Assembly (NCBI RefSeq): GCF_037042905.1
Contig: NC_087246.1
Span: forward strand, 12,772,001-12,836,000
Direction of reading: 5' to 3'
Length of the DNA stretch: 64,000 bases
From: Lytechinus pictus
Lineage: Eukaryota
Shown here one piece after another: positions 1 through 64,000 of this stretch. The notes beneath the pieces are model-generated. The model ran no database searches, had not been told where the DNA came from, and was given only the letters and a program-made list of their open reading frames with translations. Both the position numbers and the translations under genes were made by a program. Each line of letters opens with the position of its first letter. Positions within the stretch are counted from its first letter, which is position 1.

Positions 1-1233
1 TTCAAAAATACTTCATGATAACCTCATTTCTGTGATCAAATGTATGTGTATCTATGTGAATTAAACTTGTACATAAATGTGATATAAAATAAACCTATTG
101 GAAATTTAATTATGTCTGATATTTTACTCATGGAGTCTTATTGTAGATCAACATACTATTCTGGTCTGAGAAATGCTTTCGACTGTGGAGGTTATGAAAG
201 GTTGACCTACACAGATGTTACTTTATCTCAAATTATATTGCTTAGGGACACTTGGTCTAATACCACTTCTGATATTTAGATCACCAAACACAACAGTTAA
301 ACCTTATTTGGTATATTTTGTCCAAACATTACTTGGTTTACTGCCACTCTCTAGTAAGTTTTTATTGACCACTCGGCCGTGAATAAAACATCTAAACAAA
401 TTTTGCCTACTAAATTGGTCTGACTACATAGGATGTGTTGTGAGACAAAATGAGGATAGCTTAACTAGAATTGAACAAAAAGAGTGGAACAAAAATGATA
501 ATTGGCACTCGGACCACTATAATCAATTTGGTCTCCTTACCATTGATCCAATCTACACCCTCATACCATTTTAAACTGTCATTTCATCTAATAACCTAAT
601 TGTTAAATGGTCTTCTTTGCTTTCTTCATTTGACCTGCGATATGGGAAAAAGTCTCTTCAAATTATAAAGAAATGAAAACTAATTTCAAACAAGTATTAC
701 TCGTGTCATTGACAGATTTTTATATTTTAATATCATATTTAATATTTAATTCATATTTCATACAATGTAACATATAGAGTGTGAGCATTAAGTGTAAACC
801 ATCTCAAAACAATTCAAATAATCTTGTCTCATAATTAAAGACATGCACATCTTATATGGTTCCAGAATACAAAAGCTCTAATTCCCAATACCAGATTCAA
901 CAAAAGCAAGAATCAGCTTTATACCAATCACCCTCATAATAAATATGGACTATTCAAAACAAAATACACAAACTTCGTAAAAATGAAAGCATACAAAATG
1001 CAGTAAAGATGACTGCTGTTCTTAAACATCTTCAAGTTCTCATCATAGCATAAAAGCCTTCTTGTATGCCATGTAAAATGCATCCCTGTGATTAAGTATG
1101 GATCCATAACTTTCTTTAACAAAAAAAAATCTTAAATCAAGTGGACATTTAACAAGAAATCAGAGATTCATGTTTTTATATCCATGCAACTGTATTTCAA
1201 TAATCTGAATGTGAGTTGCATACAGTACATTAA

Positions 1234-1835
1234 AGGTCAAGTCCACCCCAACAAAATGTTGATTTGAATCAATAGAGAAAAATCAGACAAGCACAATGCT
1301 GAAAATTTCATCAAAATCGGATGTAAAATAAGAAAGTTATGACATTTAAAAGTTTCGCTTATTTTTAACAAAATAGTTATATGAACGAGCCAGTTACATC
1401 CAACTTAGAGAGTCGATGATGTCACTCACTCACTATTTCTTTTGTTTTTTATTGTTTGAATTATACAATATTTCAATTCTTACGAATTTGATGATTAGGA
1501 CCGCCTTGCCTGAACCACAAAATGTTAAAATAATGGAATTCCACGTATTCAGGGAGGAATGAAACTTCAGTTCACATGACAATGACGAGAAAATAAAAAT
1601 ATTTCATAATTCATATAATAAAATACAAAAGAAAAAGTGAGTGAGTGATGTCATCAGTTCCCTCATTTGCATACCGACCGGATGTGCATATAACTCTTTT
1701 GTGAAATGAAGCGAAACTTCAAAATGTCATAACTTTCTTATTTTACATCCGATTTTGATGAAATTTTCAGTGTTATGCTTGTTGAATTTTTCTCTTTTTA
1801 TTTGAGTCAAGTTTTTGTTGGGGTGGACTTGTCCT
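1234..1835. mobile_element. Non-autonomous foldback DNA transposon (MITE) with TTAA target duplication, Kolobok-like
   Basis: TTAA|AGGTCAAGTCCACCCCAACAAAA ... TTTTGTTGGGGTGGACTTGTCCT|TTAA; long imperfect inverted arms of more than 200 bp. Confidence 0.85.
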
Positions 1836-2959
1836 TTAATCATTACTTGGTAAATAAAAACTACATGGATTCTTGACATCATGCAGCCAAATTTAAGCAT
1901 TTGCAATTATAAACCTAATATTCCTAATAAATTAATAGAGTTATTTATATCCATCCAGGTACTTAACAAAAAGTTTTATGCAATATTCATTACATTACTT
2001 TTTTTTTCTATTTGATACAAGTACACTATCGGGCGTGTTCTGTACTTAACCTGTTTCAAGTTGAATTATCAGATTCGTTACACTGAATACCACAGGAATT
2101 TAGCTGGTAAATATGTAACAATTATCATACATAATAGAAGGAAATGTGGTATATGCAAAGTATAATTAAATAAGTTTTTATGAAATATCACTAACTGTCA
2201 AAAGTGCTTTAAAGTTGCACAAGGAATGACTGAATATATATCTTCAAAATATAAAACAAATTATGGCAAGGTAAAAAGTATTGATAGAAATATGCAAAGT
2301 AGCATATCAAGCACCAAATTTAAACCTATGTAGTAAAAAAATGTTAAATGAAAAACAATGAAATCAAAAACATTAAAAACTTTGAAAGGCACACATTTTG
2401 TAAATTGAGTTTCCAAAATCTTGTCATGTTATTTAGAATTTATTGAGAAACAAGTTCATTGCAAAAGATTGCTTCCCACATGCCCTTACAATTTAGCCAT
2501 GACTAAAAACCCCTGACATTTTCTAGCCCAAATACTGTGTGTAGTCCAATTCATGGATTTTTGTGTGTAACTCTCAGTTAACCCAAGTCAGTGTCTTATA
2601 TAAATTTGGTGATTCCTCAATCTTATAGTATTTATACTATTCAGAGCATTATTATCAATATTCCCAATCACTTTGGTCCAGTTTCTTCCATAATTCACTC
2701 TCATGACCAGAACTGAAGTTTTACTTTAACATCACATTTTGTCAGGTAGACTGAGTGGTTTTAGATTATATGTGTACAAGGCAAAATAAGGCCTATGCAT
2801 TATTGTAAAATTAGACGAAAAAGGTAAATAGCTCAGTGACAAAAAAGGGTTATTGGTCAAACTGGTGGTAGATGAATGGATTATACAATATGAGTTCAAA
2901 CTGAACATGCATTAGAAAAGATGGGGAAAAACCAATAGGTTACTGTCATTTAACACTTT

Positions 2960-3212
2960 GGCCTGTATTCTGAAATCCAGTTTACTAAAAATTACAGGAA
3001 GTAAACTATAACACTCTTGCCTTTTTCTTATAATTAAAGATGGAAGAACTAGTTAAATCAATAATTCCAGTAAATTTACAAGTGAGCTGATAGATAGAAC
3101 CTTCATTGTCAGACAATTGTCTATCCATACATGTAGTTAAATACAATAGACTAACCATAGTTAAACCACAACTTTAGACCAGTTTGAATTAATCCCCATT
3201 CAGAATATGAGC
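2960..3212. mobile_element. Degenerate MITE
   Basis: Imperfect TIRs GGCCTGTATTCTGAA / TTCAGAATATGAGC. Confidence 0.45.
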
Positions 3213-3247
3213 TATTGCTTCCAGGAGAGTCAAATGGCCATTCATAC

Positions 3248-3637
3248 TATTCATAGATTGATATAAAGGCTAATTTACTTTCCATGAGTGTGTGTGTTAT
3301 TGTGATGGGCTTGCTTCACTTTCTGCATGATCTGCCTTATACTGCCTGATGTAGTGAATGACTTCAAAAGACCATGGGGTCTCGAAAATCACCCTAAACA
3401 CGTAATTTCCATATTCCGAAAATGCACCCCTTAACAAGTATTGGCGTGTGAAACCCTACCCTTAACAAGTATTGAAAACAAAACAATATTCTTGGCAAAT
3501 ATTCCCTGAAATAATATTCATAGATTGATATAAAGGCTAATTTACTTTCCATGAGTGTGTGTGTTATTGTGATGGGCTTGCTTCACTTTCTGCATGATCT
3601 GCCTTATACTGCCTGATGTAGTGAATGACTTCAAAAG
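3248..3637. repeat. Exact 123-bp direct duplication (3248-3370 and 3515-3637) flanking a 144-bp insert
   Basis: The two copies are identical base for base; the insert contains CCCTTAACAAGTATTG twice. Confidence 0.95.
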
Positions 3638-3641
3638 CAAC
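3564..3641 (-). CDS. RMND1: RMND1 last coding exon ([25 protein letters not shown])
   Basis: tttttgatccag acceptor, TAA at 3566-3564. Confidence 0.88.
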   Translation of the reverse strand, partial: VAFEVIHYIRQYKADHAESEASPSQ

Positions 3642-6600
3642 CTGGATCAAAAAGAAATGAAAAAGCAAATATTAAACAGAGGTGAATCCGTTGGGAAGAG
3701 AGAGAGCTGTTGACATTATCATCATCAAGATCCATCGTTATTATCATCATCATCATCACTCGTCATCACTATTCCCAGCTTACTCCTTCGCCTCCTTATA
3801 TCACTGTGATTATACTTCCATATACCTCATCATCATCCTCTCTTCATTATTACCATCACAATAACTAGAGTGCACCGTTTTCCTCAATACAGAAAAAAAT
3901 ATAATCATGGAATTCAGGAAGAACATGGAATTTACAAACAAATGCTTTTTGAGACAAAGAAAAAAACTGAATTACGATCATGAATATCAAAGCAAAATCC
4001 AAGTAATCAAAACCATGTACAAGCATGATAAGTGTCTAGCATGTGTTTGCCAAGCTCTATCTGCATAGAAACTTATGGGGTTTTTTTTTCTGCATTTTCA
4101 CAATTACAAATTGCTTTTTGAACATGCCACCAAAGAACACAAAATTTGTATATTACAAAATAGGAAAGTGGGGTCTATACTTTGGGCCCTCATTTTCTGC
4201 CAGAAATGCTAACTTTTCAGAGACTATATTTGAATTGTTTTAAGACAGATNNNNNNNNNNNNNNNNNNNNNNNNNNNNNNNNNNNNNNNNNNNNNNNNNN
4301 NNNNNNNNNNNNNNNNNNNNNNNNNNNNNNNNNNNNNNNNNNNNNNNNNNNNNNNNNNNNNNNNNNNNNNNNNNNNNNNNNNNNNNNNNNNNNNNNNNNN
4401 NNNNNNNNNNNNNNNNNNNNNNNNNNNNNNNNNATCATATCTACCCTCCTCCTCTTCCACGTTATCATCATGATTGCCACTTTCACCATCATTACCATAT
4501 CGACCTCTATTACCACTTTATCATTACATCTTACCTCAACCATGATAAGAACTATGATCATCCATTCTAATCGATGTGAGTGTCTATCTTCTAGATGGGA
4601 TCTCATTAAATCTACCAACTCTGTGCAATGGTTCAACTTTTCATTCATTACCTGGGTTAGACAAAAAAAGGTTTGAAAATCCTGAAATATAAGTCTGTTT
4701 CATATGTAAATATGGTACTGAGAATGGCACGACATAAAAGAAAAAATGCTTCAGTTTCATTCACACTGATGAATGAAAAAAAATATCATTTACAAATTTC
4801 AAATTCATCACTCTTCTTTCTATCCATGATGCAGAATCTTCTCATTTTAAGAAATCTTGCTTTTAGGAGGAAAATGCAGTGTAAAGGAAGATCAGGTTTT
4901 CAGAAGAAGGAGAATGCAGCATTAAGGAAGAGGAGATTCTAAAACATGTTCAAGGTTCTTAAACATGCAGCCCCAAATTGAACAAGAGGCACAAGATAAA
5001 TAATAAATATTGTTCTGCCATTTCCTGCTCCCCTCCCCCAAAAACAAATGTCAGGCCAGCATTCATCTAACAAGGATGTGCAATGGTTTCTTTACAAACA
5101 ATCTGGAAAGCCAGTGAAACAACAAACTTGTGATATAGAAAACATATGTCCAACGATAGTGGTCTTGACTGGCGATGTATAATATGTATACTTATTGACT
5201 CATCATTTCAATTATTATGCTCCCATCTTTCATAAGGGAAAGAATTTTAGATGATTCATAAACACATAGTTTTGGGTTAATGTGCACAAGCCTACACTGT
5301 GGATTAGAGATTGAATAATAGGGCTTGCAGTCAGATTTCACCTGAGAATCATTACGCCTCCATTCTAAACACACACAAATCAAAATTTAAAAAAATAGAG
5401 GGACGAAAATCTTCTTGTTGACTCACATTTGTTCTCCTTGATATACTGAGGAACTGGCACATCTTGTTGTAGATAAGTTCAAGTTCTTCCCTATCCCAGT
5501 AGAAGTCTGGTGAGATCAGGAGATCAGAGGAGAGGTTGATACGATGACGAAGACCAAAGAGCTCACCAGTCTTCTTCATTACTTCTTCACGAGACAGCTT
5601 AACCCCCTTGCCAAGCTTCATGTTCTGTTGATGAGAAATGAAGGGTGTTGGAAGTCCTGTTTCATAAAGGACTTGCAACTGTTGTAACTTTGCCATTATG
5701 GCAACTACCATGGTAACAGGGCTCAGCAGCCGATCAGAATCAAGGTTGCCATGGTAGTTGCCATAATGGCAAAGTTACAACAGTTATAACCCTTTATGAA
5801 ACGGGCCCAGGAGAGGACATAGAAAAAAACTCTTCTGAGAAATTATCTGATCATGTATATAGAAAAAATTAACTGGTGTGCAAAAGTCAATTGTTACAAT
5901 GAGATATGAGGGTAAGGAGTGTGAAATAAAAAGGATCACGGTATCAAGATATTCATAAATACTTACAGATCACTTAAAAAGTTCATCTGATTGGTGTAAT
6001 GATATTCTTTATCACAATCTAAAATAGTTACCTGTTCTGGGAAACATTCTTTTTTCTTAACCACAAAAATATAACCTCCTTGAATGCTTACCAAAAACAG
6101 GTAAAAAATTTGTGATTGCGAGAAATTTTTTTTCTTATAATGTAAAATCATTGAAGTCCGGTGGCAGTACTGATCAATATCTTGGAGGATAACTATGGGT
6201 AGGATATGTTCATGGAACTAAAATGGTAAATTATATCATAAAGAATGTTTCTCCTTACGAATATATTGATAACACAGAGCATGAAAACAAAAATGCCATA
6301 AAATCAATATTGCATAAGCTTTATACTGATAACAATTATTCAATCTAAACTGGTCAAAACAGAAAAACAAAGGCCTACAAATTAAACATTTGATATGTTA
6401 ACTCATGTAAGGCTGATGACACCATATTTTTCAAAATCTTACATCAGGAATGTTTTCGATGGAAGCCACAAACTGATCCAGAGAGTATTCCCAAATAGCC
6501 AGCTTTACTGTAGAATAAACAATAAGAGAAAATAAAAAAAGCAAAAGTATTAATATGTCACATTTGTAGAGCATATAAGTTTTAATCTAACATCTCTTTG

Positions 6601-9600
6601 TGCTTCCAAAGGACCTTTATTACCAACGCTACAGAAATAACTTTTGTTTTCAAAATTTGGGTCAGTAGATATCATTTTAGAAAATCATCCATCACATAAT
6701 TTTCAACACCATTAAGAGCCTATTTACATCTGAAACCATGAAAATAAATCCAATGGTAACTACCATAGTAGCAATGCTAAACAGCAAAAAAAATGAAAGA
6801 ATTCCATAGAAGTTTTTACAGGAACGGAAAGCTCTCATAATAACTTTTATCCAAAATGATCATATATTATTTTCATTCATATGAACCCTTTGATATATGT
6901 ATGTGTGATAGGGTTGAAATTATTACTAGAAGCAGAATAATGGCAACCTGTACATTACATCAATACAATACATAATCTAGATAAGAATAGAAATATCAGC
7001 CTCAATCCTCATCTAATAAAGTCAATACATATAAAGAATTCCATAACAATTGTGCCACAATTATTCTGATTAAAAAAAAATCTTACATTAAGCAAAACTG
7101 AAAATTAATCGAAAACTAAACCCTAACCCTTATCATAATCCTCATATTAACTGAACTCTGTATCACAACCATAACCAAAAGTTTATATCTCTGAAAAATT
7201 AAATACAGGAGTAATTTCCGCAGGAGCACATGTCAGGTCACCATATTACTTTGGCCTTGGAACAGCGGCGTAACAGGGGTCGGTGGCCAGGGGGGGGCAA
7301 GAGCAAAAAATTTCCCGGGCATATGGTATGAACAGGCATAATCGTGTAATGAGGTGACGATTTTGAGAAGACCAGACATTGCGTATCAGGCAGAATTTAT
7401 CTTTTAAAAAAAAGTTGCGAGCGAGCGAGCAAAAATGTTGACATTTTTAATACAAAAATCCAATTTTGTGATAGATTTTGACATGATATCCAGAGAATAA
7501 TATATTTCACTCTTCTCTCTTTAGATTCCCTTTTTTGTGGTCTGTATGCCACTGTGAACATGATTCTTTGCGGCAGTAGCGTGAAGAGTGAAACAAAACG
7601 AGAGGCGCAGTATGGCGCATGTGCTAAAAAGCTGCTTAATATAAATCCCAAGCGAGCGAGAATAAAAATCACATTTTCATGAGAATTTAACTTTGAGATA
7701 TTTTGTGACACTATTTTCAGTAAATAAATATCATATCCTACACTTTTCCTTTGCTTTTCTTTCCTCCTTTTTTTTCATTGGTTGAAGAACTTATGGGGAC
7801 CATGGCCCAACCCTTCCATATCATATACGGCAGTGCTATGTGGTTCGGGTCCGTCTGGAGCCCCCGGAACTTCTTGATATCGAAGCCATTTAAACCTCGT
7901 AGATTGCCGTTATTTTTAATCAAATCGCGGGTATATACAGAATATAGCTTTTACACAACACATTTATTCAACCCAGTTGAACCAAATATTTTGAGGGGGC
8001 AAAACATATTAATGTGGGAAAATTTGTAAAAAGTCGCCAGCGAGCAAAGCGAGCTGGAAAAAAATGCCTATTGAAATTGAATTCTAATTGTGTGATAGAT
8101 ATCCATTATATTCAGCAAATAACACATTTCATCGTTTCCATTCATTTCATTATACATTGTTTCCTATAATTTCTTTTATTTCCTCTTGGGTGTGGAACCA
8201 AGACCCCCCCGGGCCTGTACGCCAGTGATTGAACGTAAAGCTTAATGTAGGAAGGGTCCCTACAGGGGGCGTTATAGAGCCATTTGAAGGTAATACATGA
8301 AGAGCTCCTACTGTGTCGGGTCTGGGGCAAAGCCCCGCTAGCTTATTTGCATAAAATTTAGCAAGCTTATAAATATAGCACAATGTTGTATGCAGTCCAT
8401 CTTCTTCCCGCTCTTTATTTTCTATCCTCGGCAGCCCGGTCATGTTATGAAGTTTTTTTTCTTGTCCCTTTTCTTTGTTTTCCAATTTAGCTTTTGACTA
8501 ATTCCATTCTACCTTCATTTCCCGCTATTGTTTGCCATTTTTTCATCTTTTAATTTATTTCCCATCATGCTATTGCATTACATAGGCCTATTTCAGAATG
8601 ATTTGTACTTTCTCAAACGTTCTTTTGTTCCTTTACCATTAAAAATATTTTTTTCTTCTTCGTTTTCTTTTCCCTTTCCTTTTCCCCTTTCCCCTTCCTT
8701 CTCCCTCCCTTTTCTTTTTTACCTGTTTTTTTAAATTTTCCCGGTGAAATCCGCCAGGGGGGGGGGGCAGCTTGCCCCGCCTGTTACGCCACTGCCTTGA
8801 GGTTTCCATGCCTTGGCCTTGAGGATTATAACATAGGTCATAGCCTATGCTACAGCATTTCAGTCCTCATCTGATTAACCCCCAAACCCTAATTCTAAAG
8901 AAATATCTTACAACTTAGCTAACCTGATAATGCCATGGCATTGGAGAAGGCAAACTTCTCTAACGCTGTCTCAGTTGTTGACCTTGAGCTATCTAACTGT
9001 ATGTCTCCCCTCACAAGACTGGTGGCTGAACTGAATTGGAATAAAAAGAAAAAAATGAACAGACATAATAATACCTTTTATTTCAAAATTTATAGGAAAA
9101 AAAGACAAAATACCAATATATAAACAGTAAACATCCACTCCACATTGGTAATGATTACTACTACTAGTTAAGTACAATGCCTTTATATACAAAGTCACTG
9201 AACATTGAATTCAATCACTTTACCCTAGAATGTGCTGAATTGACAAAAAAGAAATGTATGTAAAGAGGATTCCAAGTGTTATTGTATATTCATGAAAAGA
9301 GCAAACAGGTGAATGGAAAATTTAATAATTAGGTGATGAGGTTAAAAACATCAATGAATGAGAATAGCTCCATAACAGGAATATTTCTGTATACCCCTGG
9401 ATGGTAGTTATATAATATGCATCAAAGAAAGGGGCTGGGGGTAATGATTAGTCAACGCTTCTCACCACAAGTTCCACACTCATTTTATAACAAGAGTAGT
9501 TTGTTAACTCTTACTACTACTTTGAAACATTAGGGGTGCTCCATAAAACTTGTATGTATAAAGTTACCAAAGACTTCAGGAATGATTTGAATATGTTGTG

Positions 9601-12600
9601 CTATAAAAGAAACCATACAATTTCCTGGTGTTTGACTTCATGGGACTCGAATTCCTATAATCCTCTTTGAATGAATAATGAATATTGTGATATAAGGCTT
9701 GTTGACAACAAGAATTTCAATTTACAAAGATCATATTTCAATTTCAATTGATGGAAAGTTGAATGGTTGATAATCTTATTGAGAACATTATAAGAACATA
9801 TTCAACTTGTCTGCATAGCTGTAGCTTCATCTTCATATAACAACCCCAGGTGCTCCACAAGAATTTTTTTATTAGACTTTAATACGATATCTGGGAGGTG
9901 TATTGCATGGTAACATACTAACAATGACCTGTAATTCTAGGCAGACAAGGTTCTACTTCACAGAACTACCTGGATTTGTGTATATCTCATAGCAATGCAT
10001 GTAAACTGCGTGGCCCAAATTCACAAAATAGAATTTTTAATCTTTGGCTTGAACTATTGTTTGTGGCAATTTTATTCAATTAATTCAATGCATGTTATTG
10101 AGAAAGGGCCTTACAACGAATGCAAGTTTTTGTTAGAAGTTGCTAAACTCATGCTTGTTGAGTCGACAGTTTTGGATTAATGAGTCTACTTTTCACGCAA
10201 ATTAATTTTCATTATTAAATAGACCCAAAACATATTAACAAATTCAGCATTCCATAAAAATAATATGCATTAATTAATGGACCCTTACTCAATATATGCT
10301 ATAAATAAGTCATAATTATTGCATGAAATCTGCATTTGGTTTGAGACCACAGCACAGGCGTAAATCCGTGACATTATACTATTTATTCAAGTGGGGGGAT
10401 GGAATCCCCTCTGAACAATACTTGTGATGCAAGGACTTACGCCAGTGGACCACAGATTCCTTTTTGAAAAAGTTGAACTTATGTCCATTGTATGAACTTA
10501 CTCATGATAACCAAAGTTCATTTGTTCATTCTCCCAGTTTACCAGTGCTACCTCATAGGGTTGGTGTTGATGACGGCCCACAATCCTCATTACTAGTTTG
10601 ATCTGTAAATTGGCCAAAATAATAATACATTGTACTTATGGCAAGTTATGAATATCCTGAACAATATTGTTAACGTCAGAAGTTTTACCACAAAATTTAT
10701 TGCAATAAAACAGGCATAAAATAACTTTTTTTAAAATATATTCCCCATGGTATCACTAAATAGAAGAATTTTCACTGCCTTTACAGTTCCAAAGCATTAC
10801 TAAATACACACAATTTAAAAAAAAAAGAAAAAAAAGAAGGACTTTATTTATTTCTGACTTTTGCATGCTCTGGAATTATAGAAAGTATAATATGAGTGTG
10901 AAAAGTAACATTTATGATCGGAAATGCTTCTGTATAGGCCTATAATGTATCTGAAATATCATAAAGTATATAATCTTCCACAGGGTCACAAAAGAAACAG
11001 AAAACAATATAGTTGTCAATTGTCATTAAAACTTTGCTTTTGCAGACATATAGTACTCTCATTTATTTCAATGCTGCTGAGCAGTGCTGTTAATAGTTCT
11101 TAGGCAAACCTGTGTCTGGTTCTGGTTCAATTTACCTCTGGATCTGGAACATTCCAGAAGACAACTGATCCTTCCCTGAAGAAGAACATCTCACCCGGCT
11201 CATCAACCTCCTGCCCCTTGTAGTAGTCATCTGATAACTGCACATGAAGGATGTCATGGGCATCTAACATGAAGGAAAGATTAATTAAATGTGTACTTGG
11301 TATGATTTATTATTCCTCGAATGCGTTAGTGCCTACATGTAACATGGCAGCTCAGTGACATGTATAGCTGGGATGATATCATGCATAGAACCTTCTTTAA
11401 AAAAAAATTCAAAAGCTTAGGATTGATTAGTAAGGCATGGGAATATTAATCAAAATATTCAAAATATTTTACCCGTTCATCACCAATCTGCCATGACATT
11501 TATAAGCGTTTCTACTAGATTTGCATACTCATGGATCCCATAATAAAAGAGTGATTTTGATATTCAAATATGTTAATAAATCATGGCAAAATAAGAAATA
11601 TCATATTATAGAAAATATATCAGATGACAGTCCTTAAAATTGCATTGTAAACAAAGCCACTTGGCTCTATCAATCATGGCCTATCTTCAGCCACTGCACT
11701 GTGGACTGCTTTGCAGGCAAAAAGTATTATTCTAATCCTTATTGTTATCTTTATACGCAACTGAAAATACATTTTTTTCTTCAATATATGAAAAAATATT
11801 TCTAGAATATTGCAATCTTGCCATACCTTGAGGCATTTCAGCAAGAACAAACTTGTTGTTCTGTATCTGCAGGTCGTAACTCAGATGTTCCAAATTGTAT
11901 TCTTCTGCTGTCGTAAATGCAGTACATAGATAAGCATACTAGAAGGAAGAGAAAAATGAATATACATTCATAAGATCAATTGAATTTCAATTCAAGCCAA
12001 CTCAATTCATTCATTCGACCATCAAAGGTGGGAGGGGGGGGGGGGGCCGGAGGAGTGACCATGGTCCTGGATTTTCATGTCACCTTCCCCCCTAAAAAGT
12101 AAACAAAGCAAATGACAACAAATTGTTGACCATTTAGCGATTTGATTGTGTGTTTTCTTTTCAATTCTAGAAGACAATTTTTTTTTTTTGGGGGGGGGGG
12201 CTGATCACTATTTTGGTAAAAGTTCTTTCAAGGAGACAAATATTGACCCATTCTACTTTGAACACCAAATTTGTAGCAAAATAAACCCCTGTCCAAAATA
12301 TTTGTAAAGGCTTGAAATATGAAACGGACATCATGAGTTGGTTGAAATTAGTATAAAAATGTTCATATGGTTTTGAAAACAATATCTTTTAATAGAATTT
12401 TAACAAAATGTATAAAAAGAGACAAAGGAAGTATATCTTTTAGATTTTTAAAGAAATTGTTCATATTTTCAAATAAAGCAACATTCAGAGAATGGAATCT
12501 AAAGAGAAAAATTTAGTAGAGAAAATGAGAAAAATTTACAGGGATGAAAATAAGATAACAGAAAACAAAAAAGAGAGTCATTAAGGTCACAAAAAAACCA

Positions 12601-13092
12601 TCATCTCACCCTCTCTGCTGCTTTGTCGAACCTTGATGGTTTCTTGGTTCTTGGGCGTGGCACCTTGGACACCTTCCTACTATTCCTCTCTCCTTTTTCT
12701 TTGATGGTGGAGGAGGTTGGAGAGGTTGTCCTGAATACGACAGGTTTCTCCAACCAGGCATCAGAAGATTTAAACCGTAGACCTTTTGAGCACCTATCAG
12801 CCAATACTGATGTAGATCTCCCGGCCAAGTGTAATGGATTCTGATAGTAGAGACAGTGCACAGTTCTCATGGTTCTGCTCGTATTTTTCGACTGTCTGAT
12901 TGAATGCCATGGTCTCCTCAGTGGAAAGACTATTCCATGATGATATCTGATGAATTGGAGTGCATTTAACTGAATATTCTTAGATTTATTTCCAGCTGCA
13001 ACGTCTTTCACAAGTCTACCAAAAACAGCGTTCACTGCTTTCATGGGAAGTGTTTTCGCAAATAGTCTAGGCCATAAATTTATTGATGACAT
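3564..13092 (-). CDS. RMND1: Required for meiotic nuclear division 1 homolog (mitochondrial DUF155/RMND1 protein), 9 coding exons, 462 aa
   Basis: Hand-spliced exons 13092-12610, 11938-11827, 11263-11136, 10602-10502, 9030-8924, 6507-6443, 5624-5427, 4651-4535, 3641-3564. All are GT-AG with compatible phases; total 1389 nt. DUF155 motifs: [92 protein letters not shown]. The N-terminus is Arg/Ser-rich, like a mitochondrial presequence. Confidence 0.95.
4251..4433. other. Assembly gap (N run) in the last RMND1 intron, next to degenerate (CAT)n
   Basis: 183 Ns; CAT-rich tracts at ~3715-3860 and 4434-4530. Confidence 0.95.
4535..4651 (-). CDS. RMND1: RMND1 coding exon 8 (VMNEKLNHC...[12 protein letters not shown])
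   Basis: cccag acceptor, GAG|GTAAGA donor; coiled-coil and start of TM segment. Confidence 0.95.
5427..5624 (-). CDS. RMND1: RMND1 coding exon 7 ([15 protein letters not shown]...ISRRTN)
   Basis: aacag acceptor, AAT|GTGAGT donor; lies within ORF 5352-5711. Confidence 0.95.
5656..5805. mobile_element. ~150-bp palindromic MITE in the RMND1 intron preceding coding exon 7
   Basis: Arms GTTTCATAAAGG...AACTGTTGTAACTTTGCCATTATGGCAACTACCATGGTAAC and the near-exact reverse complement. Confidence 0.8.
6443..6507 (-). CDS. RMND1: RMND1 coding exon 6 ([22 protein letters not shown])
   Basis: ctacag acceptor, GAT|GTAAGA donor. Confidence 0.92.
7263..8794. mobile_element. Non-autonomous hAT-like DNA transposon (composite) in an RMND1 intron
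   Basis: TIRs CAGCGGCGTAACAGG / CCTGTTACGCCACTG, poly-G subterminal tracts, internal GCGAGC motifs; only a partial 8-bp TSD (ccttggaa/ccttgagg). Confidence 0.7.
8924..9030 (-). CDS. RMND1: RMND1 coding exon 5 (...[13 protein letters not shown])
   Basis: ttcag acceptor, CAG|GTTAGC donor, conserved motif. Confidence 0.92.
10502..10602 (-). CDS. RMND1: RMND1 coding exon 4 ([33 protein letters not shown])
   Basis: tacag acceptor, GA|GTAAGT donor. Confidence 0.92.
11136..11263 (-). CDS. RMND1: RMND1 coding exon 3 (...[19 protein letters not shown])
   Basis: gttag acceptor, GAG|GTAAAT donor, start of DUF155. Confidence 0.93.
11827..11938 (-). CDS. RMND1: RMND1 coding exon 2 ([19 protein letters not shown]...)
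   Basis: ttctag acceptor, AAG|GTATGG donor, conserved motif. Confidence 0.92.
12610..13092 (-). CDS. RMND1: RMND1 coding exon 1 ([11 protein letters not shown]...FDKAAER)
   Basis: First ATG of ORF 12601-13107 is at 13092; donor AGG|GTGAGA; basic presequence-like peptide. Confidence 0.8.
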
Positions 13093-14025
13093 GCTGATTA
13101 TCACCACCTTTCGTCTTTTGAATATTAGTAGAATCTTTTTTAAAAATCAGTCTGTGGGTGGCGTAGCTCTCTGACTAAACATAAAACAAAGCTCTAAAGA
13201 CTATTTTACAAATATTAAAACACTTTCAGTTCTAAGTTTATTTTTAATTCAGGATTCTATAAATGATAAACTTGATAATAATGATAATTGATAGAGGTTT
13301 ACTTTATGCCTGACATTTATTTCAATCAATAGATGCAGGTCTAAAATTGTTGGTATAGGCCTACGTTAGATCTATAAAAAGCTGTCTTCACTTCATTTCA
13401 AATAAAAATTCAAAACCAAATTCCTATTTTCATGTCATGGTCCCCAACTTGGTCCCTTATTGCCTTGGCTCTAAACGTTATAAATCTGTCGTCTCTGTCT
13501 CTGAGTCTGATGATCATCTGTAGATAGATCTAGTCTAGAACCTCTCAACTTAATTGGTTCCCAAAATCCAAATAACAGACTGTACACACACTGGACAGAT
13601 CCTGTCCACATCTGTCTCTTCACAGGGCGTTCAACTCCAGACTAAGCAGTAAAGCTTGATGATGATGCAAGGATTCCTCACTTTCTTTTCTTCGCCCATG
13701 CGCTGCAGAAATGGGTACCACAGAATTGATAAGGAAAGCGTTCCATAGGATATATTTCATTTATTAGAGGAGGCAATGTACGCTATGGCTATGCAGAACT
13801 GAATTCGATGATAATCTAGAATCATATAAAGGAAAAAAAACCATCACTCACACAATTATTTTATTCAATTGGAATGTTACCTTGGGTACGGAATTGTATA
13901 TTTTTTAACGTAAATATTATTAATTTCTACAAACGCTTTACAACGGCGTGTCATAAAACAAGATTGTAATGTAAACAATCGCACGTGTTACTGTAATTAG
14001 GCTCTCGAAAACGAGGCGAAGAACC
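13093..14025. promoter_or_regulatory. Shared divergent (bidirectional) promoter / 5' UTR region of RMND1 and ZNHIT3
   Basis: The two start codons point apart and are 934 bp from each other. CACGTG at 13982-13987. Candidate RMND1 5'UTR intron on the minus strand (donor AAA|GTGAGG at 13681, acceptor near 13175). Confidence 0.65.
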
Positions 14026-14105
14026 ATGGAAAACATCCCAAGAAAATGCGCGGTTTGTGAAGAGAAGCAGTATAAATACAGATGTCCAAAGTGCAGAATA
14101 TTGTA
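14026..14105 (+). CDS. ZNHIT3: ZNHIT3 exon 1 ([26 protein letters not shown])
   Basis: Good Kozak context accATGG, two CxxC pairs, TA|GTAAGT donor. Confidence 0.93.
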
Positions 14106-15964
14106 GTAAGTAAGCTGACTGATTTTGTAAGTTTTGAGATTGACTTTGGCGAAGATGTTAAATTTCGGTCCCGTGTGCTTAGATTTGCGTTGGTAAAACG
14201 TCACTAAAAGAAGTGCTTATGTCAGTGTCAAGACGATCGATCTCTCTCCAGCTGTAAGGAATTGGAACAAAAGATCCCGTTGTTGTTGTGACGCATGCAC
14301 TCGCCTGGATGTATGTGCATTGGAATGGGATATGTTATTTCAGTGCCATTGTTGTAACTTTTTATTTTATTTTAAGCCAAAAATACTGAATGATTCTTTT
14401 TATTTTATTGAAGGAGAAGATACTATTATTTATTCACATTCCTAGACAGGAATAACCGTCGTTTCTGGGGATTTATTCAACAATTTCTGACATTTTACTT
14501 TAATCCCCATTAACCGACGGTAGGGTATACGTGTGGGCTCGCATGTGTTCTCATTCCCACCCTTTTGTCAATTCACAGTCCAAAGTTTGATGTAATTTTA
14601 CACATCGAATTTACAATCTAAGGATGTATAACCAACAAACTTTTAAAACTGGATATTTTGTTAACAAAATACTTTAAACGATATAGATGAAAAGGCATGA
14701 AAAATGATACTTTACCGATGTTTAATTGGGTTGAACACGATAAAAATGGTCAATATGGCAGCCAAACTATGAAATATTTACAAACGAACGGAGAGGGCGT
14801 CAACAATCACGAATGTGATATCGATATTGCTTTCGATATTATACGATCTGCTCCTTATTTGAATTCATGAAAAGGATACGTACACTCTACCTCGGTAATC
14901 ATATAGCGCTTGCTGGTTTTTAAAGATAAAATTATCATCACTATTATTTACTATTATTATATAATTATCATTATCGCTAAAATCATTGTGGTTTTTAAAT
15001 ATTATCGTTGTAAGTATTTATATTTGTAGACTGTAGTAGTAATATTTCATTATCATCGTTATTATGATTATTATTATTTCATTATTATCATCATCATCAT
15101 CATTGTCATTATTTTCATTATATATATTATCACTATGGTTAAGAGATAAAAGAATAATATTTTTCAGATAAATGTTATAGTAAACTGGTCGGGTTGATAA
15201 AATTTCTTGTTTGAAATTGAATTCCCAATTGGTCATGACCAGTTCCAGTCATTCTCTGATGATGTTGAGTACCAGTGGCGTACCGTGGGTCACGGCATTG
15301 GGGGGGGGGCACCAGCAAAAATTTTGAGTCATTTACTGGGCTGGCGAAGCGCGCTCAATTGCCAGGTACTGACGTAATAGAAGCATTTTAAGGACTGTTT
15401 CATTAAACAGATATGTATCTCACTGATTAAATAATGTGAGCGCGAAGCGCGAGCTGAAATTTTTGAAATTCAGACCTGAAGAGGGGCATTCTTAGGCTTG
15501 TTTGTAAAAATTCACTAAGGCCATACGTATTTCACTTACTAAATTATGCGAGCGCGAAGCGCGAGCTGAAAATTTCTGATAGAGTTTTCAGACCAGTAAA
15601 GGGAAAATTTTAAGGACTGTTTTCAGGAATTCATGAAGAGCAGACATATCTCACCAGTCCATTGATGCGAACGTAAGCACTAACTGGGAATATTTTATAT
15701 TCAGACTTTAAAAAAGGGGCAGTTTCTTTTAAGTAGTCATGAGTGAGAAGCATGTCACTACATAAAACAATAACTCGAAGTGCAAGAAAATACATGTATA
15801 TGGTGTATATTGACTTGAAAACGGAATTTTTTAGTACAACATATATTTCATCAAACAGAAATTACGAGCACCAGGAATGATGAACACAATGTCATAGGCC
15901 CTTAGCAAAATATGTTTCATAATTAGAGTTATGAAAAAAATATTTATGTAATATAATATATTAT

Positions 15965-16004
<40 letters not shown>

Positions 16005-19000
16005 CTTAATATAATAGAATATGCACTAGTTTCTTCTTCCTCTACTATGCCTCTCCTTTTTTTCTCCTTCTTTTTCTACTTTTCCCCCTTCTTTTTTTTT
16101 GGCCAGCCGATGGGGGGGGGGGGGGGCACGTGCCCCCCATGCCCCCCCGTAGTTACGCCACTGTTGAGCACGTGTTTTACCTCACTTTCATACACTTTCT
16201 TTCCCTTCGTTTTTTTCAATCCGCGGCAGCTTTGTCGTGTTATTGACTTTTTTCTTGTTCCTTTTCTTCATATTCTGATTTTCAAATTCAACCTTTGTCT
16301 CTATATACCTTCATTTCGTATCTCTTTTTGTCGATTTCTCTCATTGTCCACCATTCTTGTCCATGCCACTGAGTCTCCTGCTAAAGACATGTTAAGGCCT
16401 ATACTTTCTCGCATGTTCTAATTCTTTCTTTCTTTATTGTTGTCATTTTCCTTTGCTTTTTCACCTTTCCCATTCCTCCCACCCCGGCCTCTTTCCTCGT
16501 TTTCTTTTCTTCATTTTACCTTTTTCTCTTTTCGCCCTTTTCTCGGTGAAATCCGCCAGGGCCGGGGCAGCTCCCCCCCCCCCCCCGGCGCCTGTTACGC
16601 CAGGAAGACCAAATGAACAGCCGATAAGACCAATAGGGACTACCAGTAAGACCAATTGAGTTCACTCAGTTGGATACCAACCACTAAGCCAAAACATCAG
16701 TAACAGACTCCAGTATAATTAAGACCAGTTTAAAATCCCAGTTACTATAGGCCTATTCAATACCAATGACTGGAGCAGTATTATTTGTAACTAGAACAGT
16801 ATTACCAGACCGATAAACCAATACTCCAATTTCCAGAGTTACTGGTCCAACTGGTCAAGTTGATTTTTTTTTCTTGTGGTTAATTTGATTTTCTATTTTT
16901 ATCATTTGACAGATTATTGTCTTATCTCTTCATTTTGGGCTCGGTAAAATGTAGTTTAATGTGTCTATGGACAATCAAGTCTCGAAATGTGTGATTTAAA
17001 GAGAAACTTACCCGCCGTTTTTCTGGCTGTGTTTGTGTCGTCACATCTTTTTTTTGAAGGGGTGTCTGTGCTTGTGGGCTTGTCAGTCGTCTTCGTTTCT
17101 TTCGAAGAAATGGCGAAGCATAGCTGGTCACCTTCACCTTCCTCCCCAAGTAAACATTGATTCTACTAATTTTCTTTAATTTGGATTTATTTTCAATTAC
17201 ATTTGAATTACTTTCAGATAATTTCAAAATTATTTTGCAACATCTGTCGCAAATGAATTTTTTTTATTTTTGATCGGGTGTCACTTTAATTCCTAATGAT
17301 TCGACAGCGTCAGCAGTGGTGTAATCACGGTGATCCATTTTTGCATTCAAAGGTCTTCTTTTATTAGGATGATTAGTCAAATTACGGTCACAATTACAAC
17401 ACCAGTAGTCAGACATAATTACTAAAATGAATTAATGAATCAAATAAAATTACCACCAGCAATCAGCACACCTACATGGCAATATACTTTTTTTTAAAGA
17501 TGTTTTATTGTTTTTCTCTCAAATCAAATTTCATACAATGCAGTTAACAAAGTAACAATTGTAAATAATAATTCAAATAAATTTCTTAAACTAGTATACA
17601 TTATGCACATCATGAAATAATATTCTAAGACTGCATCGTACCACTACCAGATGAGTTTAACAAACAAATATCAGAGAAAAAACTTATAAAAGTATATGCG
17701 TTGCACCTGCCCCCTCCTTGCCCCTCCCCCCTTCCCTCCACAAACCCCCACACTTCACACCCTCAAACATTTTTCGTACACCCTTGCATATGATGCCGCG
17801 TTCCGTCTGAAATAAGAAAACACCATAATGAACGAACATAATCTCGTGAGCTCTGTCGCCTCTATACTCTTGTAAGGAAATGTTCCCATTTCCTTATATG
17901 GTTTGATAATTTACCCCTTGTTACTGCTAAAATTTTCTCTTCACGTTCATTTTCTAATATCTTCTCTCTAATTTCGTTGGGACTTGGTGGTCTTTTTAGT
18001 CCTGCTGTAAACAAAAATCAGATATTTTATTAAAAGAATAATGTGATTAATTATTTGTTCCTTCCCTATATTAGCATGCTTAACACCAATGTGTATATCC
18101 ACCCACCTGGCATTTTTTATTTCATACATATTGAATAAGTTACCGCAATCTATCCATAAGTCTCTCGTCTTTTCACATGAGAAAAACAGATGCTCGTAAG
18201 TTTCTTCAGTATTCCCACAAAATGAACATTCACTATCTGAGAAAATTTTGAATAAATGTAAATATTTCTTCGTGTATATTAACTCATAAAGCATTTTAAA
18301 TTGAAACTCTCTAAGCCTACTGCTTAGAGTACATTTTCTGGGTCTTGAAAATATAGCACATATATCTTTTTCGAAGAAATTATATGTCTTATATTATCAA
18401 ACGCATACGATTTTTCCAATTTAATACTTAAAAGTGCCTTGTATATTTTATTAGATGTCACGTTTGGTAAACTGTTAATCTTACCATTAAATATAAATTC
18501 TAGATTTAGACCAGTGTCTTCACAATTGTCTTTTTTCTTCAATAGGTGTTTCCATGTTGCTGGAATATTTTCAAAAACTTTATAAACTTTATCTATTTCA
18601 TTTCCATCTAAACCCATTTTCAGAAAGTCTCTTTGCTTCCACCATATAAATAATTTTTTTTATTTTACTTAGAATCTATTTGTAATTAACATTTTCCTGA
18701 ATTTCTACATCTAATGATAAAGTTATTCCTAATATTTTGATAGTTTCAACTAATTTACCAAATGGAACTTTAATATCTTTTGTAGAAAGAGGACCCAACG
18801 CTAATATAAATGTTTTTTCTTTATTCATTTTTAAGCCTGAAATCTTAGCAAAATCTCAAAATATTTTTCCGATTCTATCAATAGATTGGGAGTCCCTCAC
18901 AAAAAGTGTCATATCATCCGCATAGAGCGCTTGTTTGACTTCTACATTACCAAAGCTGATTCCGTGGATGGATTTATCTTTACGAATGGTATTAGAAAGG

Positions 19001-19282
19001 ACCTCGATACAAAGTATAAACAAATAAGGAGAGAGGGGATCCCCATGTCTCACACCTCTTTCAACACTAAAGTATCCTGTCGATATACCCCCATTAAATA
19101 CGCAACTCAGGGCATTTTTGTATAATGTTTTGATCCAGCTGCAAAATGAGGACCCGAAGCCAAAAGAACGTAAAACGTTTTGCAAAAAGATGTGCGAGAC
19201 CGAATCAAACGCTTTTTCAAAATCTATTGCCATTAAGAAACCAGGTGCATTATTTTGTTGTGTGTAGTAAATCATATCGTCA

Positions 19283-19325
<43 letters not shown>

Positions 19326-21586
19326 AAGTGCACACCTCGTGACCAATAATGCATATAGCATTTACATTTATTTGAAAGCAGGATAAAAGAGCATTGAAGA
19401 TTAAATGCTTTGCTGACGGGCATAGGTGCCGCGGCCGGGGATCGTACCCCGGACTTTTTCATGTATAGCCAGGCGCCTTAGACCACTCGGCCACGGCACC
19501 TCCTAAATCTAATTGATCTAATACGATACGATACACTACACGAAGATAAACGATACTAGTTATAATCACGATAAATCGAGACATGAAAAAGTTAATAACG
19601 ATAATGACGTCATTCAAGATGGCAACTTGCAAGAAAAACCGTCAGGTCAGGTGAAAATGTCTTAGATGACAGATTTCTCAATCATCCAGAGGATTTTTTT
19701 CAATAACTCCGGCCCAAGGTATGCAATTACTTAAGTTATTTATATTACCCTGATAATGGAAACCATGAAAATGTCAATTTTGCCTAAAAAACAGTTTTAA
19801 ATCGCGATCTATAAAACGCTAGTTCACTATACGTTGGCTGTAGGTAGGGGCCCCCCTCCTCTTCAGTCTATGTATGGTGAGTGGAGCCAACGCAGTTCAG
19901 CGGAACAACCAAAATACAGAGACTGAAGCTTTTGGTCTATCACATTCCATGCATTCACGATGTTAATGATGCATGTTACTGTGTGAGTGAAGCAAGATAG
20001 CAGTTGAATTCCGTTGAACATCATCATCAGATCATGGCAATGCAAAATATTGTCTTTTTCTCTCATTATTTCAGTTGCTCAGTGCCCTGTTTCAAGGAGC
20101 ACAAATCAGAAGGTAAGTTTAACTTTAATAATGCTTTTTGGCTTTGTAATTATAAAATCATGAACATTGTCTCGACAGGCACAGTTTCATATTTGATTGC
20201 AAATCATTGTTCTTTCTATTGTTATTTTTTTATCTGTTCAACCAAATTTAAGTTATAATTTTGCCATGCAAAGAAAAGATTTGTGGCTGATGCAAATTGA
20301 ATATAATTAATTAATAACCATGTTTTGCAAGTACAGTATGTAAATGGAGCTGTAATATACATTACCAAGTGTTATTTCTAATTATTTTTCCCTCAGGGTC
20401 TTGTGAAAAGGAAAGTCTGAAGCCCAGTAGTGATGGAGGTCCTGTAAAAGAAGAAATCGCAAGAGGTACTAATACAAGCATATAATACATTATCTTTCCG
20501 TAGAGATAATTGTATTCTCATTTTTTTAGGAATAAAGATTTTAATTCAGATTGTGCAAATTGAAGTTTAAAATTAATTTTTATATGGATTTATAGTTTTA
20601 CTCATTAGAAGTTGTTCATCACATCAAACCAGTGGAATGTGGCATTAATTAATTTCTTATGTTTGTTAATTGCCAGCAGTATGTAAATGTTTTGTTTAAT
20701 GATATAGACCCATTAATCAAAATTAAAATTTGCTTTTATGTTTTGAAAAGGACCAGGCTGTATATTTTGTGTGTGGGTCTTTTGTGGAGAGGTCATTGTA
20801 TGCCTCAATTCATCTAAAACTGATATATTTATCTTTGCAGAAGATGGAGAAGTTTCAGGAGGTGATGAGGACATGAACAAAGAATCCACTCCAGACGAAC
20901 TCTCACAAAAACAGCTCAATAAACTGGGTAATCATTGCTTAATTTGCCTTTTTATTTCTTTAAACTGTTTCACAATTCTGATTTTCTCAGATTATCCATG
21001 CTCTCATTGTTATTTTCAAGCATTTAAAGAGCTTGCCCTGCATTAGAAGACTCACACTTGCCTCTCTTCAAAGCTAATAATTGTTATCTTATTAGATTGC
21101 AGTGGAATACCATTACATGTTTTGCTCAGTTAACTAGAATGATTTAAAGTGAATATGGATACTTGTTCTTTAGGTCATCAGGTGTCCCATATATTATCCC
21201 TCGGTAGACCAGCAGCACCACGATTGATGCTGCTGAGTAGGGCTATCCTGTTTTCATTTTGTTAATTTCACGTGTGTTATTTTATATGTATTGTTACTTG
21301 TTTTAAATGAAGTCAATTCAATAGTCCCATGGACTTATACATGTATAGTCTCAAAACTCTACATCTTCCTTCCATTCTATTATTTTCTATTCCAGATGAA
21401 TCAGACACAGTGAAAGATCTTCTTCAGAATCCCCATTTGAGGGTACTTGTTACACAGTTGGATCAAGCCAAGGAAAAGGATAAAGCCATAGAGCGTGTCA
21501 TGCAGGAACCTATTTTTGTGGAGTTTGCAGATGCCTGCCTTGCAGCAACAATAGGACAGGATCAAGATGCAGTTTCAGATAGATAA
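14026..21586 (+). CDS. ZNHIT3: Zinc finger HIT domain-containing protein 3 (box C/D snoRNP assembly factor), 5 exons, 154 aa
   Basis: Exons 14026-14105, 20075-20112, 20397-20465, 20841-20927, 21396-21586. All are GT-AG and in phase; total 465 nt. zf-HIT: [30 protein letters not shown]...C. C-terminal Hit1/ZNHIT3 motif: LLQNPHLR...MQEPIFVEFADACL. Confidence 0.94.
15273..16163. mobile_element. Non-autonomous hAT-like transposon in ZNHIT3 intron 1
   Basis: TIRs CAGTGGCGTA / TACGCCACTG; 8-bp TSD ttgagtac/ttgagcac; internal GAGCGCGAAGCGCGAG repeats and (TA)n. Confidence 0.85.
16172..16603. mobile_element. Truncated right end of the 7263-8794 element family
   Basis: CGGTGAAATCCGCCAGG...GGGGCAGCT...GCCTGTTACGCCA shared with 8741-8791. 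Confidence 0.6.
17488..19287 (-). mobile_element. 5'-truncated, internally deleted L1/Tx1-type LINE (dead ORF2)
   Basis: RT motifs AIDFEKAFDSVSH, RGVRHGDPLSPYLF, YADD (18856-19287); in-frame stops; C-terminal zf-RVT-like CSFCGNTEETYEHLFFSC; AATAAA (17509-17504) and A-tail (17495-17488). Confidence 0.9.
19288..19503 (-). mobile_element. tRNA-derived SINE with a 33-nt poly(A) tail
   Basis: 5' GGAGGTGCCG; A-box TGGCCGAGTGG; B-box-like GGTACGATCCC; AATAAA; uninterrupted A33. Confidence 0.85.
20075..20112 (+). CDS. ZNHIT3: ZNHIT3 exon 2 ([13 protein letters not shown])
   Basis: tttcag acceptor, AAG|GTAAGT donor. Confidence 0.93.
20397..20465 (+). CDS. ZNHIT3: ZNHIT3 exon 3 (GSCEKESLKP...)
   Basis: cctcag acceptor, GAG|GTACTA donor; supplies the last zf-HIT Cys. 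Confidence 0.85.
20841..20927 (+). CDS. ZNHIT3: ZNHIT3 exon 4 (EDGEVSGGDED...QLNKL)
   Basis: ttgcag acceptor, TGG|GTAATC donor. Confidence 0.88.
21396..21586 (+). CDS. ZNHIT3: ZNHIT3 exon 5 (DESDTVKDLLQNPHLR...*)
   Basis: ttccag acceptor, conserved C-terminal domain, TAA stop. Confidence 0.94.
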
Positions 21587-22632
21587 TTTTTTTTCAGTTA
21601 ATACAATTTACAAAAAAGATATTGAAATAGCAGCAAGAGTTGGAGTTGGCATGGTGGAGTTTTCAGTTCTTGACCTGTGAAAATAAACAGGAATACTGAT
21701 TCTAAGATTGAACTTCAGAAAAAACTTTCAAAATTATTGGGAAATATCGCTTATAATGCACCATACACGTGAATGTATTTGTGAGACTTCACAAAAATGT
21801 GCTGCCTGAACATTTATATAGTCATGGAAGAACAAATTTAACGAACTGTGATGTATTGAATCCAAATTGGAGCTGCATGGGTTTATACAGTAGGCAGTAA
21901 AGAGAGAATGGGAGCATTAATTCTTTACACCCTGTGACTCCACAGGTTTTTTCACATTTCTGTAGAATATTCGCAATAGATATTTGGCAAATCTTTCTTC
22001 AGTTATTTTGATGTCTAATTTATGTAATTTAGTTCATGATTAAACCAATGAAACATACTTTTACAACTTGGATTAAATTGGATAATTTAGTTTTTCATTT
22101 GAAAATGAAAAGGTTGCACTTGAAAAAATGAAGAGAAGAAAATATTCTGGGGGAAGTATTGAATTATTAGTTTTTGGGCCATTTGTTCATTTGGTTGATC
22201 CAAACAAAATGTGTTCACTATGAAAGCAACTCGTTATAAGCTGTTTTAAATCCGTTGCTGCACATTCGCTACAAATGCTTGCCATTGTTGTATAGAGACA
22301 CAGACGAAATTTGACATTGCATTATAATGCCTTGTGATTTTCCAATTATCAGTGAATTAATTATTATTTTATTCATTGCTTTCTTATATGAACATTTGGC
22401 TAGGTCATGAAATCGTTTTAACTTTCCCCCATATTTAGAATCTCTTAAATTAGTAGTATTTGAAATGCTGTAGGTGATAATATACACAAAACACTGACTA
22501 ATGTGTGATGATTTAAAAGAAGTTCCTAAATAAATTCTATTGATATAAATTTCTGATCCGCAGCCATCCATTGATTGGTGTAAGTTGAGTAAAGCGATGT
22601 GCAAAGCTAACCTTTAATGACTTAGGGGAACA

Positions 22633-23400
22633 TTTTTTTTTTTCAGTTCGTATTTATTTCATCTCTAAAAACAATGAGTACATATTTGCATCAAATATAC
22701 ACATCAAGTATACAGATTAATAATAAAGCGAATAAATCATACAAAAATAACTTAAGATAGATACCATGATATAATTTGGCCTGTATGGTCATAGACGAAA
22801 TGAAATAGGAAGACTTAAAATAAAGCCAGTAATGGCCTTGTGAGATAAAGTCTCCTTAACTATCAAATGCTTATGTGGAAGCTACTTTGCATATTATAAT
22901 AAAAACAAATATGTATACATATTAAAACCAAAAAAAATAATAATAATAAATAGGTGACATAAGGGGTGAAGGATACATGTATATACAAAAAATATGATAA
23001 GTAACACATGTTTGAGGAAACCCATATTGTGGATATAAAATTGTAACAAAGCTGCTAAATTAGACATATTTTGAAGTAAAGTATTATTTTAATCTTCTTT
23101 TAAAGAGGAAGAGAGATTTGCATGAGCGAACAAAATTAGGTACAGAATTCCAGATTAAGGGGAAATTAAAACGCATAGCTTTTTGTACAAAGGTTTTTCC
23201 TACTTTCCATAAATGAAATAAACTCCTCATACGTATGTTGTGATGGTGTACAGTATTATTAATACAAAACATTTTACTTAACTTGTTTGGCAACTTTTTT
23301 GTGAAGTAGAAAAACCCTAATATTGCTACTTGATATTGATAAAGATGAAAAATATTCAAAGTATTCATTTTACGAAATAAAGGTGCTGAAGGTGATATTT
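22633..23400 (-). mobile_element. 3' fragment of a CR1/L2 (Crack-like) LINE
   Basis: ORF2 C-terminal peptide PSAPLFRKMNTLNIF...HHHNIR...IWNSVP...FKRRLK, then 3'UTR, AATAAA and A-tail at ~22643-22633. Confidence 0.75.
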
Positions 23401-26400
23401 AAATTGTATTTAAGAGAAAATACAAGTCGGCAACAGGCATTGTTTATCACCAGAAACTTCTACAACGCATTGTGCGACAAGAAAGAAAAGGCTTATTGCA
23501 TTTATAAACCTTTTGGAAATCCTTTATCAAAGTGAAGGTGTCAGTCCTTTGTTAGAGCCGGACAATGGTTAGTCGTATTGAACAAAGACCATGGTCTTAA
23601 GTTTATGAGAAGACAGAAGACAGTAAAAATGTATTGACATTGTATGCTTCTAATGTTTATTGTGTCCTTTTTTCAGTATATAATATTTTGTTCTTTTTCC
23701 ATTGTAAATGGAGAAAACTACTTTTGTTATTCCCAAACAGCTATTAATCAATTAAGCACCAAATGTGCCTGGCAAATGTGCTGTCAACCTGAATTTCTGC
23801 TGTTTGAAATTTCTGGCACAGTTGGCTATAATACAGGCCTCAGAATTTTATTGTTAGCAATAATTGCAACCACATATGTTCAGGTAAAACTTTTTAGATT
23901 CGAATGGAGTGAAAGACTTGTCAGTGGTTTTTAAAAGGAGAAAGGTAAATGGAAGCAAACTTGGAACAGAATTGGAGAGGAGAGGCAAAAGTTGAAGAGA
24001 AAGACGAATGGGAGAGAAAAGCAAAAGGTGAGATAGGAAAGAACTTGAAACAAGGGAAATACATTGTACCCAGTGAGCAAGAGATATTTGCTGTCATTAC
24101 TTCATTTATGAAATATGGATCTATGGGTCTGCTAAACACCCAAGAAATAGACTACTAAAAACCCTGCTGCACAAGGATCTTTATGGTTGCTTGACATAGC
24201 AACACTTTAAAACATACTCTTAGTTTCATGTAGGTTGTTTAAAAAAAAGATTTGTTTGGTATAAAATATAGGATGAAATGACTACAGCATCAAAATCATG
24301 TCATGAGTGTACTTAAAAGTGAAAGTAAACTCAATTCAAGCCAAAAATTCAGTGTCCAAAGTTATCTAAATTTATATGTATTTGCATAAAATATGCTAAT
24401 AGATCTATATGTAAATTATGATAGTTTATATCAATATTTTTCTAATTCCTTGCTTCAATTAGACCTTCTGGCCTATATAGGAGATATCTAAGGTAGATCA
24501 TTTACACATTGTGCAAAATAAAATCAATGTAGGCCTCAAACTTAGGGCAATCCAATCAAATCATTATATCATTAAGATTTTATTTCTATGGATATTATTC
24601 ATAAATGAATGGAACGCAAGGGGAGGGTAACTTTACCACCTGGTAGTTAGGAGACCCCCGTGCAGCAAAATGGAAGTCCATAGATTGATGATATTAAGGA
24701 CTACTTTTTCAAGTCTCAACAATTTCACCGAAAATGTGGGGTTTACTCCCTGGGATATAGTCACCTTTGGAATGCTATCAATAATTTCACATAATCTTGA
24801 GGCAGCGGATCTAATTCAAGTATCGCGTCAAATGTCCATCTTTAATTAGACCATGGTCAAAGAGCAACGATCAATTTTTCTAATCTGGATTCCAAGTATT
24901 ATTTCTATAAATTACTGAAGGGTTAAATGAATGCCTCGTTATTAGGCTCCCAGCAAAGAAAAGTTTAGAAATTTGAATCGCTTCTGTACATACTTCTTTA
25001 TAATAAGTACTTCTGCGAATATTATTAATAGACTTATGTACCATGCATTAAAATTCCATGCATACTTTAAATCAAATGAGGTATAATTTTGTAGAACGTG
25101 GAAGCTTGCCAGGTTAAATGCATAAATACCTCGTTACTAGGTTCCCAGAAAGACACTAGTCTGCAGGCACAGAACCTGATTGAAACTTTTTGATCAACAA
25201 GTGTGTCTCCACTCAAAGACTAGCACATACAAAACTTGCTGTTTCAATTCAATTTGTGAGCGAGAGGGCCTTCGCGGGGGCATTCAGTACACAAGGCATG
25301 AGTAGGCTGCAATTCAGACCCTCGAGTGAAGGGTTTGCACAATAGACCAGAAAGACACATGCCCATTTTTTTTATATAAATATTAAACACACCTATTTAA
25401 GTCACACAAATTATCATGATAATGACGTTCGCTGCTCCTCATATCGGTAAGAATTGCTTCCTATTAAACTACTATGCTCCATCCCGGTGCTCCATACAAA
25501 AAATAATACTTTCTTTAGTGTAACCAGGGATGTGTTAATAGGAATGTACCCGCTTAGTATCAGACTGCTTACCCCATGTGACGAGCCGACTACTAAATAA
25601 TGTGGGGGGGGGGGTTAACAGGTGTTTTAACAAAAGCCTTTCAGGCGTCTCAACGATACAGATATTTTCATTTGGCGACAGTTTCTCAGAGCAACGAGAT
25701 GAAGTCAGATCCTAACTTGGCTTGTCCAAACGGGTCAGCGAACAGATGGGGAACAGATATAACCATAATTCGAGTAACATTAAAAGTTAATTATCTCAGA
25801 TTCACACAAGAACACGCATAAATTATTATACAAAATATGTTCATAATCATACATCTTTCATAATGTCTGAGCTCTAAAATGGCGGAAAATTTTGAAAATA
25901 GTCCATTATTAGAATAAAATTGTATGTCTTTTTTACGATTCTTTTATGTTACTATGTTGGCATGAAAATATCACATGGGCTCTTTTGTTGTCCGTGATTT
26001 GTTTGAAATGTCCAAAAGAAATTGATCCAAAACAATACTTAGTATAGAGACAAAAATAGCGTAAAACGGATATTTCGCTTCGGCAGCTAGAAGTTAGTAA
26101 CATCGGCACGCCATGCACATGAAATATCAAACCAGCATGGAATGCTTTGTCAATGATCGGAATAGTTTATTTTCTATAGATTTTGGAATGAATTGTGCTT
26201 GAGATTCTTATCTTCTCGAACACATACCTGATTAGTCTGATTACAGAGGGGGCTGCCACACTTGCATGAACAAATTCCCCAACCAGCGGATGCCGACGTA
26301 CGAATGGGAAGCCGGTTACGGCCGGTTATCATCCACTACCTTGTTTTATATCAATCATTGTTAACGGGTCAAAATAATTGTTTGATATTACGAAATGAAT

Positions 26401-27317
26401 TCTTGATATAAAACATTGAAAAGATGATTTTTGATGACCAGAATAAAACACATGGAATGGGTTGATATGGACTAATGATGTCACGGCATGCCATAATATA
26501 TGATGGCTTAATCGTCAAGGTGTGACAGCCACTTCAATAAATGAATGAAATCCACTGTAGCTACACACTTATAGAACAAAGCATAAAATTAAACTGAATT
26601 TGAGGGCGGTATGTTGAAAAAGCACATTTGCATTTAAGTTCTGGGCTGCAGTTATCTTCATTCTTTCAAATCTGAATAAAAAACCTTTAATGAATACACC
26701 TGCCAAGCATAGACGATCAACGTGTTATAAGGGATTAAATGTCAGAAATAAGTTTGCATACATTATTTTGTTGCTCTGTCGGCCAGATCGAGGGGGCGAC
26801 TGTCCCCTATTCTTCCCCTTCTTTTTCAAGTAATGAATTGAAATTAAAAAGAAGAAGGGCGGGGGAGAGAAAAGGGAAGAAAGAAGACAGAAGATCATAA
26901 TTAAGAACCGTTTAGCCCTCCCCCTATTTATCAATTGAGAAAAAATGACATCAACTTTTGCCCCCCCCCCCGCGGAAAAATTATGGCGCCGCCCTGCATG
27001 TCGGAGAGATGGTGTCAAGCTGGGGAATCATGCGTAACCATGTATCGTTGCAAATTCTTGCAATATAACTAAATGCAAATGCTCAGCTGTACATATAGGC
27101 CTAAATTACGTGGAAATTCAACATAGCAACAAGCGTCTTATAATTCTCCGTCTATACGTTGCCACTTTCACAATTAACTGCATGACACATTTTGGACACA
27201 GTTGAACGGCATAGTTCACCATTAAATTAGTTTAGTTGAAGTCGTTTAAACATGTTGAATATTCAAAGTATGCATGTCATTGTTACAATTGAAAAAAAAA
27301 AAAAACGGTCTTGCCTC

Positions 27318-27354
27318 ATTTGCATTGATTCAGAGCAGTATAAGGGTATAAATA
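27318..27354 (+). promoter_or_regulatory. Core promoter of the FAS1 gene: octamer ATTTGCAT (27318-27325) and TATA box TATAAATA (27347-27354)
   Basis: Consensus motifs about 100 bp upstream of the ATG; a second octamer ATGCAAAT at 27073-27080. Confidence 0.65.
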
Positions 27355-27446
27355 GAAGGGATGTTCTTCTTATCGGCACACCTTGTCACCACTGCGGCTT
27401 ACCGGAACGTCTCTCCGTCTCGCCTTGCACCATCAAAAATCTAGTC

Positions 27447-27714
27447 ATGAAGTCTTTCGTCTTTATCTTGGCCGTTCTCGTCGGGGCAGTTGTCGCAAAA
27501 CCGAAGACGACCACTTCCGATGACCTGAAGCAACAGAACAAGGACATCTCGTCCAAGGAGTACCTTAAACGGGTCTTCCAGCACTCTGTGGTCTCTTACG
27601 TCGGAAGTGACGCCCAGGACATCGTCGAGAAGCTACAAGATCTTGGACTTCATGAGGCAGCGACCATCGCCAAGCAGGTAGATCTGAAGCAGATCATCCG
27701 AGACAACGGCATTT
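27447..27714 (+). CDS. FAS1 gene exon 1 (signal peptide, propeptide, start of FAS1-1)
   Basis: gtcATGA start, TTT|GTAAGT donor. Confidence 0.9.
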
Positions 27715-29835
27715 GTAAGTTGAATCATTTATCACTGTGCTTTCCATATTGTGTTCAAAACAAGCTACAAGGGTATACTAATGCGATCTATCCTGAAGGG
27801 TAAACACTATGTCGATTTAAATCAATCACTTTACAGCAATTTTCTCAAAATGTAATTTTTTTGTTACGTATACTTGCCATGACAAATGTTAAATATAAAT
27901 GCAATACATTCGATTCATTATTCAATTTCAGTTTTAACCAATTTGGAACTTTAAATTATTTGGTAAACATTTTACGCACCATGTTCGGAAACTTGATTCC
28001 ATTTAATCAATTTTGATGGAAATCGCATTGCAGGCCCTATTTTTTTTTTCTTCAATTTTCCAGCACCCATCACGTTGTGCATGCCCAGTGACAAGGCTGT
28101 CCAGAAGTGGAGGCAGGAGCTCCCTGAAAGACGGATGCCAGAGAGGGCGATCTTAAAGAACCTGGTCAAGGCTTGGATCGTTCCAAAAAGGGTCATGTCA
28201 TCCGAGGTCACAAATAACCAGAAGATGGAGAGCTTGAATGGCGCCAAACTGAGATTTAACATCTACAGAGATGACGTCGAGGTAATTATTCAACCCGCGA
28301 TGCTACTCCCAGAATTCATTTATTCAAAGCTCTAATAATCATGTCCCCATTACTTAGCTCTTAGCAATATGGTAAATGGTCATTTAGATTTTTTTTATGT
28401 ATCGAAGGGTTCCCAGATTATTGAGTTTGTAAATTAAAACCCAGTATCAAGCGTCGTCAAATTTTTGGTTTGTGTTAGAAAAATAACATTTTGTATTCAA
28501 GCTTGTCTAGAATGTAATTTTGAGATTTAGTGCCAATTGTGTAGAAATCTGTAATCTTGATACAGCCATTAAGCTTTGGAAGGGCAACGTGATTTTTAAA
28601 ACTTTTTGATGTTTTTATACATGTTTTAGGTAATCACCATTAACGGCGCTCGCATCGTTGACGCCGATAGGGCATTCACCCAAGAAGTCATCCAGGTAGT
28701 CGACAAGGTCATCTATCCACTTCCGATTGGTGACGTCATCGAAACCTTGAAAGATAATAAAGCCTTCTCCGTCATAGTCGACCTCGTAAAACAAGCCGGA
28801 ATCGTACAAGAACTCGGTAAGTTGGCTGTGAATGGAGTCTGGCTCGAGTATAATGAAGTTGCTAATCCTTTAATTAAAAAAAATTATTTTATGTGACATC
28901 GATTGATGACAATGTAGTATAAAATAACATATTATTATTACAATACTAGTAATATAATTTAGTAGTGCAGAGGCCATATATGATAAGCAAAAATCATTAG
29001 ATAGGGCCTATATACATGTGTCGTCCATACTGGTGTCGTCTAATTTCAACATTCCTATTTAAACAGTAAAATGTAATGGGTTCTTGGTAATTCATTGCTT
29101 AAAAACTAAACATGATCTTGGCTTCACTGCATCAATTTTTACTGTTAATTTTAGAATCTGATCCCATCACGGTTATTGTACCAACCAACGACGCCTTCCA
29201 AGCTCTCCCATCCGGTGTCCTAGACGACCTCGAACGCGACACCGACAAACTCCGTAACCTGCTCAGATACCATGTGATCTCTGATGTCAGATATTCTGTC
29301 TCCTTGACGTCTGGACAGCGCATCCGTGCTTCACAGGGAGATGAAATTTCAGTCTCCAGAAGGAACGGTAGGCAGCTTTATTTTAGCACTCTTTTTCTCA
29401 GGAATCTGTTAATTCTTGGGGGTTTTGTTTGAATCATTAGCTCGTATATAGGAGTGAAAAACCTGTTCAAGAAAATTACAATTTTCTTAGTAGATTGCAT
29501 ACGAAGCATCCCAGTACTAGGCGTAATTACAAATGGTAAAAAACCTTCATTCATTCATTCAACAACAAAAAATATGTAAAAGGTTAGCCAACTTGCAAAA
29601 GCATAGAATACAATCGTTAATATCCTTGAGATCCGTTTTGTCTTGTACAATTTTTTATCAATATCTTTTCAATTCACTTTGTTTACTTTTTCCAGACCAA
29701 ATTGTCCTGAACGAGCAGAGTGAGCAGTCGGAAGCTCCACGAGTGATCTTACAGGATATCCCTACCACCAACGGAGTCATCCAAGTAGTCGACCGGGTCG
29801 TTCTCCCGCCTCAAAGACACTTCGTTCTCGTTTAA
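27447..29835 (+). CDS. Secreted two-FAS1 (fasciclin) domain protein of the sea-urchin YP30/HLC-32/EBP/bep type, 5 exons, 341 aa
   Basis: Exons 27447-27714, 28064-28281, 28630-28816, 29155-29367, 29696-29835, in phase; total 1026 nt. Signal peptide MKSFVFILAVLVGAVVA. FAS1 motifs: PITLCMPSDKA / VIQVVDKVIYP in domain 1, and PITVIVPTNDAF / LLRYHVI / TTNGVIQVVDRVVLP in domain 2. The subfamily call comes from recalled architecture, not a database search. Confidence 0.9.
28064..28281 (+). CDS. FAS1 gene exon 2
   Basis: ttccag acceptor, GAG|GTAATT donor. Confidence 0.9.
28630..28816 (+). CDS. FAS1 gene exon 3 (VITINGARIVDAD...QAGIVQEL)
   Basis: ttttag acceptor, TCG|GTAAGT donor. Confidence 0.9.
29155..29367 (+). 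CDS. FAS1 gene exon 4 (ESDPITVIVPTNDAF...)
   Basis: ttttag acceptor, ACG|GTAGGC donor. Confidence 0.92.
29696..29835 (+). CDS. FAS1 gene exon 5 (DQIVLNE...HFVLV*)
   Basis: ttccag acceptor, FAS1 H2 motif, TAA stop. Confidence 0.92.
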
Positions 29836-29898
29836 CCAGATCAGACTGATTAAACGCTGATACGACCAACAATATTGATTGAATAATTCTATATTTCG

Positions 29899-29904
29899 AT
29901 TAAA
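29899..29904 (+). terminator. Candidate polyadenylation signal (ATTAAA) of the FAS1 gene
   Basis: 64 nt after the stop codon, followed by a T/GT-rich tract at ~29939-29962. Confidence 0.4.
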
Positions 29905-30199
29905 GAAATTCTCTTCTATACATAAACAAGACATATTCGTTCTTTTTATTTTCAGTGTGGTGAAGATGATGAGAAATGTCTAAGAACTAGAACAAAAGAT
30001 AGCGAATGGGGAATGTGTTTTTGATCCCTTTTGATGCGGGTACAGATTTGAAAATGTTAGTGCTATGTTTCTGTAAAATGACTGGTTGTAGTTGGTGAAC
30101 AATTGTTTTTTAGTGTTAAACATTTCCCTACTTTCATTTCTTGTCCTCGTGATAGTTGCTTTTCTGTTTCTCTTCACTACCCCCTTGCTTTTACATTAC

Positions 30200-30900
30200 A
30201 TTCCTTAACCTTTCCTCCGCCCTTCCTCACCACCCCTTGTCTTTCTCTCAACCCCCGTCTTTCTCTCACCCCCTCGCCTTTCTTTCCACCCCCTCGCCTT
30301 TCTCTTCGCCTTTCTTTCCACCTCTCGTCTTTTTCTCCACCTCGCCTTTCTCTTCACCCCCTCGTCTTTCTCTCCAGTCTCCACCCCCTCGTCTTTCTCT
30401 CACCCCCTCGCCTTTCTCTTCGCCTTTCTTTCCACCTCTCGTCTTTCTCTCCACCTCTCCTTTCTCTTCACCCCCTCGTCTTTCTCTCCAGTCTCCACCC
30501 CTCGCTTTTCTCTCACCCCCTTCGCTTTTCACTTCCCCCTCGTCTTTCTCCCCACCTCCTCGCCTTTCCTTCTACCCATCGCCTTTCTCTCACCCCCTTC
30601 GCTTTTCACTTCCCCCTCGTCTTTCTCCCCACCTCGCCTTTCTCTCCAGTCTCCACCCCCTCTCCTTTCTCTCCAACCCCTCGTATTTTCTCTCCACCTC
30701 ATCGCCTTTCTCTCGCCCCCTCCGCCTTTCTCTCCACCCCTCGCCTTTCTCTCCGCCCTTCCACCTTTCTCCGCCTTTCTCTCCGCCCCCCTCGCCTTTC
30801 TCTCCGACCTTCCGTCTTTTTCCGCCTTCAGTGTTTTCTCTCCACCCTTCTGCCTTTCCCTCACTCGTGGATCTCCTCTACCCTCATCCCTAACTCACCC
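30200..30900. repeat. Polypyrimidine minisatellite (unit ~CTCG[C/T]CTTTCTCTC[C]ACCCC) with higher-order blocks
   Basis: More than 30 degenerate units; produces spurious low-complexity ORFs on both strands. Confidence 0.9.
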
Positions 30901-33900
30901 CTGTCCTGGACTTTCTCTCCTCCCTCCTTAACTTTATCCCATTCTCGCATTTTTCGTGTCTCCCACTTATATAGTGCATATTCCCCCTTCGTATCTTTTG
31001 TCTCGGTGGCGTCACAATAATGTTTTTAAATGTTTGGAGGGGAAGAGTATTATCCTCACCCCGTCTTGCTGTTACCTCCCCTGTCTTTCCTACCCCCTTG
31101 CCTTTCTTCTCTTGTATTTTCTAATCTTTTATTGGATTTTTTTCAAATTAAATTTTATTAAAATCGTAAAAATAACAGTTCAGTATCAGAAACAAAAGTT
31201 AATGAACACCTCATTCTGGAGCGAGACTCAGAGATCCGTGTTTGAGTTTGAACCCTGATAAAAAAAACTGATGTCAACAACTTACATTTTCTTCGATATA
31301 AACGGATTATGGACTAGAATGAGATGGGGCAGGGCCGTATTGCCACCCGCCTAAATAGCTATCGTACCTTTCACACGGAACACAGCATCCTCAGCCTTGT
31401 CCCTCTCTCCTGTGACTTTCGCTTTTCCTTGCTATTCATTATTTCATTATTCTCTACCCTTGTTGCTTTTCTCTTGTCTTTCTCCCCCCTTCCCTTCGCC
31501 TCTTTTGCGCCCCTTCTGCCCTTTCCCTTCTTGCCTTTCTCCTTAGGGCAGCGGGGGGGGGGGGGGGGGGTCGAGCTGAGGGACTTTAGCTCACCACTTT
31601 GTCAATTTATGCCGTTCAACGTACTATTTTGTTTTGACATCGGTGGATTTAAGCCCACGCGGTGAAGCAACGTCACGTGGACAGCAACGCTTTGAGAAGG
31701 CGCCGCTGTGACCTGTACGTGTTTCACTTGATGATGGTAATGGCATCACAAGCAGGCCACATTATATTGACAAGAAATTATTTGGATTTCATCCCAGATT
31801 TATTTGCGGGTCGGGACGCGCCCGCTAACGAATCTAACGTTCTCTGATTACCTGTTTTTTTTGTTATATTGTTATATTGAAAGTCTTAGTAGGATGAAGC
31901 TAAAGGATCCAATGCGGAGGAGTTGATTTCTGTCGAGCACGTGGAAAAAACAAGTGTCTGATTTGCCCTGTATTTATTGAACTAATCACAATAAACTCAA
32001 CTGTTCTAGTGAGGCACATCAGTTTCACTCTTCCTATGCATATCATTTACTGATTACTCCACTATATTCAAATAGAACCCGATTTACCTGGTTTAATGTT
32101 GAATTACTGAACATGGGAAGAAATATATATTAAGTCAATTTGACAGGTCACAATTACAAATGTTTATCTCCAAGGTTATTAAAAGAAGTTACTGCGGAGT
32201 GAATTGACCTAAAATCAATGAACTCATGTTTGGTTATTTACGGGATTGGTTTCGGAGATGTCTTTAGGGTGTAGAGGGGATTAGTTATTTGGTATATAGT
32301 ATATTGTATTCAATTTCACAACTAGATTTCCGAGATATTCAAGACCTTTCAATATTTTCGTCAACACACTTTGAAATTAAATTACATATGTGCGGTAACT
32401 GGTTTATAAGTTCATGTGAAATGTGAACGTAAACAAGTTAGTTGAAACACCGCTTGAAATAATCACAAGAAAATTTGGAAATCGATAAGCGAGAAGCATG
32501 GAAATGACATAACTTAACGACCATGTTTCTTAACACATCTTGGCAAAATATGGGTTATGCGTTTAGGACCATAGACAAGCAAATGAATCGACGATCCAAA
32601 ATGAAGAAATTCTCCTATAAAAGTTTAAATTCTTGATGGGTGCATGAGTTTGAGTGTGCAAATAGATGTAAATAGTATTTACATCTTTTTAAAAATTTTA
32701 CTTAGCATGCTTATATACAATATAAGTTAGTAATTAATAAAATGCATTTTCCGAGCTCAATGCACACTCTTTATTTCGCACATCATCATTTAAGGTAACT
32801 TGGGTAGATCGCGACCATCTTTCAATGCACGAATGCTATCATCTTTAAGAATCAAGAAACATAAAACACACTTATTTGAGTGGGTAATGGGCCAATCACA
32901 ATTTGCCATGTGATCTATTTTATTACATATTTCAATATATCCGTGTGAAGCAACATTTGTCATGTAGGATATGATCATTTTGTTGACAGAATTATGAATC
33001 TAAAAAATTCAAATGCGATGAATTGATGATTATGATACAGATGGTATAATATCGATGAGGACAATAAAATAATAATAATAATTAAAATGATATTAATAAT
33101 GAGGGGAAAGAAGGAAAAACATGACAATTATTCAGCATCGCAACCACTTGACAAACATTACTGTCTCAACATGTTCAATCTAGATTTCTAACTTTTAATA
33201 ACAAACAATGAATAACGATAAAGTCAACGCCATGCTGGAAGCTGGCTGCAGGTAGCTGGTTGCATAAGCCTGTAGCAATATATTTATTTCACTTGAAACT
33301 GAACTTTTAGTTCATATCAGGACTCAATCTTTAAACGCAAAGAAAGAAATAAGATGAACTTTATATTTGTAGACATGATGATAGCTGCGTTACCGCATAA
33401 ACCAGTTCGAATGACCTGTTTACAGACCTGTTACATGACTCCAAATTCAAGCCACCCACACTTTAAAATAAATACCAAATGAGAGAATTAAGGTATGTTT
33501 TCGACCCCAAAGTTGTTATTGAAATTAATCGAGAAGTTTGTCTTATTCGAGAATTCAGTTTACATGCAGAAGGATTGTTTATTAGAGAATAGTGTATTTC
33601 AGCGACATTTCTCTCCCCCTATGGATTATTGACCGAAAGAAACTCCATCAGGAATTGAATCAAATTTGGAAGGAGTATGTGGTATGTAGCTGTTCGATAA
33701 TACATTCTTTGAAATAAAGTCACTTGAATTATCTGAAATTTGATAAATTTGTTGAATGCGATATTGTGATTTTTTTGCAAATGCTTTTATACATATTTTA
33801 TTATTAATGAAGTTATAGAGACAAGTTTTTCTTGTCAGGTACCGACCAATCGATTACTGAGTATAAGCAATTTCACTAGGGATGATTGGAGATGAAGGGA

Positions 33901-35350
33901 GTTGGGGATAAACATTTGGTCAGCATTACTCGGACTGTATCATGACCAAATAGCTATATACAAGTTGTTTCATATCTTTACCAGTCGGGACCTTGTCTGA
34001 GCCAGGGTGAGTGGGGGGTGCGAGTGTGTGAGGGTGTGTTTGTAGGAGCGAGAGATGTGTGTGATTATATGTCTTGCGTGTATGTGTGTGTGAGTGTGTG
34101 TGCTTTAAGGGTGAGGGTGCGTATGTGAATATGAGTGCATGTTGCGGGCTGCAATTTTGTACTGTTATTATTATTAAAAAAAAATATATATTTCTCCTTC
34201 TCTTGTAGCAATTTTGATTTGCAACCTGTATTGTAGACCCTATTCTGATGCAATAAATTAAATATTGATATGTCCACACCTCACATGGAAAAGTATCCTG
34301 TTATCACGTTATGTTATATCGGGCTTTGAAGCAAAATGAAATTGGAGAGCTATGTCATCATGTTGAATTTTATTTCGTTTTCGGCAAAATTTTCCTTTTA
34401 ATCATCATATATTTTGAGGTTTACATAGATGGTCAGGGCTTGGTTTATTTTCCTAGTATATATAGGGTTTGTAAATAATTATTGTATATAGACATTTGTA
34501 ATTGTTGTTATAACTAGTTATTTTCAGTTTATGAAATCGATTTTAGGTGAAATTTCCAATGAGAAAAAGTTGAATAAATTGTGTGTGTATACGTGGGTGC
34601 GTTACTGCGTGTCTTTTATTTTGCGTGTATAGGAACTCTCTAAATGCAAGAATTTCCACAATCACACTTCTCGTGCATCTTTTTTTTTAAGACACTTTCA
34701 CTCCCAAAAGAGTTAAAATCCACTTCCAAACAATGCAAATCTCACTCCAAAAGGACTAGTCCCTCGTCTCACTCCGATAGTAGTGTGACTATGTATAAAG
34801 ATTAAATATTTTGTATAATTATAATTATATTTACTCGTGTTATTGTGTTGTATTTCCTTGATTTAACTTTGGCTCGAAAGGGCACTGCATGATTTCGATA
34901 TACCTTTCTACATGTATATAGTGCTGGAACTTTGTATTGATTGATGTTTATATCAATAGCATATTGTGTTTATTTCCAGTCAAAATTACTATTATGATTG
35001 CCAAATTAACATGACTAACTAGTGGTTATTCACATGTTAATTGACAAGTGACAATGAAATGAAGATAAAACTTTTTTTTAAATCTAAAAATATATGATTA
35101 TCGATTATAACTAGTGATATTTTTGTCGAATATTATATTTCGGACAGCAATTGACAATAAAATGAAGTTAGGTCTTTTTCTGTATTTAAAAATGATTATT
35201 CATTTTTGGTCACAATATCCAATTAAACATGCAATCATTTAAGACGAAAACATTTCGTCTTGCGACAACTAATACACATCTGATAAACTCCCCCAACACT
35301 GAACTGAATTCCTTGTCTGTTTAGATATTGGATTCCAATTCCAAAGTTTG

Positions 35351-35630
35351 CACTCTAACAGGAAACTATAGTAAAAATGACTAGATCATTAATCAGGTGG
35401 GTGCTTCTGATTTAGTCAATCCAATTCATCGAGTATTTGGTATATATAGCGCGCGCCTTTTCAGTTTGCTCCACTAGATACTGCATGTGTACACGCACAT
35501 GTCATGTTGCCTCCAATGAAATCTATACTAGTCAGAAATCACTGTGATCTAGTCAGATATGACTAATATATCGGTTGCATCTATCTGGCCCTTTCATCTA
35601 GTCATTTTAACTAGTTTGTTTAGGACTATA
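35351..35630. mobile_element. Degenerate MITE
   Basis: Inverted arms AAACTATAGTAAAAATGACTAGAT / ATCTAGTCATTTTAACTAGTTTG. Confidence 0.45.
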
Positions 35631-37995
35631 GCCTAATATATGGCACTGACAAAATCCGACGAATATTGCTGATCTTATTTTTTTTACGTTTTCCATTCAT
35701 TTTCCTCCTTGGTATTAGTGTCGTCTAAAGTTAAAAGAGGAACGTTTCTGAGGGACACTACAGCTGGTGACGCCCCGATTCGTTCCATTTTGCCTTCTAT
35801 CGTTTTCATTTCATGATAGGAATACCCAAACGAGTTCCCACAAGTTTAGTATTTCATAGATATAGCCGCTACAATTCAATTTGTTATTCCCATAAGAATC
35901 ATATAATTCGTGGACAACTCAATTTTTCAACTTAACTTCATGCTTCGTGGGAAGGAATTAAAGATTCAAATTATTCTATTTGAATGAAGGTAATGCATTT
36001 TTCTTTAAGTGGTTTCTCTTGCTTCAAAGTTTGATATTAGGTGAATTTATACTGCAGTACTTTTGTCTTTTCAAAGCATACATAACTTGGATTCAGTATA
36101 CAGTAGTTACTGTTCTATGAAATACAACAAAGCACGAAACATAGGAACATCAATGCTGTTTGTGAACTCATCTATTAACATGATATGATTAATCGGTTTG
36201 GCAAATCTATAATATAAATGGCTCTGCTTTTGGAATAAGCATGGCGCCCTCTTATACATTCAATGAATGCTATAATGGAGAAAATAGAAAGGAAACTGTT
36301 TTGAAATGATTCTAATATACATGTATGTAAACGATTGTGTATTAATATGTTTTTATTACTAAGGATTTTTATTAAAAAATATCTGCAATTTATAAATACA
36401 TCTCATTCATTTTTGGATAGTAATAAAATCATGCGAAGGGAAAATCTCTCTTTTTGATTGGTAGTTCTGTGTTATTGGGTTGTATAATATGCTGTCAATG
36501 AAATCGTCATTGAAGAGATTAAACGAAAATAGATTAATGACTAAATTTGATTTGTGTATGGATAGACTCTCAATAATATGAAAACAAATTTGGCCATTTT
36601 ACCTTAAAAGTCCTTAATACACGTTTGTGATCAGCTAAAAATTGTTTTCAGGGTTGTATAATATTGCTGATTAGGATTTTATTTTGGAGCGGGCCGATGA
36701 ATTTCTTTCAGTTATAGGTCTTGAGTTTCAGATTTAGGTATACCACTTTCAAAATGAATTGTGGTAGTACAATTTTCAGTTCATTTTATTGAATTAGAAA
36801 GAATGACGTACACTTACTCAATCAAATAGATAAAGGGTGTGATGTCTACACTATCAGCCATGTTTACTTGGTAAATTAAATTAGAATGGATATCTTTATC
36901 GTTTGTCTCATGACATGTCGCCAGCAGCTGCACGCGATTATCTAAGAAACGATGTCAACAATTATTGATAGTACGGCTGTACAATCTACAGGCAACTTTT
37001 TCAAAGGTTACTTTAATCTTTAAAAATAACTTTTAACGGTTATTTGAATTTATAAATATTTTAGAAACATTTCCATGTTTCATCACGAAATTTTGATATA
37101 ATGTAATATGTTTTGATACATGCATGGAAAAGAACAACAAAGTCGCAAGTGATCATATTCATATTCAATATTATCATTCTTATTATTATGAGTTGTGACA
37201 TAATTATTAACAATTTTGAAATAAGCAAATTACAGAGCAAAAAAGTGGAGCTTTTGGTGTAAGGTTGTGATATCTGTGCAAATACACTCAGAATGCAATA
37301 GACCTAATTCGGTCTCTAATCACTCGACTAGAGACCAGTTTTGGAGTGAACAAGAGATCTTTGCAAAGAGACTGTGCATCTGTTGGACATTTTCACTCCA
37401 AAAAGAGCAAAAATTTGCTCTTAACAAATGCAAATCTCATTTCATAATGTCTGGTCCTTGGTAACACTCTGAGATGATCGAGTGTGATTTAACTCTTTTG
37501 CATTAAGAGTGTGCATCAATGATAGCACAATTCATTTTAAATATTGTTATTGAGTGAAATTGCGCCCTCTAGTATTCATTTTACATCCCTAGTGAATCGT
37601 CCATCCATCGTGCTTTTCATAAACATATAGAACCTCCAAACTTTCAAAACTTTTACCGTTTTATTGCCCTTTCGAATTTGACGTGAGAAATGATTGAATT
37701 ATTGTTCCCTTTATTTTTTTATCATAAATTAAATCGTCTTCAGATATTCTCAGTCGTGCCCAGTAGTCAACTTCCTATTCTAACACTGCAAATCCCAAAT
37801 GCGGAACACTATCCTCGATTTAAAATATGCATGCCCTCTATTGAAATCCTACAATAGAACTAAAAAATGACGAACGCAGAAATTTACCCGCAGAAAGAAT
37901 TGTTCAATTCGGTCCATTCTACCATTCACACCGTTTCCAATTTATACTGACATTAACATTTTATGTTTATACTATAAAATTGGAGCAAGCAACTA

Positions 37996-39139
37996 AACCC
38001 CTCAAATAAAGTTTGGAAATCTGTGTTTGGCCATTAATTTCTCCCAATTTCCGATTTTATACAATGCATATTTGATATCATTCAATGGATCATTTAATTC
38101 TCTTTAAAATGATACCATGCTTGTTATGATCATGCCATCAGGGAAAGAGCAGGATTCAAAAGTGTTGGATGATGTCTGAATTGAAAAGCTGCAAAACGAG
38201 CAAAATAGGTTTGGAAATCTGAGTTTGACCATTAATTTCTCCTAACTCACAATTCTATACAATGCATATTTAATATCAGTTAAAAGATCATTTAATTTTC
38301 TTTAAAATGATACCATGCTTGTTATGATCATACCATCACAAAAAGAGCAGGATTCAAAAGTGTTGGATGAGGTCTGAATTGAAAAGCTGCAAAACGAGCA
38401 GAAATAGTCATGAAGGGTCAATACAGAACATGATTCTTTTTCTTTGTCAATAAAGATGAAAATCCATTCAAATGAAGCCCCTGCTTCTGTAGTGATGATA
38501 CTGTGAGATAACATTGTTTGAGTCGTGGTTTGAAATACCCATGCATGTTTGTTTGTTATGTTTTTGCTTGTGCAGAGGTGTGTTTGATTCCATGTTAATG
38601 GTGATGTTAAGGTGCATGAAAACATTTAAAAGAAACCGCTGAGAAACTCACTCATCACCACTGAAAAAAGAACAGTGAGTTTCAATATTGTGTCCTTTTG
38701 CAACTTTTGAATTTTGAACTTGCCCCACATTTCAAGGCACTGCACCTCCATGTGATTCATAATCATATCCTGTAGGGTATCATTTTAAAGAAAATTAAAT
38801 GAGCTATTCATTGATAGTAATTAAACATTGATATTTACTAAAACCGATGAGGAATTATCGATCAAATAAAAATAAAAAACGCTGACAAACTCACTCATCA
38901 CCACGGAAACAAGAACAGTGACTTTCAATATTGTGTCATTTTGCAACTTTAGAATTTTGACCTTGCCCCACATTTCAAGGCACTGTACCTCCATGTGAAC
39001 CAAATCATACCATGTCGGGTGTCATTTTAAAGAAAATTAAATGCTCTATTTATTGCTATCAATTACACATTTATATTTACTAAAAAAAAAGGAGGGATTT
39101 TCGATCAAAGTTAGATTTCCAAACTTTTTTTGAGGAGTT
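37996..39139. mobile_element. TA-flanked non-autonomous DNA transposon with two internal tandem duplications
   Basis: TIRs AACCCCTCAAATAAAGTTTGGAAATCT / AGATTTCCAAACTTTTTTTGAGGAGTT, TA on both sides; ~198-bp repeat (38011, 38209) and ~243-bp repeat (38637, 38880). Confidence 0.8.
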
Positions 39140-40000
39140 TATTTATCTAATATTTTTTTCCAACTTTTCTTGCTTCCAATTTTCAATCACGCGACTGCAC
39201 ACGAGGTGTTGGTTTCTTTCAGACCACGTGTGGGTGTTTGATGAAGGAATTTCTATGTATTTTTAAAATACATCGATCTGGAGGTTTTAACCCCATTTTT
39301 CTTCATCGCCGAGGTGGCTCTTTACTTAGAAACTTCAATCAGATCAGTCTAACTACATTAAAGAATGTGGAAGAAGACATCAATATAATATTTTGAAAGT
39401 GGTAACTGTAAAAAAAAAAACGAAACAATTAGTAACAGAAATCAATAGATAAACATTATGTGAAAGGGGGAAAAACAGGGAAACGGGACCCAAATAATAG
39501 TAATCATTCCAATGAATTGTGAATTAAAAAGTCAACATTGAATGGGGAAAAAAACAGAGCGTTTTAGTAAGTTGATGGAGTTGTAGCAAACCAATATAAT
39601 AGCAAAGATCAATACCGATTATTAGTTATAGTAATAGAAGACTTACATCAGTGAAAATGGCACAGAACTGGAAGCCTGACTGCTAGGATCCACAGTACTC
39701 TTCCAGAATCTCGGGTAAAGGTAAAGGAACTGTTATATTCTGGATAGACTAATGCTCATATATATACACTAAAATGAATTCTGAAAATTTGGGTGTTATT
39801 GTTCTGAAAGTAAAAACCGAAAGTAGAAACCGCGCTTTCTCATTATTCTAATAGAATTCTCCTGTGGAAGAGCTGACCACGCCCTGCCCTATTCGGTGTA
39901 TCTAGAACTATCTACGATGCTTCTCTGTTTTACACTATCTGTAAAAAAATGGATTCAACATTGAAGGTTGTCTTACTTTTTTTTACTTGCAAATAATAAC

Positions 40001-40410
40001 TTTTTAAACGCCCGTCCTACGGGACTTATTATATGGTATTACGCTCGATGTCCGTCTATATGTCCGTCCGTCCGTCTGTCTATCTGTCCGTCCGTTAACT
40101 TTTCTTTGAAAACGCGATAATTTCAGTTTAACTTAACCTAGGCTCATATAATTTGGTGTGTATAATAACATGCAGCATGTATTTTAGAAAGCCTATCGAT
40201 TTTGAGGTCAAAATGTCAAAGGTTAAGGTCACAGTGAGATATTTTCATCTTACCCTTCTGAAGTCCTTTTAAACGCGATAACTTTAGTTTTTAAAACTTA
40301 ACCGAAGCTCATATAATTTGGTGTGTATTATACTAGCATGGATCACACGAAGCCTATTGATTTTGAGGTCAAAACTCCATTTTCCGCGTTTCAGGCGAGC
40401 GTTTTATGTG
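40001..40410 (+). mobile_element. Helentron-associated (HINE/DINE-1-like) non-autonomous element
   Basis: T-rich 5' end, subterminal CGCCCG / CAGGCG inverted motif, (GTCC/GTCT)n microsatellite, internal ~100-bp duplication (40110, 40271), 3' stem-loop GTGCTCGC-CCCA-GCGACAC. Confidence 0.65.
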
Positions 40411-43300
40411 CTCGCCCCAGCGACACTCTATATAGTTGATAATAATGATGATGATGATAATGATGATAATGATAATAACAATAAGATAATAATAATAATA
40501 ATGATAATAATAATATACAACATACCGCTTAATACAACATTTCGAAGCAACTGTATACTATTACCCGCGGCTTTATATGACAATACCGAGTAATTTATTG
40601 ATAAATGTCCTTGACAAAATTATTTCCTTTCGTTTCTTTGTTATTTTCTTCTGAAATAACTGTAATGTAGCTAAAAAGAAATATTACGCACTTATTTTCA
40701 TGACCAAACTATGCTATTTTAGGGTGAAACATTTTGAATTATCATGTTGATCCAGTCTTCAGATTTACAACATCTGTTTGCTTTCTGAAAGTCACATCTG
40801 TATCCTGTTTATATATCTCAGCAAGCAGAACAACTATTCGTCGATAAATATTATTTCTATACGGTCTTTTCTGATATTACTTGTTACTTTGGAGAGTATT
40901 AAGAAGGAATTTATTTAGACAATACAAATTGCATTCATTTTCTATATGGATTGGATGATAAATGTATACGAAGACTTACAACTATACATCTCTCTTCATT
41001 ACTTTCCTTTGTCTTATTGTAATTTTGTAGAGATTCGTCTTGGTTCGTATCGTCACGTCCTGCTATGTCTTATCTTGGGTGTTTTTGTTATTGTATTTTC
41101 CTTACTTCTTGTTTGCACGTCAGTACATTTGAAATCCTAAATATTCTTGTCAGTAGCTCTTTCTTCATTTAAGATAAAATACATTGTTTGATTAGATATT
41201 ACTGAGCTGCGAGGTCCCATTTGTCACATGTGTCTGTGATATGTTGTAAACATGAACCCTTGAAAAGAAAATTGCACCAGAAATTCGTAATAAAAAGTGA
41301 TCCAAAACACCATGGCAATTTCATTGCATAATACTAACATGTGTTACATTGATATTTTCAGGAGATTAATAAAATTGTGATGATTTTTAAGTAATAGATA
41401 TCTTTTAAGTGTCTACATAAATTTGATTTTTCCATCCTTGATTTCGTTTTAAATCCCCCTTCCATACAAGCAATATCAATGCACGATACACATCAAAGTT
41501 CGTGATGTTTAAAATTTTTAAAATTAGTTCTTTGTAATGTTAACCAATGCCTTTTAAGACATAGTTAGACGTGTATTCAGAAATTGTAAATGTGTCCGAA
41601 TCGATATAGATAGATAGAATTGGATGGATATGGAGAGAATGAGGACTTCTTGTTATCAGTCTGTGAATCCATTTATTTAATTATAAAGGGGTTATAGTAC
41701 TTTTCTTCTCGAAATGCCAACGTCTCCCCAGAGTGCACCATTTGCAAATAATATCACTAAACATGGCGAATCATGAATATTAAGAGAAATGGGAATGGGG
41801 TAGAGAAATGGAAAAAGGGAATACAGACATAAAAAGTATAGTAATAAAGTATAAAGAGTACTTTATGTTAATGCTAATATAATATCTAATGAGCGTGAGT
41901 GCCCGTCTCTGCGCGCTTGCGATTGTTTTACTGATGGATGTATTATGTCAGAAGTTTTGTCCGAGTGTGTGTATATATGGGTGGAACCTGTGAAAGGTGT
42001 GTATGTTCATAATGTTATGTTCAAAGATACGTGGATTTATAATGTTTGTGCGTGTGAGGGTATACGTATCACTATGAAGGAAATGAATCAAGTATAGGCC
42101 TATCTATTACAATATAATTGTCATAAAGTACTTTAAAACTATCGGGGGGAAAATACGGGAAAATACGAAAGGTTTGTATCCTCGCTTGTATGTTTGTGTT
42201 AGATTGTGTGGGCCATTAGGTGTGTGATGGTGTGTGTGTGTGTGTCTGTGATGAAACAGTGATAAAAGAGTGATAAAGAGAGAGGGGAGATTAAAAATGT
42301 GTGTATGTACGTGAGGGTGTGTGTGTGTATGTACGTGTTAAAGCGCGGTAATGTTTGCGAGCACGATAGACATCTTCAAGCCCTAAGTGATAAATTAACC
42401 ATCATTCCAGACGCCGGGCCATTAGCGCACATATTTACTGAAACATTGGAACATGCAGTAAACAAAGATGAAATGAGAGAGCAATAGTCACAGATACAGT
42501 GAGAGTTTGAATTGGGGGAGATGGGGAATGATTATCAACATTATGCATAGGCTATTGGTAATTGTACTATTATCACCCTAATTTGGAATTTATATAGCAA
42601 AATACGCTAATTTTAGCCTAGACTTGAGCTTATCAAACTTCTGTTTAAAGTAAATCCTGAAAATGTAGAGATGGGAAGAAGAGATAGAGTGGAGAGATTG
42701 GGAAGATGAGGGGTATCTCTGAATATCAGTGCTTGGAAACACGAGCTAAATTCATCTTTTCATCAAACATTCTATGTCCTAGTTTACATTAAAAGCACAC
42801 CAATTCCAACACTTGACGTAGATAACTTCTCTGGTAAGTGTTCATCAAATTAAACTTGCCCTTATTTCTACGTTTTTGCTCCCCTATAAAGAGGCGCCCT
42901 GAATGCATCCCCTCCCCTGATAAATGGAAGGAAAGGGAGCACCAGACTACAGAGACAGAAAGACTAGCAAATGTTTGCACATCTGATCGTCTTCTGTCGC
43001 ATTTTAAGGCTAAAATATTCTCGCTGTTTCCCTTTCTCATTACGCGTGCCAAAATGTTTGCCTATTTCAAACTGCGAGCATTTTTAGTGTCATCAGTCCA
43101 AATTTATTTTTGAATGTCGGGGTGACACTTAGCGCAAGAACCAGAAGATGAAGAGAGCCTTTTGGTTTGTCGAGACGAATAGAACACGACATCTTTCGAA
43201 AGAAGAGAGGCTTGAAAATAGCTGTCATTCATTCAAACAAGTTTTATATCGATTTATATAGTTTTATATCGATTTCCAATATCATGTCTTGGTATATCCC

Positions 43301-43545
43301 TGTTCACAGCGTGTACACTGTATCCAGGGGTGTGTTCACAGTGTGTACACTGTATCCAGGGTTGTGTTCACAGTGTGTACACTGTATCCAGGGGTGTGTT
43401 CACAGTGTGTTCACTGTATCCAGGGGTGTGTTCACAGTGTGTACACTGTATCCAGGGATGTGTTCACAGTGTGTACACTGTATCCAGGGGTGTGTTCACA
43501 GTGTGTACACTGTATCCAAGGGTGTGTTCACAGTGTGTACACTGT
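43301..43545. repeat. 32-bp minisatellite, ~7.6 copies (TGTTCACAGTGTGTACACTGTATCCAGGGGTG)
   Basis: Near-identical tandem units, each with an ACAGTGT-GT-ACACTGT inverted repeat. Confidence 0.95.
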
Positions 43546-43752
43546 AAAAAATATTGGGTAAAATTTCAACCAGCACGAGGGTAATTATGTGCCCAACCAA
43601 TTTGGGGCAGTATTTTACCCCTTACCCAATGCGGGAAGCATATTGTCCAGTAAGGTAAAAAAATAAGCAGCAATTACTTAGAATGGGCAAAATTTTCATC
43701 ACACTAGATGAATAAAAAATGCCCCAAAACAAATGCCCAATGTTGGTTGGGC
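43540..43752. mobile_element. Left part of a TA|CACTGTAAAAA-type MITE
   Basis: TACACTGTAAAAAATATTGGGTAAAATTT terminus; related ends at 50477-50756 and ~58440-58474. Confidence 0.5.
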
Positions 43753-45020
43753 ATTTACATGAATCAGTTATCATATTTTTTGTTCATAATACATGTAGAT
43801 GAATCTGAAACGGGTCTAGTGAATCGAGATTATTAGAATTCGAAACTTGGTCCCTTGACTTTCTCTCCCCTTTGACTTGTCCACTTTTCCCAAGTTTGAA
43901 AGATGGTTATCTGATTCAGATGTGAATAGGGTTTTGGGAGAGAAATGATGGATGGTCATTTCCCATAACGAGTCTATTCATCTGATAATAAATTAAGGAA
44001 AAACGTGAAAGAACCGAGGATTCTAAAAAGTCCCATTGTTATTCCCCTTTGTATTACTTCCCGAGGTACATGACAACACAAAGACAATGATTGATGTATG
44101 ATGGTGATCAATAAAATTAAGGGATGAAAAAAATGATACTGAAGTGAAAGAGAGTGAGAGGGGGGAAGAGAGAGATAGAAAGAGAAAGAGAGAGGGGGGG
44201 GAGAGGACGGGTTAGATAATACATTAAAACATGTAGAGAATGGGTCAAGTTGTCACCAAAAGATGAAAAAATTAAAAGAAGGGAAGAAAGTGAAATTTGA
44301 TAAGCATTGACGTAATTTTGTGCGTGGTAATACGGAGGTGTGTGTAGCGGGGAGGGGGTTTCTACGTGTTATGCGATACATATTATACAAATTATATCAT
44401 ATTAAAGCTTAGATCTTCAGCTTTATCATAATTTAAAAATCGTTTGGGCTCAAACAGAAATTAAGTGGAAAAATAACAACTTTTGTTGCATGAAAATAAT
44501 TATTTTCTTTCATGTTTTAGATCAAAAGTTTTACCAATATTACACAATCTTTGTAAAAATCCAAACAAATGACCTGAAAAACTAACTTTTTTTCTTTATA
44601 AAGTTACCAAAAACATTAAATTTGGTCAATATTTAGAGCAGCAATGGCCGAATAAAAAGAGGTATTTTCGTCCGCACCAAGCTCATTAACAATGCAAAAT
44701 CCTCTAGTAATGAATATCACTTGGATAAAAGAAGCTACTTTTTCAGGGCTTGCCGACTGACTGGATACGTGTCAATTGTTTAAGCCTAATCGCGATTTTT
44801 TTTAATCTGAAGATTAATCAAATAGTAAATTTTAAACAGCATTCTAAATTAGAAAATATTCGTTTAGATTTCAAAAGGTCAAATCTCACTCCTCATTTTA
44901 TGTGCCACTTCTCTTTTATGTCAGAAGGTGTATTTGATAAAAAATACATTAACTGACATATGAGAGAATAAACATGTTTCAAAATGAAGGTACTGAATCC
45001 ATTGTGTCTTCTTAATGGGC

Positions 45021-45092
45021 CCCTCTGTGGTCTAGTGGTTAAGGCATCGGCGTTCTAAGCTGGGGTCCCGGTTTCGATTCCTGGCAGAGATA
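45021..45092 (+). pseudogene. tRNA-like sequence (SINE head or tRNA pseudogene; TCT in the anticodon position)
   Basis: A-box TGGTCTAGTGG, B-box GTTTCGATTCC, partial acceptor stem CTCTG/CAGAG; mismatched stems argue against a functional tRNA. Confidence 0.6.
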
Positions 45093-45209
45093 TATTTTCG
45101 GCCTCACCAAGTTTAAAAAAGGGAGGATAGCTCTGGAAAAATTGGTTAATGTTACGTCAACCATTGTTTTCCATTCCCATTGAGTTAAAACATATTTAAA
45201 TCAAATATG

Positions 45210-45413
45210 CATGGCCGTTGGGGGCAGCACGCGTAAACTTTATTGAAAAAAAAATCATAAGCGAACGAGCTTGTCATTGGGGCGCTTTTGCCTATTTTAC
45301 AGTGGAATCGAAGGATTTTGTTTGCATACTTTTGGTGAATTTTGTGAAAATTTTAAGTAAAAAAATGTACTGGGGGGGGGGGGGGGGACTGCCCCCTGCT
45401 GCGTACGGCCATG
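45210..45413. mobile_element. Short hAT-like MITE
   Basis: TIRs CATGGCCGT / ACGGCCATG with poly-G subterminal tract. Confidence 0.55.
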
Positions 45414-47351
45414 CATTATGTGATTTCTCGACATTTGTTTAGCAGGCATTGTTATAAATTTTTACATATCGGTATGCATTCCTTATCTATTACTGGTATC
45501 TACTTTTATTTCATTATTATTTGATGGATTCGAACATTTAAAAATCATATTTTAGGACAGTTAGGTACGTTATAAATTAAAAAATGTAAGTTATTATACA
45601 ATTAGTTTTTGTTGGTTACAATTCTAACGGTGGCAATTAAAACGTATAGCTTGTAGGATGTATATTGATCTACTAATGGATGGGGATAATGAGGATGTAT
45701 ATATTGACATGTTTATAAAATATCCACAATCCGAAACATCTGGACCTACGCACTATTCTGATTTGTAGGTTGTGAATTGTAGGAGATACTTATTGTGGAA
45801 ATTGACTTATCTTCGGATATTAATGGAATTATTATTGTTATATTAAATAAATTTACCTTCTCTGCATCAACTACGACTATCTGTACTTTTATACTGACAT
45901 TGAGATATAAAGTAATATTCTTATCTTTAATGGAATACAATAAAATTATCTCCATATGATGCATGGATGTATGTCTATGTGTGAGTGTGAGAGGTTGATA
46001 CGCGTGTGTGGGTATGCGAGGGTGGATGTGTGTGTGTTCCTTTTCTTCTTCTTATTTTTTTTTGAAATCTACAAAGTGAACAATTTGATTAGTTTATATT
46101 GGCAACAATTTCGTTCAAAGCACTAGTCAATAATTACACACATAAACACACACCCACACACGCAATTAAAATGAAGAAAAATAAAGAAGAACCTCTAGCA
46201 ACACTCTCTTTGCGAAAGGGACGTCCAACCCTTACACAATATTGAATTTGCTGTCCAGTGTCATTTAAAAGTGGTTCAGTTTATGAAGGTAATTTTGATG
46301 ATTGATGGGAAACAAATACCCTGGTAATATTCTTCACCGATCATCATCGTGATATTGGGTCGCAATATTGCACTAATGATAATCATCTAAAGTACCTCTA
46401 TCAGCTAAGTGTTGCGAGCGGGGCGTTGTGTGTGTGTGTAGGACAAAGATTGGATATTCATGCGACCACGAAATTCAGAGAGTGGCCGATCACGGCGATA
46501 TCCTCCCCTCCGCGCAGCATACAAACTATCCATATCTCGTTAAAAATATATACACTTATAAGTCGCTTCGTACTTCGTGCAGTTGCCATGGCAAGGCTGT
46601 AGCGACGCGTCCGTTGCTAAGCACGTGGGCTATGCCCCTAATAAAAAAAATGAGGCGCCGCCGACACCAAAGAAGTCAGGCAGTATATGATACAGTATTG
46701 ACGTTTGTTCGATAATCGATGTGTTCGTTGTGCTACAATATGATATCTATATATATGTTTTTTTTCCTTTCAATATTGTTGGTTGGATTTGTCATGCTTG
46801 TACTGTTTTATTGCACAGCCTTAAAGTTTATGGAACCTATAAACGTGGGTTCGAAACTATACTTAAACGTATTATGTCATTTCCTTCATTAAAATTTCAT
46901 ATTACCTGCCTCTGTAGAACCATCAACAAATTGAATTATCAAAGAGCCGTACATTTTCTATTTCACTGGTATTGTTTTTTCGACTATAGAATATTATATT
47001 CAATAATCATGAGATTGATAACCGATGTGACGGGTTTGGCTTGTGTGTGTACATACTCGTGCGTATGATTAATCATCATTATCATCGAGACAATGATTTC
47101 TCATCACCCCCGGGTCCTCATACAATAGACTCGAAGTGAAAATGAAAAATCATGACAGCCTCCCATTGTGATATGATTCATTCTTCGACACCCAGCTAGG
47201 TTCTGTCAAATATTGTATATTCTTGAATTCGACATTCACTTGACATAATGTCCTCTGTCATAATTATGCCACTGTCATACAATTAAACCGGCTCCAAAGC
47301 AACCTGTGATGTTCCATTGGATATATATAGTAGATCGGGTTTGATTCGGTT

Positions 47352-47870
47352 TCATCATCATCACTGCTATCATCACATTTATCACCATCATCATTACCAT
47401 CAACATCATCATCATCGACATCATCACCTTNNNNNNNNNNNNNNNNNNNNNNNNNNNNNNNNNNNNNNNNNNNNNNNNNNNNNNNNNNNNNNNNNNNNNN
47501 NNNNNNNNNNNNNNNNNNNNNNNNNNNNNNNNNNNNNNNNNNNNNNNNNNNNNNNNNNNNNNNNNNNNNNNNNNNNNNNNNNNNNNNNNNNNNNNNNNNN
47601 NNNNNNNNNNNNNNNNNNNNNNNNNNNNNNNNNNNNNNNNNNNNNNNNNNNNNNNNNNNNNNNNNNNNNNNNNNNNNNNNNNNNNNNNNNNNNNNNNNNN
47701 NNNNNNNNNNNNNNNNNNNNNNNNCATCTTTATCATATTCACCACCATCATCATCACCAGCATCACCATCATCACCATCATCATCGTCATTTTCGTCATC
47801 ACCATCATCATTATCATCATTTTTATCATGACTATGATCATCATCACCATTATCATCCTCATCATCATTA
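47352..47870. repeat. (CAT/CAC)n microsatellite spanning assembly gap 47431-47724
   Basis: Trinucleotide tract on both sides of the N run. Confidence 0.9.
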
Positions 47871-50476
47871 CAAAATCATTGAAATATGATATTAATACTG
47901 AAAAAATCTAAAGAAAATCAAGCGATTATCTAGAATGTCAAGAAATTTGATTTATTTGTCATTCTCACGTGATATACAAGCAAGTAGAAAATAAAGGGAA
48001 AGTCATTTGCATTCCTGGAATGTCAAATATGAACAAGACAGCACAAAAGAGGCACTTTCTTTCATCAGTCATGATAAACAAAATTTGAAATAAAGCAAGC
48101 GATAAATATATAACACCAATAGCTCTCGTCAGCCAATAGACCTGCTTTAAATTTGTAAGCCGATATCCCTTAAAATCTACTGGTCTATCTCGAACTCCCT
48201 CATGTTCCTTTGGGAACGTAATCAATCTTAGGACAAAGGATGTCCCATCAATCACAAGTTGATTGGATTAAACGGATATACACGAACTGATTGTATGATA
48301 AACCCCTCGACTACAACCGTTTCCAGATCAGTGTCACAAACATATATTATACTCGGTTTAATATACTTACAAAGGTGTACCTAGTTTTCATAGTTAAAGG
48401 CTAAATCTCGGGTTAAAATAATGGGTAGCAAAATATGTGAAAGTAAAAGTAATATCTCTTTGATCACTTTAAACCGGACTACTAGGACTCAGACCACAGA
48501 GCTTACAATATTGATTACATATATCGTACGAATGATTATATATAATCATTATTCATATAATCAAACGGAAAAAGCAATCAATGTTAAGCTTTGTGTAATG
48601 GTGTCCTGATTTCATATTAAAATGGTAAAGAAAAATATTATTCCAAAGTAGTTTTGAATATTGGATGTCCTATAACCATGATAACAATGAACAATATTCA
48701 AAGCACATGTCAAAACACGAAATATACAATCACCGTGAGGCATTGTTATATTTGATATATACTCTTTATCGTAAATCTTTATAGCTTTGGTCGTAATCTT
48801 GGATGGAATATGGCTTTTTAGCATATTCATATAAAGTCTGTTTGTCTGCTTGCGAACTACCAAATTTGAAAAACAAAGTTTCTTGTCACATGCATTTAAA
48901 GAAAGTGGGACTATACCTTTACCAATTTTATTGACTCAATGATAAGTTATTGTATTTAAAAAATAATCATTCTACGTCTATTTTGCAACTCTAGCTAATG
49001 CCATTTAAATTAATAAATTTTGAATCCTACTGGCTCGGCATAATCTAGTTGTTTGTTACCACGTGTTAGTTGCGAGACATTACTACATACAGGAGCAGTT
49101 GTCACCGATCATATTGGCGCATATAGCCATAGAGACTTTAATCGAAGAGGATAGTCACTTTTCCTTCTGTAAAACCCTGGTAGCAATTCAACCTTCTATT
49201 ACTTAATTACCATAAAATATTGATGCGACATGCACCGACATTGCATATATAATGAACACTTCGTCTCATTAATTTTACGATAAGGACGGAGTTTTATTGA
49301 CTTTTAGGAAAGGCGTGGAAAGTGATGAAAATAAAATAATCCATTACAGAGTGATTTATCATAACATTCAAAGTAATATATACAGCCACAGACAAGGTGA
49401 AGGCATCATCCATTCCATAATAATTTACATATCATTTGCTATCATTCTTATATGTATTGCTTTATTTTTAAAAGACAAGATAAGAATATTTGTGTTCAAT
49501 TATTATTGAAATGATTCAAAGGACATATCAAGTCATCTAGCAAAGTCTAAACGTTATATCTTACAACCCCTTAAAACAATACCATCAGCATCATTAGCCC
49601 ATTGTAGACTTTGAAAACAAATAAATATAATCCAATTTTACTCACTATATCGCTCTTGTCATCTCTGAATATATGAAATGACTAGATGAAGCAATTTGAG
49701 TAATCAATTAGATCGCAAGGCTCATCCACTAAATTGTGCAAATCCTGTTATAAAATTTACTAGAATTCTAGTTTTGAAAATATGGTAATTTTGAATGGAA
49801 TCATGACAATTCGACCGGAACAGACAACTCTTAAAATGGGGAGAGTCTGAATTAGTTAAAGCCATTTTATATAGTATATCATAATCTAGCTATTTGACTA
49901 GAAATGTGAAAAATGAGATAGGAAAGGATTCAATTCTCTCAAGGTTCGATGATAACTTTAATTCTACAAAAACTTTGTCAATTTTGACTGGAATCATGCT
50001 AGATCTGGAAATCTTGTGAAGATAAGGAATGAGACGTATTATTTTTTTACTGTGCATAAATACGATGTAAACTAAGAGTTACCAACGACTTTTTGCGATA
50101 TCATAAATTAACATATAATATATACATTATCATGTTTCATTGCGCGTTATCTCAAGCACGCAATCCAAACAAAATATTCAATAAGATCACTCAACAAGTC
50201 AGGTTCGTTACTATGTCAGTGTATAACTATAATTTTGTTCTGAGTTCTTGAAGCAAGAAACTATCATGAAACAACGTCCAAACCCGATTGGTATAATAAA
50301 AAAGACTTTTGTAAATAAATCTTTTTATGAGGAGGATAGGCCTGTATCCTCTTTTAGATGCGTCATCGGATATCGAAACTGCGTCTTAATATTATAAATT
50401 TTAGACGTGAAGAAAACATCATATATCCATACTTCCTAAATAAATATACCAAACCGATTTTATATCAATATGTTTA

Positions 50477-50756
50477 CACTGTTAAAAAACCCTGATTTTA
50501 CAGAAAAAAATAAGATTTTGCAGAAAGCAATAACAGAATCATTCCGTAAATTCATAAAACAGGAATTTTTCTGCAATTTGACAGAACAGGTCTGTTTAAA
50601 AAGGGGAAAAGAGTGTTTTATTTAAGGAAATTTGGAAGATTCCATACACCAAATACCAATTTCCTGTAAGATTACGTAATCTGGTAAGATTACAGGTGTT
50701 CTCGAGGCTCTGCTGCTGGAACTTCTTTTATTTTAAGGATAAATTTTCTAACAGTG
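50477..50756. mobile_element. 280-bp MITE with TA target duplication
   Basis: TA|CACTGTTAAAAAA ... TTTTCTAACAGTG|TA. Confidence 0.75.
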
Positions 50757-53700
50757 TATAAAAAAAGAATGCATGCATAAATCTCGATGCATAAAACCTA
50801 TATCAATAATGCTAGGAGATACAAGCTCATACAGTTACCGGCCCATCATCAATTTGACTAGAATTTTGTAATTTCTTATCTAAAAAAAATAAAACAATAG
50901 CTGACAATTTAATCACACTCTGACTCAAGAACATTACATTTTGTTGATCACTGTGAATTCCTATGAAAAGTGCACGTGTCATATTTTAAGAGCTTTAATG
51001 ATTAGTCATTATTGCAAATTATGAATAAAAAAAAAATGAGCGAAAACCATGAAGCAGCTCTCTGATCGCAAGTGACGTATTCTTCTATGATCTTTTGATG
51101 CGAGCAATATACTTTTAAGCATTAGTATGATGAACCGTAGTGCTGAATCATGCTATAATAGGCACTTAAAACTATATAGCGCACATATCCACCTATACAC
51201 CTAACATAGGTGGCGATTATGTTCAGTTTTGTGCGAACAGGCCTCACTCCAATGCTGTCGGGAGAGAAAGTCACGGAAATTAATTTTGCAATCAAACTAA
51301 TGTATTTGCCAATCCCAAAGCTGAACCTATGCCATTAAGTTTATTGTTTGGTGATTCGTGCAAATATTGTGCCACCTTACGACACGATTTCCCCATTGCC
51401 CTATGTGGGTAGGTCATATGGGTACAACCAGTGTAGTGGGATACTTTTCTACTCCCCAGCCCAGGTAGTGGAGATAAAGTCCAAACTTGAACTATTTCGT
51501 ATCTATTGGGAAAAAACTCAAACACAGGTTTAATATAATACTTTATAATTATGAACAAGAGGTGTAATCATCTCATACGTGAAGTTCCGTTATACTCGTT
51601 ACCATTGTGATTCATCTTGTTTAAAACATTGTCGTGATTTTTATGAGTGATTTGTCTGAGTCCTATGTTAGAGCATACTTTCCTTTTATGACCGGTCTTA
51701 ATGTAGACATGTATCTTAATAAAACCTTTAATTAGATCCCATTAAAAATTTCAATAGGCCTACGTAATAAATACACAAAGTATTTGAAAATACCGCTCTC
51801 TTTTATATGAATGTTTGTCAACAAATTTTCTTGTTTTATGATTTGGTTACATACTTTCTTTTCATTTTTGTAATAAGTTTTATGATGTTGTTATCTGAAA
51901 TTGCCGTTTTAGCATTTCCTTTCAAATGCTCCAAAATATGAAGAAAAAAATTTACTCAGTATGCCAAAGCATGACAAAGTACGCTATGAGTTGACACAGC
52001 AGGGTTTAAGTTTTCTCCACATGAATTGTAATTATAACGGTAATATTCATAACTTTTCTGCATGAACAGTGATTGCAGAAATTGTATAGAAAAGTATATA
52101 TGGAAAATGTTCTGCACAAAGTCCCATGTTATGCAGTTATCTTCAATGACAGAACAATTATTGTGATTAGACACTCCAAAATTAATATTTCCCCTTCAAA
52201 CTATATCCAATGAAATCAAGGGGAAAACTTACAAAGTACGCTTTTGATTGTGTCAGATTTGTTGTTGTTGTTATTTTGCTCTTCTTATTGTATCGCTAAA
52301 TTTTGTAAGTGGCCTTGTATTGTTTGTGTTATCGACAAAAAAGGTACAGAAAGCAATATTTCTTGGTCTTAGAGTTCATGTTATACAACGTTTTCAAAAG
52401 CAGAACAGTTATTTTGGAAGGAATAATCCAAGGATTTTGCTCACCAATAAAAAGCATAAAATAACTCTGTGGGGTATGAAATTTGTTCGCCGTGGTGGTT
52501 TTTCTTTCTTCTTGATTTCTGTGATTTCTCATTAAAGGACAATACCTATGCTAGTTAACAAATGGCATAATCACGGAATGAATTTCTTTTATTATTCCAT
52601 TTTAGGAGGAAGAATGGAAATTGCAATGTGAACTATAGTTTATATTTTTTAAGAAAAAAAACAACTGAGTTTGACTTCTCAGAGCAGATCTCATCAAATC
52701 GAAGGATGTGGTCTGAGGCCTTCGATGTATCATATAAGATGCTTGAAGGTCATACAGCTTCCTTATCTATTGAAACTAACTTTTTTCAAAAGACAAATAA
52801 TTTTGTAATAGTTTGGGATAATGTAAATGAGGCCAGTCTGATTTATGTCAAACTTTGTTATAAAAATGAATTCGAATTCAAATATAAAAGGTTAACACGA
52901 GATTGACATCTGTTGAAATCTAATTTAAAAAAAATAGAGGCATATACAGGCTATATTAGATGACTTCATTATTAATGAAGTTTGCTCATTGCGAATTGTT
53001 TGAGATCAGTATTCACCCCACCCCCAAACAATTGTGTAACTAAAAATATTCCAAATACAAAATCTGAACTTTTTTTGTGATTAAGAATCTATAAAGAACA
53101 TCTGAACGTCGCTTTCAACACTTCTACGCGGAATAAATTCCGGAACAGTTTCATTCTGCTATCAAAATAATCATAAGTAAGAGAATATGCACATTTCTTG
53201 TGGCTGAAGAAAAACTTACTTTCTCCTTGTAGGTTTCAAACTATATGCATGTAATCAACTACTATTTTCAATGAATAAACTAATACAACGAAATAAAATT
53301 TGAATTTAACAAATGTATACAGGGTAAGTGCATCCAACCAGAAAGTGCCAAATATATTTGATCAGCAATTAAAATTGGACACACTTATTGGATACTTAAC
53401 TGCAAACTCATTAATTTTAGGGCCGTATTCGACATTGTCTAATGAGGCTAGCCTGAAATTGATCTACCATTTTCTTATGCTGACGTAGTGCGCGATTCTA
53501 ATACTAAAGGATATAGTACCCCAAAACAGTGAGAAATGTAGCCAAAGAGAGGAGATAGGTCTATGTCCAATGGTAACCTTTATCATGTCGAAGGAAGGGG
53601 AGCTGGAACATTTTGATAATCCTTTCTCTCTCTCTCTCTCTTTTTGCTACATATTTTACATATCTTATCGTGAAGAAACCGATTTATATATCTCCTTCTT

Positions 53701-54306
53701 TCAATCCAAGTGCTCTTTGGTAAACGTTTTTTTTTAGATTTCGAGATTCTTTACATCATTGTACACCTTAAATACCAAATTGCCCCACTATTTTTCTAGC
53801 TAACCTCCGATAACATTCTTGAAACCATCCATCCCCTTAACAAAGTCCACCTCCACAAATTAGTTAACCGCTATATTGACGTAAGAATCCTTGGATTTTT
53901 TAACGGCTTCTGCGATTAAGATAATTGTCATATTCAAGATAAACAAATGGAAACGTTTGTACTTATCATTATGAAAAATAAGCATATTTAAGTTCACAAA
54001 AAGAAATACATAAGAAAACGAGGGAATTGCCGCAGAAATATTCTAACACATGCCTTCAAACCTGGTGATGATGTATGTCGTTTACCCTCTTCTACGGTAT
54101 AAATAATTCTGAACATTCACTCTCTAATACCTTCAACCGTATAATGTTTAATTGAAAAACTGTAGAGGGGATAAACTATACATGTCAAATGATATCAAAA
54201 CCTGTATGATTAATATGACATTTAGAGGCGCTACGGAGACGGGGGAATTTATTATTGGTTATGCATGTCGATACTACGATCACTGTTGCTTTGCTGTTAT
54301 TATGTT

Positions 54307-54463
54307 CAGGGGCCGCGGACCGGTTTTGAAAATGAAGGGCTGACCATACCAAAAGTACAATCTGCAGGGTGGTCAATTTTATGTTTTGTACACGGTTTTG
54401 GAAAAAATGGCGGAGGGAGGGGGGGGGGGGGGCTTTAGCCCCCCTCCCGTTCTGCAGCCCTTG
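54307..54463. mobile_element. Short hAT-like MITE remnant
   Basis: Imperfect TIRs CAGGGGCCGCGGA / TCTGCAGCCCTTG, poly-G tract. Confidence 0.45.
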
Positions 54464-57400
54464 ATGTTTTATTGCTTAGTAAAAAAAGGTGACTTAATGG
54501 CAGTTAAATTCAACCACTCCTATCTGTTGTATACTGCGGTGTGATTTTTCTAACAACAAATAGAACGTAAAAATTTAAATCTTTATATTTTGATTATGTT
54601 TATGTCAATAAAAACTATCAAATTTTAGTTTTGACCTCAATGAACAGAATTCCAATTTAAGCATTTTACATACTGCGGTGTGCATTGTCATTCAAACCAC
54701 ATGCAGTGCGGTAAAACAACGAAGAGAATAATTATTAAATACTATAGATCGCTTAGATCTGATTTTTTATCACGTACTACTTGTATTCATCGGAGGATTG
54801 ATTTTGAATAGAAATTGAGATTAATATTACGATCACATACACACTTTTCGCCGTTATGAAACCATAGGCATGATGAAATAAAAAAGGTCTATCTTATATA
54901 ATGACTATCCTCGGCGTAATCTAATGTGGTTACGCAAATGTTTTTCCCTCTACCGAGCACTTAAGATGTCACGGTGAGAGATAAACTCAATATTTCTTTA
55001 TTACATTAGGATGTAAATAGATTCATCAAAACAGGGCATAGAAAACACTGAAAACATACTACCAACAGGGAATTTGAATAATGGTTAATTCGGCCTACAT
55101 GTATCATATTTCCCAAATTGTCGTGTGTCATTGGTATATAGGACCGGTTATCAAGATCTCAACTGAATACTAAATATTTGTCCCATTAACAGAAAACTCA
55201 CGTAATGTCGGCTGAAAACGCCAAGGGAAGTATGCAAATTAAGATGCGCACGTTTCAATATGTATGTGTCTGTTTTTCAAATTTCATCTCCCTGATACCG
55301 TTTAACTTACTGTCAACATGGTGTAATACTTTTCCTATAAATCATGGCACAATTTATTTTTTTTATCTACTTTGCCTGCATGTATTTGTTTTGTTATTTT
55401 TTACCATTTATATTGCCTATCTATCTATTTATTAGTAGTTTTTTTTTCTCATTTTGTCATTATTTTGCAAGATATGAAAGGTAGAAAAAAGACCATTCAA
55501 TGACTTGTCACGATTCATTATAATCAATTGCACGTCGAAAAACTGATGTGTGTGTATTCGTACAAGACGCATAGAGACTCTATGGTAACACGACTACGGT
55601 ATATAGGCATGCGCAGTGGCGTAATGACCCAAAATTTGGGGGCCACGTGGTGTCTGTGGGGCAAGCTTAAAGTCGTAGTTTTTTGCCTTTTTAAGACGAA
55701 AATCTCGTTTTGTGATAGATTTTGACATAATATTCAATAAATAATGTCATATTATTTTTACCTTTTCCTTTTCTATTCCTTCCTTGTCTCCCCCACGGTT
55801 TCGGACTTTTATGGGGAGCCATGGCCCCAGCTCCTGCCAGTGGGCGTGTGTGCACATTCATAATGGGTGCGTGCGCATGAGTATGAGTTCTGTTAATACT
55901 GTCAACTTACCTTATTTCTACAAATTCGATTATTCGAAGGGAAACATGATATTGTGCAAACTGCTATGTATAAAACGATTAAACTCCTAATCACATTTGG
56001 ATTGTATTTCTTCAAAATGAAAATCGTACATCCACAATATTCACTCTAATCGTAATCAGATGAAAGTAGGTCGACTCACCATGTTAATTTGGCTGTCAAC
56101 GATTCTAATCAACCACTATTCTCTCCAAAGATTCATAATTAGGCTTCCAATTACCTCAGCATCATGCATGATCAGCACATTTGAATGCTAATTGACCATT
56201 GCCACGGGCATGATGGAGATGTATTGGATGCTATAACCCGATTTCTCTCCAATCAAGGGATCATTGTACCCAGCAAAATACAAAGTCGATGGGTAAAAGA
56301 TAAGGACGCAATTATCATCTTGTGTAGAGATATAGTCGAAAATACGGTGTATTCGTCAGATTCATTGTGTGTGTACAATAGGGAGCTTGGTTAAAACCTA
56401 ATTCATCGCAACAACGACAAATTGTCGAGAAAACGTGTAATATATGCCTATAACGATTAATATTAATAAAAAAGCTACGAAAATTAAAATGAAATAAAAT
56501 GATTAATACATGGGCGTAATAAGTTTACATATTGAGAGGCTTAATGATGGCAGACTACATAATAATCTATTTGATAAGAAAGACTTAATCAGGTGATCTT
56601 TATCATTTAATATGATCTTAATAAAAATAAAACTCCATACATCTATTCAGATTATCCACCGATTTTAAATCTTTTGTAGCAACAACCCACTTCAAACTCA
56701 AATTAGTGATACGAAACAGCCTATTGTTCCCCTATTGTTCGAGGCAAGGCTAATCAATTCAGTGCGATCCTTTATAATTATAGATTCTCTCGAGAATGCA
56801 GCGCAGTATTATGCGATAGCAATGTATCTAGACGAGTCAAGGCTGCGTGTAATACCAAAAATAATACGGAATTGCAATTATGATGTATAAATATTTGACA
56901 GGACCCTCTCGGTGTAATTGCAATAGCAACTACGCGTACTTTCTGATGTAAGCGTATAGCTGGGGCTCAGGAGTTACGCGGCTCCGTTCATTGTTGATGC
57001 CGATCATTTTTTTTTTGGCAGAAGGTGATTGGTTCTGCAGAACCAATGGGCTTTCAACTAATCTCTTTATATTTCCAGCCTATGAAATAATTTCGATTAA
57101 TTGTTCTTTGTGTCAGTAATACAGGGATTTTTGAACTATTTTGCCACAGTTGATTTGAATTTACTTTTTTTTTAATCTGTCAATGAAACAATGACTGAAT
57201 CAAATCGAGTGTTATCATACCGAAATGAGTGCTCGTACTACGCACTAACTGACTTTTACATTTTCTTTACACATTACATCCCATGTCTTTTACCAGTCAC
57301 AAACTAGACAGGAGAAAACGCCCTACCTCCTGAAAATGTTTCAATATGAATGCAGAATCATAGCAAAATCATAATTGATTTATACAATAGACCTAGATAC

Positions 57401-60076
57401 TCAAGGACTTTTTTGTAGTGTAACCATTCCAGTATATGATATGTAGTATCTCTCGTTGCTATGGTAACATAATTAGACGTCTGTTGAATTGGCGCGAAAG
57501 TTCCAATCACATAAACTGTTAAAAACAATTATAAGACTCAAACTTTATGATTATCTTTAAAAAGGCAGTAACAATGTTAGAAAGAAGGCAACGTTGAAAG
57601 GACAGTACATTTAGCATTAACTACAATTAATACAATTTTGTTTATAAAATGTCAATTCTTCGCTGTTAGCATGATGGGTTAACTTCTAGACAATAAAAGT
57701 AAATTTCAAAATTTTGTCAGAGATAGTAAATAAACTACAAATCTTAGAATTAGTCTTCCTTGTTTTAAAGATATGTTTGACTAATCATTTTTCAAATTGT
57801 GGGCAACAAGAACAAAAGACTTCTGCCATGCCTGAAAACAATAATCTAAGAATAATAATAACTCTTTTTATGGAAGATTCTGGAGGCGAAGTCTCTGATA
57901 GGACTTCCTAGGAAAGCTTCTAAAACAGGAAACGAAAAGAGAAAGTCCTTTTAATACTGCTATAAACAACATCCATGGATCATATAGTACACCACGCATA
58001 TCCGTAAATACCCTGGGCCAAGGCCCATTTACAGTGAGTCCATCTTAATAATTAAGAACCCATTCATACAAAATCAGATGTTACGTTTCCATGACAACTA
58101 AAAGAATCAGAATTGGAATATGCACTGACTGGGAACTAAATGGGCTTGCAATATTCTGTTACTACTATTGGCAGGGTTGTAAAATAACATCCCCATATAG
58201 GCAGCGCAGTTAGATATCAATTTTCTGGATGTAAATGTGTTCTAATGAACCTTACCATCTTAAGATGAAACCGTCCATCCGAATATCTAACGTGTCTACC
58301 AATATTGGATTAAATTGGAACATGCATGTTGGTTGGGTAAAAAAGATAACAAATATTTTATAAATTTTACGCAATGTTGCGTTCAAATAGCAAAAAATGT
58401 GGTGAATAAAAAACCCGGCAAACATGCTTGTTGCCTTTATTGGGTAAATTTTTACTCAGTGTTTTTAGAGTGTAGTATGCATTAGATTTATCCGGATAAA
58501 GACTTATTATGCTCAGTCGGTTCGACTTACCTACACCCTCTGGCCAATATCCAACTGAAGTTAATTGTTCTTCAGGCTACCGCGTTGTTTTCGTATAAAT
58601 GGAAGTAAAGTAATGAAAACATGTTATGTTTACTAAGATCGTATATCGCATTCAATGACCTCTCGAAGTAATAGAACCATTCACAATCTCCTCATGGCAA
58701 TCTGTCATCCGTGTTACCGATATTATATATTGAAGATTTACTCATTTCATAATTACAACTCTGATATTTTTCACCAATAATTTACCCAGCCCACACTCAC
58801 TGCTTCTGTGAGGTAATATAAGTTCTTGATTGAAAGAACCTGTTCATCTTATAACAGCCATACTTGTGGATCATTACTGACGGACCTTTACTCAATCAGC
58901 TAATCAGATGCAAGGATTTGCATTTAAATATCACTTTATGAAATACTTCACTGGTTACAAGTCAAATTGTCGTAAGTTTGATAAGAATATTATTGATAAT
59001 ATTATATAAACCCCAAAATGTTCACAGTGTGATGCTGTAATCAATTACGACGTGAGGTGAACTCGTGCGTATGTGGTATTCATCAGATTAAAAGGATGAT
59101 TTTAGGTATATAACAAAGTTTGGACTTGGCATCCTGCATGTTAGCCAGAGGATTTCCGGACATAGCAACATCAGATGTAAGCAAAGAGTAAGCTTACATT
59201 ACACGTAGTGTTATTATTGAAAATAGGTCAATGCATTGGGATATAAAATGTAATAAAGAAAAGAGTTAATACCTCAATACGACGTTTCAAGATAATAACA
59301 TCCATTATTGATACTAAGCCCAAGTAGGTAGACCTAATTGGCATGCATTTGCTTGCCTTTATTGGATAAATACTAATAATGCAATCCCTTAAGAAATTGA
59401 ATGATTTCGTGGGCATCACAAACTTTTACTTTTCATCGGTGAAAACTAGCAAATGAAAAGATGAATACTTCTTACCAAAACACTACCATGATTACGTGCA
59501 TAATTCAGTGTAATAGACAGAATATTTCAAGCATGATCAAGAAGAAAACTTGATGATACTTGACAACAGATGCAAATTGAAAAACTTTTCGGTGATAACT
59601 CACAGTCCTTCATTTTCAAATAGTGAAGGAATGTTACAGTTTATAAATGCTGATGACGTCTTGCTGCGGTGACATATAATTTGATTGCATCATTGCATTA
59701 TCTACAAATTTAAAGAGGTGAAAGACATTCATAATCTCCAGAAGGCTTTAGGGTTGCCTCGGGACGACAAACATCAGATCGTCGCTCACAGCTCAACTCG
59801 CACTACGTTATTCCCTATCCTTCGTCGGATTTACTTCACCTATTCATAATTGTGCTTCCAATGGACAACATCACCGAATATCAAAGAAACAAAAACTTCA
59901 GTGATGCTCTTTAATGTTGTAGTTTTAAACGACAATGTGCTGAATTTACATCACATTGCATTATGCATTTCATCAGCCACAATCCCATGCGATGCTTGTT
60001 TCCCAAAACAAACTATCCTCAAGGTGATTATAAGATTAACCTTACACTCAAGAACACAGAACTCTAATCTCTTCGA

Positions 60077-61339
60077 TCAACTGTTGTCTCCTGGTGTCTT
60101 ATGCCATCCATATCTCTCGTGTGTTTCCACGATGGCGCGAAAACTGACCTCAGCCTCTTGTTTGTTGAATGGGACATCAGTACGAAATCCAGACTGCACG
60201 ATTCGACCGTCCCCCGCTATTAGCGTCGCACCAAGCTGCATGATGACGGCGTCGATGGTGTAGGAACTAGACCACCCTTGCGGAGTGAGCAGTTCCATGC
60301 AGATGGCACCACCATCAAGAACATAACCATATTCGACATGTGGGCTGACAACGCGGACGAACGGTGGAGAAAAGGGGAAGTTGTCAGGGAAGGTCATATT
60401 GAACAGGATGTACTCGAAGTTGTGTTTTTTCATGTCCTTGTATAGAGCCGATTTTGGATCGACGTGAAATAATTTGATATTCCAATCGGCCAGGCTATCA
60501 TTGACTAGCTCCACCTCGTATGGTGGTCCTGTTAGTTTCTCATAAGTCATGAAGCCACCATCCGATAATGCCTTTTTGACTGCCTCTGCCCCTTCCTGTG
60601 ATTGGCTTTCACTATTCTCCTTTGTGTCATCTACCGTAGATGTGGAACAACTAGTTGTAGCTTCTGTATCACTTTCAGATTTATTGTTACATTCCTTTGC
60701 AGAATCATCTTCTTTGTCGGTTTCATTTTCACTGCTCTCCAATTTCGCTTCAGATTTTTCTTTTACACATTCACTCTTCTCACCATCTTTAATGTCAACT
60801 TCCTCTTTCAATACATCTTTATTTTGGTCTATATCTATGTTTTCATTTGCACGTCGTTCCTTTTCCTCCGATTCCATTTTCCTTGCATCCTCGGTAATTT
60901 TCGTCACCGCTTTGAATTCTTTCATGAGCCTTCTCATCCTCACATTACTAACGTATGCTTTGCTGGGCTGTGGAATCCTCATTAATGTCTCTGTTGATAA
61001 TACCCTAGTGCCGTCCGCAACGTTGTATTTGAGTTCCTCCGTGCTTGCTTCCTTATCATCCGCGGTGGATACTGTCCCCGGCAGCTCAGCTTTATCCCGG
61101 AGTGCATCCCCGTAGCCATGAACATCGTCCCCTGCTCCTGAGATCGAAAATATGGTAAGGCTCCCGTTTCGAGTGATTGTCACCGAATCTTCCACCCCAC
61201 TTGTACTCATCTGTCCACCTTGATTGTTTTTGTGGCGCTTCCTGGCCAAGGCTCTAACCTTGGATCTGGCACTTCTTCGCCCACTGACGTTTTCCAGTGG
61301 CAGGCACGGGCATAGGTATTTACCAATAAATTCGGCCAT
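60077..61339 (-). CDS. UBE2QL1: Ubiquitin-conjugating enzyme E2 Q-like (UBE2QL1-like), single coding exon, 420 aa
   Basis: UBC domain matching UBE2QL1 motifs as recalled: [65 protein letters not shown] (catalytic Cys347 at 60301-60299), [18 protein letters not shown]. Orthologue versus paralogue not established. Confidence 0.88.
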
Positions 61340-61820
61340 TGTAAGTTGGTGTGTATGCTCCCTGATGGTCTTGCACAGACGGTTCTAAGTCAGACAGCAT
61401 GAAATAATGACATCCATAATTATTGAACCGTACTCAACAGCCCACACGACTCTGCCAAATTACACACTTCACCACCAATGCAGTATCCTTAAAAATGTAG
61501 AAATATCACATCTTTTATTTCACGTATAAAAGATGCTTACAACTGGATTCACAATAAAACTGTCATAATGATGATGGACTAGAATCTGCTTTTCGTGTCA
61601 GTAGTAAATTCTGCATGACTTAATTCACCAAACTTATGGGCGCTTAAAAAATGTTTTGTGGTATAAGCGAATCGATGAGAAGTAACAAACAAAATGTCGA
61701 TTGAAGTTTGTATGGCCTCACTTGGCAATATATACTCCGATCCAAGTTATGTACTCGGTGAAGGAGGACAAACTCCGTGCTCTCTCTTCAACCACCAGTT
61801 GCTCTGTGAGGTTTGAGGGA

Positions 61821-61842
61821 CTTATATCTCGTGTCACGTGAG
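61821..61842 (-). promoter_or_regulatory. Candidate promoter of the UBE2QL1-like gene: CLEAR-like E-box CTCACGTGAC followed by TATAAG
   Basis: Minus-strand CTCACGTGAC (61842-61833), then TATAAG (61826-61821). Plausible 5'UTR intron 61721-61385 (CAA|GTGAGG ... cttag). Confidence 0.45.
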
Positions 61843-64000
61843 ATTTGCGAGTCGCACGCAGAGAGTGGATTGATGTGATGCACGCATGCTCCACATATCT
61901 GTGTTACGATGGTCGCTTCTGAATTCATCGGCTTTGAGTTACAAGAGAGTGATTCAGCGTGCTGAATGCTGTGGGTGTGTTATTATGGCCCAGACGAAGA
62001 TGGAGCTAACGGTATAGCAAGGATCGAAAAGGCCAAACGATTTATTTGATTAGAAAAGGGAAACATAAATGATCAGTCCTGTAAATGATTGCACTTTCAT
62101 TTCCATTTTGACCAATGCCACTCACAGTTTCGGCACTTACAATAATTGGACGATGAATAAATTAATTCTTTCCCGACTTGAAACGCACCAATTTGCCAGA
62201 TTGCAATATTGCAAATAATTACTTTATACGCAGAGATGTAGATATGGTTTTGGAGGTCGATAATAAATAAACCATAAAACATATTAAAATGTCCAATTGT
62301 ATTGACACCTTGGTGTTTGGGATGTGCGTGAGAATGTGTTGGTGTGGTGAGGGAGGGTGTGTGTGTGCGAGTGTGTAACATTCACGTGTACGCTAGAGTG
62401 TATGTCTGTACGTGTTGAGATTAATAAAGGTATTAAAAATACTATGCAACAAAATTACATTACAGCATTGATTTCAATTTTTATGTGTATAATTATATTG
62501 AGATGTCTCATGACTCAATAACCTCGCAAAAGTCAATGTAATTCATTATATTGTCTTCTTTGTATTTGCCCTCCCTCCCCTCTCTCTCTCTATCCATTTA
62601 TAAACCTCTCTTCCTTCCTTTGGCTCTCATTCCATTTATCTATCTTCCCATTCTCGGCAATAATTAATAACGCTGTCTTCAGTTTGTTTCTCATTTTAAC
62701 TTTATACTTCCAATGCTCATCACGCATGTGAGAACCTTTAGTGTTTTTTTTTTGGGTGTAGATCAATTATACAAAGCTTAAACAAATATTGAAGATACCA
62801 TAAAATAATAAAACGATCATTTAAATTATAGAATGAAAGCGTCTGATAAGTAACTTCTTTTTTTAAAGTTCGTGTTCAGTCTAGAATTAAAGGTTGATGA
62901 TTATGTAATACATCACCAAACCCAATAACCAGCAATTCTTAAAAGAAAAAAAAACTGTGAAAACATGATCACTTTATGCTTGCCTCCTAATTATATATTC
63001 CAAAACACGTTTTCTGTTGAAAAAATGTCATAATGACTTTGAAAAATAATTTGAAATAATATTCAATAAAACCCATTGAATTCATTCGGTGCCATATTGG
63101 GGTCAAGTGTGTGTTTAAGGACCATTCTCCTTCACAACCCATCTACTGTAACTCCTATGTGTCGTTTATTATGGTAAAAGAAAAACATAGTGTGCTCCCG
63201 TCTGCCATTTAAAGACTTATTGTCAATTGAATGAATGAGAGGGTATTGTGTTGATAATAGTGTGGCTAGTTAATCTTGATCATCAAGAGGGTCACCCTTT
63301 TCTTGATTGTGATATGATCTATGACACTTAAGGTTTACACATCGATGAGTATGACGAGTTTGAAATTTTAATGCCAGAATCTAGTTGCATCTGTCCGTTG
63401 ACGTACAATCACCAGCATCTGGTTGTCGCGTACGTTTGAATCCATGATGGATCTAGTTACACAGAAAATTAGTCAAAATTCATTTAAGACACGACGTTTT
63501 GTGTGAAAAATCGCTTCTGTTGGGCATCAGTTTTTTATTGATCTTAATCTGTAATTTGTGATGGATCCAGTATTAAAGAATTCGGTCTCAAATTGAAGTA
63601 TTGATTTCACTAATTTTAAAGCAAATACGAACCAGGACCCCTCAAGTCATCAACTATTCATATCCGGTCAGGTTCCTAATCCATAATGCATCATTCTCAG
63701 CAGTGTAATATTGTTATATAAACCCACTTGAATGGTAAAACACTAATCGTCTACTTATTATATTCATACCACAAGTATTATGTTAGCAAGTACCTATAAA
63801 CAAGAACTTTTCCTGTAGAGATTTTTTAATATCTCTCTTCAAATGAAATGATAGGCTAATTCGTTCTCTAAATTATTAATTGTTATTAGAAAAATACATT
63901 TTAAGACTAGCCATTTATGCAGGCAGTCCATGACAGACCACACCCAATGTCGCTCCCAATTCAATGAGTAAAGAGTCAAACTGTCAAATATGAAACCAAA

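Follow-up and report, generated by a model that had tools for sequence, protein, structure and literature searches.

The window analysed here, a 64,000-nucleotide stretch of the Lytechinus pictus genome, carries on its minus strand a single-exon open reading frame of 1,263 nt that encodes a protein of 420 amino acids (Table 1). A search of nr showed the product to be approximately 100% identical to the RefSeq protein XP_054768078.1, annotated as 'ubiquitin-conjugating enzyme E2 Q2-like [Lytechinus pictus]'. The sole Pfam match was UQ_con (PF00179), which scored 37 bits against a cutoff of 27 over residues 272 to 373, and no RWD domain was found in the protein at E ≤ 0.1. By sequence, the closest solved structures were those of UBE2Q1 (2qgx, E value of 3e-45) and UBE2Q2 (1zuo, E value of 2e-42), aligned from residues 253/266 to 408/412. 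Outside the echinoderms, the best matches, from an E value of about 1e-57 downward, carry the names UBE2QL1 or CG4502; the sole exception was a Plutella gene model (P0005) with an RWD domain, which had a higher score at 28% query coverage. The start M-A-x-x-[LI]-x-K is common to the urchin, vertebrate and arthropod UBE2QL1 proteins, the YGW..P tail is also conserved, and the HPN triad is absent from the active-site region of the L. pictus protein. UBE2QL1 has been described as devoid of the RWD domain (PMC6776906), and the UBE2Q family as a whole is devoid of the HPN triad (PMC10971424). Collectively, these comparisons identify the gene as the sea-urchin orthologue of UBE2QL1, which among the non-canonical, HPN-less E2s of the UBE2Q family is the one without an RWD domain, and the UBE2QL1-like identity proposed in an earlier note on this DNA is borne out by the Pfam result and by the nearest non-echinoderm relatives. 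Human UBE2QL1 and its Caenorhabditis elegans counterpart UBC-25 act in the lysosomal damage response, in lysophagy and in the maintenance of lysosome integrity (PMC6776906). A separate UBE2Q1/Q2-type paralogue is apparently present elsewhere in the L. pictus genome.

Table 1. Features of the UBE2QL1-type gene of L. pictus; positions are those of the window
Feature	Position	Strand	Basis
Complete CDS (420 aa + stop) of the L. pictus UBE2QL1/CG4502-type E2	60077..61339	-	ORF list; RefSeq protein match; intronless orthologues
Approximate transcript: ~310 nt 5' UTR, CDS, ~440 nt 3' UTR	59640..61650	-	X2 contigs; ends approximate
N-terminal region, aa 1-125, predicted mostly disordered	60965..61339	-	pLDDT <50 for aa 10-114
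Canonical UBC helix 1, aa 127-146	60902..60961	-	pLDDT ~91-93; superposes on helix 1 of 2qgx and 1zuo
Insert start: predicted charged extension of helix 1, aa 147-172	60824..60901	-	AF2 helix 127-172, pLDDT ~89-93
Insert body, low-complexity, predicted disordered, aa 173-245	60605..60823	-	pLDDT <50 for aa 184-246
Island 1, C-S-T-S-T-V-D-D, aa 231-238	60626..60649	-	S-[ST]-S-T-V-D in all urchins aligned
Island 2, E-A-[VI]-K-K-A...G-G-F-M..E.L-T-G-P-P, aa 246-271	60527..60604	-	Urchin alignments; adjoins strand 1
UBC core, strand 1 to C terminus, aa 272-420	60080..60526	-	Pfam, PDB and structural matches
Catalytic Cys347 codon	60299..60301	-	GGAICMELL invariance
Codon span of the 'YHW' triad: Y339 (60323-60325), H407 (60119-60121), W412 (60104-60106)	60104..60325	-	2qgx alignment

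The Pfam match begins only at strand 1 because a long insert disrupts the alignment to helix 1. The 13-residue helix-1 motif occupies residues 133 to 145 (60905-60943) and the 11-residue motif of strand 1 occupies residues 273 to 283 (60491-60523), while the segment 60530-60892 encodes exactly residues 150 to 270 between them. The 119 intervening residues (147-265) comprise 36 D/E, 19 K/R and 24 S/T in an unbroken reading frame. The stretch of about 120 low-complexity residues that the earlier note had placed between helix 1 and strand 1 is therefore present in an open frame, with all of its landmarks correct. The note had further held that only a short distance usually separates the two elements, and this was also found to be the case: the W of strand 2 follows the E of RLMKE at a distance of 22 to 35 residues in 199 of the 211 family proteins measured. 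The same spacing amounts to 145 to 173 residues in all 11 sea-urchin sequences, with an insert of approximately 105 to 135 residues; a single protein with a spacing of 62 (P0266) was set aside as an apparent intron read-through gene model.

None of the aligned family members from sea stars, brittle stars, amphioxus, vertebrates, chelicerates and insects carries the insert. When 1.84 billion cluster representatives were searched exhaustively with HMMER, the only end-to-end match was the Diadema sequence, which represents the urchin cluster. Apparent matches of other proteins to the insert were rejected, as they constitute low-complexity linkers located N-terminally to helix 1 in proteins whose helix-1/strand-1 spacing is short. 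The insertion is thus a general feature of sea-urchin UBE2QL1, neither unique to the L. pictus copy nor shared with other invertebrates. On the sequences recovered, it would have arisen before the split of Diadema from the camarodonts and after sea stars and brittle stars had branched off; this dating is loose, since orthologues from holothurians, crinoids and cidaroids were not recovered and these two splits are the only bounds. The literature that we found on UBE2QL1, CG4502, UBE2Q and the sea urchin contains no description of the insert.

A low-complexity, poorly conserved segment of 363 nt could in principle be a retained intron or an annotation artefact that is normally spliced out, so that the true protein would possess a standard UBC domain. 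We consider this reading extremely improbable. No intron interrupts the coding sequence in L. pictus, L. variegatus, S. purpuratus, a close Logan-derived relative of S. purpuratus and Diadema antillarum, or in the insert-free sea star Asterias and brittle star Amphiura. In the pike orthologue, the sole intron of the coding sequence follows VKGQ near the C terminus, far from the insert site. Furthermore, the frame of the insert is open in all five urchin sequences, which cover a deep divergence, and their indels are all multiples of three. Loss of residues 150 to 270 would also remove Gly270, a conserved residue of the LTGPP turn that directly precedes strand 1.

The transcript evidence points in the same direction, even though it consists of contigs from runs that were only guessed to be RNA. 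Contigs of run X2 span approximately 59641-61648, with zero coverage at 58501-59502 and at 61674-63000, and such coverage, which stops on both sides, fits a 2-kb transcript and not genomic DNA. The earlier note had proposed to examine 60530-60892 for continuous coverage as opposed to splicing; contigs of runs X1, X2 and X6, which stem from three studies and two organisms, continue over both insert borders, and no joint within 60077-61339 was seen in the contigs of the four runs mapped to 58000-63000, a form of data that a rare spliced isoform could escape. In organism B, differences in length relative to the window were confined to presumed UTRs, outside the coding sequence. Taken together, the open frames, the in-frame indels, the intronless orthologues, the position of the pike intron and the border-crossing contigs largely refute the retained-intron reading, and at the level of sequence the insert is coding, not intronic.

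The substitution pattern of the insert likewise argues against an intron. Between L. pictus and L. variegatus, for which dS is approximately 0.1 and unsaturated (Nei-Gojobori method), dN/dS of the insert was 0.34, significantly below the neutral value (p = 0.03), although it rests on small counts of 13 non-synonymous and 8 synonymous changes. The corresponding value for the rest of the gene was 0.05, and the two parts differed significantly (Fisher p = 0.002). In the comparison of L. pictus with S. purpuratus, dN/dS was 0.24 for the insert and 0.025 for the core at a dS near saturation, as dS is saturated in comparisons deeper than the Lytechinus pair. The UBC core (residues 272 to 420) gave values of 0.03 to 0.06 and the N-terminal region, in which A2 and K7 are invariant across a 17-sequence alignment, gave 0.03 to 0.08, while helix 1 carries zero non-synonymous changes between the two Lytechinus species. 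As judged from these rates, evolution of the insert is relaxed yet non-neutral.

We also considered how the segment could have originated. An origin from a repeat or a transposon was rejected, as the insert DNA is single-copy, with no second copy in the 812-Mb assembly, and no tandem repeat was found in the L. pictus insert. Exonisation of an ancestral intron was rejected as well, given the intronless coding sequences of the sea star and the brittle star and the location of the pike intron near the C terminus. The S. purpuratus insert carries an expansion of a G-A-E-[EK] repeat, and the length of the insert differs by 18 alignment columns between two close strongylocentrotid sequences, which indicates that slippage is still reshaping its length. 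No Pfam family matched the insert when it was searched for a hidden domain.

All urchin inserts have in common a hydrophilic character, with 7 to 10% of ILVFMWY residues, and a similar length. Within this variable segment, two islands are conserved. Island 2 is 65 to 95% identical among urchins, as opposed to 17 to 51% for the insert body, and evolves at a slow, core-like rate; neither the sea stars nor any other taxon in the 17-sequence alignment possesses it. The islands are likely to be the functional parts of the insert, and might serve, for example, as a docking or phosphorylation motif or as an element that packs in cis.

The composition of the insert bears on the possibility that it acts as an acidic autoinhibitory gate. 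The tethered loop would bind in cis to a basic face of helix 1, proposed to consist of R134, R136, R137, K140 and K143, and would regulate E1 charging or the choice of E3, possibly under the control of phosphorylation. In L. pictus the insert carries a net charge of -17, and in both S. purpuratus and its relative one of -21; Ser and Thr make up 18 to 21% of it in these camarodonts (L. pictus and S. purpuratus), and it is anchored directly at the basic helix 1. In addition, the weak purifying selection shows that the insert is not pure junk, and the UBE2Q1/Q2-like relatives possess an acidic low-complexity linker that adjoins helix 1 on its N-terminal side. In contrast, the Diadema insert has a net charge of +4 with only 16% of D/E, so that the acidic character of the insertion is not conserved. 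The identity of the insert body to that of Diadema is just 17 to 25% at the amino acid level, the conserved islands are not acidic stretches, and in neither of the two AlphaFold2 (AF2) models described below does the loop, which is of low confidence, lie on helix 1. A gate of this kind therefore appears unlikely to us. Of the disordered acidic loop described in the earlier note, the large insertion between helix 1 and strand 1 and its predicted disorder stand, but its acidity turned out to be lineage specific.

An AF2 model of the L. pictus protein, built with a 78-sequence alignment, predicted the core with a pLDDT of approximately 90 and a helix at residues 127 to 172 with a pLDDT of approximately 89 to 93, whereas residues 184 to 246 scored below 50. 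The helix corresponds to helix 1 lengthened by about 26 charged residues. This extension is not conserved in Diadema, in which the sequence reads AAGGLPAKE and the helix stops at residue 154. A short helix was predicted at residues 246 to 259 of L. pictus (pLDDT of approximately 48 to 57) and at residues 253 to 265 of Diadema (pLDDT of approximately 65). According to the models, roughly 65 to 90 residues of the insert are predicted to be disordered, and it is in this modelled sense that the insert may be called disordered.

The same models were examined for the position of helix 1. Residues 130 to 405 of the L. pictus model align to residues 1 to 160 of 2qgx_B over 156 amino acids (Z score of 17.1, rmsd of 2.8), and the Z score against 1zuo_B is 19.2. 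The alignment to 2qgx_B starts at its residue 1, which means that helix 1 is placed canonically in this model and that about 120 residues are looped out. When the chain was split and residues 122 to 175 were docked onto residues 266 to 420, the score reached 0.83, compared with 0.01 for the best of three controls; 51 of 78 solved complexes attained this mark, as did 2 of 108 mismatched pairs. Between runs, at least 98% of contacts agreed, with a partner pLDDT of at least 75, and the contacts are those expected for helix 1 of a UBC domain, with L138 next to L283, F317 and F321, and E141 to V145 next to T361 to D363. It should be noted that such a pass may reflect the memory of the model for solved UBC folds. 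The Diadema model behaved differently. Its helix 1 was predicted at residues 132 to 154 with a pLDDT of 73 to 88, followed by a 90-residue loop of low confidence, the overall pTM was 0.41, and its structural alignments begin only at residues 275 to 278, in strand 1, which implies that helix 1 is undocked in that model. The question of whether helix 1 packs onto the core, raised in the earlier note, thus received a divided answer from structure prediction, with the L. pictus model and the split-chain test on one side and the Diadema model on the other.

This divergence leaves some room for a reading in which the RLMKE helix has become uncoupled from the core, the short helix at residues 246 to 259 partly substitutes for it or covers its groove, and recognition of E1 and E3 is altered or conditional. 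In line with such an arrangement, both models predict the short helix and its sequence is conserved throughout the urchins, phmmer aligned residues 253 to 271 to the helix-1 segment of UBE2Q2 (1zuo), and helix 1 of the Diadema model is not superposed on the canonical one. However, the short helix bears no real similarity to helix 1 and remained unaligned to it in both fold searches, R137, M139, K140 and E141 are invariant in the 17-, 78- and 84-sequence alignments, helix 1 shows no non-synonymous change between the Lytechinus species, and both the L. pictus AF2 model and the split-chain test dock helix 1 canonically. We therefore regard an uncoupled helix 1 as very unlikely. A duplication of helix 1, suggested by the phmmer alignment of residues 253 to 271, was dropped, as the 13-residue segments proved dissimilar on inspection. 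That RLMKE is strictly conserved among urchins favours packing, and we consider it likely that helix 1 packs on the core.

Apart from the insert, the catalytic domain appears intact by sequence. The motif GGAICMELL (residues 343 to 351) with Cys347 is invariant across 78 to 84 aligned family members, in accordance with the intact catalytic cysteine of the earlier note, and Cys347 corresponds to C88 of human UBE2QL1 and to C351 of UBE2Q1. In the 2qgx alignment, Y339, H407 and W412 match Y343, H409 and W414 of UBE2Q1, which have been reported to be essential for its non-canonical activity, the ubiquitylation of Ser/Thr and sugars (PMC10971424).

Comparison with characterized E2s places the urchin protein close to human UBE2QL1, C. 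elegans UBC-25 and Drosophila CG4502. Its UBC core is 55 to 61% identical to theirs, and it shares with them the M-A-x-x-L-x-K start, the V-R-x-R-R-L-M-K-E helix 1, the GGAICMELL cysteine, the C-terminal HE(K/R)YGW and the lack of both HPN and RWD. Unlike these proteins, in which a loop of a few residues connects helix 1 to strand 1, the urchin enzymes carry roughly 105 to 135 additional residues there. Furthermore, the position of the C-terminal VTPPVS of human UBE2QL1, a proposed FBXW7 motif (PMC4028990), reads HKTPGDNS in urchins. UBE2Q1 and UBE2Q2 act as non-canonical E2s in the ubiquitylation of Ser/Thr and sugars (PMC10971424); the urchin protein resembles their structures (2qgx and 1zuo) with approximately 50% identity, Z scores of 17 to 19 and a retained Tyr/His/Trp triad. 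In contrast to the urchin protein, UBE2Q1 and UBE2Q2 have an N-terminal RWD domain, and their acidic low-complexity linker is located before helix 1, not after it.

The catalytic domains of E2s are among the most structurally uniform enzymes, and few internal insertions are known, such as the acidic loop of Cdc34 and UBE2G, which has clear functional effects. The loop of Cdc34/UBE2R and UBE2G/Ubc7 comprises about 12 to 13 residues, is ordered or semi-ordered, adjoins the active site and tunes chain building. The urchin insert resembles it in being an insertion inside an otherwise standard UBC fold that is acidic in some lineages. However, it is approximately 10 times longer, is predicted to be disordered and is not consistently acidic, and it is located in the helix-1/strand-1 loop, on the side opposite to the catalytic cysteine. 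The insert departs from the fold where helix 1 ends on its C-terminal side, a site that we take to adjoin strand 1 and the 'backside' sheet and to be far from the E3-binding tip and the active site, which is a further point against the acidic gate.

The explanation that we favour, and hold to be probable, is that a surface loop has expanded into a disordered, weakly constrained segment that the enzyme tolerates, and that any function would reside in the two islands. According to this explanation, the short helix-1/strand-1 loop would have grown in the echinoid lineage, before the split of Diadema from the camarodonts, to the present length of translated and mostly disordered residues. Helix 1 with its RLMKE would most likely remain packed on the core, and the insert would emerge as a loop from the C-terminal end of this helix. 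The body of the insert would behave as a spacer that evolves fast, is prone to indels and is subject to weak purifying selection. The intronless gene appears to be expressed, as suggested by transcript contigs from the runs guessed to be RNA. With an intact catalytic domain and an RLMKE helix that is most likely packed, the enzyme should still be charged by E1 and should discharge ubiquitin. The sequence signature of the insert is typical of a lineage-specific disordered insertion. The segment occurs in sea urchins only and at an unusual place, and it makes the protein a structurally new form of a known enzyme.

In a different scenario, which we judge quite unlikely, the terminal helix and the S-[ST]-S-T-V-D motif would constitute a built-in regulatory module that acts in cis on the helix-1/backside region in a phosphorylation-dependent manner. 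Trans-acting backside-binding elements are known from other E2s, and such a module would be their intramolecular version; if it existed, it would turn E1 charging, E3 pairing or backside binding on and off. If the insert were regulatory, it would represent a new mode of E2 control.

Collectively, the insert is a real but modest lineage-specific oddity, and the present evidence does not demonstrate a new mechanism. A lineage-specific disordered expansion is more likely than a regulatory insert, and the general significance of the finding is accordingly limited. It has a practical side for annotation, in that profile searches show a truncated UBC domain (from residue 272 in Pfam) that can be misread as an E2 without helix 1. 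For the biology of the family, the tolerated expansion that we favour offers a natural case in which more than 100 residues have been accommodated in the helix-1/strand-1 loop and kept through echinoid evolution. This loop would consequently be a permissive site for the engineering of tags or sensors, and the urchin and sea-star enzymes provide a ready comparison for the effects of tethered disorder on the recognition of E1 and E3 by helix 1.

Functional studies of human UBE2QL1 place the catalytic cysteine at C88 and the VTPPVS motif at residues 154-159 (PMC4028990). When this numbering was placed in our 17-sequence alignment of the family, counting along the columns around helix 1 put residue 1 of the human protein at the Met within the helix-1 motif RRL-M-KE. 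On this count, the first half of the helix would be missing from the human form, as would a conserved N-terminal region of approximately 140 aa. The conserved N-terminal region, which starts MATLLRKIGLIRL, is common to the other vertebrate models (~300 aa), the echinoderms and the arthropods. Judged from the alignment, the human UBE2QL1 reference form may be N-terminally truncated.

The same helix is flanked by acidic sequence in other members of the family. In three UBE2Q1/Q2-like proteins (P0189, P0183, and P0142), a strongly acidic low-complexity linker lies directly N-terminal of helix 1, and an acidic disordered neighbor of this helix is therefore recurrent in the family. However, the linker of these relatives and the urchin-specific insert lie on opposite sides of helix 1. 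One further family member, P0266 (202 aa), has the strand-1 sequence twice, with a hydrophobic stretch of 30 residues between the two copies, and its C terminus is aberrant as well; P0266 looks like an intron read-through gene model or a mis-assembly.

The L. pictus genome contains a second UBE2Q-type locus (L006), listed in the table together with other features in the vicinity of the gene. The exon found there has one stop, located at the edge of the match to the core query, and the locus is probably a UBE2Q1/Q2 orthologue with introns. The repeat-like stretch showed very high contig depth (maximum ~675) across all four public sequencing runs, with numerous short skips and loose ends in the contigs, and probably represents a dispersed repeat. 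The two antisense ORFs are not genes: rich in Ser, Phe and Leu, they simply mirror the low complexity of the coding strand.

Additional features near the gene and elsewhere in the genome
Feature	Coordinates	Location	Basis or relation
Second UBE2Q-type UBC exon (L006)	G000:C5:22434632-22434898	Elsewhere in genome	57% identity, aa 22-114 of core query
Repeat-like stretch	window 58167-58500	Immediately beyond the 3' region of the gene	Contig depth
Antisense ORFs, 188 aa and 127 aa	window 60549-61115	Plus strand	Overlap the insert from the opposite strand

The RefSeq model of the L. variegatus protein comprises 440 aa, since an upstream in-frame ATG adds 20 residues (L011:1501-1560, compared with window 61340-61384). 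In the same upstream segment of L. pictus, the frame is open (435 aa in all) and contains no ATG. Conservation of the M-A-E-F start favors the form of 420 aa. Within aa 1-15 of this urchin N terminus (window 61294-61339), the alignment revealed two or three cysteine residues (C-P-C-L-P) with no counterpart in other phyla. This motif might be a site of lipidation or membrane anchoring, which, if true, would be relevant for an enzyme acting at lysosomes.
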